A stretch of 64,000 nt of DNA from a virus. Its lineage: Duplodnaviria; Heunggongvirae; Uroviricota; Caudoviricetes. Of this stretch, positions 1 to 64,000 are shown piece by piece; the stretch's first letter is position 1, and the number at the start of each line of letters is the position of its first letter. The DNA lies in IMG/VR virus record IMGVR_UViG_3300050581_000228, one strand, 5' to 3'. The translations under genes and the position numbers were made by a program. The notes under the pieces were generated by a model. That model was given only the letters and a program-made list of their open reading frames with translations. It was not told where the DNA came from and made no database searches.

Positions 1-1666
1 GATTGGTCAGAGAACACACGTCATGCGTCTCAATGGCCTCCTCGAACTCCTTCCCAAGGTTCTCCACGGCCTCTTGATAGCTCACCGTAGAGAGCGGCTG
101 GCCGCCGCGCGCCCCATCGGGGTAGCAGGTGAAGCCGCGAAGACGCGGGGCATACTTCGCCAGCGTCAAGGCAAAATCGTTCACCGTGTCGGGATTGTTC
201 CGCTTGCTTCCCCACTTGGGCAGATTGATCGTGCTGCTGATGGCCTGATCCACGTAGTCCTGGATGTCGGCCTGCACCCTCATCCGCCGCTCATAGTCCT
301 CTGCAAGGTCGAGGGCGCTTTCCACTTGGTCAGGATCAAGGCCGTAGAGCTTGATTAGCTCTTGGGCGGCCGAATCCACGACGTACTGGTAATGCCACTT
401 GGTCCCCTCCCGCAGATACCGGCGCTTGTAGGCGACGGCGAAGATCGGCTCGATGCCGGTGCTGGTGCCGGCGAGAATGCCGATCGTTCCTGTCGGCGCG
501 ATGGCGCGTCGGGCGATCGGACGCGAGACGCCCAGCTTATCGGCGAACTCGTTCGAGACCTTATTCGTGACGCCCCGGTAGAACCTCAGCCAGTTGTGAA
601 GCTCGGGTGTTACCTCGTAACGATAGCCGTGTTTGAGCAGCCATTCGTGAATGCCCATCAAGCCGACGCCCAGCCGGCGGTTTTTCTCTCGGACCTTCTG
701 AATCTTCTCGTAGGGCAGGTCCGCCCGGAGCGTTCCGCAGAGCAGGAACTTGGTGGCCAGTTCGAGGACTGTCTTGTACTCCTCGATGTTCTCGATGCGT
801 CCCAGGTTCACGCTGCCAAGGTTGCACACGTCGGAGTCGTCTCCACTGACGACCTCCGTGCAGGCGTTTCTCAGCGTGTCTCGCTCTTGCTCGAACAGGT
901 TGAACGAGAACCCAGGCTCGGCCGTCGAGACAGCCTGCAAGACATTCCGCTTGAACAACTCGCCAGGATCGCCAGTTTGACACAACGGGAGGAACCACGA
1001 TGTATCGTAGTTCACCGAGATGTTCGTCATGTCCAGCGGCGCGGGCCAGTTCTGGTCGTGTTGCTTGACCTCGGCCAGCGTCAGCCGCGTGCCGGGGACG
1101 AGCAGGTCGTGCCAGTTCTTCACGGTCAGGAACTTTTCGATGTCGCCGTGTCGCCAGTTCAGCGAGGCATAGATAGCGGATCGCCGGCTGCCGCCCTGCA
1201 TGACGTTGCGGCCAATCTCGTTTATCATCAGCATCTTGGGGATCGGCCCACTGGCGTATCCTCCCGTGCCGGAGAGGATCGAATTGCTCTTGCGATAGAT
1301 CGAGTAGTCGATGCCGATCCCGCCGCCGGTCATCAGGCAGCTTTCCGCCTTCCAGCTAAGATTGGCCCAATCCTCGCGCGAGTCCTCTTCTGCGCACAGA
1401 AGGTAACAGTTGTTGTAGAATTTGCGCGTGCGACCGGCATAGTAGAGATAACGACCGCCGGGGATGAACTTGAGATCGCGGATGAAGCCTCTGAGTAACT
1501 GCATCTCGTCATCGGAGAGCAGTTGCTTATGGTGCGGATTCTTGGTCTCGGGCAGCTTTCCGCACACGTCCTCCACCAATACGTCGGCCAGCTTCGCCCA
1601 TGTCTCGCATCCGGTATGTTGATATTTGGCAATGAAGATGTCCTCGCTGAACTTCGAGCGGAACAT
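1..1666 (-). CDS. ribonucleotide reductase catalytic (large) subunit, partial (C-terminus beyond window start)
   Basis: Hand translation of the minus strand from about 1666 gives MFRSKFSEDIF...KFIPGGRYLYYAGR...NCYLLCAEEDS...GGGIGIDYSIYR...DVCNLGSVNL...LPKWGS. This is the RNR barrel with the CNLGS motif typical of class II/NrdJ-like enzymes. The ORF is absent from the track because it has no stop in the window. Confidence 0.85.
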   Translation of the reverse strand, partial: MFRSKFSEDIFIAKYQHTGCETWAKLADVLVEDVCGKLPETKNPHHKQLLSDDEMQLLRGFIRDLKFIPGGRYLYYAGRTRKFYNNCYLLCAEEDSREDWANLSWKAESCLMTGGGIGIDYSIYRKSNSILSGTGGYASGPIPKMLMINEIGRNVMQGGSRRSAIYASLNWRHGDIEKFLTVKNWHDLLVPGTRLTLAEVKQHDQNWPAPLDMTNISVNYDTSWFLPLCQTGDPGELFKRNVLQAVSTAEPGFSFNLFEQERDTLRNACTEVVSGDDSDVCNLGSVNLGRIENIEEYKTVLELATKFLLCGTLRADLPYEKIQKVREKNRRLGVGLMGIHEWLLKHGYRYEVTPELHNWLRFYRGVTNKVSNEFADKLGVSRPIARRAIAPTGTIGILAGTSTGIEPIFAVAYKRRYLREGTKWHYQYVVDSAAQELIKLYGLDPDQVESALDLAEDYERRMRVQADIQDYVDQAISSTINLPKWGSKRNNPDTVNDFALTLAKYAPRLRGFTCYPDGARGGQPLSTVSYQEAVENLGKEFEEAIETHDVCSLTN

Positions 1667-1888
1667 CGGATTGACTTCGGAATGAAACGTCAAGGTTGCT
1701 TGCTCCCAGGGGACATAGTTGCGGGCCGTAATGAAAGAGTGATGACGGGAATTAGCGCACTCTCTTCCAGCGTGTCATCGGGATGCTGGAAATCGAGCGA
1801 GAAATGAGAGGTGGGGCAATTGAGTTGTTCCATGCCGATCGCCATGCCCTCAAAGATCGTGGCGACGGCTTCGCCGCGCATGAGCGAG

Positions 1889-2231
1889 TCACGCAAACGG
1901 GTTAGAGCCTTTGGGGCAATCGGCATCGGGGTCAACCTTTATGAGTGTGGCGTGGGTGGGTAAACGGTCTTTCTTCCGAAGGCCGAGCTTCTCCTTGACG
2001 AGTCCGCGCGCCTCGCTACGGGTGTTCGCGCGAACCATGCCGTTCCGGCCGTTGCATTCCCAATGCCACTCGAACCGTGGCGGATTGAGGCGCGGGTCCA
2101 GGATCATTCCACCGGCAATCGCCTTGCGTTTGATCTCACGCTTGACCTTTGCCAGGGCTTCCTGGTAGCCGATCCTGCGCGGGCGTCGGGGGAGGGAGTC
2201 GAAGTATTCAATCCGTGTGCGTCTCATCGTC
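1889..2231 (-). CDS. small basic hypothetical protein
   Basis: The 1889..2344 ORF probably starts at MTMRRTRIEYFD; the upstream part overlaps the GNAT gene. Lysine/arginine rich. Confidence 0.3.
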
Positions 2232-2700
2232 ATGCCAGGGGAATAGGGTGCGAGAACAGAACTCCGTCCTCCGGCTGCCCATAGAACGTGAAGTAATCTC
2301 TGAGCAGCGGGACTTCGGCGCGGAAGCCGAGCTTGGTCAGCCAACCGCTGATGTCATCCGGCTCGCCCGGCCGCAGCCGACCCTCCGGCACGAGCATCAG
2401 CAGTTCGATCGCGCCGATTTCACGGGCAAACATGGCGCAGTTGTGGATCAGCCGGCGACCAATGCCCTGGTGCCGGAAAGGAGCCTTCACGGCGACCTTC
2501 TCGATCTCAACATCGCCTTGACGGTTGTTGCGGAACACCACCATGCCGATCGGCGTGCCTCGCCATGTCGCAACGCACGCCATGCAGTCCTGGGCGATTC
2601 GCCGCCAGTCTTTCGGCAGCCAGGCGTAATCGAAGCACTTGATGTCGATGTCCAGCAGATAGTGGGCATCTTGTTCATTGCTAGCACGAATCTGAATCAT
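2230..2700 (-). CDS. GNAT family N-acetyltransferase
   Basis: Acetyl-CoA binding motif VAVKAPFRHQGIGRRL (Q/RxxGxG); size of 156 aa fits. Confidence 0.8.
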   Translation of the reverse strand: MIQIRASNEQDAHYLLDIDIKCFDYAWLPKDWRRIAQDCMACVATWRGTPIGMVVFRNNRQGDVEIEKVAVKAPFRHQGIGRRLIHNCAMFAREIGAIELLMLVPEGRLRPGEPDDISGWLTKLGFRAEVPLLRDYFTFYGQPEDGVLFSHPIPLA

Positions 2701-2702
2701 CT

Positions 2703-3698
2703 CTACTTCCTGAACTGGGGCCTCGCTATCTGGGCGAACAGGTTCTCCTGGACCGACCCATCTGATTGCAGAGCAATCACCTTCTGCTCAAGGTGCTGAC
2801 ACTTGGCGTCGTTTTCCTCGCGGCTCAGGTCGCGGAATATCCAGCCGGTCGTGATTGCATCCCAGCACTCGACCATCCTGCTGAGCACCTTCATCTGATG
2901 AGCGTTGCTCACGCGGGCGCGTTGCTGGGCGATTCGCAACAGCGGTCGGCCTTCCGGCATGTACTTGCTGACGATTTCGTCGATGCAGCACACTACCTCT
3001 TCGTCGCCTATCCGTTCGCCAAGGAGCCAACCGTACATGCAGAGTTGGTCGGCGTACTCCTCGTTGCCGCTTTCCATGTACAACTGATTGATCTCGAATC
3101 CGTGGTGGTCATACGGCACGTAGTCCTTGTGTGCCGTGTTGTGACTCTTGCTCGCCTTGAACGGCGGGCCATAGCCGTCACGGCAAAGGCGGTAGTTCTT
3201 GCTCGGAGAGGCTCCATACTTCGAGCAGAAACCCTTGACCTTCCAATCGAGGATTACGTGGACGCCGCATTCGTGAATGAAGCGACAGTCCGGCTTGCCG
3301 ACGATCGGCACGCCTTTGATCTCGCTACGGACCTCGAACTCAAACCGAGGCGGCTCCTTCGACTTCTGGAGCATGGCCAACAATTCGGCGAACGCGCCGG
3401 TCAGCACGTAGCAGTCGAAGATGTATTTGCCCGCGTCCAGCGCGAAGTCGCGGTTGTGCGGCTCGACTTGGTTCTCGAAAATCGCGGTAAAGTCAAACTG
3501 TGGATCGGCCCCTTTGCCGAACAGCCGCTCATGCAAAGCCGACTTCGCGTAGGCGTCGAAGCCCGCACCGACGCTCATGTAGACCTCTTGGGCGATGCGT
3601 GGGGCGCGCGTCTCGGCCAGATGCTTGATGTAGAACTCTTCTGTGTCTTTTCCCCACAAGGTCAGCGAGGAATGGCTGAGGTAGGTTGGTTTACGCAT
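2703..3698 (-). CDS. PD-(D/E)XK nuclease superfamily protein
   Basis: Likely start MRKPTYLSHSSL. PD...D.K core GKPDCRFIHECGVHVILDWKV. The start overlaps the upstream HAD gene by 8 nt. Confidence 0.5.
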   Translation of the reverse strand: MRKPTYLSHSSLTLWGKDTEEFYIKHLAETRAPRIAQEVYMSVGAGFDAYAKSALHERLFGKGADPQFDFTAIFENQVEPHNRDFALDAGKYIFDCYVLTGAFAELLAMLQKSKEPPRFEFEVRSEIKGVPIVGKPDCRFIHECGVHVILDWKVKGFCSKYGASPSKNYRLCRDGYGPPFKASKSHNTAHKDYVPYDHHGFEINQLYMESGNEEYADQLCMYGWLLGERIGDEEVVCCIDEIVSKYMPEGRPLLRIAQQRARVSNAHQMKVLSRMVECWDAITTGWIFRDLSREENDAKCQHLEQKVIALQSDGSVQENLFAQIARPQFRK

Positions 3699-4209
3699 CG
3701 AGCATCTCCTGAATCGCGCGCCGTAGGTAATCCACGGCTGTGTGGTCTTTGAGCGAATTCCACGGTCGCGGGCATAACAAGGTGGCTCCACCGGCCTGAC
3801 GGAAGGCCAGAATGTTGCTTTCGCGGTCGTCGATCAGCAACGTGCGCCCGTTGGCACACCACGCCTTGTTGGGCGTCAGGACGAATCGCCGCGTGTAGTT
3901 CGGCATTTGCTGTTCGATCCATCGCAGTTTGCCCTCGGCTGAACCGGGCCAAGAGGCAGGCGTGGAACAGATCACCACGTTCTCCGGCCCCACGGCATCT
4001 TCACAGAGGGCCACTATCCCGCGACCGTCCTCCATCCACGGAAGAGTTGCCCACCAGATCGCATCCGTCTTGCCCCAGAGTTCCGCATCGGTAATCTGGA
4101 GTTCGCCGCGATGAAACGCCGTGTTCACATCCATGCCATGTAGGTCATGGACGGGAGATTGGAGATCGACGATCACGCCGTCCATGTCCAGGAAGATGAG
4201 CTTGTTCAT
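3691..4209 (-). CDS. HAD superfamily 5'(3')-deoxyribonucleotidase-like phosphatase
   Basis: MNKLIFLDMDGVIVD (DxDxV) and LLIDD motifs. NT5C-like enzymes are common in phages. Paralog of the 10511..11080 gene. Confidence 0.65.
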   Translation of the reverse strand: MNKLIFLDMDGVIVDLQSPVHDLHGMDVNTAFHRGELQITDAELWGKTDAIWWATLPWMEDGRGIVALCEDAVGPENVVICSTPASWPGSAEGKLRWIEQQMPNYTRRFVLTPNKAWCANGRTLLIDDRESNILAFRQAGGATLLCPRPWNSLKDHTAVDYLRRAIQEMLDA

Positions 4210-4514
4210 GCTGGCTGTCCGTCCCTCCCGTTGACGCAAGGCGTATTGGCATTGCGCAGCGGCACCCCATGCTGCTCGAAACAGGCGACTCCGAGCGTCA
4301 CGACTTTTCGCAGACTCTCCAAGGTCTTCTCGTCGCCGTCCTCGCAGGTTGCCATGCGGAACGCCTGGTCAAGGTAGTGCCCCATGTAGACCAGGAATTC
4401 GCCGACAGTGCGCTTGTGCTCCTGGAAAGTGCCGTTCCATTGGCGTTGCCCCCAGCGGCGGGCTTGGTAGGCACGCTCGCTGGCAATCGCGTCGAAAATC
4501 ATGTCGATGGTCAT
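4206..4514 (-). CDS. hypothetical protein, possibly an all-alpha MazG-like NTP pyrophosphohydrolase
   Basis: 102 aa. ERAYQARRW...VGEFLVYMGHYL...EDGDEKTLESL loosely resembles the MazG EExxE/D pattern. ATGA coupling to the ligase gene stop. Confidence 0.35.
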   Translation of the reverse strand: MTIDMIFDAIASERAYQARRWGQRQWNGTFQEHKRTVGEFLVYMGHYLDQAFRMATCEDGDEKTLESLRKVVTLGVACFEQHGVPLRNANTPCVNGRDGQPA

Positions 4515-5584
4515 TCGTTGTCCTGTGCGCCTTTCCGATCGAGATAGTCCGCGCTCACGCTTTTCAAGATCAGCCGACCGCCGGTAGGAGCGTAGAATTG
4601 CTCAACCTGCGGGGTGATGACGCAGCCTTCTCGATCCTTAAAGCTGCTCTTGATCTTGTCTGAAGTAGCCAGCGTCGTGGGACCGTAGGTGAACTGCCTC
4701 ACGAGGTCTTTGCTGAACGGTCCCTCGTAGAGCACGGGGACCAGTTCGACGCCGAACTGGGCGCAGGCGGCTTTCAACGCCTCCCAGTCGAGATACCTGC
4801 CGTTGACGCTGATGTCGAAAACCCGGTAGCCGTCCTTGTCCTTGACTCCATAGTCGAGGTCTTGAACACACGCCCCGAAGATTTCCCCGAAAACGATCAC
4901 CGAGTTCTTCTCATCGCAGAGATGCGTGAGGAGATTCAAGACGCATTCGTCTTCGAGCGGCTTCCAGTAGATGCACGCCTTGCCTTCTTCCGGTTTCTTC
5001 CGCCTGGTCCGATGGCTCCCGGCCATGAACTCGAATTCGCCGTTCTTGAGGATCAGACCAACCCGGCTGTTCGTGCCGTGAATCTTCTCCGTGATCCGAA
5101 CGATTGTTCCTTCCGCGAAGGCATCGGGATAGCGCCAGATGTTCTCGATTTCTGTGTACTTGTGGAACTGGCTGTCCTCTGGCGCGAGATCGCCGGCAAA
5201 ATACTTGGCCGGCGGCTCGTACTTCTTGGCGGCCCACATCACCGACACGTCGCTCCCCAGGGGATGGGCGCGCAAGAGGTCGGGGGCAGGGATGATGAAA
5301 CCGAAGCTCGGTTCGCCTCGCAGCCGGCAGGCTGCCACCCGACACTGGCACTTGATGCCGTCGAGTTCGGCGTGTTTGAGATACTTCTGGATGCCGAGCG
5401 TTTGGCTGACATCCTGTGGGATCAGAATTCCGGGATGGAAAAAGACAACCCGCTGACCGTGTTGGAACTCGCCCTTGCCGACGATCGTTGTAAGACCCTT
5501 GATGACCGCGATTTCCAGTTTGCTCGCGTTCGGATGGGGCCTGATCTCGTCAATGGCGGTGAGTTCAACGAAAATGTTGGACAT
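4511..5584 (-). CDS. RNA ligase (Rnl2-like nucleotidyltransferase, KIHGTN motif I) with N-terminal tRNA-binding-like OB domain (DraRnl/NgrRnl Rnl5-like architecture)
   Basis: Motif I TEKIHGTN sits at about aa 168. The N-terminal 130 aa (HPNASKLEIAVIKG...GQRVVFF...ACRLRGEPSFGFI) matches the Myf/EMAPII-type tRNA-binding domain pattern. Confidence 0.7.
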   Translation of the reverse strand: MSNIFVELTAIDEIRPHPNASKLEIAVIKGLTTIVGKGEFQHGQRVVFFHPGILIPQDVSQTLGIQKYLKHAELDGIKCQCRVAACRLRGEPSFGFIIPAPDLLRAHPLGSDVSVMWAAKKYEPPAKYFAGDLAPEDSQFHKYTEIENIWRYPDAFAEGTIVRITEKIHGTNSRVGLILKNGEFEFMAGSHRTRRKKPEEGKACIYWKPLEDECVLNLLTHLCDEKNSVIVFGEIFGACVQDLDYGVKDKDGYRVFDISVNGRYLDWEALKAACAQFGVELVPVLYEGPFSKDLVRQFTYGPTTLATSDKIKSSFKDREGCVITPQVEQFYAPTGGRLILKSVSADYLDRKGAQDNE

Positions 5585-5828
5585 AGGCGCGCACCTTGAG
5601 CGCTGGAGGATGGTTGGAGGAAAAGCTAGAGCAACGCCAGACGCGGTTGGCGAGTCCTCTTCAACAGAGACCGCTTGCGCTAGTCGAGTGGTTTAAGTCA
5701 ACCTGGGAGTCTCCCAAGTATCAGGGCGCACGCTGCCTTTTCGAGCAACGTCTTTTCCGGCAGCTAGGGACTGCTCTCCAGCGTTGTCGCTGGCATATTG
5801 CTCAGCCCATCAACTCCCAGGTTGAAGG

Positions 5829-6248
5829 TTATTGAAGGTCTTTGAGGATCGACCGGAGGTACTTGCGGGCAGCCTTGAATCGCAGAATCAGGGCACTGCC
5901 GAGGCAGCCGCCGATCGCCATGCCGACGCCAGAAAGCGTCGATGACGCCAGGTTGGTCAACGTCTCGGTGCCGTGAGTGGCTGCGTAGACCAGGGCAGCA
6001 ACGCCTGACACGGCGACCAGAACCAGGGCAAAGGCCCCGGTGGCGTAGGCAGCCGTGCGCCGCGACCAATGGCCGAGCTTCCTGCCGGCAGGCTTTTCCA
6101 GGACGTTCCGGCGGAAGAAGTCGTGGATGTTCTGGCCCGGCGAGCGATCCAGAGAGATCGTTTGCCTGCCTTCTCCGTTGTCCACGTTCAGCCAGGTGCC
6201 TTCATCGTCCCGGTTGATTTCCACGGTTGTTTCGATAGTTCTGTTCAT
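5829..6248 (-). CDS. hypothetical membrane protein
   Basis: Start MNRTIETTVEIN. C-terminal hydrophobic helices (AFALVLVAVSGVAALVYA, GVGMAIGGCLGSALIL). Confidence 0.4.
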   Translation of the reverse strand: MNRTIETTVEINRDDEGTWLNVDNGEGRQTISLDRSPGQNIHDFFRRNVLEKPAGRKLGHWSRRTAAYATGAFALVLVAVSGVAALVYAATHGTETLTNLASSTLSGVGMAIGGCLGSALILRFKAARKYLRSILKDLQ

Positions 6249-6472
6249 GGATACCTTTTCTCCCGGACCTTGGGCAGTTCGCGCGGGAACTGGCCCACGT
6301 CGTTCAGCACGTTCTCCTCGGCGTACCGCTTGCCGCCCTCGATGATGCCTGCGGCAACGAGCTTCTCCAGGAGCCTGGTCGCCGAGACCCACTGGGACTC
6401 AATCACCAGTCGGCCGTCGATATAGAGGGCTTCCTTCTGGTCTGGAATAGCCACGAGCAATACTTGACTCAT
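6245..6472 (-). CDS. small hypothetical protein
   Basis: MSQVLLVAIPDQKEALYIDG..., 75 aa. ATGA overlap with the stop of the upstream methyltransferase gene. Confidence 0.4.
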   Translation of the reverse strand: MSQVLLVAIPDQKEALYIDGRLVIESQWVSATRLLEKLVAAGIIEGGKRYAEENVLNDVGQFPRELPKVREKRYP

Positions 6473-7107
6473 CGCAATGCCTCCTCTGGCAGGAAATAGT
6501 GTGGTTGGACGCCGTGAACGTTGAAGATCACGACTTCGCAGTGGAACTCGACGCCTGGAAACACATCCAGGGGAAGGCTGACGACCGATGTGATCCTGGC
6601 ACCGCAGTCTCGTAGCCACCGCCAACGTGTGCTTCGTATCCGCTGATTCAGACGAAAGCCCATCGGCGTGAACATGGCGACGGGCATGGTCGGGCGGAAC
6701 AACGTGAACACATGCGACAGGAAGACCTCTGGATAGAGTCGCTTCCCCGCAGCGCCATTGAAGGGTGGGTTGCAAACCACCACATCTGCCTCGGCGAGCA
6801 TCGTTTTGTCGGTGATGTCCTCGAACCGTCCCGTGTGGCAGAAATCACACTGCGATTCGTCCACGTGCGGGTCAATATCGCAACCGAGCACGCGACATCC
6901 AGCCTTCTTCCAAGGGTCGGTCAATCGGCCGGTGCCGATCGCCGGGTCGAGCACCGTCTTGAACTGCGGATGCCGCAGGACGTTGTAGGACATCGAGTTG
7001 TAAAGGATGTCGAACAGGAAGCTCGCAACGCCAGGCGGCGTGTAGATCGTGCTAGGCTTCGGGTTCCTCCGGTAATCGTTTCGTGAAACTGTCAAAGGAC
7101 TCGGCAT
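6469..7107 (-). CDS. N6-adenine DNA methyltransferase
   Basis: Motif I DPAIGTG followed by motif IV NPPF. Confidence 0.8.
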   Translation of the reverse strand: MPSPLTVSRNDYRRNPKPSTIYTPPGVASFLFDILYNSMSYNVLRHPQFKTVLDPAIGTGRLTDPWKKAGCRVLGCDIDPHVDESQCDFCHTGRFEDITDKTMLAEADVVVCNPPFNGAAGKRLYPEVFLSHVFTLFRPTMPVAMFTPMGFRLNQRIRSTRWRWLRDCGARITSVVSLPLDVFPGVEFHCEVVIFNVHGVQPHYFLPEEALR

Positions 7108-7820
7108 CGGTCTTCCATTGGTCGCTCGTGGTCAATCGTCTCCGCAAGCACTTGCTCGACTCGTTGGACGGCCTCAGCAAAATACTTGGCGTCCTTCTCG
7201 ATTCCCACGAAGCGCTTGCCGCTTCGGATCGCGGCTTCGGCCGTGGCACCCGATCCCATGAACCAGTCGCCGATCGTCTCGCCCGGCATCAAAGTCACCA
7301 GTCGTTGCAGGAGTTCGATCGGCTTCTCGGCCGGATGGATGCGATTGCTCGTCGGAACAACCTTGCACGATAGAACAGTCCCTTGGGTGTCCGTGAGCGT
7401 CGCGCCGGTGCCGGAGCACGCCAGGATCAATTCGTGCTGATGCCGCCACGGCCGCCCCATTCCGATCCGCTCCTTGTTCCAGACCAGGCAGACGGATCGC
7501 GGGAACAGGCTGTAGGTAGCTTCGTAGAACACCGGGTAGCTCTGGGCATCACAGAAGAACAGATGGTGTGAGTCCTTGCCGGCAACTTTCTGTGACAGGC
7601 CCACAATCTGCTCAAACCAGCCCCGCAGAATGCTCAGGTCCGCGTAGCAACGGGTCCAGCAATCCTCAGCCCGGCTGGCGTAATGCTGGGCCGGCAGGAA
7701 GAACGGCGGGTCGGTAATGACCGCATCGACCATGCCGGCTGGCAGCCGTCTCAAGACGTGCTCGGCATCACCGCAGAACAGCGAAATGTCGTTCTGCTGC
7801 CAATCAGGCTTCAGGGTCAT
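7092..7820 (-). CDS. DNA methyltransferase (beta-class N4-C/N6-A, ParB-associated type)
   Basis: DPPF near the N-terminus, then HPAEKP and GSGATAEAA (FxGxG-like), the order seen in DNA_methylase N-4/N-6 family. Probable start MTLKPDWQQ. Confidence 0.8.
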   Translation of the reverse strand: MTLKPDWQQNDISLFCGDAEHVLRRLPAGMVDAVITDPPFFLPAQHYASRAEDCWTRCYADLSILRGWFEQIVGLSQKVAGKDSHHLFFCDAQSYPVFYEATYSLFPRSVCLVWNKERIGMGRPWRHQHELILACSGTGATLTDTQGTVLSCKVVPTSNRIHPAEKPIELLQRLVTLMPGETIGDWFMGSGATAEAAIRSGKRFVGIEKDAKYFAEAVQRVEQVLAETIDHERPMEDRCRVL

Positions 7821-8908
7821 TCCACGTCCCTCCGTCGCCAATAGCGGGCTTCCTTCGGGATTCCGTCATCGGTGAGTTCCCGGTACTTGAACGTGACCGT
7901 CTGGCCTGTCTTGAAGCACTTCCCCTGGAAGAATGCTGGCATATCCTCGCCCGGATGCTCGGCCGCCGTGCGGCTCATGTCGGGATTGAGAAACTCGCGC
8001 TCGGCGTCCGTCAGGCCGGCAAGCTCCAGTCGCTTGCCCCTGTAGTCCACGATCAGTGCGCCAATCTTGCCCAGAAGTCGGCTGCCCTTGTTCGTCTCAC
8101 GACCAGACGTGAAACCAACGACCGTAGCCTCAGCGTCCTCGTAGGGTTTGAATTTGAGTAAGCCCTTGTGCCGTTTCGGCGTCCAGGGGGCCATCGGATC
8201 GCGGATCACACAGCCCTCCCCGCCTTGGTCGAGAACCTTTTGGAGGAAATCATTGACATTCGCTTGTGCCTCATCCTCACCCTCCGGCAACCGAAGCTGC
8301 TGATGAATGAAGACCCGATCATTCTGGGTCTCCAAGAACTCGCGCAGGAACATCAACTCATCGTTGAAGGTCGCCGGTGTGTTGACCCAGCCATAACCCG
8401 GCATCCTGTCGATCCGGGGCTTGAACCATTGTTCGATCTGCTCGAAGGCCAGGCTGCGGACCATGTTGGCGTTCTTGATCTCCCCCGACATGAACACGTA
8501 GGGAAGCGCAGGAGCGCTGTAGACCGCATAGCTGATGCGATGGAATCGCGGGTCCGGCTCATCGCCGCCGCAGATCGAGCGGCAAAGCTGGAAATTGCCA
8601 CGACCGGCCCACAATTCCCCATCGAGCGGACACGCCGGAAGGGCATTCAGAAAATCATCCGGGGCCATGATCGGATTACCATACCGGGACCACAGACCCG
8701 TGGCTTTCGGCTTGAGTTTCAACTTTCTCTTGCCGGTTTTCGGGTCTGTCACGCTGGCCCACGGTACTTGTTCGGTAGGGACGCCACGACTCGCGCCGCC
8801 GTCCCAGAAGCAGCGCGTTCCGTCGAGCTTCTCGCTGACCAAGTAGCCGGCGATCTTGTGCTTGTCCGGGTTGTAGGTATCGGCCAGTTGGAGAAACTCA
8901 CGACGCAT
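7817..8908 (-). CDS. ATP-dependent DNA ligase
   Basis: Probable start MRREFLQ. Motif I SEKLDGTR, motif III LDGELW, motif IV EGCVIRD, motif V LLKFK. Confidence 0.85.
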   Translation of the reverse strand: MRREFLQLADTYNPDKHKIAGYLVSEKLDGTRCFWDGGASRGVPTEQVPWASVTDPKTGKRKLKLKPKATGLWSRYGNPIMAPDDFLNALPACPLDGELWAGRGNFQLCRSICGGDEPDPRFHRISYAVYSAPALPYVFMSGEIKNANMVRSLAFEQIEQWFKPRIDRMPGYGWVNTPATFNDELMFLREFLETQNDRVFIHQQLRLPEGEDEAQANVNDFLQKVLDQGGEGCVIRDPMAPWTPKRHKGLLKFKPYEDAEATVVGFTSGRETNKGSRLLGKIGALIVDYRGKRLELAGLTDAEREFLNPDMSRTAAEHPGEDMPAFFQGKCFKTGQTVTFKYRELTDDGIPKEARYWRRRDVE

Positions 8909-9182
8909 TATGTCGCTCCAGGTGCTTGAATGCGGACTCGCTGTAATCGGCAAGGAAACTGCCGGCGCACCCGCAGGCAAACATGACGAACGGATTGAGG
9001 CTGACCAACGGACTGAGCAGGACGCCGCACCAGAAGCCCGCGCACTGGTAGCACTCAAACAAGCCGTGGTAGAGCTTCGGCGGCAGGTGTTGGCGCGCCC
9101 ATGTATCCACCGGCTCCATGATCTCGCTGTCGATCAGGATGTGAGTCATGCCGATGACGGCCAGAAAGAACAGCCAGATCAT
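8898..9182 (-). CDS. small cysteine-rich membrane protein, hypothetical
   Basis: 94 aa. Hydrophobic N-terminus MIWLFFLAVIG, then CYQCAGFWCGVLLSPLV. Confidence 0.4.
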   Translation of the reverse strand: MIWLFFLAVIGMTHILIDSEIMEPVDTWARQHLPPKLYHGLFECYQCAGFWCGVLLSPLVSLNPFVMFACGCAGSFLADYSESAFKHLERHNAS

Positions 9183-9964
9183 ATTGGCAACTCCGTTGGA
9201 TTGTGGACCGCCGTGCCGTTCACCCAGTCGAACACGCGGAACTGCCCACCTTCCGTGATTCGCACGAAGCTATTGACCCGCTCGGCCCAGGTGCCACAGT
9301 TGTAGTGCCACTCGCCGATCCGACCTGGCTTGTGGGTATGTCCGCAGACCGTCACGTCGGCGATCGGCGGCATCTCTCGCAGGTTGCGGTTGATGGCCGT
9401 GAACCGATCGGGCTTGCCGCGCAGGCGGTTCCAGAAGCTCACGAGCTTCTCAAGACGCCCGACCGTCCGGTCTTCGACCGTGCGGTACTTGTCGAGCATC
9501 GGCCCATCGTTGCGATCCTCGGCAAGCCCTGAGTAGATCGCCGTGATCCGTCCGAGTCCGGGCGTATCGCTGGAGCAGAACGGATCGGCTTGGTGACCGT
9601 GGATGAATCGCACTGACTTGCCAGCGATCCTCTCCTCGTGTTCAGCGCACATCGTCGAGAAGAACGGATATTCCAGCCAACCTTCCTTGTGCATGAAGTA
9701 ATAAAGGTCGGCATCGTGATTCCCAAGGACGTAGATTGCCTCCATGTCCGCTAGGCGGTCCAGCAGCCGTTCACGATTCGTCAGAACCTTGCTGATGTTG
9801 CTCTGCCACAACTCGAACAGATCGCCGCAGATAATCAACCGGCCGTTGTTACCGTCAACCATTTTGAGGAAGCGCTTGAACTGCTTCTCGCGGTCGCCAT
9901 GCGCGAAGTTATCGCGCGGCCCGCCATCTCCCATGTGCAAATCGCTTATGCAGTAGGTTTGCAT
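9179..9964 (-). CDS. calcineurin-like metallophosphoesterase
   Basis: DLHMGDG, GDLFE, GNHD, GHTH motifs. Confidence 0.8.
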   Translation of the reverse strand: MQTYCISDLHMGDGGPRDNFAHGDREKQFKRFLKMVDGNNGRLIICGDLFELWQSNISKVLTNRERLLDRLADMEAIYVLGNHDADLYYFMHKEGWLEYPFFSTMCAEHEERIAGKSVRFIHGHQADPFCSSDTPGLGRITAIYSGLAEDRNDGPMLDKYRTVEDRTVGRLEKLVSFWNRLRGKPDRFTAINRNLREMPPIADVTVCGHTHKPGRIGEWHYNCGTWAERVNSFVRITEGGQFRVFDWVNGTAVHNPTELPI

Positions 9965-10100
9965 GTTGGCTCCAAGTCATCCGGGTGCCGGTCGAATTCG
10001 AGCCACTCGTTGAGTTGGCGTCGAATGACCGATTCGACGACCTCCAGATCGGCGTCGTCGGGCATGTTGTCAAGTTGCAGATGTACGGTGATGTTCATAA

Positions 10101-10172
10101 AAGCCAGCGGCAGGAATCGAACCTGCGCCCCGCTGATTACAAGTCAGCGGCTCTACCATTGAGCTACACTGG
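10101..10172 (-). tRNA. tRNA-Thr (anticodon TGT)
   Basis: Reverse complement folds as GCCAGTG-TA-GCTC/AATGGTA/GAGC-C-GCTGA/CTTGTAA/TCAGC-GGGGC-GCAGG/TTCGATT/CCTGC-CGCTGGC-T, a canonical cloverleaf of 72 nt. Confidence 0.8.
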
Positions 10173-10337
10173 CTCCAGCCCGATCAGACCTGCGCGTCGG
10201 CGCTGGTCGTCTCGGCCTGGTCGCACGTGGCCGCCTCGGCGGCTTCGGTGCTCTGCTGGGCCTCGGGAAGAGCCTGCTCTTCCGGCTGCGGGCCACTCTG
10301 GGTTTCGTCGTGCGTCATTGCGAGCACTCCTGTGGGG

Positions 10338-10511
10338 TTAGAAATGGGCAGGGCGTCCAGTGCGATTCGCAATCGCAAGTCCCTGCTTGATCGCCTTTTT
10401 CTTCGCCGCCTTGCGGCTGGCTGCATTGCCTGGCGAATAGGTGTAGACCTTGCCAGCTTCGCCATAGCGATAGCCGGGCTTTCCGTTTTGCGTCGTTCGT
10501 TGGATGGGCAT
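10338..10511 (-). CDS. small hypothetical protein (57 aa, below the ORF-track cutoff)
   Basis: MPIQRTTQNGKPGYRYGEAGKVYTYSPGNAASRKAAKKKAIKQGLAIANRTGRPAHF. Its ATG overlaps the TGA of the upstream HAD gene (ATGA coupling). Confidence 0.35.
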   Translation of the reverse strand: MPIQRTTQNGKPGYRYGEAGKVYTYSPGNAASRKAAKKKAIKQGLAIANRTGRPAHF

Positions 10512-11080
10512 CACAATCTCCCAAATTGCTCGCCGAGATAACTCATCGGGTCACGGCCGTGCAGCGAGTTCCACGGGCGCGGCACAAGAAGCGACGTGCC
10601 TCCCTGTTCTTGGAAAGCAGCGACGTTCTTATCGCTGTCGTCGATGAGCAGAGCGCCGGGCTTTGCGCAGAGATGCTTAGAAGGTCCGATGAGGAACTGC
10701 CTCTGCATCCATTTCGGAGCACACCGCTGAATCCACTCCAGCTTGCCGGCTAGGCAATCGGGGCTAAGCGTCGGACTGGTCAGGAAGTGGACGTTCTGCT
10801 TCCCGACCCTGGCCTCGGCCCAACCGACAATGAAGCCGAACTCCGGCGAGGGTGGCGTGCTAGCCCACAATTCGCGCGTAATCGAGTTCCAGAAGCCGGC
10901 CGGCGTGAAACGGTCATAACCCGCCAAGCGATTCGCGGCACTTACAATGTCCCAGCCGCACTCGACCGGATAGGCGGAATCATCCGGGTAGTGCAGGCCG
11001 AGATGGTCAAATACGTGTTTGTGGAAGACGTTGGAGACGCCATCAATGTCGAGCAAGATAGCTGTGATCTTTTGGCTCAT
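10511..11080 (-). CDS. HAD superfamily 5'-nucleotidase-like phosphatase (paralog of 3691..4209)
   Basis: Start MSQKITAILLDIDGV. LLIDDSDKNV and LLVPRPWNSL match LLIDD and LCPRPWNSL of the first copy. Confidence 0.6.
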   Translation of the reverse strand: MSQKITAILLDIDGVSNVFHKHVFDHLGLHYPDDSAYPVECGWDIVSAANRLAGYDRFTPAGFWNSITRELWASTPPSPEFGFIVGWAEARVGKQNVHFLTSPTLSPDCLAGKLEWIQRCAPKWMQRQFLIGPSKHLCAKPGALLIDDSDKNVAAFQEQGGTSLLVPRPWNSLHGRDPMSYLGEQFGRL

Positions 11081-11750
11081 TTCTGTACTCCGGGCGTCGA
11101 TCCTTGAGACGCTCGAATAGCTTCTTTCGCCGTTTTGTGATGGTCGAATGACTGGACATGCCGACCGCCTTTGCGATCTCGCTATCCGTGTGCTCAGCAC
11201 TCTTCATCTCGACGATCTTCACGTCGATCTCATCGCGGCAAGATGCCCTGATCTCATCCTCAAGCTCGTGGCCGGCGGCAATGTCAACCGTGGATAGCCG
11301 TGAGAAGCAGGATTCCGTAGCCTTTAGCCCAACTGCTCGTGGAGGCGTAATCGGTTTTCCCTGCTGACGTGCCAGCTTTTGGGTTTCGTGCGGCACAACG
11401 ATTGTTGACTCCTCGTCCGCGACCTTTGCCAAATGATTGTCGATGGCGGTGTAGATGTACCCCGTGGGATTGGGTTTCTTCACGCGGCCCTTCTTTTGCA
11501 TCATGTCAACCGCCTCACACAACCCGACCAGACCTGCTGACACGAGGTCGTCACGGAAGAATGTGAAGTGGGGACACTCGCGCAAAAAGGCTTCCACTCG
11601 CACGATGACGAGCGCCATGTTGCCTTGAATCATCTCGTCGCGCGCGGCTTGGTCGCCTTGAACAAGACGCTCGTAGAGTGCGTTGTTCTTTTCACGCGAC
11701 AATGGCTCGCTGTAGCCCGCAGCCCGACTCTGTTCCAGTAAACTCTTCAT
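11043..11750 (-). CDS. sigma-70 family RNA polymerase sigma factor
   Basis: Region 2-like ALYERLVQGDQAARDEMIQGNMALV. Region 4 HTH SEIAKAVGMSSHSTITKRRKKLFERL. Confidence 0.7.
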   Translation of the reverse strand: MKSLLEQSRAAGYSEPLSREKNNALYERLVQGDQAARDEMIQGNMALVIVRVEAFLRECPHFTFFRDDLVSAGLVGLCEAVDMMQKKGRVKKPNPTGYIYTAIDNHLAKVADEESTIVVPHETQKLARQQGKPITPPRAVGLKATESCFSRLSTVDIAAGHELEDEIRASCRDEIDVKIVEMKSAEHTDSEIAKAVGMSSHSTITKRRKKLFERLKDRRPEYRNEPKDHSYLARH

Positions 11751-12262
11751 GGTGTGATGCGATCCACTCGCCAAATGCAGCTTGTGTAGTAGCCACGCTC
11801 CTCACAGGCTTCACGCGAGTAGGGAAACGCACTTCCTTCGGGATCAAAGATGACTCCGGTGTCGTAGGCAATTACATGGGTGCCCCGAGGGCCGTAGCAC
11901 TCAATAACGCCACGGGAAATCAGCAAGTGACGAGTGAATCTGCTCCAATTGTCTTTCTCGATGCCGATAACAACCTGCCGTGTGCGGTCGCAGGCTGGTA
12001 TGATTGCCGGCCGCAACGGAACCGGCGTAACGGCGCATCCCATGTCCAGTGCGGCCTCGGCCAACTCGTAGATGTTATGGCCGCGACGGCAGGCTGGCTC
12101 TGGAAGATCGGGGAAGATGATTTCGCTGCCGTCGTGGCCGACGCGCCGCATCAGGTCCATGACCGAGATGTCCAGCGCCATTGCAAACGCCGTCACGGCG
12201 CACTGCCATCGCTCAGGTTTCTTCTGCAACTTCACGTTCCGCCTCCAAGCGATCGAGTTCAT
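11747..12262 (-). CDS. hypothetical protein (Cys/His pattern suggests a possible papain-like peptidase fold)
   Basis: ERWQCAVTAFAMAL ... GTHVIAYDTGVIFDP; weak. Confidence 0.35.
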   Translation of the reverse strand: MNSIAWRRNVKLQKKPERWQCAVTAFAMALDISVMDLMRRVGHDGSEIIFPDLPEPACRRGHNIYELAEAALDMGCAVTPVPLRPAIIPACDRTRQVVIGIEKDNWSRFTRHLLISRGVIECYGPRGTHVIAYDTGVIFDPEGSAFPYSREACEERGYYTSCIWRVDRITP

Positions 12263-12629
12263 CGAGCAGTTCGTCGATGTCTGGAGGCTGCCAGGACGGC
12301 TTCCAGAACTGACGCCAGTTCGGCGGCGCGAACAGCTTGTCGTATTCCTCTTGGGTCGCGGCCGTTAGAATCCAGATGCCGCAACCGAACCGCTCCCACA
12401 CGGGCCACTTGATCTTCTGCTCGCGTGTGAAGCTGTATTTGCCGGGGTTCTTTACGTCGATCCACCGGCCGCCCCATTTGGGATGGTGGCAATAGAGATC
12501 GGGGATGCCATACTGGTAGGCGTTCCCGACCATGCGTTCGACAAGCCAACCGCGCGTTCTGAGGAACGTGATGAGGTCGCGCTGGATGTACCATTCCGGC
12601 CCGTGCTTGGGCCGTCCCAGCCGCTTCAT
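12213..12629 (-). CDS. VRR-NUC domain nuclease
   Basis: QRDLITFLRTRGWLVERM...YGIPDLYCHH...RWIDVKNPG, i.e. PD...(D/E)xK in a VRR-NUC arrangement. Confidence 0.7.
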   Translation of the reverse strand: MKRLGRPKHGPEWYIQRDLITFLRTRGWLVERMVGNAYQYGIPDLYCHHPKWGGRWIDVKNPGKYSFTREQKIKWPVWERFGCGIWILTAATQEEYDKLFAPPNWRQFWKPSWQPPDIDELLDELDRLEAEREVAEET

Positions 12630-12925
12630 TCCTCAAGAACAGTGAACTGCTTTGGATGGGCCTTCACGGCGTCCAGGTCGATCGTGAATCTGGCGGTATG
12701 GTCCTTCCCGAAGCCGATCAGGGCCTCGCAGAATGGACCGTAGCGCCTCGTCACGCGAGGCGCGTCGTCCAGGACCATGCCCGCTGGGATCACGATGTCT
12801 TCTTCGACTCGGATTTTCATTTCCTCTCCGATTTCTTCTCCGGTCCTTTGTTTTGCGTCTTTGCGATCGGCTTCTTCCTGCCGAACAGTCTCCCGAATAG
12901 CCAGCGGATAAGCCGCCAGTACCAC
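12626..12925 (-). CDS. hypothetical protein
   Basis: Open frame in the operon; no motif recognised. The true start may be the internal MKIRVEED. Confidence 0.3.
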   Translation of the reverse strand: MVLAAYPLAIRETVRQEEADRKDAKQRTGEEIGEEMKIRVEEDIVIPAGMVLDDAPRVTRRYGPFCEALIGFGKDHTARFTIDLDAVKAHPKQFTVLEE

Positions 12926-13242
12926 GGCCAGATCATGGGGTCCAGCACCGTGCCGTTGTCCCAGATCACCGTCTTCGTTTCCTTGCCGTCCAGTTGCGTG
13001 ACCCGCAGGATTCGGGTCTTATCTTTCTTACGGCGAATTCGAGCCTGATGAAGCGCCATCTTGAGGGCCTTCATCTCAGCCGGCCGAAGGTTCTTGACCA
13101 CACCAACCTCGATGCGAGGCCAAGGGAACCACCACCGCCGCCAGACCTTCGCCACGGACCACACGTAGTCCGGGCTGAACGTCAGAACGTTGTCGTAGTC
13201 GGAAACAGCGGCAAGGTAGGCTTGAATCTTGAAGACGGTCAC
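12817..13242 (-). CDS. hypothetical protein
   Basis: 141 aa, Trp-rich (WRRWWFPWPRIEV); no motif recognised. Confidence 0.3.
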   Translation of the reverse strand: MTVFKIQAYLAAVSDYDNVLTFSPDYVWSVAKVWRRWWFPWPRIEVGVVKNLRPAEMKALKMALHQARIRRKKDKTRILRVTQLDGKETKTVIWDNGTVLDPMIWPWYWRLIRWLFGRLFGRKKPIAKTQNKGPEKKSERK

Positions 13243-13243
13243 G

Positions 13244-15820
13244 CTACATCATCTCCGGCGCGCGAATCTTGACCTTCTCCGCTCCGTCCTTCTTCTCCGC
13301 CCAATTGGCCATCTCCTCGAACCAGGACATGCCGATTAGCGGCACCTTGTCGCGGTAGGACTCCACGACTCTACGAACCGTTGCCGTCACCTGCTTCACG
13401 ACGCTTGGGTGCGTGCTGCACATGAGTTCGTCATGGACGTTCATCGGGCCGACGAGAAGCTCATGGATTCCCGCTGGCTGGATGTCCCAGATCGCCCGCT
13501 GCACGGCCTTCGTGATCTGGCCGCCGGGCGACTGAATCTCATGGTTGGCCGCCGCTCGCATGTTGGCGGCTTGAATCTGGAAGGCGGCTCCGTACAAGGC
13601 GCTGGCAACGGCACCGCCGGCGGTCTGAATCCTGTCATTGCGATGGACCTTGACTGGGTGGTTCCGCCAGCCTTTCGGCGGTTTCCGAGCAAGCTCAAAC
13701 AGCGCCCGGCAAATCTTGTTCTCCAGGGTGAAGTAGCGGCGGAAGCCCAGGAAGCTCTCGACGTACTCGGCCGGCTCGTCCCACACGACCTGCGAGCCGA
13801 TGCCGCCGGGTTGCTTCATCGAGCAGAACTTCCTTATGGTTCGCTCGCGGGCCTTGCCGATGCCCTTATACCGATTGGCCCATTCCTCGTGAGCTTTCTT
13901 CGCCTGCGCCTCGTTGATGCTCAGATTGCGTTGCAGCGTCTTTTCGTTGCCGCCGTAAATCTCGGCGAAGACGCCGCTCTTGCCCTTCTTGTACTTCTCC
14001 TTGTCCGCGACCACTTCCTCGTAGCTGCAATCGAAGAGAACCATGCCGAAGAGGGCGTGAATCTTCTTGGTTCCAATGCCGGTCCCATCGCACTCCTCGC
14101 ATTCATGTGTGCCAGCGCCGTGGCACTTCCTGCACTTCTTCGATGAGCACTTGCCAGTACCGTTGCAGTCGATGCAAGGTGCCTTGGTAACAAGGGTCTT
14201 GCGAATCTCAGGATCGTTGTAAACCGCATCGGCGATCGTGACCTCGAAGCTGTCGAAGTCGCCTCCGCAGAGGTTGTAGCCCGGCCAAGCCAGTGGGAAC
14301 ATGCAGCGGACTTCATCCGATCCCTTGATCCCTTGGGCGTTCAGGCCATCGCCGCCGCTCATGCGGTTGCTGAGCGTGCCCACGATGTTGAAGCTCGCGT
14401 GGAACTTGCCAGCGAAGATCAACTTGGTGAAAAGCTCGACCTCCTTGATCGCGTGCTTGACATTCAGCAAGTCTTTAGCTCGCACAGCGGCGGGGTGAGG
14501 CTCACCGGCCTTGAGATGGCCGCGCCCGCGACACCGCTGGCAGACGCCACCCTCATACCTTCCGGTTCTATCGCACTTCATGCAGAACTCGTGGACGTGG
14601 ATGCCGTCCCATCCTTCAACGCCATCGGTGCCGATGTCATCTTCCTCGTCGTCTTCGATGACCTGGTACTTCTCGACCTTTTCGAGGTTCTGCTTCTTGG
14701 TAGACTCTTGAATCTTGAGGCTTTCGGTGTCGTCCATGACTTCCATCAGGTAGGCACGGACGGCGGCCGGCTTATTGATGTTGACGGGAGAGGCCGCAAC
14801 CACGGCCTGGGCCTTGGCCAACAACTCCGTCATCCCTTCGACGTTGATGGTGAAACCGCGCCAACGAATAACGGGCACCATGCACGCCAAGATCGAATCG
14901 TCATCGCCCGGCGTCGGAAAGCCGAAATGTTCATCGAGCGCTCGCGTGTAAACGATGTCGTCGGTTGCGTAGTCGCGGGCATCTGTCCGCGCTGCCCAGT
15001 GCTCGATGAAGTGATGGATGACAGCCGGCCACGCTCGGCCCGCGAGCTTCTGCTTGCCATCTTTTTCAATCCACACTTCCCAGTTCTTCTCCGGGCTGCT
15101 CACGGCCAGGGCAGTCGGGGCGTAGCCGAGTTCGTAAGGTCGCCACGCGGGGTCCGGTTCAACGTCCTTGTAGTGATACTTGGGCGTCAAGCCCATCGCA
15201 TGTTCCGCAAGGAACTTCAGTCCGCCGGCCGGATTGAATCGCAGCACGACATCCTTGAAGTCGGGGTCCACCAAGCCCGTTTTCGTATCGCGGCGATCAA
15301 ACGCCTGCCACTTGGGCGCGTCCTTGTCGGCGCTCTTGGCGAAGTAGATGTCGTCAAGCTCGATCCGCTGCTCCAACTCCTGCGCCAGGGCATAGGCCAG
15401 TGCGGTGGGCACTTTCCGAATCCTGATGTCCTCGCGGGCCATCAGGCTTTGATACGGTCCCTTGCGGGAGTGTAACAGGAGATCGAGGGCGCTAGCCGGC
15501 TTCACGCACGGGCCATCCTTACCCTTCGGTTCCAGCAGCGCGATCTCCTCGATATGCTCGCAAGGAATCCAATCGGGTTTCGCCAAGCGGAATGTCGTGT
15601 AGCACTTGACGATGTGAAACCAGTCGAACGCCAGGTTGAACCCGACAACGGTATGCTGGCAAATCCATTCGATCAAGGAAAGAGTCTCGGAGATTGGCCG
15701 CCGCCAAACCTCGTGGAGGACAATGGGACCATCTTCCTCAGCGTACTGGAGGAGCACCATTTGGGAATGCAGCCCGCACGTCTCCGTATCGAGGTAGACT
15801 TTCGATGGAAAGTCACTCAT
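13244..15820 (-). CDS. family A DNA polymerase with 3'-5' exonuclease domain and DnaJ-type CxxCxGxG zinc-finger insertions
   Basis: Exo I VYLDTETCGL. Motif A GGDFDSFEVTIADAV. Motif B KEKYKKGKSGVFAEIYGG. Motif C VHDELM. Inserts CMKCDRTGRYEGGVCQRCRGRGH and CIDCNGTGKCSSKKCRKCHGAGTHECEECDGTG. Confidence 0.9.
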   Translation of the reverse strand: MSDFPSKVYLDTETCGLHSQMVLLQYAEEDGPIVLHEVWRRPISETLSLIEWICQHTVVGFNLAFDWFHIVKCYTTFRLAKPDWIPCEHIEEIALLEPKGKDGPCVKPASALDLLLHSRKGPYQSLMAREDIRIRKVPTALAYALAQELEQRIELDDIYFAKSADKDAPKWQAFDRRDTKTGLVDPDFKDVVLRFNPAGGLKFLAEHAMGLTPKYHYKDVEPDPAWRPYELGYAPTALAVSSPEKNWEVWIEKDGKQKLAGRAWPAVIHHFIEHWAARTDARDYATDDIVYTRALDEHFGFPTPGDDDSILACMVPVIRWRGFTINVEGMTELLAKAQAVVAASPVNINKPAAVRAYLMEVMDDTESLKIQESTKKQNLEKVEKYQVIEDDEEDDIGTDGVEGWDGIHVHEFCMKCDRTGRYEGGVCQRCRGRGHLKAGEPHPAAVRAKDLLNVKHAIKEVELFTKLIFAGKFHASFNIVGTLSNRMSGGDGLNAQGIKGSDEVRCMFPLAWPGYNLCGGDFDSFEVTIADAVYNDPEIRKTLVTKAPCIDCNGTGKCSSKKCRKCHGAGTHECEECDGTGIGTKKIHALFGMVLFDCSYEEVVADKEKYKKGKSGVFAEIYGGNEKTLQRNLSINEAQAKKAHEEWANRYKGIGKARERTIRKFCSMKQPGGIGSQVVWDEPAEYVESFLGFRRYFTLENKICRALFELARKPPKGWRNHPVKVHRNDRIQTAGGAVASALYGAAFQIQAANMRAAANHEIQSPGGQITKAVQRAIWDIQPAGIHELLVGPMNVHDELMCSTHPSVVKQVTATVRRVVESYRDKVPLIGMSWFEEMANWAEKKDGAEKVKIRAPEMM

Positions 15821-16139
15821 CGTCATCCTCATCGTGCGGTAGGAATGGACAGCACTCCCAGGCATCTGGATATTCACCTAGTTCCTGGAGCTTTGCCAAA
15901 GCACTCCGAACAGCGAATACGGCGTTGTCGCACTGCTCTTGTGCAACGTGCCATCCTTTACAACGACACACGTCCTCGAAGTCATCTTCACACTCGTAGG
16001 CCACCTCGATAGCGCAGGCATAATCCTGCCAGGCTTGAGCAATGTGACGAAAGCGGCCACATTCACAAGTGAGTCGCCTCACGCGAATCAGGAGACAAGT
16101 GGTGATAGCCAGGAATAGAACACTTATCAGTAGGATCAT
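15813..16139 (-). CDS. hypothetical membrane-anchored Cys-rich protein
   Basis: N-terminal TM segment MILLISVLFLAITTCLLI; acidic C-terminus; several Cys pairs. Confidence 0.35.
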   Translation of the reverse strand: MILLISVLFLAITTCLLIRVRRLTCECGRFRHIAQAWQDYACAIEVAYECEDDFEDVCRCKGWHVAQEQCDNAVFAVRSALAKLQELGEYPDAWECCPFLPHDEDDDE

Positions 16140-16141
16140 GG

Positions 16142-16537
16142 TTATGGCACTTTCGGCCGAGGCGTGAACACCTTGTAGCCGTCCTCGTCGTAGGTCAAAT
16201 CAGAGTAGTAGCGTTTGTCGATGGATCGTTGTTCGGCCTCTTGCTCAAGCATGAACCGCTCGTAACGTTCCTCAGCATCCCACGCCTTCAGTGCTTGCTT
16301 GAGTGTTGGAAAGATGCCCAAGAGCGCGCCCCGGTAGGTGGCCCTAGCGCGATCGCCAACGACCTCAACGCCCTCGCCGAATGGCAGGAGTCGTCGGGCC
16401 TTGGGCGGCGGAATAGGCCGTTTCTGGGCAATCGCTTCCTTGACGGTTTCTGCTTCGTCCTCTTCAAGGCGATAGATCACCTTGCCGTTCGGCAGCTTGA
16501 CAGCGAATTGGAAGTCGTTCTCGTATTGCTCGTACAT
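16142..16537 (-). CDS. hypothetical protein
   Basis: 131 aa ORF with an ATG start; no motif recognised. Confidence 0.4.
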   Translation of the reverse strand: MYEQYENDFQFAVKLPNGKVIYRLEEDEAETVKEAIAQKRPIPPPKARRLLPFGEGVEVVGDRARATYRGALLGIFPTLKQALKAWDAEERYERFMLEQEAEQRSIDKRYYSDLTYDEDGYKVFTPRPKVP

Positions 16538-16547
16538 GGTGTAAGCT

Positions 16548-16670
16548 CAGAGGGCCTCGGCATTCCACACGGCTTCCGCGTGCCACGCGGGTGTCACCGT
16601 TACAGCCTGGCTAAGGCAGTCCTAGTCATTGGCCGTGCGGTCTATAGGTTCAGCGCAGTTGCGCGCCGAG
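16548..16670 (-). ncRNA. candidate structured RNA in the rsr 3' intergenic region (14 bp perfect inverted repeat closing a roughly 95 nt domain; contains UGACUAG)
   Basis: CAGAGGGCCTCGGC at about 16548-16561 pairs with GCCGAGGCCCTCTG at about 16657-16670. The minus-strand RNA contains CAAUGACUAGGAC. Strand is assigned by context. Coordinates carry about 8 nt uncertainty because of the display/ORF-track discrepancy here. Confidence 0.3.
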
Positions 16671-16690
16671 GCCCTCTGATGATTCAGGGC

Positions 16691-18352
16691 CTAGTTGCGA
16701 ATGAAGTCCGCCATGAGGGCGGGACAGGAGGCGTCGAAGCCTACCAGGTCAAGCATCCCAGCGTCGTTCGGATCAGCGATCGTAAACCCGGTGGCCGTCA
16801 TGCCGACAACGATCAGCTTGGCGTTGATGCCCGTGGCCTGACGGTACTGCATGAGGGCCTGACTGGGATGAATCTGCCCGGCCCAGGTCTCGTTGTCCGT
16901 GTAGACCACGAAGGCGTCCACTTCGAGCCGGTGTTCGAGGGCATAGATCATTGGCAGGGCACAGTCGGTCCCGCCCATCGGAATCTGCTCGATTGCCTGG
17001 ATCACGCCGTTGAGGCCCTGCCTCTTGGAGATGTCCACGGGCACCAGTTCGTGTGAGAAGCCGACCACATGCGTCTGCGGCTCGATCTTGTGAGTCACCA
17101 TCGACATGCAGGCGACGGCCTTGCGGCAGTCCAGATGCGTATTGGCCAGGTACTCCCAGCCCATCGACCCTGACACGTCCAGGGCCAACAGATGCCGCTT
17201 GCCGGTCGGCTCGACGGCATCGAAAGCCGAGTAGAAGGCATCCTCCAATGCAGCCGTGACTTGCTGTACCGGCTGCCATGTGAGGCTGCCTTTGATCCCG
17301 TGCCCTTGCCCGTAAGTGTCGGCTGCAATCAGAACGGACAATGGATGCACACGAGCACCTTTGAGCCGTTCGGTGTTGGTGAGCGTGTCGCACACCAGCT
17401 TCGTCGCTAGCGATAATGGCTTGAGCAGGCCCACGCTGGTCATCTTGCCGAGGTTGCGAATCATGGCCGTGGGCGGCAGATTCGGCAGCAAGGCGTCCCA
17501 GACCGCTGGGCTGCCAAGCAGCGTATTCGGCACGTGTTCCAAGGTCAGGCCGAAGGCTTGGATCAGCCGGACGGCCTCCTTCTCGTCACTGGGACCGAGC
17601 TTGTTGATCTCATTGAAGCCGGTGACGATCCGCAGATCACATGAACACGGCGGAAGCTCGCCCTTGGTAATCCAGTGATACAGGGCGTTGTGGTCGGAAT
17701 CAGTCGCCACCGGATGGCTCAGTCGCAGCACGTCGCGGTGCGTATAGCCAGCCCGGTTGCGGTACTTCGTGACTTGATAGGCCAGCTTGTCAGCAGGTTT
17801 CGTGTTGTACCAGACCGCAACCGCTTCACGTAGACCACGGCCCCAGCCGCGCAGTTCTTTGCAGTTGGCGACGAATTGGAACAAGTGCGTTGAAGTTCGG
17901 CACACGTGCGGGACAAAGCCAAGAGCCATGCGCCGAGCCGAATCGTTGTCCATCTGACTGGCCAAGAGTGCCAAAGCGAAGATCGCGGCGTCATTCTTGG
18001 GAGCACGTCCCGACTCGCTGATGGAAACAATCGTATCGACGGTCTGCGTTGGGTTGGCAGCCGCACACTCGATCACCACGGCGGCATTGTCAGCCGTCAA
18101 CTGGCGCTCGCCCACGTAGTAGGTGCCGCCCTCGCTGCCCAAGATCAAGAACCGCTCTAGTCTGCTCCAGCAATCCAGCGTATGGTTGTAGCCACCAGCA
18201 TTGTTCTGCGCCTGGCGTTTGCCAGGGATCGGCAGGCTCTGCGGGGTGACTCGGGACGACACGTGCTTGGCTAGGGTCTTCATCCAACGATCTCCAAGTG
18301 AAAGAATTGGGCGAGGAACTGCCGTGGGTGTCATCATTGCCAGATAACCCAC
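16691..18352 (-). CDS. rsr: Ro60/Rsr-like protein (TROVE-like helical N-terminal region plus C-terminal vWA domain with MIDAS)
   Basis: 553 aa, GTG start. C-terminal vWA HLLALDVSGSMG...GGTDCALPM (DxSxS...T MIDAS) preceded by about 350 aa of helical repeats. Size and architecture match Ro60 orthologs. Y-RNA-like motifs lie on both sides. Confidence 0.7.
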   Translation of the reverse strand: MGYLAMMTPTAVPRPILSLGDRWMKTLAKHVSSRVTPQSLPIPGKRQAQNNAGGYNHTLDCWSRLERFLILGSEGGTYYVGERQLTADNAAVVIECAAANPTQTVDTIVSISESGRAPKNDAAIFALALLASQMDNDSARRMALGFVPHVCRTSTHLFQFVANCKELRGWGRGLREAVAVWYNTKPADKLAYQVTKYRNRAGYTHRDVLRLSHPVATDSDHNALYHWITKGELPPCSCDLRIVTGFNEINKLGPSDEKEAVRLIQAFGLTLEHVPNTLLGSPAVWDALLPNLPPTAMIRNLGKMTSVGLLKPLSLATKLVCDTLTNTERLKGARVHPLSVLIAADTYGQGHGIKGSLTWQPVQQVTAALEDAFYSAFDAVEPTGKRHLLALDVSGSMGWEYLANTHLDCRKAVACMSMVTHKIEPQTHVVGFSHELVPVDISKRQGLNGVIQAIEQIPMGGTDCALPMIYALEHRLEVDAFVVYTDNETWAGQIHPSQALMQYRQATGINAKLIVVGMTATGFTIADPNDAGMLDLVGFDASCPALMADFIRN

Positions 18353-18442
18353 GCGCTTCGGCCCAATGTTTTGCCGGGCAAGGAATGCCGATCGGTGTTT
18401 GTCAACTGAAGGTGAGATAACCGATGCAGCTTCGGCCCGGAG

Positions 18443-18572
18443 GCACGCCGGTAGGACTCGAACCTACGACCACAGGTTCCCTTTGTGATAACGCTCCCGA
18501 TTCGGCCCATCAGGCAAGAGACTCGAAAGCGATTTCTGATACCTGCGCTCTGACCAACTGAGCTACGGCGTA
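18443..18572 (-). ncRNA. tRNA-like gene 1 with about 56-63 nt intervening module inside the anticodon stem-loop (Y-RNA-like/intron-like)
   Basis: Acceptor TACGCCG/CGGCGTG. D-arm GCTC-AGTTGGTCA-GAGC. Anticodon stem CAGGT...ACCTG enclosing 63 nt. Variable loop TGGTC. T-arm GTAGG-TTCGAGT-CCTAC. The insert contains CGCUUUC...UCUCUUGCC...UGGGCCGAAUCGGGAGCGUUAUC. Confidence 0.5.
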
Positions 18573-18581
18573 CACGAGAGC

Positions 18582-18701
18582 GGACACCGGCGGGGATCGA
18601 ACCCGCAACACCCCGTTATCAGCGGATAACGCTTTGCCTTCGGCCCAGAGGGCAAGAGATGGAAAGCGCGTTAGGTGCTTTGCCGATTAAGCTACGGCGT
18701 C
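18582..18701 (-). ncRNA. tRNA-like gene 2 with 49 nt homologous module between the D-arm and an anticodon-arm-like hairpin (loop CUGAUAA, would read GAU)
   Basis: Acceptor GACGCCG/CGGTGTC (one G-U pair). D-arm GCTT-AATCGGCA-AAGC. T-arm GCGGG-TTCGATC-CCCGC. Insert CGCUUUCC AUCUCUUGCC CUC UGGGCCGAAGG CAAAGCGUUAUC, with outer stem CGCUUU/AAAGCG covarying against CGCUUUC/GGGAGCG in gene 1. Confidence 0.5.
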
Positions 18702-18709
18702 CAAATCGT

Positions 18710-18743
18710 TCTCTATTTAAGACGACAGGCGGGGAGGGGTTTT
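18710..18743 (-). promoter_or_regulatory. conserved 34 bp promoter-like motif immediately upstream of tRNA-like gene 2 (identical copy upstream of the 61667 ORF)
   Basis: TCTCTATTTAAGACGACAGGCGGGGAGGGGTTTT here equals the reverse complement of 61609-61643, which lies 24 nt upstream of a plus-strand start codon. Confidence 0.4.
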
Positions 18744-19549
18744 GCCGTCAGATTTTGTCCCGTTTTTGCCAATTCAATGTCCTGATCGAACTCGTCATCG
18801 CTGATATAACCCGCACACCATGCGCCCATCCGCGTAGCGAGACCTTCAAGGCCGGCTTCCAGCAATTGCCCGATGCGGGCATTGATCTCCTCCTTGCCTC
18901 GCCGATACCGGAACTTCCTGCGATACCGAGGGTTGACGATGAGCTTCCGCTTGTGCTTGCCCCGAGCCGCAATGATTTCATCGGCCGCCTGAATTTGCTC
19001 ATCGGCGGGGAGCTTCACGAGGGCATCCACGTCGAGCAAAGTCAGCATCCGGGCGGCGACCTTCTCACGGAGTTCCTCGGGAAGCTCCATGATCCGTAGC
19101 CGCTGATGCACCCACCGCGTATCGCGGTTCATTTCCTGGGCGATCGTCCGCAACGATGTGCCGGCGGGAAAACGACGAGCAATCGCTTGTGCCTGTTCGA
19201 GCGGATTGAGGTCTTCGCGCTCCAAGTTCTCGGTCAGGTTTAGAATCTCTGCCGCACGGTCAGTAAGACCTTGCCGGATGTTCGCCGGGATATTGGTCCA
19301 TCTCAGAAACGTCTTGACCGCCGCCAGACGGCGGAAACCGGCGACCAGGCGGTATGGCTCAATGAAGCCGACCTGACTGTCCTCGCGCCGCTGGAGGATC
19401 ACCGGGATTTCAAGCCCGGCTTGCGCGATGTTGTCGGCCAGCCCCTTCACGGACTGAAACGTGAACACATTGCGGCAATTGAAATCAGGATCGACCCAGA
19501 TGTCGGCCAGCGGAACGTCGTATGCGTCGTAACGACTAAGGCGTTCCAT
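18713..19549 (-). CDS. ParB-like nuclease domain protein
   Basis: Start MERLSRYDAYD. ParB box PYRLVAGFRRLAA (GxRRxxA). Confidence 0.65.
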   Translation of the reverse strand: MERLSRYDAYDVPLADIWVDPDFNCRNVFTFQSVKGLADNIAQAGLEIPVILQRREDSQVGFIEPYRLVAGFRRLAAVKTFLRWTNIPANIRQGLTDRAAEILNLTENLEREDLNPLEQAQAIARRFPAGTSLRTIAQEMNRDTRWVHQRLRIMELPEELREKVAARMLTLLDVDALVKLPADEQIQAADEIIAARGKHKRKLIVNPRYRRKFRYRRGKEEINARIGQLLEAGLEGLATRMGAWCAGYISDDEFDQDIELAKTGQNLTAKPLPACRLK

Positions 19550-19565
19550 AGATACCTCGGTAGAC

Positions 19566-19592
19566 GAAAAACGGCCCGGCCGAAGCCGGGCC
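19566..19592 (-). terminator. rho-independent terminator downstream of tRNA-Asn
   Basis: Minus-strand GCCCGGCTTCGGCCGGGCC followed by GTTTTTCG. Confidence 0.55.
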
Positions 19593-19595
19593 AAA

Positions 19596-19670
19596 GGCTG
19601 CATCGCCTGGGGTCGAACCAGGAACCACAGCATTAACAGTGCCGCGCTCTACCATTTGAGCTACGATGCA
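19596..19670 (-). tRNA. tRNA-Asn (anticodon GTT)
   Basis: TGCATCG-TA-GCTC/AAATGGTA/GAGC-G-CGGCA/CTGTTAA/TGCTG-TGGTT-CCTGG/TTCGACC/CCAGG-CGATGCA-G-CC. Confidence 0.8.
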
Positions 19671-19676
19671 GTGAGA

Positions 19677-20015
19677 CTAGCTCAGGGTATCGGTCACGAG
19701 CGAGTCAAGCGGTACGCTGGCCGAAACGGCGCACTCCCTGCGAGGAAATGGGATGATGTACTCTCGGTCCTCCGGTTTATCTGGGCCGTGAGCGGTCAGG
19801 GCATTGACACCCTCTTTGCCAACCGGCTCATAGGTCTCGCGGAAGATGTCGTCCTTGCAGGGATAAAGTTCGCCCTTAACGCCCTGGACGATCCAATCGC
19901 CAGGCTCGACGATCAAGTCCTGACCGTGAAGTGTCTGGTTTCCGGGGATCACAACCCGCTGCATGACGCGCTCGGCATTGACAACTACGGGCTTCTTACG
20001 AAAGGCAGCAGGCAT
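19677..20015 (-). CDS. hypothetical protein
   Basis: Probable start MPAAFRKKPVVVNAERV; no motif recognised. Confidence 0.4.
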   Translation of the reverse strand: MPAAFRKKPVVVNAERVMQRVVIPGNQTLHGQDLIVEPGDWIVQGVKGELYPCKDDIFRETYEPVGKEGVNALTAHGPDKPEDREYIIPFPRRECAVSASVPLDSLVTDTLS

Positions 20016-20156
20016 TACGAATCTCCAAAGAACCCGGCCGGGGCCAGACGATCCGGCGAGTCCGGCCGGGAGCAAATGGCGGCGGGTCCGGGCGAAATCT
20101 GAGGCCAATCAACCTCTAGCTCTCTGGCTACGTTCGCCGCTTTGCCGCCACCTCGA

Positions 20157-21470
20157 TCATTTGAGTGGGCCGATGTCCCGGCCGCCGTCGATGATGTAGC
20201 GCTGCGGCCCATTCTTTTCATTCTCGTGCCGCAGCTTCACGTTCAGACGCCACGTCAATCCATGCTTTGGATTGACTCCGTGAAACCACTGGGCCGGCTC
20301 CCGGTAGCCCGACAGGCTGTTGTACGCAAAGGCGTCGGTTCCGAGCCAACTGCCGTTGACCAGGAGTTCGCCATCCACGTCAGACAGAGTGCTTGCCGCA
20401 TGGTGGTGGCCACAGCAGAAGTAGCGGCATCGCTTGGCACCGGCCGCCGCACCCAGGGCGATCAAGCCCTTCTGACGCCGGACCATGCCGTACCACGGGA
20501 TTCCAAGGCTGCTGCGGCAATCGTCGCCATGCGAAACGTTGAAGCCGACACCGTTGATGTTGACGTTCGCCGACCAGGCGTCCGGGATCGTGAAGTAGAC
20601 GTTCTCCAAGCCACGGCAATGCAGCCGGGCGATCTCCCCGACCAGGTAGTCCCAGTTATCATGGGCACCGAGGTAGTCTTTCTTTGGTGTCCGCCGGCCG
20701 TGGTTGCCCGCAAGATACAGGACGTTGACCTGCTCGAAGTGGGCCGCTAGGTCGCGGTACATCAGCGCGTGAAGCTGGCCGATCGCCAGGCAGTTCTTGA
20801 ACTGGTTGCGGTAGTAGCTTCGCTCGCAGGCCCGGTGGATTTCACCGCTCGTGAAGTCCCCGTAAGCCAGCACCCAGAGCACCGGGAAGTGGAACTTGGG
20901 ACTCAGGGTGTTCTGCGTCCATTCCACGACGGTATTGACGTAGCGCTCAGCGCGGGCGCACGAGATCGGAAAGTTGTATTCTTCCAATCCACCGACCTCT
21001 TCTGGCCGCACAACGGCGTCGTGATGACCGTCGCTCATGTGCATCACGCAATGCTCGACGATCTGTGCCTTTGGCCGCAAGACGATCTGTGACGGCAACG
21101 CCCTGAAAGGCTTGATCCGCTGCTCCATCTCGGCGGTGATCGCCCGGAACAGTCCTTGCGTCTTGGCGCTGGCCTTGCTCTTGGCCCGCTCTCGATTTCG
21201 CTCCTCGGTCAGATGGATGACCTCGGCCTCAAGCTCCAAGATGCGCTTGTTCGTCGGATCATGGTCCTCCAACTTCTTTCGCTGTCCGCCGGCTTTCTTC
21301 GGTGCGGGTTCGCCATTCGGCCACGGAACTTCCTTGTAGGCACGCCCTGTGGCAATATCGCTGACCAGGGATCGGCTTACCCTGTGCTTCTTGGCGATCG
21401 CCGCTTGAGTCATCCCATTACTGACGAGATCGGCCTTGATGCGCGCGGCCTTGTCCAGGTTCATCGTCAC
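20157..21470 (-). CDS. metallophosphoesterase with N-terminal HTH domain and coiled-coil linker
   Basis: HTH MTQAAIAKKHRVSRSLVSDIATGR. Metallophosphatase motifs VMHMSDGHHD, GNHG, GHHH. Confidence 0.7.
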   Translation of the reverse strand: MTMNLDKAARIKADLVSNGMTQAAIAKKHRVSRSLVSDIATGRAYKEVPWPNGEPAPKKAGGQRKKLEDHDPTNKRILELEAEVIHLTEERNRERAKSKASAKTQGLFRAITAEMEQRIKPFRALPSQIVLRPKAQIVEHCVMHMSDGHHDAVVRPEEVGGLEEYNFPISCARAERYVNTVVEWTQNTLSPKFHFPVLWVLAYGDFTSGEIHRACERSYYRNQFKNCLAIGQLHALMYRDLAAHFEQVNVLYLAGNHGRRTPKKDYLGAHDNWDYLVGEIARLHCRGLENVYFTIPDAWSANVNINGVGFNVSHGDDCRSSLGIPWYGMVRRQKGLIALGAAAGAKRCRYFCCGHHHAASTLSDVDGELLVNGSWLGTDAFAYNSLSGYREPAQWFHGVNPKHGLTWRLNVKLRHENEKNGPQRYIIDGGRDIGPLK

Positions 21471-21480
21471 TTGTCCTCCG

Positions 21481-23487
21481 CTAGGCCACGAGTTCTTCGA
21501 TCATTACTTCATCGTCGCTGCCCTCAACGTCGAGAGCATCGCTGAACTCACCCAAGGTCATCAGTTCCAGACGACGATTGGCCTGGATGACTTCAAGCAC
21601 TCGTTCATCGGTCGGCAGGTGAATCAGGTCCACGATTTCGCAGCCAAGGTTCTCGTCCATGCCTTTGCGGTGAATTCGGTCTTCACTCTGAGCACGATAC
21701 TCCGGCTTGAAGCTGTTGCTCCAATACACGGCCATCCTCGCCTCGACCAGCGTAAGGCTCATGCCGCCGGATTCCGGGTGCGAAACGAAAGCCACGCGCT
21801 CGTTCGCGCGATCGGCCCAGAAGTCCAAGGCGTCTTCACCCTTCCGAGTGACAACGTTGCCTTGATGGTCAGTGACCTCAAACCCACGGCCGTCGCATCG
21901 CAGCACCGACCAAGCCTCCTTGCGGCAAATGCCGGTGACCCGATCGACGCTGCCGGTAAACCCGGCGAACACGACGATCCGGCCATTCTCCTCACATTCT
22001 TCGAGGAGCTTCCTGAGAGCCTTCTCCTTCGGGCACGCAACCTCGCGGGCGATCCGCACCATCTTGGGCACGGTCTTCGAGCCGCCGCAGCGCGGGCATG
22101 GAACCCGCCTCTTTTGGAGCTTGGCGGCGAACTCTTCGCTCAGCATGTCGATCGTGCTGTAGGTGGCCTCCTCATCCTCGGGGTCAAACCACTCCTCAAC
22201 CTCGCCACAAGACTCTGGACAATGCGGACAGCGAACCTCGCCGTCCTGTACCTCCCGATACTGGAAGCCGTCGCTCAACTCGCGGAGCAGCGTCAGGCCC
22301 GTAATCGTATTTGGGGCACCGTCCATGATCGCCTGGGCCACCCTCAGCGCGCTGGGATGCGGCTTGCAGATGATCTTGCGGTATCGCTTCTCGGGCAGAG
22401 TCAAGCAATCCTTCTTGTGCTTGATGACCACGAGGCCCTTGAGCCGCTCGTACATATAGGCGACTTCATTGAAGCTCGGCTCGAACGGATGAAACTCATC
22501 GTGGTCAATGAACCCATCAAGCTGATGCGGCCCGTCGTTCTCGAAAAGACCGCAATGCTTGCACTTGTGTTCGTCGTCCTTCCAACCGATCCGCTTGGGG
22601 TACATTCCGGCGTCGAACTGCTTTATCACGACGAAAGCACAGCGGTGCTCAAGCGCCTTGCGACTGCCTTCCCGCAGGAAACCGGGCCATGCGATCTCGC
22701 ATTGGCTCCACCAGTCGAGAGGCGACTTCGGCGACGGCGTACCGCTCATCTCGATCACATAGCCGTCGAGACCATACTTCTCACGGATGAGGTCCGCCAA
22801 CTGCTGCGCGGCTTCGGTGCGCTGGCTGGTATCGCCTTTGAGCCGGCTCGATTCGTCGAAGATCACTCCTTGCGGAAGCTCGTTTTCGGGCCTCCAGTCC
22901 GTCATCCGGCGTTTGAGTTCCTCGTAGGTGATGAACTCGATGCGGATGGAGCCTGAAAAATCGAAGCCCCACTTGGCAAACTCGCGCTTGATGTTGGGGA
23001 TCGAACTCTTGGGACCGACCCACCACCAATGGAGAACGCCGCTCTTCTCAATCACCTTCTGCGCCGAGAGGGTCTTTCCCGTGCCCATTTCCGCCGCCCA
23101 GAGTTGATAGTGGTAAGTCAAGCCACTATCAGACAGATCGCACTGATGGGCCATCAGCGGCGTAGACTCCCCATTGAGCCGCGCATCGGAGTAGTCGTGC
23201 CGGACGAGATCGCGGTCAAACCAGGCATACACGTCCTCGCCCATCAAGAAGCCAAGCTGAAAGCGGTTGCGAGGGCAATCCTCGACCGACCAGATTTTTC
23301 GGCCGTCCTCATCGTCATCGCGGCCATGCCAGCGCGATCCGCGCATGGCCTTGATCTCTTCCTTTAGGCTGAACGGCGACTTGAGGAACCAGATTCGACC
23401 ATCTCTATACTCCAAGGTGGCCGCCGAACGGATAAGCCTGCCGCTTGAGGTCCGGGTCGTGAGTTTGCAGTTGATGGTTTCAGGCAT
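21481..23487 (-). CDS. SNF2/DEAD-like superfamily 2 helicase with zinc-ribbon insertions
   Basis: Walker A AAEMGTGKT. DExx box VIFDESSRLK. C-terminal helicase domain VVFAGFTGSVDR ... SGGMSLTL. Cys clusters CKHCG, CPHCPESCG, CPRCGG. Confidence 0.7.
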   Translation of the reverse strand: MPETINCKLTTRTSSGRLIRSAATLEYRDGRIWFLKSPFSLKEEIKAMRGSRWHGRDDDEDGRKIWSVEDCPRNRFQLGFLMGEDVYAWFDRDLVRHDYSDARLNGESTPLMAHQCDLSDSGLTYHYQLWAAEMGTGKTLSAQKVIEKSGVLHWWWVGPKSSIPNIKREFAKWGFDFSGSIRIEFITYEELKRRMTDWRPENELPQGVIFDESSRLKGDTSQRTEAAQQLADLIREKYGLDGYVIEMSGTPSPKSPLDWWSQCEIAWPGFLREGSRKALEHRCAFVVIKQFDAGMYPKRIGWKDDEHKCKHCGLFENDGPHQLDGFIDHDEFHPFEPSFNEVAYMYERLKGLVVIKHKKDCLTLPEKRYRKIICKPHPSALRVAQAIMDGAPNTITGLTLLRELSDGFQYREVQDGEVRCPHCPESCGEVEEWFDPEDEEATYSTIDMLSEEFAAKLQKRRVPCPRCGGSKTVPKMVRIAREVACPKEKALRKLLEECEENGRIVVFAGFTGSVDRVTGICRKEAWSVLRCDGRGFEVTDHQGNVVTRKGEDALDFWADRANERVAFVSHPESGGMSLTLVEARMAVYWSNSFKPEYRAQSEDRIHRKGMDENLGCEIVDLIHLPTDERVLEVIQANRRLELMTLGEFSDALDVEGSDDEVMIEELVA

Positions 23488-24010
23488 GGTATTCCAGCAG
23501 AAAGCCGCTGCGATCAGGAGCCGTCGTGCGCTCGAAGTTGCTCCAGACGGAAGTCAACCCCGCCCGATCAAACAGCAGAAGGATTTTCGAGTAACAGGTT
23601 CGTACAGTTGGCGGGCTGGCATCGTTCGTTCCGGCGGCCACGGCGTCTCGCCACTGCGCGAGAGTCCCGGTGAGGACGGCCAGGTTGACGCCTGGCGCGG
23701 TCGTTTCGCCCCGGACGAAGGACATGCCGGAAGTGCGTTCAAGGATGTCCAGCAGATCACGCTCATCGGCGATCACAAGCACGCTGAACGAAACGTGCGA
23801 AAGAAGGCTTGGGGTGATCTCCGCGTCCTGTTCCTTCAAGGACGCCAGACAGGACAGAAACTTCTCTGCGTCGGCCAACTTGCGGTGGCTGGCGTCGGCA
23901 GCGCCGGCGATGTTGTAGCCTAGAGCGTGGTGCGACAGACTCAGGAGCGTCGTAAAGTCGATCGCCGGTGTCGTAATGAGTACGGTTTCAACGGGCATTC
24001 CTATCCTCAC
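23480..24010 (-). CDS. hypothetical protein
   Basis: ORF in the operon; start MRIGMPVETV or MPVETV. Confidence 0.4.
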   Translation of the reverse strand: MRIGMPVETVLITTPAIDFTTLLSLSHHALGYNIAGAADASHRKLADAEKFLSCLASLKEQDAEITPSLLSHVSFSVLVIADERDLLDILERTSGMSFVRGETTAPGVNLAVLTGTLAQWRDAVAAGTNDASPPTVRTCYSKILLLFDRAGLTSVWSNFERTTAPDRSGFLLEYHA

Positions 24011-24285
24011 GTCATCGTCTCGACTTCAATCATGCTCTCGAACTCAGGCTCAAAACTCGCCAGAAACTCCTCGATGATCCCATCCCGGACATGCTCCGCG
24101 TCACACGATTGCGAGACCGCCGAAAGCTCGACGGCAAAGGCAACGTCCTCCTCCGGTGCCACAAAGGCGTAGTCAACCACGGCCCACCAGCCACCTGACG
24201 ATAGACCATCAAGCACCGCTCGAATGGCCCGACGTGATGGCCGTGGCTTCCACTTGCCTTCATAGAGCAGCAGTCTGTACTCCAT
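24007..24285 (-). CDS. hypothetical protein
   Basis: Probable start MEYRLLLYEG; acidic C-terminus. Confidence 0.3.
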   Translation of the reverse strand: MEYRLLLYEGKWKPRPSRRAIRAVLDGLSSGGWWAVVDYAFVAPEEDVAFAVELSAVSQSCDAEHVRDGIIEEFLASFEPEFESMIEVETMT

Positions 24286-24660
24286 AACGCACCACAAGAG
24301 ATGGCCGGTTACTGCGTGTTTCGCTGGCGTCGGTATAATCTCCGCTACTCCACACGCCCTTGTTGAACTGTCCCACCCTCGGCTGCCCACCACCGAAACA
24401 TGCGGCAGCCGCCCTCACCGGCCTTGCAAACCCGTCCATGATGCGCGTCCAACAGGAGAGGCGCGACGGGTGTGATCTGCAATCGCCGCCAGAAAGACGG
24501 CGAAAGATTCCGATCCACACATGGCGGATGGATCAAGAGAATCGCTGATTCGCCAGGCTGGCTCAGCGGTAAGCCTTTGCAGGTTCGCCTGCCGCCGGCA
24601 GGGAACGTCCGACGCCGTAGAGCACGGCGTCTAATGCTCCTTCCGCACGTGGCGGATGAG

Positions 24661-25404
24661 CTACCGAGCGCGGGCCTTCTTGCCCGGCTCCTCCTTCACT
24701 GCCTCGACATCGCCGCTCTTGGCGGTGACGAACTTCTGAATCTCCGCAACGATGGTCTCCTGCGGCGGAAGATTCGTGAACGGCACCGAGCACGGCTGAA
24801 CATCGGGCACGTGCCAGGAATAGCCCTTCTTGCTCTTCGCCAGCCGCGCCTTGAGGGTGCAGGGCTTCGGCCCGTGCGGCTCCATCTTGCTCACGTCCGC
24901 GCCGCCGGCCTTCTTGCGGTCGATGTCGGCCTGAGTGAGCGGACAGAACACGGCGATGTCGCTGGCGATCGGGCGGGTGCTCTTGCCGCCGCAGAAGAAC
25001 TCCAGCAGGCGGCCAGTGCTGCGCTCGACTACCAGAAAGCTGATGCCGTACTGGCAGCGCGATTCCGGCTCCTCGCTACGGGCCGCGATGTCCTTGAACG
25101 TGTCGGAAGTCGGGTCATAGTTGACGATCACCGCATCCGAGTCGCTCATGTCGAGCGCCTTGGTGCGCCATCCCAGGGGCAGAATGTCGATCTGCGGGCC
25201 GAGTTTGATGATACGGTCCTTGGATTCCTCGATCCCGTAGGTGCCGGGGGCGACCAGACCGAGATTGATGGCATCGCCCTTGGTGAACAGTCGCAAGCGG
25301 CCAAGGAAGCCGGACCTGCGGGAAAGTTCCGCAAACTGTTCGTCGGTGCCAAGCTGGGTGGAGGGGAGTTGGTTGAGGTCAACGGGGGTTAAAGCGGTAC
25401 TCAT
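24661..25404 (-). CDS. hypothetical protein
   Basis: 247 aa ORF with ATG start; no motif recognised. Confidence 0.4.
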   Translation of the reverse strand: MSTALTPVDLNQLPSTQLGTDEQFAELSRRSGFLGRLRLFTKGDAINLGLVAPGTYGIEESKDRIIKLGPQIDILPLGWRTKALDMSDSDAVIVNYDPTSDTFKDIAARSEEPESRCQYGISFLVVERSTGRLLEFFCGGKSTRPIASDIAVFCPLTQADIDRKKAGGADVSKMEPHGPKPCTLKARLAKSKKGYSWHVPDVQPCSVPFTNLPPQETIVAEIQKFVTAKSGDVEAVKEEPGKKARAR

Positions 25405-25444
25405 GGAAAACTCTAGGGGTTGGTTTGTTGAAAGTCGGGATCAG

Positions 25445-26326
25445 TCAGCTTGAATTCACGGGCGCATCCAACACCTGCCTTTCTCTACATTGGCGAACTT
25501 TCGCCTCTAGCTCTCGCACGCTGTCTCGATCGAGATGGCAGGCCCAACGCAAGCCCGCATAGAAGCCGTCGAGCGGATTCTGGCACCCCTCGGTTGCGCA
25601 GATCAACGCTCCGACTTGTCTCTTCGCTAGCTCGATCTCGATGTCCTTCATGTGACGAAGATGGCCCTGCGCCCGGAACGGGTCCGAGTAGAAGGCGTCC
25701 ATCTTGCCCTGCTTGACCGCCTCTCTGAATTGCTTGACGCACGCTGCCGCAATGGGCCTGAACTCCCTGGGCGGCGTGATCTTGGCCCGATCCACGTAGT
25801 CCCGTTGCATGGACCGTGGAATCTTGGCCAGCATGTAGGCGTTCTCGATGGGAATCTCGCCCCGATCGACCATCACCTGAATCTCTCTCAGGAGATTGGC
25901 CAGTTCGAGGCACTTCCCGACCCATTTCGGTGACTTGCGGATGAGACAAGCCAACTCGCCTTGGGTCATGCCAGGGTTGCGTAGCAGCAACCTTTTAAGC
26001 TGCTGGGCATATTCGGCCTGCTTCGTCTCCGGCGAGATCGCGTTCGCCTGGAGCATCAGGACCAGAGCCTCGTCATCGCTACACTCCCTGATGATGCAGG
26101 GCAGCGTATCCCGCCCTGCTTCCTTGGCGGCGGCGTAGCGCTGGAGGCCATTGATGATCTCGTAAAGCCCGTCGCCGAAAGGGCGAACAAGGATTGATTG
26201 CAGGACGCCTTTCTCCCGGACGCTCTCGCGCAATTCCAGGTATTCAACGCTGTCCCGATTCACGCCCCGTAGCTTGACCTTCGGCTCCCGCAGGACGTGG
26301 ACCGGCAAGGTCTCCAATCGGTCCAT
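25445..26326 (-). CDS. ParB/Spo0J-like N-terminal domain protein
   Basis: ILVRPFGDGLYEIINGLQRYAAAKEAG matches the ParB N-terminal box. Confidence 0.7.
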   Translation of the reverse strand: MDRLETLPVHVLREPKVKLRGVNRDSVEYLELRESVREKGVLQSILVRPFGDGLYEIINGLQRYAAAKEAGRDTLPCIIRECSDDEALVLMLQANAISPETKQAEYAQQLKRLLLRNPGMTQGELACLIRKSPKWVGKCLELANLLREIQVMVDRGEIPIENAYMLAKIPRSMQRDYVDRAKITPPREFRPIAAACVKQFREAVKQGKMDAFYSDPFRAQGHLRHMKDIEIELAKRQVGALICATEGCQNPLDGFYAGLRWACHLDRDSVRELEAKVRQCRERQVLDAPVNSS

Positions 26327-26356
26327 GCGGGCCTCCGTTGCTTTACTGTCATACCG

Positions 26357-26508
26357 ATACAGTAGGGTAAAAAGACGAAAAATGTGACTGCGACATCGCC
26401 AGCCTCGAAAAAACGTGGAACGAAGGCCGGTTGTAACGCCGCGTCAATTACTGGCCTCTATTGCCATCTGCTTTCGCGGTCACATTTTTCAGGCATTTAC
26501 CCTACTGT
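26357..26508. promoter_or_regulatory. large palindromic element upstream of the primase gene (candidate operator or origin)
   Basis: Arm ATACAGTAGGGTAAAAAGACGAAAAATGTGAC at 26357-26388 faces the inverted arm GTCACATTTTTCAGGCATTTACCCTACTGTA at 26478-26508, with GCCGCGTCAAT between. These are A/T-rich patches in GC-rich DNA. A homologous single-arm module sits at 61486-61561. Confidence 0.4.
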
Positions 26509-26587
26509 AATAGCAGAACAGTTAATTCTCGCCGCTCTGGCAATCCGCGCCCCACTCTGGGGCGTCCTCTATCTAATAGGAGCCACG

Positions 26588-29296
26588 ATGCCCAAGCTCT
26601 CGGAAGCCATCTTCAACTTCATCAACGCTCGCAAGACGACCAACGCCGATCTGGTCGAGCGTTGGCACATTGGCATGGAGACGCAAGTCAACGTCGCAGC
26701 CGATAAGGGCGAACCAGTGGACGGGAAGCGTTCCACTTACACGGATAGTGAATACGAATGGTTTAACGTCAGGGTGCCCAAGAACGCCGCCAGCGAGCCG
26801 GAGTTCCGTGATTACGAACTCAGGTGGCCCCTGGACCTTCACGTCGAAGGCATCGGCATGACCGGCTGGGACTGGCAAGCCCGACAGTCCCGCTGGGTGG
26901 CGTTTGACTTCGACTCATTGACGGCCCATGCCAAGGGCATCGGGGTCAGTAACGAGGAACTCGAACGCATTAAGCGCGCTGCAATGGCTTGGCCTGGTGC
27001 CGAGATTCGCAAGAGCACCGGCGGGGCCGGCATCCATATTTATGTCTTCCTGGATGGCATCCCGACCGAGAACCACACGGTCCACGCCGCGCTGGCCCGC
27101 TGCATCCTTGGCATGATGTCCTCGGAGACCGGCTTCGACTTTGCCAGCCAGATCGACTGCTGCGGCGGCAATATGTGGTTCTGGCATCGAAAGATGACGG
27201 CCGCAAACGAGGGCCTCACGCTCCTCAAGAAGTCAGAGAAAATGCTGACTGAGGCTGACCTGCCGCCCAACTGGCGGGACCACATCGAGGTCATCACCCG
27301 GCGACGGTCCAAGATTCGCGTGCAAATGAATGATGAGTACCTTGATCCCTTCGAGGCCCTCACGTCTGCCCGCCGAATTGTGCCGCTGGACGAAACCCAC
27401 AAGCAGATCATGGACGAACTTGCCCATTCCGGGTTCACCACGATCTGGGTGCCTGACCACCACTTGTGCCAGACACACACTTGTGCTTTGGCAAAGCTGA
27501 TGGAGACGGGCAAGTACCAGGGCATCTACAAGACCAACTCCCAGGGTAAGAACCCCGGTAGCCCGAACTGCTTCATGTTCCCCTTGGATCATGGCGGCTG
27601 GCGGGTTTACCGCTTTTCGCCCGGCGTCAACGAGGCGGAGACCTGGAGCCAGGACCGGGAGGGGTGGACCAACTGCTACTTCAACTGCCGCCCTAACTTG
27701 GCCACCGCCGCCAAGGCGGTAGGTGGCCAAGAAGACCCGGATCATGGCGGGTTCGTGTTCAAGAACTCGGCCGAAGCGAAGAAGGCAGTCGAGGCGATCG
27801 GACAGAAGATCGACTTGCCCGAGAAGTATCTGAATCCGAAATCGAGTCGCCGGGTCAGGCTGAAAGCCCACAAGGACGGCCGGCTGGTAATGCAAATCAG
27901 CAAGAAAGCAGGCGAGAAGGATAAGGGGCTGGAAGGCTGGGTGAGCAAGAACGACAAATGGGTCAAGGTCTTCGACGTGATGGCGGACACGAAACGCGAT
28001 GACCTATCGCACGCCGAGTACGACAACGTAGTTCGCCAATTGGTTACGCCAACGGGTGAAGATGCCGGTTGGCACCTTTTTGCCGAGGACAAGACATGGC
28101 AACGCTTCGGAACGGAGAAAATCAAGTTGCATTTGCACTCGACGGGCCATCCGAAACCCGAAGTCGAATTGATCCTGGGAAGCATGATCGGCAGAGCCTG
28201 GAAGCTGGTCAACGTCCCCTTCCAGCCCGAATATCCAGGCAACCGTCAATGGAATCTCCGCGCGGCACAGTACGCCTACCAGCCTGTAAGCCTTGAGAAC
28301 GACCAGGTGCCACAGCACCTCCATTGGGATCGCGTGCTCAAACACTGTGGTCAGGACTTGGATGCAGCGGTGCGGGAAAGCGAGTGGTGTGGACTTCACA
28401 ACATCAAGTCGGGAGCCGACTACCTGCTGTACTGGATCGCCTTCGTGCTGCGTGATCCGTTCCAAGCTCTGCCCTACCTGTTCCTGTATGGAAACCAGAA
28501 CAGCGGCAAGTCGATCTTGCACCAAGCGTTCGGGTTGCTGATGACCTCGGGAGTGGCCTCGGCCGACCGCGCGCTCAACACCAGTACGGACTTCAACGGC
28601 GAGCTTGCCAATTGCGTGCTCGCGTACATCGAAGAAACCGACCTCTCGGCGCATGGGGGCAGGGCTTACAACCGCATCAAGGATTGGACCACGAATGACG
28701 ACTTCTGGGTGCGGCGGATGCACACCGACGCCTATAAGCAGCGCAATACCCTGCACTTCATCCAGACGGGCAACCGCCTCACCAACGTCTATTTGGAGTC
28801 AGGCGATACGCGGATCGTCGTGATCTATGTGCCGGACTTGCTGCCGGGCGAAGAGGTTGCAAAGAACACGCTGGTTGCCAAGCTGAAGGAAGAGGCTCCG
28901 CATTTCATGCGGACGGTCATGGACCTCACTCTTCCGTCGCCCTTCGGCCGTCTGGGGTTGCCGCCGCTACGGACCAACAACAAGGAGCGGGCAGAAGAAA
29001 TGAACAGCACCGCGATTGAGACTTTCATCAACGAGCAGTGCTTTCAGGTGCCGGGCGAGATGGTCGAGTTCAGCGTCTTTTACAAGCGGTTCCTCGACTG
29101 GTTGCCGGAAGGAACTCGCTACATCTGGAAGAAAGGGGTCGTCGTCGATGAGGTCAAACGGCATTTCCCATTCGGGGGCTACACCGGCAACAAACGAATG
29201 ATCGGCAACTTGTCCTTTGAGGAAAAGACGCCAGCACCGGACGCGAAGCCCTGGATCAGCGTGGACAACAAACTGGTACGGAAGGAAGACGCATGA
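26588..29296 (+). CDS. primase-polymerase / SF3 (D5/P4-alpha-like) helicase fusion
   Basis: Start at MPKLSE preceded by AGGAG. Prim-pol-like GGAGIHIYVFLDG region. C-terminal P-loop GNQNSGKS and downstream helicase motifs. Confidence 0.75.
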   Translation: MPKLSEAIFNFINARKTTNADLVERWHIGMETQVNVAADKGEPVDGKRSTYTDSEYEWFNVRVPKNAASEPEFRDYELRWPLDLHVEGIGMTGWDWQARQSRWVAFDFDSLTAHAKGIGVSNEELERIKRAAMAWPGAEIRKSTGGAGIHIYVFLDGIPTENHTVHAALARCILGMMSSETGFDFASQIDCCGGNMWFWHRKMTAANEGLTLLKKSEKMLTEADLPPNWRDHIEVITRRRSKIRVQMNDEYLDPFEALTSARRIVPLDETHKQIMDELAHSGFTTIWVPDHHLCQTHTCALAKLMETGKYQGIYKTNSQGKNPGSPNCFMFPLDHGGWRVYRFSPGVNEAETWSQDREGWTNCYFNCRPNLATAAKAVGGQEDPDHGGFVFKNSAEAKKAVEAIGQKIDLPEKYLNPKSSRRVRLKAHKDGRLVMQISKKAGEKDKGLEGWVSKNDKWVKVFDVMADTKRDDLSHAEYDNVVRQLVTPTGEDAGWHLFAEDKTWQRFGTEKIKLHLHSTGHPKPEVELILGSMIGRAWKLVNVPFQPEYPGNRQWNLRAAQYAYQPVSLENDQVPQHLHWDRVLKHCGQDLDAAVRESEWCGLHNIKSGADYLLYWIAFVLRDPFQALPYLFLYGNQNSGKSILHQAFGLLMTSGVASADRALNTSTDFNGELANCVLAYIEETDLSAHGGRAYNRIKDWTTNDDFWVRRMHTDAYKQRNTLHFIQTGNRLTNVYLESGDTRIVVIYVPDLLPGEEVAKNTLVAKLKEEAPHFMRTVMDLTLPSPFGRLGLPPLRTNNKERAEEMNSTAIETFINEQCFQVPGEMVEFSVFYKRFLDWLPEGTRYIWKKGVVVDEVKRHFPFGGYTGNKRMIGNLSFEEKTPAPDAKPWISVDNKLVRKEDA

Positions 29297-30069
29297 AGAT
29301 CATCGCCATCGGCCATTATCGACGTGTCGGCAAGGACACATTCGCCAACTACCTGATCGAGAAGGTCCGGCACCTGAACCCGCGCCTGCGGGTTGGCAAG
29401 CGGTCCTGGGCCTGGAAGCTCAAGCAAGTCTGCCACGAGCTTTACGGCTGGGCCGGATTGCGCGAGCCGGAATACTACGAGACGGAGCCGGGGGCCAGTG
29501 AGCGGGAGATTGTCTTGCCAGCGCTTGGCAAGAGTCCCCGCCAAGTCTGGATCGACTTCGGCACTCCGGCCGTCCGTGAGCAGGTCTACGATCGCACTTG
29601 GCTCGATTACCTGCTCAAGGGCGAGCATGATCTGGATGTCATGCTCATTCCCGACACGCGATTCCTCAACGAAGCAAACGCCGTTCTGGAGCTTGGCGGC
29701 GAACTCATCAAGGTCGTTCGGCCCGGCTTCGGGCCGGGGCCGAACAAGCCCGACCGGGAGCTTTTGGGCTTCAAGCGGTGGAGCAACGTGATCGGCGAGA
29801 CGGGCGAGCTTCGCCACCTGGAGCTTTGGGCAGCCCGCTACGCGGCCTGGCTTTGCGGCGCGGAGAAGCCGGAACGGACGCCAGAGGAGATGCAGGAGGC
29901 GCTCAAGAGTGTCGAGCCGTGGGAGGCTGCGAAGAACGAAAAACCGAGGACAAGGACAACGAGAAAGTGCTGGTATGACCAAGACCTACTCCGGCCTCGT
30001 CCATTTGAACGGCAATCTCCTGGCCTCGATCGACCTGGAGACTACTGGTCTTCAGGCCGGCTACCATGA
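29293..30069 (+). CDS. deoxynucleoside monophosphate kinase-like P-loop kinase
   Basis: MKIIAIGHYRRVGKDT resembles the T4 dNMP kinase GxxRSGKDT P-loop. ATGA overlap with the primase stop. The 3' end overlaps the next gene, so the true end may be earlier. Confidence 0.5.
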   Translation: MKIIAIGHYRRVGKDTFANYLIEKVRHLNPRLRVGKRSWAWKLKQVCHELYGWAGLREPEYYETEPGASEREIVLPALGKSPRQVWIDFGTPAVREQVYDRTWLDYLLKGEHDLDVMLIPDTRFLNEANAVLELGGELIKVVRPGFGPGPNKPDRELLGFKRWSNVIGETGELRHLELWAARYAAWLCGAEKPERTPEEMQEALKSVEPWEAAKNEKPRTRTTRKCWYDQDLLRPRPFERQSPGLDRPGDYWSSGRLP

Positions 30070-30595
30070 GCCGATCCAGATCGCCGTGGTGCCGCTGAAC
30101 AGCGACATCCGGCCCTTGGAGGGCGTGCGCCCGTTCTATACGACGATCAGGCCCGAGCACCCGGAGCGACAACAGAAGCGGGTTGGCTACGTCCACGGCC
30201 TCAAGATGGAGGATTTGGTACTCCATGCTCCAGAAGCCGGGAAAGTGGCCGATCTCCTCGTCGAATGGTGGGAAAAGCTCGATCTTCCGGTTGGTAAGCA
30301 GCTTGTGCCGTTGGCTCACAACTGGGCCTTCGAGTCGAAGTTTTTGCAAGCCTGGCTGGGCATCGGCTTGGCAGATACGCTATTCTCCGGCCACGCGCGG
30401 GACGCCATGCTCTTTGCCCTGGCCCTGAACGACAAGGCGGCCTTCATGGGCCTGCCGGCCCCATTCGCTCGGGTCGGGCTGGGTTCGATCTGCAAGCGGT
30501 TTGGCATTGTGAATGACAATCCGCATGATGCCCTGTGTGACGCGATTGCTGAGGCAGAATGCTACCGAGCGATGCTGACGATGGACCTGCTATGA
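29975..30595 (+). CDS. DnaQ-like (DEDDh) 3'-5' exonuclease
   Basis: Start MTKTYSGL. Exo I IDLETTGL, Exo II HNWAFE, Exo III HDALCDA. Confidence 0.8.
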   Translation: MTKTYSGLVHLNGNLLASIDLETTGLQAGYHEPIQIAVVPLNSDIRPLEGVRPFYTTIRPEHPERQQKRVGYVHGLKMEDLVLHAPEAGKVADLLVEWWEKLDLPVGKQLVPLAHNWAFESKFLQAWLGIGLADTLFSGHARDAMLFALALNDKAAFMGLPAPFARVGLGSICKRFGIVNDNPHDALCDAIAEAECYRAMLTMDLL

Positions 30596-30606
30596 CACGA
30601 AGAAGG

Positions 30607-30643
30607 GCGCTCAGGCGTTGACCCGAGCGCCCTTTTTGTTTGC
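30607..30643 (+). terminator. rho-independent terminator
   Basis: GGGCGCTC-aggcgttgaccc-GAGCGCCC followed by TTTTTGTTT. Confidence 0.6.
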
Positions 30644-30646
30644 GCT

Positions 30647-30829
30647 TCACTTGCCCTTGCGGTGAAATCCTCTCAAGGTCTTCGCCAGTGCGATTTGTCG
30701 CTTCGTTGTTCCCGAGATGTTCCTCGGCGGATGGGCCATGAACTCGGCCAGGCTCATGTGAGCAGACTTGGCCTTTCTTGTCAACGCGCCAGGATGTTCG
30801 ATGGCACCCTGAATCCACTTCTTTGCCAT
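30647..30829 (-). CDS. small conserved hypothetical protein
   Basis: 60 aa, MAKKWIQGAIEHPGALTRKAKSAHMSLAEFMAHPP; basic. Confidence 0.35.
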   Translation of the reverse strand: MAKKWIQGAIEHPGALTRKAKSAHMSLAEFMAHPPRNISGTTKRQIALAKTLRGFHRKGK

Positions 30830-30840
30830 TATTGATGCCC

Positions 30841-31758
30841 TTATGTGTAGTACGACCCATCAGGCCAGGTGATGATGCGCAACTGAAAGTACGTGCGAGG
30901 TTCAGAGGCCATAGGCGGCAACACATATTGTCCACCAGTGGTTGGTGAAACAAACCTACGAGTGCCATCCTCGGCGGTAGCGATCGTAGGGATGCGACCG
31001 TCTACGTAGTAAGTATCTTCGTATTCTTCGCCTTCCTGACCAGGCCCAGGCGGATAGAAAGAGCGCCCGTAGTATGAATAATTTCGCATCCCCTCCCACA
31101 ATCCTGGGATGCCGAAGTCTAGTGACGCCGCGTCACCAAGAAACCACACGTCCATAGGTTCCCAATGATACATCATTGTGAACGTATTCACCGCAAACAC
31201 AGAAATCCACCACTCGGGAGCGTTCGGCGCGGGCACAGCACGTCCCGCTGCAATCATGTTGAAATGATCGAATGTCCCCAACGGGGCCTCTCGCCATTTT
31301 TTCGAGTACACGATGTACTCCGTGCCGGTTTCGGCTGGGCCACCAAACGGCGACGGTCTGTACGGCAGATTGTACAGGACGTTTGCCTCCCCTGCGTCAT
31401 ACAGATCGTTGAAAGCCGTCATTCTCCCTATGGGATTGACCGTATGGCGGAAGTAATGCTGTGGCCACACCGAGGCAATATGGTTTCGCATAGTGGTTAT
31501 GTCCGCCTGTCGCAACCACGTTTGGTTGGGAGGCAGCAATGGCAGGCCGGCCCCCAGGACCGTATAGGCGTTGTAGAGATTGATGCGGCCGTTCCAGAGG
31601 TCTCGGGTGAGAACAAGTCCTGGTGGTCCGGGATAATCCATCATTGACATTGGCTTGCATCCTACTGATACGACTGATGAGTTGCCAAACCCTGGCGATC
31701 GGCCTGGGAAGTCAGTAGCTTGAAAACCCTGCAATCGGCGAAATCCACCAACTTGCAC
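30841..31758 (-). CDS. hypothetical (virion-associated?) protein
   Basis: 305 aa, Trp/Tyr/Pro rich; last gene of the minus-strand structural block. Confidence 0.4.
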   Translation of the reverse strand: MQVGGFRRLQGFQATDFPGRSPGFGNSSVVSVGCKPMSMMDYPGPPGLVLTRDLWNGRINLYNAYTVLGAGLPLLPPNQTWLRQADITTMRNHIASVWPQHYFRHTVNPIGRMTAFNDLYDAGEANVLYNLPYRPSPFGGPAETGTEYIVYSKKWREAPLGTFDHFNMIAAGRAVPAPNAPEWWISVFAVNTFTMMYHWEPMDVWFLGDAASLDFGIPGLWEGMRNYSYYGRSFYPPGPGQEGEEYEDTYYVDGRIPTIATAEDGTRRFVSPTTGGQYVLPPMASEPRTYFQLRIITWPDGSYYT

Positions 31759-32237
31759 CGGCTGATATGTACGCCGAACTGTCGGAGTTCCTTGCGAACC
31801 TCGTGCGTCAGCGTCTTGGTTAGACTCTCGCCTGCGATTCCCTGCATTATCTCGTCGTAAGTGTGCGTGGCGATCACGCGAATGACGGCCGATTGCGTCA
31901 GATCGTTAATCGTCGTGTCCACGTCCCAGTTGACCCTGCCGATCGCCCGCACCACGTCGGGAATCCTGTAGACCACAAGGGTCTTGACGACGACCTTCTT
32001 CCCGTCCTTGGTCATCATCACCTGGTCGGGGATGGCAAGGGTCTGGCGGGCCGTCACGATAACTTCCACGTCCGTCGTTAGCGGCCAGTAGATATGCAGA
32101 CCGGGCGCGAGGGCCACAATCCTCCTCCCGTACACCCACTTCACTGCCCCATGTGTGGCACGAATGATGAGGATGCGCGGAAAGAACTGAAAGACGGCTT
32201 GAAACAACTCGTTCAGCCAGGCGAACGCGCTTTCCAT
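31662..32237 (-). CDS. SPFH/band-7-like domain protein (tentative)
   Basis: Start MESAFAWLNELFQ. VVKTLVVYRIPDVVRAIGRVNWDVDTTINDLTQSAVIRVIATHTYDEIMQ resembles the SPFH core. Confidence 0.4.
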   Translation of the reverse strand: MESAFAWLNELFQAVFQFFPRILIIRATHGAVKWVYGRRIVALAPGLHIYWPLTTDVEVIVTARQTLAIPDQVMMTKDGKKVVVKTLVVYRIPDVVRAIGRVNWDVDTTINDLTQSAVIRVIATHTYDEIMQGIAGESLTKTLTHEVRKELRQFGVHISRCKLVDFADCRVFKLLTSQADRQGLATHQSYQ

Positions 32238-32241
32238 CGGA

Positions 32242-34821
32242 TTACTCCAGGAGGTAGGCCCTGCCGGCGGCAAACTTGTTGGGCGAGTTGACCCCATCCC
32301 AGTGGAAATCAAAGCTGCCTCGATTCGTGCCGTCGTTCAGAACCGCATTGGTGTCCATCTCCAACTTCTCGTCCTTAACCTGCTTGAAGAAGCTGTCGAG
32401 CTTCGTCGATTCCTTCGTCGTCGAGTCCGTAATGATCGTGTTGTGAATGTCGATCACGGAGATGCCCCCTGAACTGCCGCCTGGGGCATAAGGATTTTTC
32501 TGGTAGTCAGGAGTGGTGTGGCTCGGCCTTGTGGGGTCCACCTGCGCCCGGTCTGCCAATGGCGGCGGATTCAACGGCTTCTGATCGCCCTGGTCCGAAG
32601 GCTTCTTGTCGCCGTAATCCTGGTGTGTTCGGTAGCCGCTGATAGTGACAATGGTGCCTCCGCTCAGGTCGCCGTCTGCGCTCTTGCCGATGCCGTTGCC
32701 ACCCGCGTTTCCCGCATACTCCTCCTCCACGGTCGGAAAGATCAAGTTCTGATCCACATCCGCCGGCCAGGCGAAATCGTAGGCGGTCATGGAGCCGGCC
32801 TTCACTGGCGTCCAGACCTCAAAGGCGATCTCATTGCCGGCCGAATCGAAGTTGGCCTGCTCGACGATGCCCGTCACCTGCCCTGTCGAGACGTAGTTCT
32901 GCGAGAAGTTGAGAGTGACCGGATCGAGCGTTTCAAGCTGGAGCTTGTTGATGAACGTGCGGAACCGAATCTTCTTCCATGTGTTGGCCATGCGGATCAG
33001 CCAGAACGTGGCGCTCTTGATGACCAACTCCTGGATGTTGTAGATGTAGAATTCCTTGACCTCTTCGTGCGTGCCATACTTCTTGACGTTGTGTTTGAGG
33101 ATCACCTTGTTGGGTTCGTCGGCGGCGTAACTTTGCCGCCATTCGGCTGTGAGCTTTGTCACCAGGTCTTCGGTATCGGTGTGGAAGACCTCCAGCGACT
33201 TGGGAACGATGTCGCTCTGCGAGATCGAGATGGAAGCCGTAGGGGCCTCCGGCAGGTATCGCAAATAGAACTTGTCGCCGCTGAGCCAGATGGCGCAGCG
33301 TGCCTGCCAGGCGATCTCCTCCAGGACTTGAACGATGTTCTTGCGTTCCAGCAGGGCGAAATTGGAGGGGTAGTTCTCCAGCCTGCTCCGAACATGGTTG
33401 AAACTCGCCGTGTCAATCGACAATTCGGGCGTGTAGAGACCGATCAGATAGGATAGGATGTCCACCGTGTTTGGGCCGACATTCGATTGGAAGGTGACGT
33501 ACAGGTCATCCTCCCAGCCTTCGTCCGTATAACTCGAAAGCGGCTTTGGAAGCCGGATGATTGTGGCCGAGATACTGCCAAAGGACTCTGTACGAATGCT
33601 GTAGTAGGAGAGCGGCACAGCAATGAGTCGCTTTACGCCCTCGAAGGCACGTTTTGCGGCGACATTCACCACGGTTCCCGGCACGATAGACACGATGTAG
33701 TCGAGTGGCTCGCTCTCGGCAAGTTTCACCCGGCTGCCCCCTTCGGCCGTGAAGAAGTTGGCGCTGGAGCCGGTGACTTCCTCGCTGTACCAGACTAACT
33801 CGCGCGGGCCGTTATCCGGGTAACGCACGTGAATGTTGATGTTGACGTGAGGCGTGTCCTTCTTCGTAGCGAACTCGGGATGTTCCCTGGCCGTGATATG
33901 AAACACCTGGCCCTCGAAGTAGCCGGTGAAAATGCCGCCATTGATGTCCAGTTTCAATGAGACGTTTTGCGGGAACTTCTCACCGCCCAGAATCGTAACG
34001 GCTGGCTTCTCCTCGGCGCGATGTTCGGCCAACTCGGCGCTGAGTTCAGCGGCTTGCGCGGCTAGTTCCGAGAACCGCTGCCAGGCTTCGGATTCGCGTT
34101 GCGCGTACTCGGCTTCCCCAGCGGCGTCATTGTGGTCATGCGCCCATTGCTTCTGATAGAAGAAGATGAGGGCAATGCTGTTGGTATAAGCCCGCTGCGT
34201 GGCCAGCACGCTAAGCTGCATGGGAATCGTGTAGTCGGCGATTGACACCGCGCTCGTCGTGGTGCCGATGAGCGGCTCCGTGATCTGCAAGGCAGGTACG
34301 TCGAGGGGAGTGCCGAAGATCATGGGCCAAGGCGAGCCGACCAGCTTCTCGGGAATCTGTGCAAAAGCTCCCTCCTCGGCCGAGAAGCCGATCTCGCGGT
34401 CCTCCAGCTTGGAGATGATCGTGAAGGAAACCGTGCGGTCACCTTCATTCCAGGTGATCGGACTGGACACCTGGCCTTGGAAGACGAGGAACTTCTCGCT
34501 CACGGCCAGCCCGTCGAACCACTGGTAGAGCTTGCAGGGCCGCTTGTGGATGTCGTGGGAGTCTAGGATCGCCTTGATCGAGCCGTCCGTGTCATCCAAG
34601 GTGACTTCGATGGATTGGCTCTGCCCGCCGCCGGAAACATTGACCACGGCGTCCAGTTCGCCGATCGAGAGAATCTTGCCCTTGATACCGCCGGCAATGT
34701 CCCGGTCGGCATACTGGACGAAATTGCCCCCATCCACCCATTTGACTTCCAAGATGTTGATCGGTTCGGTTCCGAAGCGGGTGGCGAGCTTCGTCAGCGA
34801 TGCGGCAGAAATGTTTCTCAC
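32242..34821 (-). CDS. large tail/baseplate protein
   Basis: 859 aa, Gly/Ser/Thr rich, in the tail gene block. Confidence 0.5.
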   Translation of the reverse strand: MRNISAASLTKLATRFGTEPINILEVKWVDGGNFVQYADRDIAGGIKGKILSIGELDAVVNVSGGGQSQSIEVTLDDTDGSIKAILDSHDIHKRPCKLYQWFDGLAVSEKFLVFQGQVSSPITWNEGDRTVSFTIISKLEDREIGFSAEEGAFAQIPEKLVGSPWPMIFGTPLDVPALQITEPLIGTTTSAVSIADYTIPMQLSVLATQRAYTNSIALIFFYQKQWAHDHNDAAGEAEYAQRESEAWQRFSELAAQAAELSAELAEHRAEEKPAVTILGGEKFPQNVSLKLDINGGIFTGYFEGQVFHITAREHPEFATKKDTPHVNINIHVRYPDNGPRELVWYSEEVTGSSANFFTAEGGSRVKLAESEPLDYIVSIVPGTVVNVAAKRAFEGVKRLIAVPLSYYSIRTESFGSISATIIRLPKPLSSYTDEGWEDDLYVTFQSNVGPNTVDILSYLIGLYTPELSIDTASFNHVRSRLENYPSNFALLERKNIVQVLEEIAWQARCAIWLSGDKFYLRYLPEAPTASISISQSDIVPKSLEVFHTDTEDLVTKLTAEWRQSYAADEPNKVILKHNVKKYGTHEEVKEFYIYNIQELVIKSATFWLIRMANTWKKIRFRTFINKLQLETLDPVTLNFSQNYVSTGQVTGIVEQANFDSAGNEIAFEVWTPVKAGSMTAYDFAWPADVDQNLIFPTVEEEYAGNAGGNGIGKSADGDLSGGTIVTISGYRTHQDYGDKKPSDQGDQKPLNPPPLADRAQVDPTRPSHTTPDYQKNPYAPGGSSGGISVIDIHNTIITDSTTKESTKLDSFFKQVKDEKLEMDTNAVLNDGTNRGSFDFHWDGVNSPNKFAAGRAYLLE

Positions 34822-35216
34822 TGCTCGACCCCCTCAAACTCAATCGTGATCTCCACGAACTCCCCGCGAGGCATCGGCGCAAGGGCCGGTGCAGCCCGGT
34901 CGCTCGTGTCAAACTCAAACGGGTTGTTGGTGAACCAGCCCACCCAGACCCGCTCGTTGTGGTCCGTCACGCGAATCTTGGCGGCATAGTAGGCTTGGAT
35001 GAAGGCCCTGAGTTCCAGGGCCTTGTTCCTGGTCAGCCGGAAGTTCCATTGCAGATGCCGCCGGCCGTTCTTCGTCTTGACGTAGGTGTAGAGCGTGCCA
35101 TCCATTGCACGCTTCACCATGACCTCATCCGTGAGATTCTCGCCGTCGCCCCATTGCGGGTTGGGCAGCAGAGTCGTGGCCACCGGCGCTGAATGGGGTG
35201 CCTGCATGATGAACAT
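34818..35216 (-). CDS. tail-associated hypothetical protein (domain shared with the C-terminus of the 35227..37557 product)
   Basis: ELRAFIQAYYAAKIRVTDHNERVWVGWFT...EFVEITIEFEGVE parallels ELIRFIREHLGLEIKLSDWEQRVWKGVIT...FSAGFEFEGEL. Confidence 0.45.
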   Translation of the reverse strand: MFIMQAPHSAPVATTLLPNPQWGDGENLTDEVMVKRAMDGTLYTYVKTKNGRRHLQWNFRLTRNKALELRAFIQAYYAAKIRVTDHNERVWVGWFTNNPFEFDTSDRAAPALAPMPRGEFVEITIEFEGVEQ

Positions 35217-35226
35217 GGAAACCTCT

Positions 35227-37557
35227 CTACGCTGACAGCAATTCGCCCTCGAACTCGAAGCCGGCCGAGAACTGATCCTTTCCGTCCTGGATCACTGGCT
35301 CATCGGGCGTCGTGATGACGCCTTTCCAGACCCGTTGTTCCCAGTCGCTCAGCTTGATTTCCAGGCCAAGATGCTCCCGAATGAAGCGGATCAACTCGTA
35401 GGTTTCAGTCCGGCGTAGGCCGGAGAACGTCAGAGCGAGGGTCTGAACCTTGGGCCAGTTGGGATCGGCGAAGATGGTGAGCGTCCCGCCGCGCGACTCC
35501 CGGTTGATGCGGTCAAAGCTCAGCCGGTCCTTGTTGCCGAAATCGGGTGGCCGAAGTTCGATGATGTCAGTTGGCGAGCCTTCTGCCGGATAGATCAGCG
35601 AAAAAGGCGACGTAACGCCGGGGAATGGGCCTTGCAGCGGAGGCAAGCCGGCCGGAGCATAGTCGAACAACTCGACTGCCCCATGCTTGACCAGGATATA
35701 GGTAGCGGCCTGTTCAAGCCCCAATTCCGAGTCAACGGCCCGGTTGCGGACGACCGTGACGCCTGCGGCCTGCCCGAGATCGAGTTGACTGCCAAGCTGC
35801 GGCCCCTTCTGAACGGCCGCCGATTGCGTCAACGAAAGTGCGCTCGCTGCCTGGCCGAGTTGTGTGATCCAGGCATTCTGGTCCAGGTCCAACGTATTGA
35901 CAGCCGAGACAAAGATGCCGCCCGGTTCCTCAAACGAGAATCCGGCCTGCTGGCCGACAGCCAGGGTCGAACTCGCGGCCCGATTCAAGACGGTATTGAC
36001 CGAGGCCGAGCTATCCAGGCCGGTCGTGACCTCAATAATCTCGATCGTGCCAGGGATGAACTCCTGGTGAGTCTCCTGCAAGACGTTCGTCGCCGAGAGA
36101 TACCACGGTCGGGCGACAACATGACTCTGGCTCAATTCGATCGTGTTGGTGGCCGTGCGATTGAATACGTTGACCGTAGTTGCACTTTGATCGAGGTCTT
36201 CGAGCCAGCTTTCAGCGTCAAGTTCATACTCATGGGTAATGAACCCGGCAGCTTCCTGACTGAACGTCAATGTACTGCCGGCCGTTAGGGTCCGAATGAA
36301 CCCGGCAGTCGCCTCCTGGTCGAGAGTCAGTTGGCTCTCCGCAGATGCGTCTATGATAAACGCGCCAAGAGCTTCCTGACTCAGGGCAAGGACATTTTCG
36401 GCACTGAGTTCGTGAATCCACTGGTCCGTTGTGACAGCCGCCTCTTGAGTCAAGGCAAGCGTGCTGTCGGCACTGAGATCAAGAATCCACTGGTCCTCGC
36501 TGACCGTTGACTCTTGGCTCAAACTGAGCGTGCTCGCGGCACAGAGGTCGTAAACCGTGCCAAGTGCCCCGTTCGCTTCCTGGGTCAACGCCAGAGCGCT
36601 CGTGGCGGACACTTCATGGAGCCAGACGCCCGTGGTTACGGTGGCCTCGCTCGCAAGTGACAGCGAGCTTTCGGCGGACACATCATGGCCCCATGCCGCT
36701 GTCGTCACAGCGGCTTCGGTGGTCATACTGAGCGGACTATCCGCACTAACATTGACCACCTTGGTCAATGATGCCAAGTGGTCGAGCGTCAGTTCACTGG
36801 ACGCACTGCGGTCGAAAACCGCCTGAAGACCCGCCGACTGGCTGAGTTCCAGGGCGCTTCCAGCGGAGACATTGATGATCCCGCCGGTGCCTTCGCCCTC
36901 CTCCTCGCCGAGGGCAGGTCGCATATTGCCCAGCAAGGATGCAAAAGTTCCCAGCTTGCCGGTCATCTCACCCGTAACCGGAGATGGCTCAACTTCCACG
37001 TAAGCCAACTGCGCGGTGCCGATCAGATAGTCGATGCCGCCAAGCGCCCATCGCGGTGAAGGATGACCGACGATCTCCGCATCGCAACTCGCGGAACTGA
37101 CAAGCTCCAGCGTGCTCGCGGCGCTCAGATTGATGACCTGGCCGCCGACTGCTCCTCCCAGGGCCAAAGCTAGGCTTCCCAGCCCGACGCCTAGCCGACC
37201 GCTCCGCGCGCCAATCGCCGGCAACGGTGCGTCCGGCCCGGTGAATCCAAGCTGGGAATCTCCCAATTGCCAGTCGGGGCTGCCCATCGCCCAAGCGGGC
37301 GGGGCGTGACCGATGATCTCGGCCCCATCATCCGTGGACTGCGTGACAACCAGCGTACTCGCGGCCGAAAGATTGAAGACCTTCGGGCCATCCGGTCCAC
37401 TCAGGGCGATAAGGAGGTTTCCCAGCATCGCGGCGGGCACGCCGAGCTTGCCGCTCATCGTGCCTGTCGAGGGCAACGTGGCCTCAGCACCGGCATAAGC
37501 CAGTAGCATGTTCCCCAGTTGGGAGTCAACAGTGCCTAGCTTCCCGGTGTATGCCAT
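35227..37557 (-). CDS. tail fibre-like protein with internal about 22 aa tandem repeats
   Basis: Repeats such as LSADSTLALTQEAAVTTDQWIHELSAENVLALSQEA. Gly/Ala rich N-terminus. Confidence 0.5.
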   Translation of the reverse strand: MAYTGKLGTVDSQLGNMLLAYAGAEATLPSTGTMSGKLGVPAAMLGNLLIALSGPDGPKVFNLSAASTLVVTQSTDDGAEIIGHAPPAWAMGSPDWQLGDSQLGFTGPDAPLPAIGARSGRLGVGLGSLALALGGAVGGQVINLSAASTLELVSSASCDAEIVGHPSPRWALGGIDYLIGTAQLAYVEVEPSPVTGEMTGKLGTFASLLGNMRPALGEEEGEGTGGIINVSAGSALELSQSAGLQAVFDRSASSELTLDHLASLTKVVNVSADSPLSMTTEAAVTTAAWGHDVSAESSLSLASEATVTTGVWLHEVSATSALALTQEANGALGTVYDLCAASTLSLSQESTVSEDQWILDLSADSTLALTQEAAVTTDQWIHELSAENVLALSQEALGAFIIDASAESQLTLDQEATAGFIRTLTAGSTLTFSQEAAGFITHEYELDAESWLEDLDQSATTVNVFNRTATNTIELSQSHVVARPWYLSATNVLQETHQEFIPGTIEIIEVTTGLDSSASVNTVLNRAASSTLAVGQQAGFSFEEPGGIFVSAVNTLDLDQNAWITQLGQAASALSLTQSAAVQKGPQLGSQLDLGQAAGVTVVRNRAVDSELGLEQAATYILVKHGAVELFDYAPAGLPPLQGPFPGVTSPFSLIYPAEGSPTDIIELRPPDFGNKDRLSFDRINRESRGGTLTIFADPNWPKVQTLALTFSGLRRTETYELIRFIREHLGLEIKLSDWEQRVWKGVITTPDEPVIQDGKDQFSAGFEFEGELLSA

Positions 37558-37560
37558 TGC

Positions 37561-38559
37561 CTAACTCTCTTCCCAGTGGACCAATGCCAGCGATACGGCC
37601 GTTGAGTTGTTGTACCGATCCAGTGCGATTCCGTACTGCATCGGATAATGGTCCGTATACGTCGATACGGAGTACCACTGAATCCAGTGCAGACCGTCAA
37701 GCGAGTAGTAGTATCGTTTGTAGTCGCCGTCCAGCGCGAAGCGAAACCAGAAGAACCGTTGAGGCCAGATGTTGCGACCGCTAAATGATGGGGCCGATCC
37801 GGCTGACGTAGGAGAGTTGTACGGCACAAAATGGAGTGCGGGATACGCGGTGCCGGCGGTCATTCTCAGGCCCCATAGCGTGAACTCATTTGCCTCGCCA
37901 CCACCGCCGTGGATGCAGATTCCACCGAAGAAATCAGCAGACGAAATGCCACTCATCACGAATGCCGTGGTGAGCGTCGTCTTGCCTTCACTCAACGGGC
38001 GCATGATGCCGCGTACCTGGGGACTGTTCGTATCTTGATCCGGGTCCGAAAGAATCAAGACGCCCCCGTCGTAAGTCACAGTCGCGTTTCCTTGATTGAA
38101 CCATGTCCAGCCGGTCTGTGGCGGAGCCTTGAGCCGCTGGCATGGTCCGTACTTGTGCCAGGCCGCTCCGTCGTCGTATTCCAGGTAGATGCCGTCCGTT
38201 GGGATGAAAAGCCGCCCCTTGACTCCGGCCGCCGGCCTATTCGCGTAGAGGTCTGAGATAAAGCGATTGGCCACTCTGGCTTCCAGGCTTCCTTTGGTGA
38301 GGAGGTGGATCACGCTTGCGCCGCTGGCGTGTGTAGCCGCCGCCGTCCCTTCGATTCCGCGAGTAACGGTGAACGTCGTTCCTGCCACGCCGGTCACAAG
38401 CAGCAATTCCCCGTCGATCTTGATTCGGAAGTTGCCGCTTGTCGGAAACGCCGTTGCATCAGTCACCGTGCAACTCGTAGCGGTAGGCGTAGTGATCGCC
38501 GCCGACAACGTAGTGACAGCTTGATTGGAAAATCTCTCGGTCATTATGATTGGCTCCAA
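37561..38559 (-). CDS. tail fibre / receptor-binding protein paralog 1
   Basis: Shared N-terminal module FRIKIDGELLLVTGVAGTTFTVTRGIEGTAAATH...LTKGSL and C-terminal HWEES with the next two genes. Confidence 0.55.
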   Translation of the reverse strand: MEPIIMTERFSNQAVTTLSAAITTPTATSCTVTDATAFPTSGNFRIKIDGELLLVTGVAGTTFTVTRGIEGTAAATHASGASVIHLLTKGSLEARVANRFISDLYANRPAAGVKGRLFIPTDGIYLEYDDGAAWHKYGPCQRLKAPPQTGWTWFNQGNATVTYDGGVLILSDPDQDTNSPQVRGIMRPLSEGKTTLTTAFVMSGISSADFFGGICIHGGGGEANEFTLWGLRMTAGTAYPALHFVPYNSPTSAGSAPSFSGRNIWPQRFFWFRFALDGDYKRYYYSLDGLHWIQWYSVSTYTDHYPMQYGIALDRYNNSTAVSLALVHWEES

Positions 38560-39611
38560 TGCAGGACTGAGATACCGCTGTCAATGGAGAAATAGGGGGC
38601 CGATGAGGTGTAGCCGCCCATCGCCTGAACAGCGATCCCAATTTGATCCGGGGTGAGATTGCTGGACCTCGAATTGCTGGCTAGCTGGGTCCACGTAACG
38701 CCGTTGACCGACATCGAGATGACTCGGTTTGTGGAATCATCCACGTACTTGATCCACACCAACGGCGACTCGGAGAAGTGTTGACCGCTCGGCCAACCCG
38801 TAACGCTTGTTCCCGATGTCGCCGTTGCACTGGCGAAGTAGTAGCCGCGAATGTTCATGTCGTTGCCACTTCCGCCAAGCCCGTACACCTCCATCTTGCC
38901 GGACGTGGAATCACGGATGCAGAGGCCCAATTCCACATAGGAGCTAAAGTTGTAGGGAATGATGATCGGCAAGAACGCCATCACCACGGTAAAAGGCGGG
39001 GTCGGGTAGGTCTTCAACACGGCTCGCCACAGGGCGCTGGTGCTGACGGCCGCGCAGAAATACATCGGCCCAAAGGTGTTCACGCAGGTGGACGTTCCCT
39101 GATTGAGCCAGGTTGGAAAATCGGCGGGCGCTGGGGGCGTCATGGGCCAGATCGGGCCAAACTTCGTCCACGATGAACCGTCGTCGCGTTCGATGAACGC
39201 GCCGTCAGTCGGCAGAAAGATGCGGCCCGGCGTACCGGCGGCAGGACGATTGGCGTAAGTGTCATAGGCCGCCAGGTCATTCTGGTCATGGGCGTCAAGT
39301 GCTCCGGCCGTAAGAATATGGTACACGGCCGTGCTGCTTGTGTGGGAAGCCGCTGCCGTACCCTCTTGACCGCGCACCACGGTAAGGGTGGTGCCGCTGA
39401 CGCCGGTGACCTTCATAATCTCGCTGTCGATCAGGATACGGAAGTCACCGCCCGTGAAGCCCATGACGCTGGCCACGTCAACTTCCGTCTCCGTGTCATC
39501 GAGGTCTTCGGCAAGCGTCGTGCTGACGAGATTCTTGAATTGTTCAGCCATTACGATTCCTCCCAATGCAAGAAGGAGATGATTCGCGGGATTCCGTTCG
39601 AGGTTTTCCAA
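38544..39611 (-). CDS. tail fibre / receptor-binding protein paralog 2
   Basis: FRILIDSEIMKVTGVSGTTLTVVRGQEGTAAASH...LTAGAL; C-terminal HWSQS. Confidence 0.55.
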   Translation of the reverse strand: MENLERNPANHLLLALGGIVMAEQFKNLVSTTLAEDLDDTETEVDVASVMGFTGGDFRILIDSEIMKVTGVSGTTLTVVRGQEGTAAASHTSSTAVYHILTAGALDAHDQNDLAAYDTYANRPAAGTPGRIFLPTDGAFIERDDGSSWTKFGPIWPMTPPAPADFPTWLNQGTSTCVNTFGPMYFCAAVSTSALWRAVLKTYPTPPFTVVMAFLPIIIPYNFSSYVELGLCIRDSTSGKMEVYGLGGSGNDMNIRGYYFASATATSGTSVTGWPSGQHFSESPLVWIKYVDDSTNRVISMSVNGVTWTQLASNSRSSNLTPDQIGIAVQAMGGYTSSAPYFSIDSGISVLHWSQS

Positions 39612-40549
39612 CTATTGGCAAACACGCCAACCTGATCGGCCGTAAGAAAAGTTGTTCGATCCTGGGGGGCATGGACCGGTGTGAAGGCAATGCCATCGGA
39701 GCCTGCGATTTCCACCAGACGGGTCGTTCCGTTGTCCGTCATGCGAATCCACAACGGCACGAACATCGGGCAAGGATACTGAAACTGGTTCCCGGAGATC
39801 GTCGTGTAGTTCGTCCACTGATCGTAGCTGAAATAGCTGGGATAGTTCTGCATCCCCCAGCCATAGGTGATGATCTTGCCGGATGAACTATCCCGCCAAC
39901 ACACACCGAATTGGGCGTAATAGCCGCTGGATGTGTAGATTGGCGATTGAGGAAGGATGCAGGCGGTAATCGTGTAGGGAGCGGAAGGGGCGGATTTGAC
40001 CAACAACCGCAGGTTTTCGCCTGACGATACGCTGGGCGTCGTCAGGACCATCATGCCACAGGTGTCCGCGACCGTCGCGGTGCCCTGGTTGACCCAGGTG
40101 AAATTGCCGCTGGACGGCGGCTTCATCCGATTGAAGGGCAGCATGTTCCACGCCGAGCCGTCATCCTGACTTGCCATCCCGCCTGTCGGCAAATAGAGCC
40201 GTCCTGCCTGTCCGGCCGCATCGCGGTTGGCGATCGCGCCGACAGCGAATTGCTGGATGTCCCGCTGAGCCAGAGAGCCGGCCGTCAACACATGAAAGAC
40301 GGCTACGTCCGCATCGTGGCTGGCCGCCGACGTGCCCTCCTGCGCCCGCGTGACCGTGAAGGTCTTGCCCTGCACGTCCGTGACCAGCATGATCTCGTTC
40401 TCGACGATGATGCGGAAATTGCCGATGGCGGGAAACCCAACGGCCGACTTCACAGTCAAGCTGGTATCATCGTTGTCGATGGCGGACTCCAGCGAGGAGA
40501 GGCCGCCATTGGCGAATTGTTCATAGGCCATTGTGTTTCCTTCTAGCAA
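39551..40549 (-). CDS. tail fibre / receptor-binding protein paralog 3
   Basis: FRIIVENEIMLVTDVQGKTFTVTRAQEGTSAASH...LTAGSL; C-terminal HWEES. Confidence 0.55.
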   Translation of the reverse strand: MLEGNTMAYEQFANGGLSSLESAIDNDDTSLTVKSAVGFPAIGNFRIIVENEIMLVTDVQGKTFTVTRAQEGTSAASHDADVAVFHVLTAGSLAQRDIQQFAVGAIANRDAAGQAGRLYLPTGGMASQDDGSAWNMLPFNRMKPPSSGNFTWVNQGTATVADTCGMMVLTTPSVSSGENLRLLVKSAPSAPYTITACILPQSPIYTSSGYYAQFGVCWRDSSSGKIITYGWGMQNYPSYFSYDQWTNYTTISGNQFQYPCPMFVPLWIRMTDNGTTRLVEIAGSDGIAFTPVHAPQDRTTFLTADQVGVFANSWKTSNGIPRIISFLHWEES

Positions 40550-40586
40550 AAGAAAAGGCCGAGCGAAGCCGAAACCCCGCCCGGCC
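40548..40586 (-). terminator. rho-independent terminator between tail genes
   Basis: Minus-strand GGCCGGGCGGGGTTTCGGCTTCGCTCGGCC followed by TTTTCTTTT. Confidence 0.5.
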
Positions 40587-40603
40587 TATGGCGAGGGAGT
40601 AGG

Positions 40604-41227
40604 TTACGCACTCACCGAGTAGGTCACTTTGAGTTGGTCGCCGTTGTTCACGGGCACGTCGCCGGAATTGAACAGAGCGGTCGCCCAGAGGTAGTTTCCA
40701 CTGGCCGTATGGTCGCTCTTGGTCTGGGCGTTGGTCCCGCCGCAAGCGAAAACGCCCTTCACGGTCCCGCTGGCCGTGATATTGAAGATCGAGACCGTGG
40801 TGTTGGTGATCGACTGGCTAGAGGCGGCATTCTCCTGCCATTCCGGTCGAGTCGAGGCACTGTTGCCGTTGTTGGCGTCAGTGTAATCCGCGAACTCGTC
40901 CCAGCCGTTGCCCGCCTGGTTGATGTTGTCGTAGGTGTCACCCGCAGCTAGCGCGGAATAGCCGGCGTTGTCGATCAAGCCCAAATACCAGGTGCCGATC
41001 GCCGAGACGCCGTGGAACATCACGTCCAGGAGCTTGTTCTTGCCCTCGTTCGTAATGCCGTTGTTGAAGTCGTAGACAGCCAAGAGCTTCCCATCGCGCC
41101 AATGCTCGACGGTTAGATGGCCACGCAGAGAAAGATCACTCTTCGCAATCCCGCCTCGGGCGACTTCGGCTCCGGCAGCGTGCTTGAGCGAGAGTTTGGA
41201 ACCACAAGTGTTCATAGGTTCTCCCAC
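40604..41227 (-). CDS. hypothetical tail protein
   Basis: 207 aa, Asn/Gly/Thr rich; lies between the tape measure and fibre genes. Confidence 0.4.
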   Translation of the reverse strand: MGEPMNTCGSKLSLKHAAGAEVARGGIAKSDLSLRGHLTVEHWRDGKLLAVYDFNNGITNEGKNKLLDVMFHGVSAIGTWYLGLIDNAGYSALAAGDTYDNINQAGNGWDEFADYTDANNGNSASTRPEWQENAASSQSITNTTVSIFNITASGTVKGVFACGGTNAQTKSDHTASGNYLWATALFNSGDVPVNNGDQLKVTYSVSA

Positions 41228-41302
41228 AGGGTTAGAGGATTCGCACGACCGCCCGATGGCGGTTACGACTGGAGGAATTGCCGCTCACCGTGAGCAGCGG
41301 TA

Positions 41303-44300
41303 TTAGAGACGGCTCGATCCGCGACGGGTTTCGCGCCTAATCAGACGCATGACTTCGCGGCCTGTCTGCCTCGGCCCCTTCGATTCCTGGATGATGATGT
41401 CGCCCACAGTCGTGTTGTAGGTCGTGCCACCAGTTGTCTCGAAGCTGGGTTCAACCCCAGCATTGATCGCCTGGAGTTGGGGCAGGAACTTGCGAGTATT
41501 CTTCGCACTGGTGATGAATTCGCCTGGGCTGAGCATCGCGGGTATGGTGTCTGTACCTCGGGCTACCCCGCCACTCTCAAAGAACTTCATCCTGCTGACC
41601 AGGCCACCCAGGGCCTTGCCGCCGATCGCGCCGCCCGTAAGTGATGCCGCGCTGGCCCTTACGGCGTTTGTACTTGACAGTGGATTGATCTTGTCCAGCC
41701 ACCATGCCACGCCACTGAGTTCCTTCTCAGTTTCCTTGGCAGCTTCCGTGAGGGCCTTGATATGCTGCACGGCTGGCGGGATGCTGGTAGCCGCAGCTTG
41801 GGGCAACTCCTTGGTCCTCTGGACGAGAATCCTTTGACCTTCGGCTGCTTCGCGTTGTTGGGCCTGAAACTCGACGAACAATTGAGAGTTGGCCGCCATG
41901 TCCCCGGCCGAGACGTTCTGCTGAATGGCAGCTTGGACCTTCGGGGCCGCCTCCGTGAGCGCGGCAATCTTCGCCTGCCGTTCCAAGAGTTCACTGATGA
42001 CCTTCGACAACTCGGCAAATTGCCGGGTTGTTTCGGCAAGCGACTTCCTCCGCTCGGCATCCGTAGCCGCAAGTGCTTGGGCGTTGGCCTCGTCGGCAGC
42101 AGCAAGGAAACGCTGCTGGAGCCTCATCAACTCCTCGCCCTGGCCCGCTGCGGCTTGACCAAGGGCTACGGGCGTCTGCTCCAGAAGCACCGCCTTCATT
42201 TCCTTGGTCACATTCGGCAAGTTGGCCAATTCCACGGCCAACCGGCTGATGTTCGCCATGTCGATCCGCAGGTTGGCTTGCTCCTGCGGGAGGCCGGCTT
42301 GCTTGTTCAGCGCCTCGATGAGTTCCGCCTGCTTCTGCGTCAGCTTGATGGCGATGTCCTTGAAACCCTCGATCAGGTCGAACTTAGCGCCGCTGGCCGC
42401 TTCAACATCCGTGATGATGGCCTTGAGCTTGACTTCACGGTCCTTGAGCGGTGCCAGGATGGCTTCAATGCCTTCCTCGAACGCGAACCGCAGGCTGACC
42501 GGCTGATCCGTAATGGCACTCTCGAACTTGCCGCGAATCTGGTTCGTCAACTCCTGGATACCCAGGAATTGCTCCAGATTCACGTCGCCCCGGCTCAGAA
42601 CCTCTTCCAATTGATCGGTAAGAGACAGGGCCGTCTTTTGGGCGGCTTCCCGCTCCTCGGGGGCGCGCTTCTTCTCATCCTTTGCGATGACCTCGTACTT
42701 GCTGATCTGCTCGACCAGGGCCTTGGCATCTTTAAGCTGAGCGCGGCGTAGCTCGATCTCCCGCTGAGCAGCCTCGGCTTGGGCCTGAGCAGTCTTATTC
42801 TCCTGCTCGCGCAGGGCGAGCCGTTGCTGGAGAATACTGTTGACCTCGGCTTCGGCCTGGCTGATCGCTGTGAGAGCATCCTGCTGTTCGCCAACAGTCT
42901 TGGCTTCCTTGAGCCGGGCTTCGCCCGACTCCAAGGCAGCATTGGCACGCTGGTCAGCCGTTTTCAGAAGCTCCTCGGCACCCTCGAAATCGAGCGATTG
43001 AGTGAGCTTCGCGGCCCGGCCTTCCAACTCGCGGGCACGTTGCAGTTGCTTGACCGCCTTCGCCTGATCGTCGAGCCGGCCAAGCTGGCGATCGAGATAC
43101 CGTTCCTCGTCCTTGAGCCTGAGATCGGAAGTCTCCTTGCGGTTCTTTTCGATGACCCGCGCGGACTCCTCCTGCCTTCGCTCCAACTGATTGATGACTT
43201 TTTCAATCAGCTTGAGCCGTTCTTTTAGTTGGTCCCTGAGCCGGTCCAGGATGTTCTCCTGGGCCTGGACGGCGTTTTCAACATCCTTGTCGTAGAGCTT
43301 CTGCATGTCAGCAACAAGCCGCTGTTGCTGTCTATAAGCATTGTTGACCGTTTCGGTTTGGGCCGCTTGAATCTTCTTCGCAGCGATCGTGGCCTCGGCC
43401 GCCCGTTCGTTCTCTCGGTCCCGGATCAGGTTGAAGTGCTCATCCAGGTAACGGGCGGCATTGGCAGTGCTTTCCTTGCCCTTGTCCATCGCCCGCCAAA
43501 GAGCGACCACTGCCGCCGTGATAGCGGTAATGGCGATAACCCCAGGAATCGACATCAGAGCGGCGACCAACCCCTTGGCTGCAACCCCTGCGGCTGTCAG
43601 CACGCCGGGCATCGTCCATACGACAGCACGCAACGCCGTCGTGATGGCGAGAACTCCCTTAAGAGTAAGCAGCGCACCGCTGATCCAAAGCATCGAGTCC
43701 TTGAGGCTTCGGACGATGTTGACCAGCCCGCCGAAGTAATCAAGCATCTGCTTGATGACCTTGAGCGCCTCCAGAGCGAAATCGTTGATGAAGAAGTTGC
43801 GAAGCTGGGTGATCTCCCTCTGCACCTGCTGTGCATTGGTCTGGATGATGATCTCCGCGCCTCTGCCGGCGATTTCCGCCCCAGCAGCACGGATCGCTTC
43901 CAGGTTCTTCGTGTACTGTTCTGCTGCCGCTCCGGTCAGGCCAAACACGCCGCGACCGACGCGGATGTTCTCGGTCAATTGCGCAATCTCGGATGCCGTG
44001 CCGTTCGTGGTCTCGCGGAGCTTTTCGAGGAACCCCTGGAACCCATAGGCGGCTACGCCAACCTCGGCGTTAGCGACACCCAATTCCTGGAACGCCTCCT
44101 TCATCGCCTTGGTGGGTTTGATGAGGCCGCGCATCGCGTTCGACAACAGCGTCATCGCCTCGTCAGGTTTCACGCCGCTGATCGTCAGGGTGGCCAGCGA
44201 AGCAAGAACCTCGTCGAAGCTGACGCCCATCTGATGGGCCAGCGTCGTCACGCGGCCGATCGTGTCGGCGATGTCGCTCAACATGAACCGGCCTTTGTCC

Positions 44301-45184
44301 ACGGCCGCGAACAGCTTGCCGCTGATGTCGGCGGCATCAGCAGCATTCAGGTGGTAGCTGTTGATGACGCTTGACAGTGCATTCGCGGCATCGGCAAAGC
44401 TGGAAACGGCGACCGTCGAGAGCCGAGCCGATTCCCGAGCCACCAGGAATGCCTCGGCAGCGCTACCGACCTGGTTCGACAAGATGTCGTAGTAGCCCTG
44501 AGCAACGTCCTCGATCGGCTTGGCGAACTCCTCGCTCAGGCCCCGAACCTGGATGGCCAGCATTTGCAGACTGCCGGCGGAAGGGCCGCCGATTGTCTGG
44601 ATTTGCGCCAGCTTGGTCTCGAAATTGGTGGCCGCCGTAAGCGATTCTTCCATCGCGTTACGGAGCATGGACATGGTGCGGACGATCAATTGCGTCGTGA
44701 CGACGCGAACCATCGTCTGCCAGCTAACGGCCAAACCGTTGACCCGATTTCCAGCCGAAGTGAGATGCTGCTTGGACGCCCGGTCGATTTGGGCCAGTCT
44801 GTCAGCCATCGTATTGGCCGTGCCGGTATAGTTCGCGCCCAGATTCCTGGACTGCTGAACTACCTGGTCAATCGAAATCTTGTGTTTCGACGCGAACTCG
44901 GCGGCAGACGTGATCGCACTTTGGAAGGCTCGCTGCTGCTGGACGGTTGTCACGCCGGAGACCTGGTACAGCTTCTGCAATTCGGTGACGTAGGCAGCTA
45001 CGTTGGCGGCTGCCCCCTTGGCTCCTGCCCCAGCGCCGGCCTGGTTGAACCGCTCCACGGCGGTAGCGGCCGATTGCAGGCGCTTCTCGAAGTCTGCCAG
45101 TTTCTTGTCGAACTGGCTGAGCGCCGTAAGCGCTTCGCTGACATCGAATCCGAGGGTTTGTGTGATTTCAGCCATGTACGTCAC
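41303..45184 (-). CDS. tail tape measure protein
   Basis: 1293 aa. Extensive coiled-coil (Q/E/A/K/L rich) with a central hydrophobic segment AITTALRAVVWTMPGVLTAAGVAAKGLVAALMSIPGVIAITAITAAVVALW. Follows the chaperone genes. Confidence 0.8.
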   Translation of the reverse strand: MTYMAEITQTLGFDVSEALTALSQFDKKLADFEKRLQSAATAVERFNQAGAGAGAKGAAANVAAYVTELQKLYQVSGVTTVQQQRAFQSAITSAAEFASKHKISIDQVVQQSRNLGANYTGTANTMADRLAQIDRASKQHLTSAGNRVNGLAVSWQTMVRVVTTQLIVRTMSMLRNAMEESLTAATNFETKLAQIQTIGGPSAGSLQMLAIQVRGLSEEFAKPIEDVAQGYYDILSNQVGSAAEAFLVARESARLSTVAVSSFADAANALSSVINSYHLNAADAADISGKLFAAVDKGRFMLSDIADTIGRVTTLAHQMGVSFDEVLASLATLTISGVKPDEAMTLLSNAMRGLIKPTKAMKEAFQELGVANAEVGVAAYGFQGFLEKLRETTNGTASEIAQLTENIRVGRGVFGLTGAAAEQYTKNLEAIRAAGAEIAGRGAEIIIQTNAQQVQREITQLRNFFINDFALEALKVIKQMLDYFGGLVNIVRSLKDSMLWISGALLTLKGVLAITTALRAVVWTMPGVLTAAGVAAKGLVAALMSIPGVIAITAITAAVVALWRAMDKGKESTANAARYLDEHFNLIRDRENERAAEATIAAKKIQAAQTETVNNAYRQQQRLVADMQKLYDKDVENAVQAQENILDRLRDQLKERLKLIEKVINQLERRQEESARVIEKNRKETSDLRLKDEERYLDRQLGRLDDQAKAVKQLQRARELEGRAAKLTQSLDFEGAEELLKTADQRANAALESGEARLKEAKTVGEQQDALTAISQAEAEVNSILQQRLALREQENKTAQAQAEAAQREIELRRAQLKDAKALVEQISKYEVIAKDEKKRAPEEREAAQKTALSLTDQLEEVLSRGDVNLEQFLGIQELTNQIRGKFESAITDQPVSLRFAFEEGIEAILAPLKDREVKLKAIITDVEAASGAKFDLIEGFKDIAIKLTQKQAELIEALNKQAGLPQEQANLRIDMANISRLAVELANLPNVTKEMKAVLLEQTPVALGQAAAGQGEELMRLQQRFLAAADEANAQALAATDAERRKSLAETTRQFAELSKVISELLERQAKIAALTEAAPKVQAAIQQNVSAGDMAANSQLFVEFQAQQREAAEGQRILVQRTKELPQAAATSIPPAVQHIKALTEAAKETEKELSGVAWWLDKINPLSSTNAVRASAASLTGGAIGGKALGGLVSRMKFFESGGVARGTDTIPAMLSPGEFITSAKNTRKFLPQLQAINAGVEPSFETTGGTTYNTTVGDIIIQESKGPRQTGREVMRLIRRETRRGSSRL

Positions 45185-45702
45185 CCGGATCGGATGGTGT
45201 TGACGCGAAGGGCCAGAAACGGATCGGGCAACGTGACGCCGGCCGCATACCGCTCGAAGGCTTCTTGCCCGAGCCTCTGAAACTCGTAGGGGCCAGGCTC
45301 AATGAGTTCCGCCGGAGGCGGCCATTTGGTTGGATCAGGGTCGATGTTTGCGTTGTGAAACTCGTTCCAGATCAGATGTGCTAGGGTCGTCGAATAGGTG
45401 AAGGTGTATCTGCCCTTGCCGTCGTCCACGTCAAAGGTGCCTTCGGCGTTGTCCAGGCCGAATTGGACTCGACTGCCGCGAGCATAAAGAAGGGGCTGGA
45501 TGATGAGTGGATAGCTTACGGCCCTGGCCAACGGCAGAAAGGTCGCGGCCGACGCCCCGCTCCACACCGGCACCTTCGCCGTGACTGCACCCAACCAAGC
45601 AACAGCCGCCTCCGTCAGGTGATCCGTCAATTGCTCCCGCAGCATCCTGGCGTACTTCAGACTGTCCAACCGGGGAGCGCGAAAGGTCGCAGTGAACTTC
45701 AT
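45181..45702 (-). CDS. hypothetical tail assembly protein
   Basis: ATG at 45702 (MKFTATFR) within the 45181..45717 ORF. Confidence 0.4.
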   Translation of the reverse strand: MKFTATFRAPRLDSLKYARMLREQLTDHLTEAAVAWLGAVTAKVPVWSGASAATFLPLARAVSYPLIIQPLLYARGSRVQFGLDNAEGTFDVDDGKGRYTFTYSTTLAHLIWNEFHNANIDPDPTKWPPPAELIEPGPYEFQRLGQEAFERYAAGVTLPDPFLALRVNTIRSG

Positions 45703-45874
45703 GGTCCGCAGCCTCACCTACGTCGTTTCAGGCCCAAGGGCATCCCTGCCCCCAACAATTGAGCCTCCCGCTCGCTCTCGTCGTGACTCGAAAGCTGGTC
45801 GAAGGCGATGATGAGGGCCTGTGTGTAGGGGCCGTTGTCCTCCCAACGCGGCTTCACGCCGGGCGGCAGAACGC

Positions 45875-46402
45875 CTAACCGTTGACAGGCGCGCCAGACG
45901 GCGTGTTCGCCGGTACGATGGTCGGGCCACTTGTGCCTTCCGACTCCGACAGCGGACCACGTAGAAAAACCTCGCGGGCCTGCTTGAGCTTTGCTTCATC
46001 CAGGCAGTTCGCTTCAAGGACCAAGCCGGTGATCCGGCCGATCTCGATCAGCGTGAAGCCGGCATTCTTGAAGTCCTGCTCCCAGTTGGTCCAAGAACCG
46101 GGATCATCCGGGTTGACCGTCTCCCATTCGATGCCGGACGGCTCCAGGGACTTGACGATCATGTACGCCAGCCGGCGCTTGGCGTAGATTTCCATGTCAT
46201 TCCTGTAGTTCGGATTGTTCGTGTCCGCGATCAATCCATCGCGGGTCATCTTCTTGGGCGGGATCGGCTCGGGCACGAACTTGTGGAACTCCTCAAAGTC
46301 CGGCAAGCCACAAGCCTTGAACACGATCGCCTCTTCGCCGCGAGGCAGGACCAGCGTGTATTCAGGGGACAGGGTTTTGGGATCGACTCCAGCGATTTTC
46401 AT
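45875..46402 (-). CDS. tail assembly chaperone (gpG-like)
   Basis: Sits upstream of the tape measure. An overlapping -1 frame stays open to 45714 (GT-like extension). Confidence 0.5.
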   Translation of the reverse strand: MKIAGVDPKTLSPEYTLVLPRGEEAIVFKACGLPDFEEFHKFVPEPIPPKKMTRDGLIADTNNPNYRNDMEIYAKRRLAYMIVKSLEPSGIEWETVNPDDPGSWTNWEQDFKNAGFTLIEIGRITGLVLEANCLDEAKLKQAREVFLRGPLSESEGTSGPTIVPANTPSGAPVNG

Positions 46403-46488
46403 GTGCGATTACTCCCTCGCAAAGGAAAGGGGCCGGACTGACACTCGCCGTGCCAACCTGGCGTTAAGGACTTGGAAAGAAGGAACGG

Positions 46489-47232
46489 TTAGGACCGCGA
46501 CACGATCGGCTCCACGGCGTTACACTTGCCGGAAACCGAGATTGCGGAATCCTTGAAGCTGACTTCGCGGCTTTCACTTCGGAAGTCGGGGAAGACGGTC
46601 GTCTCTTTCTGTGCCGTGCCACAAGGCGGCGTGTGGACGACTTCGATGTCCACCGCATACGGCTCGCACAGATCGGTTGCGGACGAGACCCATTCAGCAG
46701 CCCCGCCCGTCCGTTTCAGTGCATCCATTGGCGAAATGGTTTCGTTCGTGCCGGTCGTGATGTGTTCGTAGATGATGTCGAATTTGACATCCATCGGAAC
46801 CTGATCGCCTTCCCGCACGGTATCGAGATCGCCACGATCCAGGTCGTAGTTGTACTCGTTGTTCTCCGTGTAGGTCACGTCGCCGTCGCCCACCTTGATC
46901 TCCACTTCCTGGGACTGGAAGGTGACGGTGCCGCCGTCCACGTAAGTTCCCGCGCCGAGGGCGGGCGTGAAGACGATATTGGTGGTTGGACCACTATCGG
47001 TCGGCGTGCGGCCCGTCACCGTATGCACGGTCGTGCCAGCCGTCTCGCCGGCCACCGTGAAGCGGGCACCAACCGGCACCAACGTGGTCACGGTCGTATT
47101 GAGCGACACCGTGTCGATGTCGAAGGTGGTGTCGTCTTCGGCCGGAGGCGTGACCGGCTCGTTGATGAGCGCCGTCCCCGCAAGACCGTCTCTGATCTTG
47201 ATAACGGCGTCTCGAAGTTCAATTCTGGCCAT
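46489..47232 (-). CDS. major tail (tube) protein candidate
   Basis: 247 aa, Thr/Val/Gly rich, immediately upstream of the chaperones. Confidence 0.45.
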   Translation of the reverse strand: MARIELRDAVIKIRDGLAGTALINEPVTPPAEDDTTFDIDTVSLNTTVTTLVPVGARFTVAGETAGTTVHTVTGRTPTDSGPTTNIVFTPALGAGTYVDGGTVTFQSQEVEIKVGDGDVTYTENNEYNYDLDRGDLDTVREGDQVPMDVKFDIIYEHITTGTNETISPMDALKRTGGAAEWVSSATDLCEPYAVDIEVVHTPPCGTAQKETTVFPDFRSESREVSFKDSAISVSGKCNAVEPIVSRS

Positions 47233-47244
47233 CGAAAGCTCCTG

Positions 47245-47757
47245 TTATTCGTTGAGGTAAAGGACGTACCGTGCATCCACGGCGGTCTGTTTGATCTTGT
47301 CCACCTTGTCCAACTGGCCAAAGTGCAACACCCGGATGCTGTTGTTGTTCCCCGGTCGCGGCACCAGACATCCAAGATGTACCTGAGTGTCAGGGTCGCT
47401 GGCGACGTAATCGCCGGGTTCGCCGCCGAAGTTCCAGACTGGAATCGGCAAGGACATCGCCTCGTGAAACAGACCCGCATACTTGAGGATGGTCGCGGCG
47501 TTCTTCTTTGCCCCGTCGTAGCGACTGGTCAGAAGCACGTTGACATCGACGTAAATGCGGTGGTAGCCCTTCGAGAGTTCCTGATCGAAAGGGCCGGTGA
47601 TGCGGATTTCCGCACGGTCGCTGGCGTGCTCGAACTGTGCGGTGCGCTCGTCGAAGTGTTCGATAAGCACGGGCAGCGAAGCCTCGGTGGCGACCTGTTT
47701 CAGATAGTCGGCCACCGAATGAAATATCCAGCGCGACCAATTGGGGTTTGCGGCCAT
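47245..47757 (-). CDS. tail completion/terminator-like hypothetical protein
   Basis: 170 aa; assigned by position only. Confidence 0.35.
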   Translation of the reverse strand: MAANPNWSRWIFHSVADYLKQVATEASLPVLIEHFDERTAQFEHASDRAEIRITGPFDQELSKGYHRIYVDVNVLLTSRYDGAKKNAATILKYAGLFHEAMSLPIPVWNFGGEPGDYVASDPDTQVHLGCLVPRPGNNNSIRVLHFGQLDKVDKIKQTAVDARYVLYLNE

Positions 47758-47765
47758 AGTCGCTC

Positions 47766-48269
47766 CTATGCCCGAAGGGCGCTGGACTGGAGTTCCAAGA
47801 AGGACTCCGCCCTCAGATCGAAGACTTGCTCGGGCGTCTCGCCTACAAGCTCGCGGGCCGCAATGACCCAGCCGGCGTCAACCTCGAAGGATTCGATATT
47901 CTTGATCTGGTATTTGCGACGGTTGTAGACAATCCAATCGTCGGCAGTGAGTTCCGGCAGCGCAGGGACATCGCGGCGGTCGATGATGAACTCCCGCTGG
48001 CTGGCGTCGTAGTGGCCGCCCGTGACGAACTGCTTGTTCGCCGAGATGACGGAGATCGTTTGCTGAGCAACCCGATCAGTCCGCGAGGGCACCACGATCG
48101 CTCGTCGCACGTGCGTGACGCTTTTGGTCACGACTTTTTCGCCCGTCCTTGCGTCCGTCTCGCTGGAGACCAGCCTGTAGATGTCGATCGGCGCGCCGTA
48201 ATCCTTCTTCATCTGGTAAAGGGCTTGCCGAATCCGCTGGTTCAGATTGCGATTGATGGGCGGTCGCAT
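47766..48269 (-). CDS. head-tail joining hypothetical protein
   Basis: 167 aa; assigned by position only. Confidence 0.35.
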   Translation of the reverse strand: MRPPINRNLNQRIRQALYQMKKDYGAPIDIYRLVSSETDARTGEKVVTKSVTHVRRAIVVPSRTDRVAQQTISVISANKQFVTGGHYDASQREFIIDRRDVPALPELTADDWIVYNRRKYQIKNIESFEVDAGWVIAARELVGETPEQVFDLRAESFLELQSSALRA

Positions 48270-48278
48270 GGCGGGTTC

Positions 48279-48530
48279 CTAGCGGTCGAGAGTCCTTTCG
48301 ATTCGTTCCATCACCGCCGTGTTCCTGGCGATGACGGCGGAGCAGTCTGTGACCAACGGTAAGAGCACTTCCCGCTGTTCGTTCTCCAATTCGTCCAGCC
48401 GGTTGGAGAGCCGGTCTTCGCGCTTCCAGTCGCGCCACAGGAAGAACACGACGGCGAGAAAGAAGGGGCCGAACTGTTTGATGAGGTCCAGCGCGTCCGC
48501 AAACTCGCCCGAGGCAAAAAGGATGGGCAT
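48279..48530 (-). CDS. small membrane protein
   Basis: Start MPILFASGEF; TM segment FGPFFLAVVFFLW. Confidence 0.3.
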   Translation of the reverse strand: MPILFASGEFADALDLIKQFGPFFLAVVFFLWRDWKREDRLSNRLDELENEQREVLLPLVTDCSAVIARNTAVMERIERTLDR

Positions 48531-48572
48531 CAGAGAAGCCTTTCGCTGTCGGCGCGGGGTGGAAGAAGGGCC

Positions 48573-48600
48573 GCTCGCCCCGGACGTTTCCGGGGCGAGC
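48573..48600 (-). terminator. stable hairpin downstream of the capsid gene (terminator-like, no clear U-tract)
   Basis: GCTCGCCCCGG-acgttt-CCGGGGCGAGC, a perfect 11 bp stem. Confidence 0.35.
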
Positions 48601-48631
48601 GACCGGGATTGACAGAAGCCGCCAGCAGGGC

Positions 48632-50047
48632 TTAGCCGAGCAGCGGCACGCACAGCCGGGTGTCAAGCACCGCGACACCGCAGAGGGTATCGAGGTTGAC
48701 CTTGGTGCCGCCGGCGTCGATGTCGTACTGCATCGCAACACGCATGGCGATGCCGTTTCGGTTGACCACCTTGGCCATCACGCCACCCGCCGGCAAAGCC
48801 AGAGGACGGCTCACCAGGGCGACAGCCTCGCGGTGGAACGCCCAGTTCAGCGACCCACACGGGCCGGGGAAAGCGTCATCACCGCTACCCACCGCGACTT
48901 CCAGCGGCCGATCCAGCACAACCTTCGTGGAGGTCGAACTGACCGGAACGGTCTGGATCACGGTGTAAACCCGACGATTCGCACCAGGCGCGCCGAAGGC
49001 GAGCAACTGACCGATCTGCGGACCCTTGTTGGCCGTGTGGTTGTCAAGCTGAATGAGCTTGCTGTAACCAACGGCGTAAGCCTCGTGGGCATCGCACTTC
49101 TTGTAGTGCGTAGCCACGCAGTCATCCAGCACCGGGTACTTGAGGCCCTCGCTGAGGACCACGGCACCCGTGGTGGCATCGGTCATATATGTGGGCTGAT
49201 CGTTCCCGGCCAGCACCAGGTACTCACCGGCAACGCCCGTGATCGTGACGTTCAGAGCGCCCTCGTAGCCAGCCGGGTGCGGACCACTGGTACAGGTCAG
49301 GTCTTCTGAGTCAGCGCCGATCGAAACCGAGTTGACATTCTGATCGAGGTAGGTGTTGAAGCCCAGGATGCGGCCGAGGGTCGCGTTCTCCAGGGCCGAC
49401 CCGCCGTCGCCGCGCTCGTTGGCCTTGATAAACATCGTGTTCTTCAGGAGGGCCGTTTCGCTCGCGGGCGAGAGCACAAGGTTCCGACCTTGCATCGGGG
49501 CCAGGTTCTCGTTGAGCCGCTGACGGGCTTCCAGCACGTAGTCGTGGCTGTTCTCGGCGCTCAGGCCGCCGAGCTTGCCTGCGCGGTTGTTCACGCCGGT
49601 GAGGAACTCGTGAATGCGGCCCATGATGGCGCGGTCAACCGAACGACCGATCGTCTGCATCGCGGGCAGCAAGTAGACCTCCACCAAGTCCTGGAAGGAC
49701 AGGCTGGCTTCGCCGTCCTTGATGACGAAGGACTTGTAGAACCACTGATCCAACGGCACGCGCACGTTAGTGGCGGCAGCCGTCTCATGGACCAGCGTAT
49801 CACCGTCCGCCTTGCGGCTGATGGTGAAGGTTCCGGGCCGGCGAGTGTTCACCACGTCGCCGTAGCTCTTGACCTCATCCTCGAAATCGCGGTAGACGAG
49901 ATTGGCCATGACCATGTTTTCTTCGAGGATGGCCAGGCCCTCGTTGGCCCACATCTCGGGGATGAAGGCGTCGTTGTTTGCATCGGTCACGCCGTAGCAG
50001 GCGACGGCCGACACAGAGAGATACCAAAGATTCATTGTTGTCTCCAA
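48632..50047 (-). CDS. major capsid protein candidate
   Basis: 471 aa, immediately downstream of the scaffold-like gene and followed by a strong hairpin. Assigned by gene order only. Confidence 0.55.
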   Translation of the reverse strand: METTMNLWYLSVSAVACYGVTDANNDAFIPEMWANEGLAILEENMVMANLVYRDFEDEVKSYGDVVNTRRPGTFTISRKADGDTLVHETAAATNVRVPLDQWFYKSFVIKDGEASLSFQDLVEVYLLPAMQTIGRSVDRAIMGRIHEFLTGVNNRAGKLGGLSAENSHDYVLEARQRLNENLAPMQGRNLVLSPASETALLKNTMFIKANERGDGGSALENATLGRILGFNTYLDQNVNSVSIGADSEDLTCTSGPHPAGYEGALNVTITGVAGEYLVLAGNDQPTYMTDATTGAVVLSEGLKYPVLDDCVATHYKKCDAHEAYAVGYSKLIQLDNHTANKGPQIGQLLAFGAPGANRRVYTVIQTVPVSSTSTKVVLDRPLEVAVGSGDDAFPGPCGSLNWAFHREAVALVSRPLALPAGGVMAKVVNRNGIAMRVAMQYDIDAGGTKVNLDTLCGVAVLDTRLCVPLLG

Positions 50048-50092
50048 TCGGGACAGATCGTTGTTGTAAGAAGCAGGTCCGACCCCTGAGTC

Positions 50093-50977
50093 TTAACGGC
50101 GGCGTGTTCGCCGGAGGCCGAGCAGTTCAGGGTTCTCTGCTCGAATCTTCTGGTACTGATCGGGCGTGAGATTACGCACGTCAATCTTCCCGTTAGAACC
50201 CGGTGTGAGGCCACCGATAGCCGAATTGCCGCCAACGCCCGAAACGACATTGCGCTTGAAGAGATTCTGGAACTCGGGAAGCTCCGTCATGCGCTTGACT
50301 GCCTCGCTGGGCGTCCGAGCGGTCTTGATCTCCTGGCCAGTAGTGGCGTCCTTGTCCGGGAAGTCCACCATGACATCGAACTGGCTGGTGCCCTTGCCGC
50401 TGCCATCCACCTTCTCGACCAGCTTGGTCCAGTCTTTCAACAGCGTCACAACTTGGCGGGTGTTGTAAGACTCGTGTTCGACTGCGGCGTCTTGAAGTGC
50501 CCGCATGATCGTCGAATCGCGCCACCGCGATTCGGCGATCTCTGCGCGTCGCATGGTTGCCGCGAGTTTGCCTTGATAGGCCGCCTCCAATTCCTTCTTT
50601 TCCTGGGCGGCCTGCTGTTCCTTGCTGCGAAGCTGCCCCTGGATCGTCTCCAAGTTCTCTTGCAGCGTTTGGCGCTCCTTTTCCGTCAGGCTCTTGTTGT
50701 TGGCCAGAAGCTCCTTGTAGGTCGCTTCGGTCTTCTCAAGCTCCTTGCGGTACTTTGTCTCCTGCTTTCGCCGTTCTGTGGCGATCGCGTCGTTGAACTT
50801 TTTCTGTTGCTCAGGGGTGAATCCCTCGGGCGGCTTCACGTCATCGAGCTTGTCGTCCGACTTCTTGTCCTTGTTGAGGTCGTCTCTGTTGAGGTCGTCC
50901 TTGTTCGGATCGTCTTCGCCTTCGTAGCAAGCAACAAGCGCGCAGGGTTTGTACCAGTCATTCAAACACATGACCAT
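50093..50977 (-). CDS. scaffolding protein candidate
   Basis: Acidic N-terminus (DDPNKDDLNRDDLNKDKKSDDKLDD), long coiled-coil, basic tail. Confidence 0.5.
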   Translation of the reverse strand: MVMCLNDWYKPCALVACYEGEDDPNKDDLNRDDLNKDKKSDDKLDDVKPPEGFTPEQQKKFNDAIATERRKQETKYRKELEKTEATYKELLANNKSLTEKERQTLQENLETIQGQLRSKEQQAAQEKKELEAAYQGKLAATMRRAEIAESRWRDSTIMRALQDAAVEHESYNTRQVVTLLKDWTKLVEKVDGSGKGTSQFDVMVDFPDKDATTGQEIKTARTPSEAVKRMTELPEFQNLFKRNVVSGVGGNSAIGGLTPGSNGKIDVRNLTPDQYQKIRAENPELLGLRRTRRR

Positions 50978-51078
50978 TGTTTCCTTTGTTCCCCGAATTT
51001 GTCCCCGGTGGCTCTGGCACGGGTAGTTGCCAGCCGGTAATGGATGCCGCTCTCGCGGCTGCTAAGAGATGCCGGGAA

Positions 51079-52338
51079 TTACGACACCCGGCTTACACGG
51101 ATCGCGTCATCGTCGCGCAAGAATGGCACGAGAAGCCGCCAGGCGAGCGCGGAAGGCACGCCGTTGACGATGTGCTCAACCGGCACATGATTGCGGCTGA
51201 ACGTGGTGCGGACGGACGCATAACCCTGGCTTTCGATGCCAAGGTTTTCAAGCTCCAACTCCGGGTCTTTGCCGTCCAGGAGCGAATGGGCGATCTCGTA
51301 ACATGCGCGACGGATCGCCAAAGGAACCTCGGTGTCTCCCCCTCGCGGAAACTCCAGAGCCTGCGAGGCTTCGGCGGTCATCACTTCCTCCGTCGTGGGA
51401 GAACTGCAACTGCCGACAGCCGATGGAATGTCTTGCAGTCCATATTGCTGCAACAACACGTACACCGGACGCTTGTATCCCTTGTAGTTCAACGTGTCGA
51501 TGATCTGCGTGGCCGCCCAGAGGGCCTTCGGCCGATCGGCTGGATCGGCGTCGGACCACGCGCTCTCGTGGAGGCGCGAGGCGAAATAGGAGTCAGCTTC
51601 GACAAGCGTGCCGTAGTAGATCATGTCCAGCCCGTGGTATGGTGAATCCGCCAGGAGTTCAAGTATGAGCCTCGTAACCCGGAGTTCCGGGGAACCGAAC
51701 TCTCCGAGCACCTCGCACTGAATCTGGGTTGCCTGGAGGCGATCGGTGTCGCCCCGGCCCACGACCTCCGATCCAAGGGCCGTGACATGGAGCGTAGGAA
51801 CGAACCACTCGCCCAGAATCTCGCACTGGACTTGAGTCGCTCGAACGGCGGCAGCCTCAACGGAACCCAATATCTCCGCAGCAGCCGCAGTAACCCGAAG
51901 TCCTGGAACAGTTGGCTCGCCGAGAACTTCGCATTGAAATTGGCTTACTCGAAGTCCCGGAACAGTCGGTTCCCCAAGGACTTCACATTGGATTTGAGTT
52001 GCTCGAAGACCATCAAGGTCGCCTCGCCCCAGTATCTCCGAACCGAGCGCAGTGACCCGAATCGTCGGAACAGTTACCTCACCGAGGACTTCGCACTGAA
52101 CTTGAGTGGCTAAAAGTCCGTCGAGATCACCGTTGCCCAAGATTTCCGCGCGAACCGCCGTAACCAGATTTGCCGGAAGGGCATAGGTGCCAAGTATCTC
52201 GCATACAACGCGAGTTGCCTGAACGCGGTCGGTTGCCCCACGTCCCAGCACTTCAACGACTGCACGAGTCGTGTGCAGTCGTTGCGTGTCACCACGCCCA
52301 AGAACCTCCTGTACGATACGAGTTGTGCGAAGGCTCAT
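51079..52338 (-). CDS. repeat protein (about 13 copies of an 18-19 aa unit with RGD tripeptides) with globular C-terminal domain
   Basis: Alternating units ATQIQCEVLGEPTVPGLR and VTALGSEILGRGDLDGLR. Confidence 0.5.
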   Translation of the reverse strand: MSLRTTRIVQEVLGRGDTQRLHTTRAVVEVLGRGATDRVQATRVVCEILGTYALPANLVTAVRAEILGNGDLDGLLATQVQCEVLGEVTVPTIRVTALGSEILGRGDLDGLRATQIQCEVLGEPTVPGLRVSQFQCEVLGEPTVPGLRVTAAAAEILGSVEAAAVRATQVQCEILGEWFVPTLHVTALGSEVVGRGDTDRLQATQIQCEVLGEFGSPELRVTRLILELLADSPYHGLDMIYYGTLVEADSYFASRLHESAWSDADPADRPKALWAATQIIDTLNYKGYKRPVYVLLQQYGLQDIPSAVGSCSSPTTEEVMTAEASQALEFPRGGDTEVPLAIRRACYEIAHSLLDGKDPELELENLGIESQGYASVRTTFSRNHVPVEHIVNGVPSALAWRLLVPFLRDDDAIRVSRVS

Positions 52339-53387
52339 ACATGCTCAATGCCGATCTGCATGGCGGCAACCTCTTCCGGCGTCCACAAAGCGCCAGTAGC
52401 CGGATTACGCTCTGCCAAGACTGAGAACACGTCGTACCCTGTGCTCGTCACCGTCTGATTGCCACCGGGGGTTTCCGTAGCGCCTGACTTGGCGAATGGC
52501 CGCAAACCTTGCGACGTGGTATCAGTCACTCGTGCATCGGCATTCAGTTGTATGCCCTTGATGTTGGCATTGATCCGCGTGCAATTGGTGACGCCGTAGA
52601 TGTCCTTGTGGCCAACGCTCGTCGAATACACGTAGTCCACGTCGTCATTCGACGGAACCTCGTCCACGCACGCGGCATTGCTCGTTCCCGTATTCCGCGT
52701 CCAGTCATTCTGAACATTGGAATTCGGAAACACGGCTTCGACGATCTGGCTGCCGAGAAAGTCGTTGTTCTCCGACCCCGAAGTATCCAGAATATACATA
52801 TCATCGAAGTAGACGAAGATTGAAGCCGAGCCTCCTTGCCCACCACGGAACTGTATCCGATCAATCAGGCCGGTTCCGCTGTTTCGAGTGTCGATACCCG
52901 ACGCGGAGGCAACCGTCGTCCCGTTGATGCGAACCTCGTAGGCACCATCCGTATCGCCGATGGTCAGCTTGACTTCCATGTAGTACCATTGACCGGCGGC
53001 GAGAGTGTATGGTTCGCTTTCACCGGGCATTACCGTGCCGGCACGGTTCAATTGGATGATCCCAGGATTGAGAATCTTGAGTCCAACATGATAATTCTCT
53101 TCGCCATCGTAAAACCGCAAGATGTCATAGTTGACAGCTATGGTGTCGAGCTTGATGGCAGCGCCGAAAACGATTGTTGCGGCTGGGGTGAACGGCGGAG
53201 TTGAGAATTGCACAGGAGGATTGGTTTGACGCAGACCAATCGAATAGCCAAAGAAACGCCCGCCGCCCGTGTAGACCACGCCAGTGACATCCAAGGGAGG
53301 GCCGTACTTCCGCACTATGAGCGCAGACACATTCTGACTGACGGCAGTAGCAAACGTCTCAAAACCTTCAATCCAACGCAGAGCCAT
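52335..53387 (-). CDS. hypothetical virion protein
   Basis: 350 aa, Gly/Thr/Asn rich; no motif recognised. Confidence 0.4.
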   Translation of the reverse strand: MALRWIEGFETFATAVSQNVSALIVRKYGPPLDVTGVVYTGGGRFFGYSIGLRQTNPPVQFSTPPFTPAATIVFGAAIKLDTIAVNYDILRFYDGEENYHVGLKILNPGIIQLNRAGTVMPGESEPYTLAAGQWYYMEVKLTIGDTDGAYEVRINGTTVASASGIDTRNSGTGLIDRIQFRGGQGGSASIFVYFDDMYILDTSGSENNDFLGSQIVEAVFPNSNVQNDWTRNTGTSNAACVDEVPSNDDVDYVYSTSVGHKDIYGVTNCTRINANIKGIQLNADARVTDTTSQGLRPFAKSGATETPGGNQTVTSTGYDVFSVLAERNPATGALWTPEEVAAMQIGIEHV

Positions 53388-53389
53388 GA

Positions 53390-53977
53390 TTACCTCGAAA
53401 TCCAGCTATATTGGCTACCGGCGCTGGCGTCCGTCTTGGTGATCGCAACCGTGCCGTTTGTCGCCGCGCCGGTCATGGGCGGAACATCTTGCTTGGCAAA
53501 GGTGCCTTGGAATTCGACCGTATAAGGCCCGCCGGCGGCACCGGACACATCGACATTGCCCGCCCCGATGCTTGCCAAGCCTTCCAGTTCAGCCTTTACC
53601 GTTGCCGCCGTGGCGTCACTGGCAATGGCGTTTGTAGTCTCACCCTCGAATGTCAAGGTAAAGGTGTCACCGGCTCCCAGGCCGTCAAGCGTGACGACCT
53701 GTTGTGAATTGCCGGCGGGAGTTGCGACCACGTAGACCTTGCAGGGATTGTCAACCGAGATGTTGATCTCTTCGCCGGCAGGGAGGCAGAAACCCGTTTC
53801 CTCGCTGACGCCTTGCGGGCCGACGTAGATGTCGATCGTATTGGCCGTGGCTGCCCGGACGTTGACGCCCTTGTATGCCTTGCGGGAGTATGGTGCTGTG
53901 ACGATTGGCTTGCTCACCGCATCGGCACCGCCGTGTCCCACGATGAATTCGCTTACTGATTCTTGAAACACGTCCAT
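53390..53977 (-). CDS. hypothetical virion protein
   Basis: 195 aa, Gly/Ala/Thr rich. Confidence 0.4.
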   Translation of the reverse strand: MDVFQESVSEFIVGHGGADAVSKPIVTAPYSRKAYKGVNVRAATANTIDIYVGPQGVSEETGFCLPAGEEINISVDNPCKVYVVATPAGNSQQVVTLDGLGAGDTFTLTFEGETTNAIASDATAATVKAELEGLASIGAGNVDVSGAAGGPYTVEFQGTFAKQDVPPMTGAATNGTVAITKTDASAGSQYSWISR

Positions 53978-55788
53978 TAGGTCTGTTTCCCTTGAGTGTT
54001 AGCGCCTCGGCCTCGCACACGCCGGTGCTTGCTGTCGTGCAAGGTACGATCCTGCCCCTGTTTCTTTTCCTGCCGCGAGGCTTGGAGGTTCGCCGATAGG
54101 TCCGGCACGCCGCGAGCGGCCGGATCGCCGCCCATTGAACTGTTCGACCCCTTGACGCTTGCTTGGGCCTGGGCGACACGAGCCGCACGCTCCGCATGGT
54201 CCTTCTTGGCCTGGATATGCTCCGTCTCGCTGAACCCGAGAGCCATCGAGCCGGTCTTCTCGCCGCAAAGGCCCGCTTCCACCGCCTGGAGGATCGTTTG
54301 CGGATCGCTCGTCGTATAGGCCGACTCGTCGATCTCACTGTTGATCTTGGAGATCGTCTCCACGCCGACCTTGCCGCCAAGCAGGGCTTGCGTGATCGAC
54401 TTGCTGATCTCGCGCTTGACCGTCTGACCGGGCACGCTGCTCATCAGCTTCGAGAGCGACGTGGCCTCGTCGATACGATCTTTGTCCGTCTTGAGCGAGT
54501 AGCGGTCGGGGTATTTGATCGTGGCGATCCTGCGTCGAGCGACGATGCGCTCCTCGTAGGTCGCCCAGAACTCCGCGATCTTCCGCTCCGCGCTTTCCAG
54601 CACGAGGCCGATGTAGCTCAGCCCGGCCTCCAGGCCGCCGCTGTCAAGCGCCTGCACCCCGGCAGGCATCTTGGAGCCGAGCGCTTCGACGCCCAGATTC
54701 ACCAGTCGGGTGATCTCCTGAGCAATCTCTTCTCGCAGGTCCATCGACGCCTTGAGCGGGTCGGGTGACGGATTGATGAACGCCGGGGCCTGGGCCTTGA
54801 TGTCGTAGGCGCGGCCGCGTGTCGCCCCGATCGTGATCTCGTTGTCGTGCGAGGTCTGGCCGCCGGCCGTGGCAGTCCCGTCCGGGTTGGCCGCTTGTTT
54901 CAAGTGGCTTCCCACGGCCCGGAGATCGCGTTGCTCGATGTAGAATGGGAAGTTCGCCTTCAAGGCGAAGTTCACGTCGCTCGACACCAGATTGAGCAAG
55001 GCGATCTGGTGATTGCAGATGTCCTTGATGAGCGAGTCACCCAAATCAAGCAGCACAAATGGAATGCGAGTCAACTCAAGCTCGATCGGGCCACCGGAGT
55101 TCCCATCGCGGTCGATCGGATCACCTTCGGCCGAGTAGAATTGCAGGTTCACCAGTCCGGTCTCCGGGCTGATCCAGAGCAACCGGAAGCGCTGAGCCTG
55201 CTGGAGCGGCAACATCGTCGCCGGATCGCAGTTCAAGCATGTGTCTCGCAGGAGCAACGATTGAAACTCGCTCGGCTCGTCAGGTTTGGTGCAGGCCCAA
55301 CTCAAGATGTCCTCGATCTGGTAAGGATAGAGGTACGGACGAGCGCTGCCGACATCGGCCAGCGTTTCGCCGGGAATCACTGAGTTGTCCACGAACACGC
55401 CCACGCGGCCCATCACGAGCAGTTCCGTCAGGCACTTGATGCCGAGGAATGCGTTCATCGTGCTGCCACGCCGATCGACGCCCTGATCGAGTCCGGCAAT
55501 CGCCCCCTGATAGCTCGGGGTGCCGTCTCGCCTGGTGATGTCGTGCATCCGCTGGAAGATCGAGTTGCGGATGCGATTGATGGCAGCCTTGGCGAAACTG
55601 GGAATCGGCGTGAGTCGTCTGCGGGCCTCGAAGTCCTGCATGTCCTCACGGCTCGTGAATCGCTCAAGGTACTTCTGCCGAAACTCCTCTCCACCTTGGT
55701 ACGTCAGTCGCCATTTCTCCCAGTCGGTCCAATTGCTCAACCAGTTCGGATGGCGTGAATCTATGATCCTTGTCTGAGTAAGACTCAT
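53977..55788 (-). CDS. portal protein candidate
   Basis: 603 aa, immediately downstream of the large terminase; size and position are typical. Confidence 0.55.
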   Translation of the reverse strand: MSLTQTRIIDSRHPNWLSNWTDWEKWRLTYQGGEEFRQKYLERFTSREDMQDFEARRRLTPIPSFAKAAINRIRNSIFQRMHDITRRDGTPSYQGAIAGLDQGVDRRGSTMNAFLGIKCLTELLVMGRVGVFVDNSVIPGETLADVGSARPYLYPYQIEDILSWACTKPDEPSEFQSLLLRDTCLNCDPATMLPLQQAQRFRLLWISPETGLVNLQFYSAEGDPIDRDGNSGGPIELELTRIPFVLLDLGDSLIKDICNHQIALLNLVSSDVNFALKANFPFYIEQRDLRAVGSHLKQAANPDGTATAGGQTSHDNEITIGATRGRAYDIKAQAPAFINPSPDPLKASMDLREEIAQEITRLVNLGVEALGSKMPAGVQALDSGGLEAGLSYIGLVLESAERKIAEFWATYEERIVARRRIATIKYPDRYSLKTDKDRIDEATSLSKLMSSVPGQTVKREISKSITQALLGGKVGVETISKINSEIDESAYTTSDPQTILQAVEAGLCGEKTGSMALGFSETEHIQAKKDHAERAARVAQAQASVKGSNSSMGGDPAARGVPDLSANLQASRQEKKQGQDRTLHDSKHRRVRGRGANTQGKQT

Positions 55789-55800
55789 GCGACACCCTTA

Positions 55801-57495
55801 CTAGAGAAATGCCTTTACGTCCTTGTTCGTGACCCGCATCGCCACCAGCGGCAGGGCCATTTCCGCGTAGCACCTGGCGTGAGCGAAGTGATCCGGCCCG
55901 GTTTCCTTGTACACGTAAATGGGATTGCCGAACTCGTCGCGCTCATAGGTGCCCACCAGGCTCTTCATGTGCTCGCGGTATTCCAGCGACACATCGGCCG
56001 GCAAAAGAATGCGGGGCGGATCGGTCTTGAATCGTCCCAGCGCAGCGCTCAGCCAGTTCGAGCGATCGACCGTGATTACCGGGGCGTCATCGTCATCGTC
56101 TGAGATGGCGATCTCCTTAGCTGTGACGCCGCGACGGTAACGACACAAGTAGACGTGACCTGGAAAGCGACGGGCAAAGCGGCGGGCCTCCAGAATCCAA
56201 GGATCGGCGTCGATGACGCATGTGAGAACTTGCCACTCCCGCATCAGCCGGTTGAGTTCCGCATCAAACTGCTCTCGCCAGAACTTGCCTTCACAGAGGA
56301 CTTTCGCCTGGGCGCTTGCATTGAGATCGAGGCTGTATTCGTCGAAGAACCATTCGCAGACTTCATAGAAGCTCCAATCGCCCACGTCCACGCCCAGCGT
56401 GATGATTCTCTCGCCGCCCACGACGGGTCGTGTATCGTTCTTCGTGTGCGACCGAATGGAACGGTCGATCATGTCGTCGGTGACTTGCGCCCCGTCGCTG
56501 ACAAACGGCAGGCCAAGCTGAGAGTTGTGGAACTCCTTGCTGGCCAATTCGTCGCCGAAGCCACGGAAGTAACAGACGACCAACTCGCCCGGCGTTTTCG
56601 TGAACGAATAGAGTTGCGAGATGTGGAAGCCCCGGTGATCGGGGTTGCCATTGGGGTTCATCGAGACCCATTTGGCATTCCTGAGAAACTCAGGCTTTGC
56701 CTGGTGTTCAAGTCGCGCACCGCAAAGATGGCACTTGAGGAATGATTCTGCACAGCGAGAGTCAGTGACGCTCTCGCCGATGATCTCAATGTTGTCCGGC
56801 CACGATAAGAAGATATGCCGCGAGCAGCTTGGGCACGGGAACACGAAACGCTCCTGCGTGCTCGTCTTGTAGAGCTTGTGAATGCCGTGGTTGTGGACGG
56901 TCGGCGTGGAAATGCCCCAGACGTGCTTCTCGATGTGGCCGTCGAGACGGGTCAGGGCAAGCCAGATGGCTTTTTGGTCCATCTCATCTACTTCGTCGAG
57001 GATGAGTTCGGAGACGGGGACCGACTTGAGGTTGCTGTCGCCGCGCGATCCACTGATGTAGAGGCAGTTCGTTCCAGCCTGCTTGAGATCAACGGAATTG
57101 ATGTCCGTGAAGATCGACTTGAGATAAGGACTCAAGGCGAGCGCCGGCCCGAAGCGCCCCTTGCTGAACTTGCTGGCGTTCTTCGTTGTCGGCAGGACGT
57201 ACATTACGTCCCGCTTGAGTTTGTCGATCGTGTACAAAGCGCGGTTGATGGCAACTTCCGTCACGCCCAACTGTGCGCCTTTCATGGCCCAGTTGAACGG
57301 TGCCCATGAGTTGTGCATCTCCTTGACCCACGGGTGGTATACGTCCGAATAAGGTCCAGGGAAGTCACCGCCCATGATGCGACGATGGGCAGCCCATCTG
57401 TAGCACGTCGTCAGATTGCGGTCCTTGAGAAAGTCGTATACCCACGCCGGCAATTCATTCTGAAGCTCGCTCATCGGTGACCACGTACTCGGCAC
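55801..57495 (-). CDS. terminase large subunit
   Basis: 564 aa. ATPase Walker B-like SELILDEVDEM. C-terminal nuclease-like region with acidic residues (VIDADPW). Precedes the portal. Confidence 0.75.
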   Translation of the reverse strand: MPSTWSPMSELQNELPAWVYDFLKDRNLTTCYRWAAHRRIMGGDFPGPYSDVYHPWVKEMHNSWAPFNWAMKGAQLGVTEVAINRALYTIDKLKRDVMYVLPTTKNASKFSKGRFGPALALSPYLKSIFTDINSVDLKQAGTNCLYISGSRGDSNLKSVPVSELILDEVDEMDQKAIWLALTRLDGHIEKHVWGISTPTVHNHGIHKLYKTSTQERFVFPCPSCSRHIFLSWPDNIEIIGESVTDSRCAESFLKCHLCGARLEHQAKPEFLRNAKWVSMNPNGNPDHRGFHISQLYSFTKTPGELVVCYFRGFGDELASKEFHNSQLGLPFVSDGAQVTDDMIDRSIRSHTKNDTRPVVGGERIITLGVDVGDWSFYEVCEWFFDEYSLDLNASAQAKVLCEGKFWREQFDAELNRLMREWQVLTCVIDADPWILEARRFARRFPGHVYLCRYRRGVTAKEIAISDDDDDAPVITVDRSNWLSAALGRFKTDPPRILLPADVSLEYREHMKSLVGTYERDEFGNPIYVYKETGPDHFAHARCYAEMALPLVAMRVTNKDVKAFL

Positions 57496-57880
57496 TCAGC
57501 GGTAGATCGCCCGGCCGCTCCTCCTGTGCCGTCTCTTGCTCGACCACTCCACCGCTCGCAGGGTCACATTCATCAGGGGACAATCGCTGCGGGTCGGAGT
57601 GAACTTCATTCTTGGCCTCGATCTTCTTGAGAACTTCTTGAAGTCGCGCCACGAGACCATTGATGGACTCGATTGGCGCGCCAGGCATCCCGAAGTTGCA
57701 GTAGCCCTCGATCATGCCCACGAACGAGTGTGCGCCGATGAGCACTTGGCCCCAGAGGCGAGGCCCTTCAGTTTCCGACGAAAGCCGGAAGACTTTCTGC
57801 GGTGGCTGCGGAGCAACAGATGTCATGGGAGCAGCCTCCTCGGGGCAATTCCGGCACTTGCGCTTGTTGCGTACTGCCAT
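57455..57880 (-). CDS. terminase small subunit candidate
   Basis: 141 aa, directly upstream of and overlapping the large terminase gene. Confidence 0.35.
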   Translation of the reverse strand: MAVRNKRKCRNCPEEAAPMTSVAPQPPQKVFRLSSETEGPRLWGQVLIGAHSFVGMIEGYCNFGMPGAPIESINGLVARLQEVLKKIEAKNEVHSDPQRLSPDECDPASGGVVEQETAQEERPGDLPLSAEYVVTDERASE

Positions 57881-57960
57881 GTGGGTCTCCTTTCCGCTTC
57901 ATGGACCCACGGCATTATGCCGTGAGTCGGTGAAGCGGCCCTCGTGAGAGGGCCACTTGG

Positions 57961-58287
57961 TCATTGGCGTGTCTGATTGAGTGAGCGTAGCGTGCTGAGA
58001 GCGAAACTGAGATTACTCGTCCGCACCACCACGTTGCCGTCATCCATGACGATGTAAGTAGGCAAAACACTCATTCCGTACCAAGATGCGAGATCACGCT
58101 GCGTGTCCACGTCGATTTCCGTGACCGGGAACTCTCTGGCGACTTCGACCAGCAGCGGCTTATCGCGTTGACAGGGCTGGCACCAGGTCGCGTGAACAGC
58201 GACGAGAGAGGGGCCAGGCAGAGGCGATGCCTGATCGCTGCACCCTGTCAGTACGAGAAGAACAATCAGTGTGGCAACGTACTGCAT
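57961..58287 (-). CDS. thioredoxin-like lipoprotein
   Basis: MQYVATLIVLLVLTGC lipobox and WCQPCQ CxxC motif. The long Arg-rich N-terminal extension in the ORF track is rejected. Confidence 0.6.
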   Translation of the reverse strand: MQYVATLIVLLVLTGCSDQASPLPGPSLVAVHATWCQPCQRDKPLLVEVAREFPVTEIDVDTQRDLASWYGMSVLPTYIVMDDGNVVVRTSNLSFALSTLRSLNQTRQ

Positions 58288-58691
58288 CAGACGGCCTGGG
58301 CGAGCTTCGCGGCGTTCTCGACGGCCTTGGTCACTTCGGCCAACTTCGCGGCGATATAGGCGCGGCCTTCCTCGCTCTTGAGCTTTGCTTCGAGCACGTT
58401 GCGGAACACGGTCTCGACTTCGGCCAGCACGGGTTCCTCGCCCCCGAGGAACAGTTCCGCGAGGGTCTGAATCTTCCGCGCCATCCCGGAGTAGTCGCCG
58501 ACCGAGTAGTCGATCAGGAACTCGGGGGTCTTCCGCAGGCCGACCGCCTGGAGCTTCGCGGCCAGCTTGGCGGCCGCGCGCCGGCGGTTCTCGATCTCGG
58601 TGTCCTTGGTGAACAGCCACTTCCCGATGAAGTAGGCCAGCAAGGGCACGCACACACAAAGGGCAATGGTAGCAGGGGTCAAAACGAACAT
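58287..58691 (-). CDS. membrane-anchored hypothetical protein
   Basis: N-terminal TM segment IALCVCVPLLAYFIG; helical remainder. Confidence 0.4.
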   Translation of the reverse strand: MFVLTPATIALCVCVPLLAYFIGKWLFTKDTEIENRRRAAAKLAAKLQAVGLRKTPEFLIDYSVGDYSGMARKIQTLAELFLGGEEPVLAEVETVFRNVLEAKLKSEEGRAYIAAKLAEVTKAVENAAKLAQAV

Positions 58692-58730
58692 CTTTCTTTC
58701 CTTCTTTCGTGGTATGTGGTGAAACGGACT

Positions 58731-59381
58731 CTACACCTTGCGGCCGTGGTACACGTCCGAGAAGTGCTTGGCGGCACCGACGCCCAGACCGACAGCGGCC
58801 AGCACGCCCAGCAGAACCCACGTCACGTCGCGTTTCGGGACCGGCGGGGGCGTCACGGGCGGCAGGGGTTGCGGGGGCGGATCGACGTGAGGCGGCTGAG
58901 GCTGGGGTTGCGGGCAGCAATTCCGCCGCCTAAAGCATTCAGCAGCCGTCGCCTTGCTGTTCAATCCTCTCGCCAAAGCATCGGCGGTCATCGGTACGCC
59001 CGCGCCGGAGTATTCCGCAACAGGGTCGTTCTCGCCGACCGCCTGCAAACGAACGCACGGCAGCGCCGGCATCGTGCTCGCGTAGCGATCGCGGTACATC
59101 GCGGTATCAGTGTAGATCACATTGAAGTGAGTCTGATTCTTGATGCCGACGAGCGTTTCGTTGGTATCGAACCACTTCGCCATCGCGCGGAACTTCGGAT
59201 CGTTTCTCTCGCCGAACAACGTCAGGTATGGCGTCTCCTGATCCTGGGGCAGCGCCACGACCTTCTCTTCGGCGTAGCGCACGCCGTAGGCGGAATCGGC
59301 TTTCATCACAGGGTCGCCGGCCCATGCCGGCGCACAACACGCGGCCACCAGCAGGGCGACCGCCAACAGGTAGCGGATCAT
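58731..59381 (-). CDS. secreted/membrane hypothetical protein
   Basis: Signal peptide MIRYLLAVALLVAACCAPAWA. Pro-rich linker and C-terminal TM segment VTWVLLGVLAAVGLGVGAA. Confidence 0.4.
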   Translation of the reverse strand: MIRYLLAVALLVAACCAPAWAGDPVMKADSAYGVRYAEEKVVALPQDQETPYLTLFGERNDPKFRAMAKWFDTNETLVGIKNQTHFNVIYTDTAMYRDRYASTMPALPCVRLQAVGENDPVAEYSGAGVPMTADALARGLNSKATAAECFRRRNCCPQPQPQPPHVDPPPQPLPPVTPPPVPKRDVTWVLLGVLAAVGLGVGAAKHFSDVYHGRKV

Positions 59382-59393
59382 CTTTCTCTCCTT

Positions 59394-59978
59394 CTAGGGC
59401 AGGGGCGGGGCCGGGTTGTACACGGGCGTGACCGCCCAGCCGTTGGAGTTCTGCCATTCGCTCACGAAGGTGTCACGGGGAACCCACGTGATCGTGTCAG
59501 TGTCGTTGTTGTCCAGGATGCCCGCCCATTCGTTGTCGAAATGGATCAAGGCAACCATGTGCCTGCCGCCCATGACGGTCACGCCGCACCCGCGGCGCGT
59601 CGAGCAGGCCCAGTCCAGAAAACCGACATCACCGTTGGTGACGTAGGCATACCGCAGTCCCTCGCGGTTGAACTTCGCGGCAAGGTCTTCTGGCCATTCG
59701 CCATTGCCGTAGTTTCGCCGCCAGTAGTCCGCCGTGTTGTAGCGGCCCTGCCAGCGGAGGAGGCTAATCATGGTCGCGTGGACGCAAGAGCCTTCGTTCC
59801 GATTCCCAATCCAGTTCGGTTGTCGAAGCGAGACAGGCAGGTTGACGGTCGGATACTCAGTCTCGGCGGCCGGGGTTCTCCCCATATCTGGCCCGCTCAA
59901 GTCGATCACGACCTCGCAACCTGTCAGCACCAACGATAAGAAGGCAACTGCCAGGAGTCTTTTCATTTCATTCTCCAA
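59394..59978 (-). CDS. lipoprotein with putative Cys-His peptidase fold
   Basis: Lipobox LSLVLTGC. GSCVHATMISLLRW and later ...GGRHMVALIHFD suggest a papain-like catalytic Cys/His pair. Confidence 0.4.
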   Translation of the reverse strand: MENEMKRLLAVAFLSLVLTGCEVVIDLSGPDMGRTPAAETEYPTVNLPVSLRQPNWIGNRNEGSCVHATMISLLRWQGRYNTADYWRRNYGNGEWPEDLAAKFNREGLRYAYVTNGDVGFLDWACSTRRGCGVTVMGGRHMVALIHFDNEWAGILDNNDTDTITWVPRDTFVSEWQNSNGWAVTPVYNPAPPLP

Positions 59979-60559
59979 GGTTTGAGCAGAATGCCTCGCC
60001 TACGTTCCGTTCGCACGAAGCGATTGGGATTCCACCGACTCACGTTGTCCGTCCGAAAGATGCCGATGGCCGTGTGAGCCGCACAGCACCATTCCGAACA
60101 GAAGATTTTGGTCAAGTCCTGCTCTCGAAACAGCGACTCGATCCAGGAGAGGCCCACGCCGGCCGACCGGAATGCACCCATGTCGTCGTAAGGCGTATGG
60201 ATCGTCCCGGCCAGAAACTCGGTGAGGCGTTGCCGCTCACTGTCATAGAGCGACCGATACAAGGGGTAATGCCACACCTTGCCTCGATACACCTTGACAA
60301 CGGCATCGAGACTATGAGCCTGCGTCCCGAAGAATGGCTTGCCCGTGATCTCACAGGGAAGGCCGTCCAGGGTCGTAGACTCGAACAGAAGAAGTCGGCC
60401 GTCCGTGGCCTCGCCCATGATTCCCACGTGGCTGATGCCCCAACGCGGAATCCCATAGGTGGCGATGTTGATGAGGTCGCTGGTGAGGCAATCACCGCTG
60501 AATCCGATGATGTCGCCCGGCTGAATCTCACGCGCGTCCCTTGGTCGAAGTCTGGACAT
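59963..60559 (-). CDS. permuted papain-like amidase (YaeF/YiiX, C92-like)
   Basis: GISHVGIMGEA precedes FCSEWCCAAH, the His-before-Cys order seen in the YiiX family. Confidence 0.55.
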   Translation of the reverse strand: MSRLRPRDAREIQPGDIIGFSGDCLTSDLINIATYGIPRWGISHVGIMGEATDGRLLLFESTTLDGLPCEITGKPFFGTQAHSLDAVVKVYRGKVWHYPLYRSLYDSERQRLTEFLAGTIHTPYDDMGAFRSAGVGLSWIESLFREQDLTKIFCSEWCCAAHTAIGIFRTDNVSRWNPNRFVRTERRRGILLKPWRMK

Positions 60560-60917
60560 GGCTTTCGCTCCGAGTCAAGGGGCTGGGTTGGCGCTGCGGC
60601 CAACTTGTGGATTTTACGCGCCGAGACTTACCGTCGTAGCGCTGTTGATCCAACGAGAAGCAGACCTCGCAGCGGGTTTCGTCGAGCAACTCGATTCGAT
60701 TGCCGCAGGCGCACCATCGAGGCAGCAACACGGAACCTCATCGTTGTAAGAAGGCTGCCGCAGAGTGCGCCGGCGCTAGCACGCCTCGCGTGCGGCAGCA
60801 GTGAGACCCTGGCGGCGATCGTCCGGCCAGGGAACCGCACGGCGTTTGCAACCGAACGTGCGGGGAGGAAACGCTTCAAGAAGCGTCGGGCCGTGGATGC
60901 GATCCACGGCGGGGTGA

Positions 60918-61463
60918 TTACGAAGTGGGCAGTCTCAGAAGTTCGCTGCCCCGCGCGGCCTTGACCGTGGGAAACAGCCGATCTGCGATTCGGTCAATGA
61001 TCTCCTCGGAGCCTTCAATGCCTCGAAGCTCCTCGACCACGATCTCGCATATCGACTGCACGAGGCGATAGACGGCTTCCTTCGGAAGGAGTTCGCCCGT
61101 GTTCTGCTCCAAGGCAAGGCACTCTTTCGTGAGCTTGGCCAGCGTCATCAGCAGATTGTTGACGGACGCGCAGCAGCTAAGCAAGCTGGGATCGTTGTTG
61201 ATCTGCCTCTCGACCATCATGTAGGCCAAATCTCGCGCCTCGCGGAGCGACTTGACCCCATTGTGGCCCGAAAGTTCCGCCAGCCGACGCCGGTTGTTGA
61301 TGTCGGCCAACTGCATGAGCAGCCTGCTCTCAGCCTCTTCCGTACTCTTGCCGCCGTGGGCAAGGCAGAACTCGGAGCCGTACTCGGCTTCCCGCCAACA
61401 CTGTTCGTGGGGATAGCTGAACTTGCAGCGGCGGGGGTCGGCCGGGTCCGTCACGAGTTTCAT
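60918..61463 (-). CDS. hypothetical protein with N-terminal Cys/His cluster
   Basis: Start MKLVTDPADPRRCKFSYPHEQCW...FCLAHGG. Confidence 0.4.
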   Translation of the reverse strand: MKLVTDPADPRRCKFSYPHEQCWREAEYGSEFCLAHGGKSTEEAESRLLMQLADINNRRRLAELSGHNGVKSLREARDLAYMMVERQINNDPSLLSCCASVNNLLMTLAKLTKECLALEQNTGELLPKEAVYRLVQSICEIVVEELRGIEGSEEIIDRIADRLFPTVKAARGSELLRLPTS

Positions 61464-61485
61464 GGAACAATTCCTTTCCGTACCA

Positions 61486-61561
61486 ATACAGTAGGGTAAA
61501 ACCGCGAAAATTGTGACGACAGATTCCGAGAATTCCAAGATTTCTGGATTGCCGCGTCAAT
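61486..61561. promoter_or_regulatory. second copy of the ATACAGTAGGGTAAAA..CGAAAA.TGTGAC...GCCGCGTCAAT module
   Basis: ATACAGTAGGGTAAAACCGCGAAAATTGTGAC at 61486-61517 and GCCGCGTCAAT at 61551-61561, homologous to 26357-26448. Confidence 0.35.
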
Positions 61562-61608
61562 CTGCGCCAAAGACGCCAATCCTCCCGATTCGTCCACAAC
61601 GCGACAAT

Positions 61609-61643
61609 GAAAACCCCTCCCCGCCTGTCGTCTTAAATAGAGA
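61609..61643 (+). promoter_or_regulatory. second copy of the 34 bp promoter-like motif, upstream of the 61667 ORF
   Basis: AAAACCCCTCCCCGCCTGTCGTCTTAAATAGAGA, followed by AAGGAG then ATG at 61667. Confidence 0.4.
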
Positions 61644-61666
61644 CACCTGTTTCAAGGAGATCGTTA

Positions 61667-61906
61667 ATGCGACAGTATGTGATCCTCTACAAGAGGGGGC
61701 CTGGCAAAGACTTCACCCGGCTCAATCCCAAGGACCACGGCAACCTCATCGACCATGAAGAAGTCCGGGATGCCATTGAACTGATGCGTCAGCGGCCGTT
61801 TCTCGAAGGAACCTGCATTCGGCTCAACGACGAGTTGTTCAACATCATGTCGCTCAGCCAGAAAACAATGGACCCAAATGCTTTCCTGTTTACGGAGCCG
61901 GCATGA
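61667..61906 (+). CDS. hypothetical protein
   Basis: 79 aa with a strong RBS (AAGGAG). Confidence 0.45.
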   Translation: MRQYVILYKRGPGKDFTRLNPKDHGNLIDHEEVRDAIELMRQRPFLEGTCIRLNDELFNIMSLSQKTMDPNAFLFTEPA

Positions 61907-62121
61907 TCGTCCACATGCTCCGAGACAAGACGACCGGCCTTTACTACCGCCGAAGCAATGGTTGCGGGCCTGGCTGGGTCAAGCAGGAGCGCGGCTCGAT
62001 CTGGCCGACAAGAGGCGGGGCAGGCGCAGCGCTCGGGCACTGCCGAGAGTATGCCCGGCGAACCAAGAAACCGGACACGTTTGAGATCGTTGACTTCGCT
62101 CTGACAGAAAGGCAAGCATGA
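61903..62121 (+). CDS. hypothetical protein
   Basis: 72 aa, ATGA-coupled to the preceding ORF. Confidence 0.4.
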   Translation: MIVHMLRDKTTGLYYRRSNGCGPGWVKQERGSIWPTRGGAGAALGHCREYARRTKKPDTFEIVDFALTERQA

Positions 62122-62189
62122 CTATTGAAGAACTGATGAGCGCAATAAGATAGCCGCCGGTAGGGACGCCGACGGCTATCTCTGCGGAA

Positions 62190-62549
62190 CTACTTGCCCA
62201 CCAACTGGCGCTGCTTGAGATCGCTCCGCACCTGACGAACATCGGTGCGATGAAGTCTCTTGGCAATCTCTTTCGCAACATCCCATGTAATCCCACCTTC
62301 CACGTATGGCACTTCTTTACCCGCGTTCCGTCCCGTATCCGTATCCGTTTCCGAATCCGCCTCCGTGGCCACTGCCTTGGGACGGCGGGAGACCTTGGAG
62401 GCCCGGCCCTTTCTGGCCTTGGCCCTGGTGGTGGCCGTGGATTTGGTTGTGGCTGCTGGCTGCCCAGCAACGGCTCTGAGTTCCTCGACCGTTTCACAGC
62501 GGCATTCCATGCCTCCGATCGTGAAATAGTACAGGCGTCTTCCTTTCAA
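62190..62549 (-). CDS. hypothetical protein
   Basis: 119 aa. N-terminal CRC motif. Basic/Thr-rich linker encoded by a short ccgtatccg DNA repeat. Confidence 0.4.
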   Translation of the reverse strand: MKGRRLYYFTIGGMECRCETVEELRAVAGQPAATTKSTATTRAKARKGRASKVSRRPKAVATEADSETDTDTGRNAGKEVPYVEGGITWDVAKEIAKRLHRTDVRQVRSDLKQRQLVGK

Positions 62550-62554
62550 GAGGG

Positions 62555-63076
62555 TTGAATGGGGTGGAGGTCTTCACTCTATTGGCCCATCTGCGAAGCA
62601 TCAACATGATCGAGAAACCAAAACTCAAAGCACAGGTCATTCCGGTGTTCCGGGTCTACTACCGGGACTTGGAGCAATACATTCAACGGGTATTCGGCTT
62701 CGAGTTCGATTTCCTGTTTGCCACCGGGTTTGTCAACGGCATGTGCCCGGAATACCAGGTCACGGGAACCATCCCGTCAGCAATGGCTCAGCAAGCGAAA
62801 GACCTGCGGTCAGGCCGGCGGACCAGGAACCTATTGCTCATCATCAATGTACTCGCGGCGGACGGCTACATTCCGGCCGGAAAGTACATCATCGACACAC
62901 ATCGGCGACCGAATCCGACCGAAGCGTACCGCAGTCTCCTGCTGCGAACACGTGATCCGCTGGCACCGGAGTGCCTGCGATTAAAGGACGAGCACAAGGA
63001 TAATCTTCAACTGATGGACCGCGTGAAGGTGCTCGACCAGGCAGCCGCCGAACAACTCAAACGTGCGCGGCATTAA
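62555..63076 (+). CDS. hypothetical protein
   Basis: 173 aa ORF; no motif recognised. Confidence 0.4.
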   Translation: MNGVEVFTLLAHLRSINMIEKPKLKAQVIPVFRVYYRDLEQYIQRVFGFEFDFLFATGFVNGMCPEYQVTGTIPSAMAQQAKDLRSGRRTRNLLLIINVLAADGYIPAGKYIIDTHRRPNPTEAYRSLLLRTRDPLAPECLRLKDEHKDNLQLMDRVKVLDQAAAEQLKRARH

Positions 63077-63158
63077 CTCACGGGGCGGTAGTCCAACACC
63101 TGAGACGGCCCGACAAGGGATGCAATGTGCCGGTGGAAGCCCGGCCCGCCCCGCTTCT

Positions 63159-63935
63159 CTACTTCATTGCGGCTTCACCATGACATAGGTTTACGATCTT
63201 CCTGACAAGCTCCTTATGGCCGAAGTAGTGATCCAAGACCTTCCGTGGCTCAACAACCGAACGAACCATCGCGCGATGCTTGTGAGAAACGCATTTGGCG
63301 CAAAGGATGATCTTATCGGCGTTCCTTGGCACGTTCTCCGCTCGCAACTTGTCAACCTCAATGAACTCAAGATCGCAAAGGTGGCCAACCCTATCGCGGA
63401 TATGACGCCATTCGTCGCCCGTCCAACCTATCACCGCAATCCTCTTCCGCCTTCCATCCGGCGGGAGAGGCTTGGCGCGATGTGCGCTCGACATAGGTTT
63501 CGCGTCCGGCATCTGGACGGAAATGCAGGTCGGCTCTTCCATCTGCTCGACAACCCGCCTCGCAACCACGGCCGCGAGATCGCCGGTTGTCATCGCACAG
63601 AGGATTTGATCCGCAGAGAATACGTTGGTCACATCCTCGGGCGTCATCAATTGACAGAGACGGGGAAGAAAACGCTGGCGCAATTCCTCATCCGTGAGAT
63701 TCGTCAGCATTTCCTCCCTGGTTGCCGGCGCATTTTGGTAGCAGCTTAGTTTCTCGGCAAGCTCATCGCACTTCTCCGCCTTGGCCTGGCTGTCACGATC
63801 CATTCCCTGGATTCGCTCGACCAACGGCTGCAAAGCAGCCGTTGTCAATATGCCCGGCCGTTGCCTGTCCTTGGGGAATTGCTTCTGTGCTCGGTTTGCC
63901 AGCGTGGCGATCGAATCAGGCGAGTTCCGACGCAT
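63159..63935 (-). CDS. hypothetical protein
   Basis: 258 aa ORF with several Cys/His (CAKCVSHKH ... LCHGEA). Confidence 0.4.
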   Translation of the reverse strand: MRRNSPDSIATLANRAQKQFPKDRQRPGILTTAALQPLVERIQGMDRDSQAKAEKCDELAEKLSCYQNAPATREEMLTNLTDEELRQRFLPRLCQLMTPEDVTNVFSADQILCAMTTGDLAAVVARRVVEQMEEPTCISVQMPDAKPMSSAHRAKPLPPDGRRKRIAVIGWTGDEWRHIRDRVGHLCDLEFIEVDKLRAENVPRNADKIILCAKCVSHKHRAMVRSVVEPRKVLDHYFGHKELVRKIVNLCHGEAAMK

Positions 63936-64000
63936 TGAGTGGACAAGCCCCGCCAGCCAGTCCCATTCTTCCTCGGTCCATCGGATGACCGTCTTCCTTG

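Follow-up and report, generated by a model that had tools for sequence, protein, structure and literature searches.

A 34-nt sequence, AAAACCCCTCCCCGCCTGTCGTCTTAAATAGAGA, occurs as two exact copies in the window (the whole 64,000-nucleotide stretch of phage DNA analysed here), at 61610–61643 on the plus strand (copy A, locus A) and at 18710–18743 on the minus strand (copy B, locus B), and we consider it probable that the repeat defines a small, clade-specific class of promoter, present twice in the 72 kb of this phage that can be read. When this reading is pooled with one in which the same element is recognised by the host polymerase, a promoter of one kind or the other becomes distinctly likely. 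Both copies lie on the sense strand and are oriented towards the unit downstream, the core of the element is kept at both loci in related phages, and neither copy has the hexamers of a sigma-70 promoter. From these observations we infer promoter function, an approximate start site and a short list of candidate readers. The first-pass annotation had called the repeat a strong, probably phage-specific promoter; its orientation upstream of two units and the conservation of its core are consistent with the second half of that description, and the word 'strong' has no basis.

An exact search shifted the start of copy A from 61609, as first annotated, to 61610, and the gap between the element and the ATG at 61667 from 24 to 23 nt. 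The exact reverse complement that had been reported at 18710–18743 was found in its place, and a repeat finder returned the two copies as a 34-nt inverted pair of 100% identity, 42,866 nt apart. At both copies the identity is cut off sharply at each edge and the flanking sequences are unrelated. Scanning the window for degenerate versions, which the first-pass annotation had proposed, yielded no third copy even with up to three mismatches, nor did a position weight matrix (PWM) scan turn up weaker copies above chance level, whether in the window, over the following 7.9 kb or among unrelated rsr phages. No match to the 34-mer arose in 100 dinucleotide shuffles, and two exact copies are far more than chance would give. 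Exact searches of viral contigs with the 34-mer and with an 18-mer gave 0 matches, as did a search of 185,579 representative genomes with a 20-mer of the motif. The fragment GTCGTCTTA by itself is no more frequent in other rsr-phage loci than chance predicts; one match, in L003, was discarded as lying within coding sequence.

The repeat is not an assembly artefact. In SRR17288838, two Logan contigs match the window at 100% identity and both break within the 34-mer: L083 stops at 61639 and L090 starts at 61614. Such breaks are the behaviour of a de Bruijn graph at a repeat. At locus B, the 34-mer also recurs unchanged in an ENA contig (L098) from a slightly different strain.

Gene context of the two copies

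The phage belongs to an uncultured group: a 10-kb megablast query found no counterpart among cultured phages, and the terminase is only about 25% identical to Herelleviridae terminases. Its coding sequence is compact and organised into a few long operons. A structural block runs on the minus strand from 61463 down to about 30444, a primase block starts near 26580 on the plus strand, and a replication block starts at 26326 on the minus strand and comprises helicase, exonuclease, tRNA-Asn, a ParB-like gene, the RNA array described below, rsr, DNA polymerase, the sigma-like gene, tRNA-Thr and ligase. Beyond the window, a 1.2-kb stretch (L090:6690–7892) has no called genes. A second repeat family, here class 2 (the 34-mer being class 1), is found at 26352–26388 (plus), 26479–26509 (inverted) and 61481–61517 (plus), with 84–86% identity between copies and the sequence TACAGTAGGGTAAAA..AAAwTGTGAC, or GTCACAwTTTTC-N7-TTTACCCTACTGTA on the gene strand. 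Each class-2 copy points into one large operon (replication, primase, structural). On the gene strand the repeat can also be written GTTTTA-N11-TGGTAC, which we take to resemble the group-3 SigB/SigF-type GTTT..GGGTA promoters. Two ParB-like genes flank these elements in different ways, one (25445–26326, minus) directly following a class-2 element and the other (18713–19549, minus) directly preceding the 34-mer. In both divergent control regions a further box, CCGCGTCAAT, lies between the back-to-back promoter-like elements (26439–26448 and 61552–61561, plus); it is kept as CCGCGTCA in the locus-A relatives and may be a regulator site.

Copy A lies in a 203-bp divergent intergenic region (61464–61666) between the minus-strand structural block and two small plus-strand ORFs, a region in which a rightward promoter must exist. 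The unit downstream (61667–62121, plus) consists of ORFs of 79 aa (61667–61906) and 72 aa (61903–62121), neither of which has a family match; a ribosome-binding site, AAGGAG, is present at 61654–61659, and the 79-aa ORF (the MRQY gene) is kept in all locus-A relatives. A hairpin with a 9-bp stem, read from the sequence at 62148–62181 between convergent genes, is the likely end of this unit; it was not called by the terminator scan because it lacks a T-run. What had been annotated as a plus-strand gene block after copy A thus amounts to the two small ORFs, closed by this hairpin, and copy A would start a short two-gene operon. The 79-aa gene (61654–61666) and rsr (about 18298–18283, minus) have a common ribosome-binding context, GGAGATCGTT(A/CG)ATG.

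Copy B is placed differently. It covers the final 10 codons and the TAG stop (18713–18715) of a ParB-like ORF, and its end is separated by 7 nt from tRNA-like gene 2, whose acceptor stem starts at 18702. The earlier description of copy B as directly 5' of that gene therefore holds as to distance and fails as to a clean intergenic gap, since the element overlaps the ParB-like 3' end. The ParB-like gene (18713–19549, minus) matches Pfam HTH_ParB and ParB_N and the PHROG ParB-like family (7e-23). Since the long ORF runs into tRNA-Asn and a hairpin, the start of this gene was set to M29; no promoter of its own is visible. A terminator-like hairpin is present at 19593–19572 (minus), with 9 bp (8 of them G-C pairs), a 4-nt loop and a T5 run, which directly follows tRNA-Asn and lies about 20 nt before the ParB-like start codon. 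It is the sole strong terminator-like hairpin on that strand, and copy B is the first promoter-like element after it.

Downstream of copy B, two tandem tRNA-like genes occupy 18443–18702 on the minus strand (18702–18581 and 18572–18443; Rfam tRNA, 47.4 bits, with a 60-nt insertion). In each, a Y-RNA-type module (GGGCCGAA...GTTATC) replaces the anticodon loop. Four such modules are found within 18702–18300 (minus), starting at 18645, 18507, 18437 and 18363, and two of the four are free hairpins just before rsr (about 18441–18300). The Rfam YrlA model matches weakly, at 37.9 bits where the gathering score is 69, and its match spans the junction of the tRNA-like units, so that processing could yield a permuted YrlA or, alternatively, two tRNA-shaped units. 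The first protein gene after copy B is rsr, the Ro60 orthologue (16691–18283, minus; Pfam TROVE 6.6e-44, vWA_Ro60 2.2e-67), with its start at 18283 taken from a 530-aa gene call in L098.

Adjacency of rsr and YrlA has been reported in over 250 bacteria and in 22 phages (PMC4201824). As in those loci, the array that copy B precedes is on the same strand as rsr and adjoins it; unlike in those loci, the array is tandem, the Y modules sit in the anticodon position and the Rfam YrlA match is weak. Promoters were not defined in that study (PMC4201824). Copy B would be an internal promoter at the very end of the ParB-like gene, and its transcript would comprise the tRNA-like/Y-RNA array and rsr. This transcript would probably extend over the DNA polymerase-to-sigma block as well, since the minus strand shows no convincing terminator after copy B: down to about 2200, none comparable to 19593–19572 was found.

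Conservation of the element in related phages

Rsr, the ParB-like protein, the sigma factor and the 181-aa protein encoded next to copy A served as queries for fetching relatives, and in 11 related phage contigs a core of the form GTCGTCTT-N2-3-TAGAGG is present at orthologous positions. At locus A, eight contigs (L081, L082, L084–L089), whose neighbouring proteins are 59–93% identical to those of the window, have a related element 25–40 nt before the MRQY start codon, with the core pattern GTC(G/A)TC..TA(A)TAGAGG. The elements read GTCGTGTTAATAGAGGA in L082 and L086, GTCATCCTTAATAGGGA in L084, GTCGTCTAATGGAGAC in L087, CGTCTTTGTAGAGGA in L088 and GTTGTCCTAATAGAGAA in L089, with weaker versions in L085 and L081. 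At locus B the pattern is GTCGTC(T/C)T-N2-3-TAGAG, located between the ParB-like gene and the RNA array, and the elements are GTCGTCTTAGTAGAGG in L001/L092, GTCGTCCTATTAGAGG in L091 and GTCGTCTTTGGTAGAGC in L096. In L098, the 50 nt upstream of copy B contain 9 substitutions, and the 34-mer and the RNA gene that follows contain 0. A PWM scan of the 1.23 Mb of fetched loci placed its top scores essentially only at loci A and B of this clade; two of the sites are in the window and none is in the next 7.9 kb.

Among the 11 non-redundant sites, GTCGTCTT is the most conserved block. An anchored alignment also reveals a weakly conserved GAAAnTYC that starts 18–20 nt upstream of GTCGTC, measured start to start. 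Its A-rich part reads GAAAA and CAAAA in the window copies, and GAAAT (L001, L088), GACAT (L087), GAAAG (L096) or GGAAG (L084) in relatives. The sequence AAGTCCCCT at locus A of L084 and at locus B of L096 is shared with the window, which reads AAAACCCCT; this points to the C-rich half of the 34-mer as ancestral at both loci in this subclade. Judged by this alignment, perfect identity over 34 positions is not a property of the promoter class, in which relatives conserve only about 17 nt and a weak upstream block.

The origin of the complete identity is best approached through L081, the closest relative, with 94.5% identity over the neighbouring 10.6 kb. At locus A this contig has a poor core, GTCATCCAAAGGAGGCA, and it lacks nucleotide homology (L081 1340–1538) exactly across window positions 61505–61655, regaining it at the ribosome-binding site, a break that looks like the exchange of a promoter module. 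The genome of L001 contains no second exact copy of that contig's own version of the element. Taken together, the break and poor core in L081 and the single version in L001 suggest that part of the 34/34 identity probably arose by recent exchange or gene conversion, and this part may reflect such an event rather than function. Extending the argument to the whole element, so that the identity would be a functionless by-product of recent duplication or gene conversion, would also fit the sharp edges of the repeat. We regard this as very improbable, because the core is kept at both loci although neighbouring proteins are only 42–86% identical, and because the 34-mer is invariant in L098 beside a fast-changing stretch.

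Perfect inverted repeats of 34 bp could alternatively be the crossover sites at which a resolvase-family recombinase inverts the intervening 42.9 kb. In phages, 34-bp inverted repeats flank invertible segments such as the G segment of Mu, and a gene for a 302-aa serine recombinase (Pfam Resolvase) does lie just past the window end, at L090:3581–4489 (equivalent to about 65194–66102 in window coordinates), some 3.5 kb beyond copy A. The 34-mer, however, has no dyad-symmetric core: hix/gix-like dyad half-sites were not found in it, and its longest internal inverted repeat is 4–5 nt. At the contig level, the inverted arrangement of the flanked segment was not seen in any of the related contigs (13/13); one order prevails at each locus, namely ParB-like gene, core and RNA array in L001, L091, L096 and L098, and 181-aa gene, core and MRQY gene in L081, L082 and L084–L089. 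The absence of dyad symmetry and the single arrangement in 13 contigs both argue against a crossover site. Additionally, the core persists at both loci in relatives although their two copies are not identical, and flipping two thirds of a phage genome would have no obvious use. We give this explanation very little credence.

Layout of the element and its likely start site

Read as a promoter, the 34-mer would consist of an A-rich –35-like block, (G/C)AAAACCC (GAAAnTYC in relatives), a C-rich spacer, a –10 block, GTCGTCTT, and a start region, TAGAG(G/A). The –35-like block, weakly conserved in relatives, is GAAAACCC in copy A (61609–61616, plus, with the AAC of an ECF-like –35 at 61612–61614) and CAAAACCC in copy B (18744–18737, minus). 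The putative –10 block, which contains CGTC, lies at 61627–61634 (plus) in copy A and at 18726–18719 in copy B, and the putative start region, TAGAGA, at 61638–61643 (plus) and 18715–18710. Promoters of the sigma-70 family generally have –35 and –10 blocks about 16–19 bp apart and a start 5–9 nt past the –10 element; here the downstream block is strongly conserved, and the weak upstream one is offset from it by 18–20 nt, start to start.

The start site is suggested by relatives in which a Y-RNA-type hairpin directly follows the element. In L001 and L091, the (A)GAGGGC of the start region pairs with GUCCUC/GCCCUCU to form the basal stem of the first Y-RNA hairpin, and a GNCGAA motif begins 2–3 nt past the start region. 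GNCGAA sits near the 5' ends of Y RNAs (PMC4201824). The basal stem and the position of this motif together would place the start within TAGAG and GTCGTC at about –12 to –7, from which we infer transcription starts at about 61639 (plus) and about 18714 (minus), at the A or G of TAGAG. With its start there, the 34-mer would span about –30 to +5, the footprint of a promoter.

Parts of this layout could also be accommodated if the 34-mer were not itself a promoter and acted instead as a regulator-binding site, such as an operator for an HTH or ParB-like protein, or as a shared 5' leader or processing signal, for example a site of cleavage that releases the tRNA-like array from RNA reading through the ParB-like gene. 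Copy B would be part of the ParB-like mRNA if transcription reads through, the predicted transcript includes the start region, the –35-like block is weak, and the box CCGCGTCAAT common to both divergent control regions indicates that regulator sites do exist here. Against an operator, the element has no dyad symmetry, which most operators have. Against an RNA signal, there is no stable or conserved fold over the element and no Rfam match: neither copy folds better than shuffled sequence (z –0.8 and –1.6) and nothing in Rfam was found at E≤1 in 61400–62300 around copy A, results on which a structured RNA was rejected as a candidate. Locus A, moreover, offers no other conserved promoter-like sequence upstream of the core, and the apparent two-block layout, with its near-constant offset of 18–20 nt, is typical of promoters. 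An operator, leader or processing signal is accordingly a poor prospect as a replacement for the promoter reading. A possible dyad at locus A, GACGCGAC...GTCGTC, was dropped since its spacing differs at copy B.

As a promoter, the element does not belong to the primary type. The first-pass annotation had seen no good sigma-70 –35/–10 match, and a lax scan for hexamer pairs (TTGACA-N16-18-TATAAT, at least 9/12, with A2 and T6 in the –10) agreed, giving 0 sites in 61300–62300 and 16000–19800 with a consensus that may not be the host's. The 34-mer resembles primary sigma-70 promoters in its position and orientation relative to genes and in its apparent two-block layout, and differs from them in having no hexamer pair at either copy; not being a primary-sigma promoter, it would need an alternative specificity. 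Sigma-28, sigma-32 and sigma-54 consensus sequences showed no fit by eye, and the T4 late motif (TATAAATA) reached 6/8 only in the window, a match that relatives do not share.

The element does resemble ECF promoters, in which an AAC in the –35 and a CGT in the –10 are set apart by spacers of 14–17, as in the GCAAAC and CGTC of Bacillus subtilis sigmaV (PMC5758882). In the window the motif is TGAAAAC (copy A) or GCAAAAC (copy B)-N14-CGTC, with AAC at positions 3–5 and CGTC at 20–23; both thus carry the AAC, the CGT and a spacer in the ECF range (PMC5758882), and with their AAC, CGTC and 14-nt spacing they are like the promoters of B. subtilis sigmaV/W/X/M. This likeness consists of 7 bases and was noticed after several consensus types had been compared. 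In relatives the AAC is not kept, and AAT or AAG stands in its place.

Candidate readers of the putative promoter

The most obvious candidate reader would be the phage's own sigma-like protein. The ORF at 11043–11750 (minus), which the first-pass annotation had taken for a sigma factor, encodes a divergent 235-aa protein of the sigma-70 family by three lines of evidence. Its region 2 matches the NCBIfam SigE/K/F/G models (2e-11), with no Pfam match above threshold. A profile of 10 sigma homologues searched against the PDB finds SigF (1l0o, 1.4e-10, regions 2 and 4.2) and then RpoD/SigA. An AlphaFold2 model (pLDDT 72) matches sigma32, SigA and sigmaS, with sigmaE at rank 47. The protein has a linker of about 80 aa and is, as far as these models go, closer to groups 1–3 than to ECF sigmas. 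A group-4 sigma, built of sigma2 and sigma4 only, would be expected as the cognate of an ECF promoter; unlike in ECF systems, no ECF-type sigma is visible here, and the sole sigma seen is not of this build and matches groups 1–3. The family is narrow, with 10 homologues among 5.8 billion proteins, all of them metagenomic, and no relatives in 185,579 representative genomes.

The proposal, made in the first-pass annotation, that this sigma reads the 34-mer is one we hold tentatively, at somewhat less than even chances. Motif and sigma gene occur together in the window, L001, L096 and L098, a co-occurrence that lies within one clade and says little. That the sigma is not ECF-like, that its gene lies downstream of copy B and that class-2 elements stand at the heads of the operons all argue against a simple assignment of the 34-mer to it. 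In particular, a 34-mer wholly dependent on this sigma would need a bootstrap, such as read-through, since copy B lies upstream of the sigma gene. Class 2 is an equally good candidate target for the phage sigma and, being kept upstream of the 181-aa gene in all relatives, is likely to be the main promoter class of the phage.

These considerations lead to a different division of labour, in which the 34-mer would be an early promoter read by the host holoenzyme and the phage sigma would serve class 2. In the resulting cascade, the 34-mer would make the small early proteins, Y RNAs, Rsr, polymerase and sigma, and the sigma would then activate the three large operons. The class-2 copies do head the large operons and are kept in relatives; the sigma gene is downstream of copy B, past the terminator-like hairpin that would end the upstream operon; and the best PDB match of the phage sigma is SigF, in keeping with the presumed SigB/SigF likeness of class 2. 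Known phage sigmas, moreover, serve middle and late promoters, with early ones using the host sigma (PMC8948821), a division that also favours the host as reader of the 34-mer. The sequence of the element speaks against it: there is no TTGACA/TATAAT-like pair, and GTCGTC, the most conserved block, falls in a region that has few contacts with a primary sigma. To use a host ECF sigma for phage early genes would, in turn, be odd. On balance we think that reading by the host is unlikely, and keep to a clade-specific promoter class of alternative specificity as the better explanation.

Comparison with phages that encode their own divergent sigma, as this one does, cuts both ways. Like the sigma promoters of phiEco32-like phages, the element is short, confined to one clade, unlike the host sigma-70 consensus and present in few copies at operon heads, and it would likewise have its start a short way downstream, 6–9 bp from the element in those phages (PMC8948821). 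The sequences differ, being GTAAtg-N16-aCTA in 7-11 and tAATGTAtA in phiEco32 (PMC8948821), and there are 2 copies here, known from the DNA sequence, against 6–8 in those phages. The copies of the 34-mer are also not before structural genes. In phiEco32 and 7-11 the phage sigma usually serves the late structural operon (PMC8948821), which here is headed by class 2, and this argues against a link between the 34-mer and the phage sigma.

A more specific proposal, and a more doubtful one than the sigma link itself, is that GAAAnTYC-N11-12-GTCGTCTT with a start in TAGAG is the site of an undescribed, narrow family of phage sigmas, group-3-like in build, that would read ECF-like promoters and control a small autoregulated regulon. 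Its members would be the Y RNAs, the tRNA mimics, Rsr and the sigma itself, together forming an RNA-quality-control module.

General concepts would be left unchanged by these findings, since clade-specific phage promoters and phage sigmas are well known, and their significance is modest unless both the sigma link and the ECF-like specificity of a group-3-like phage sigma hold. If the promoter reading is correct, the element would be the first model of a promoter in a clade of uncultured phages, about 90–150 kb in size, that carry Ro60, Y RNAs and tRNA mimics. It would mark the start of the phage Y-RNA transcript and, together with class 2, would give a two-class promoter map of the phage.
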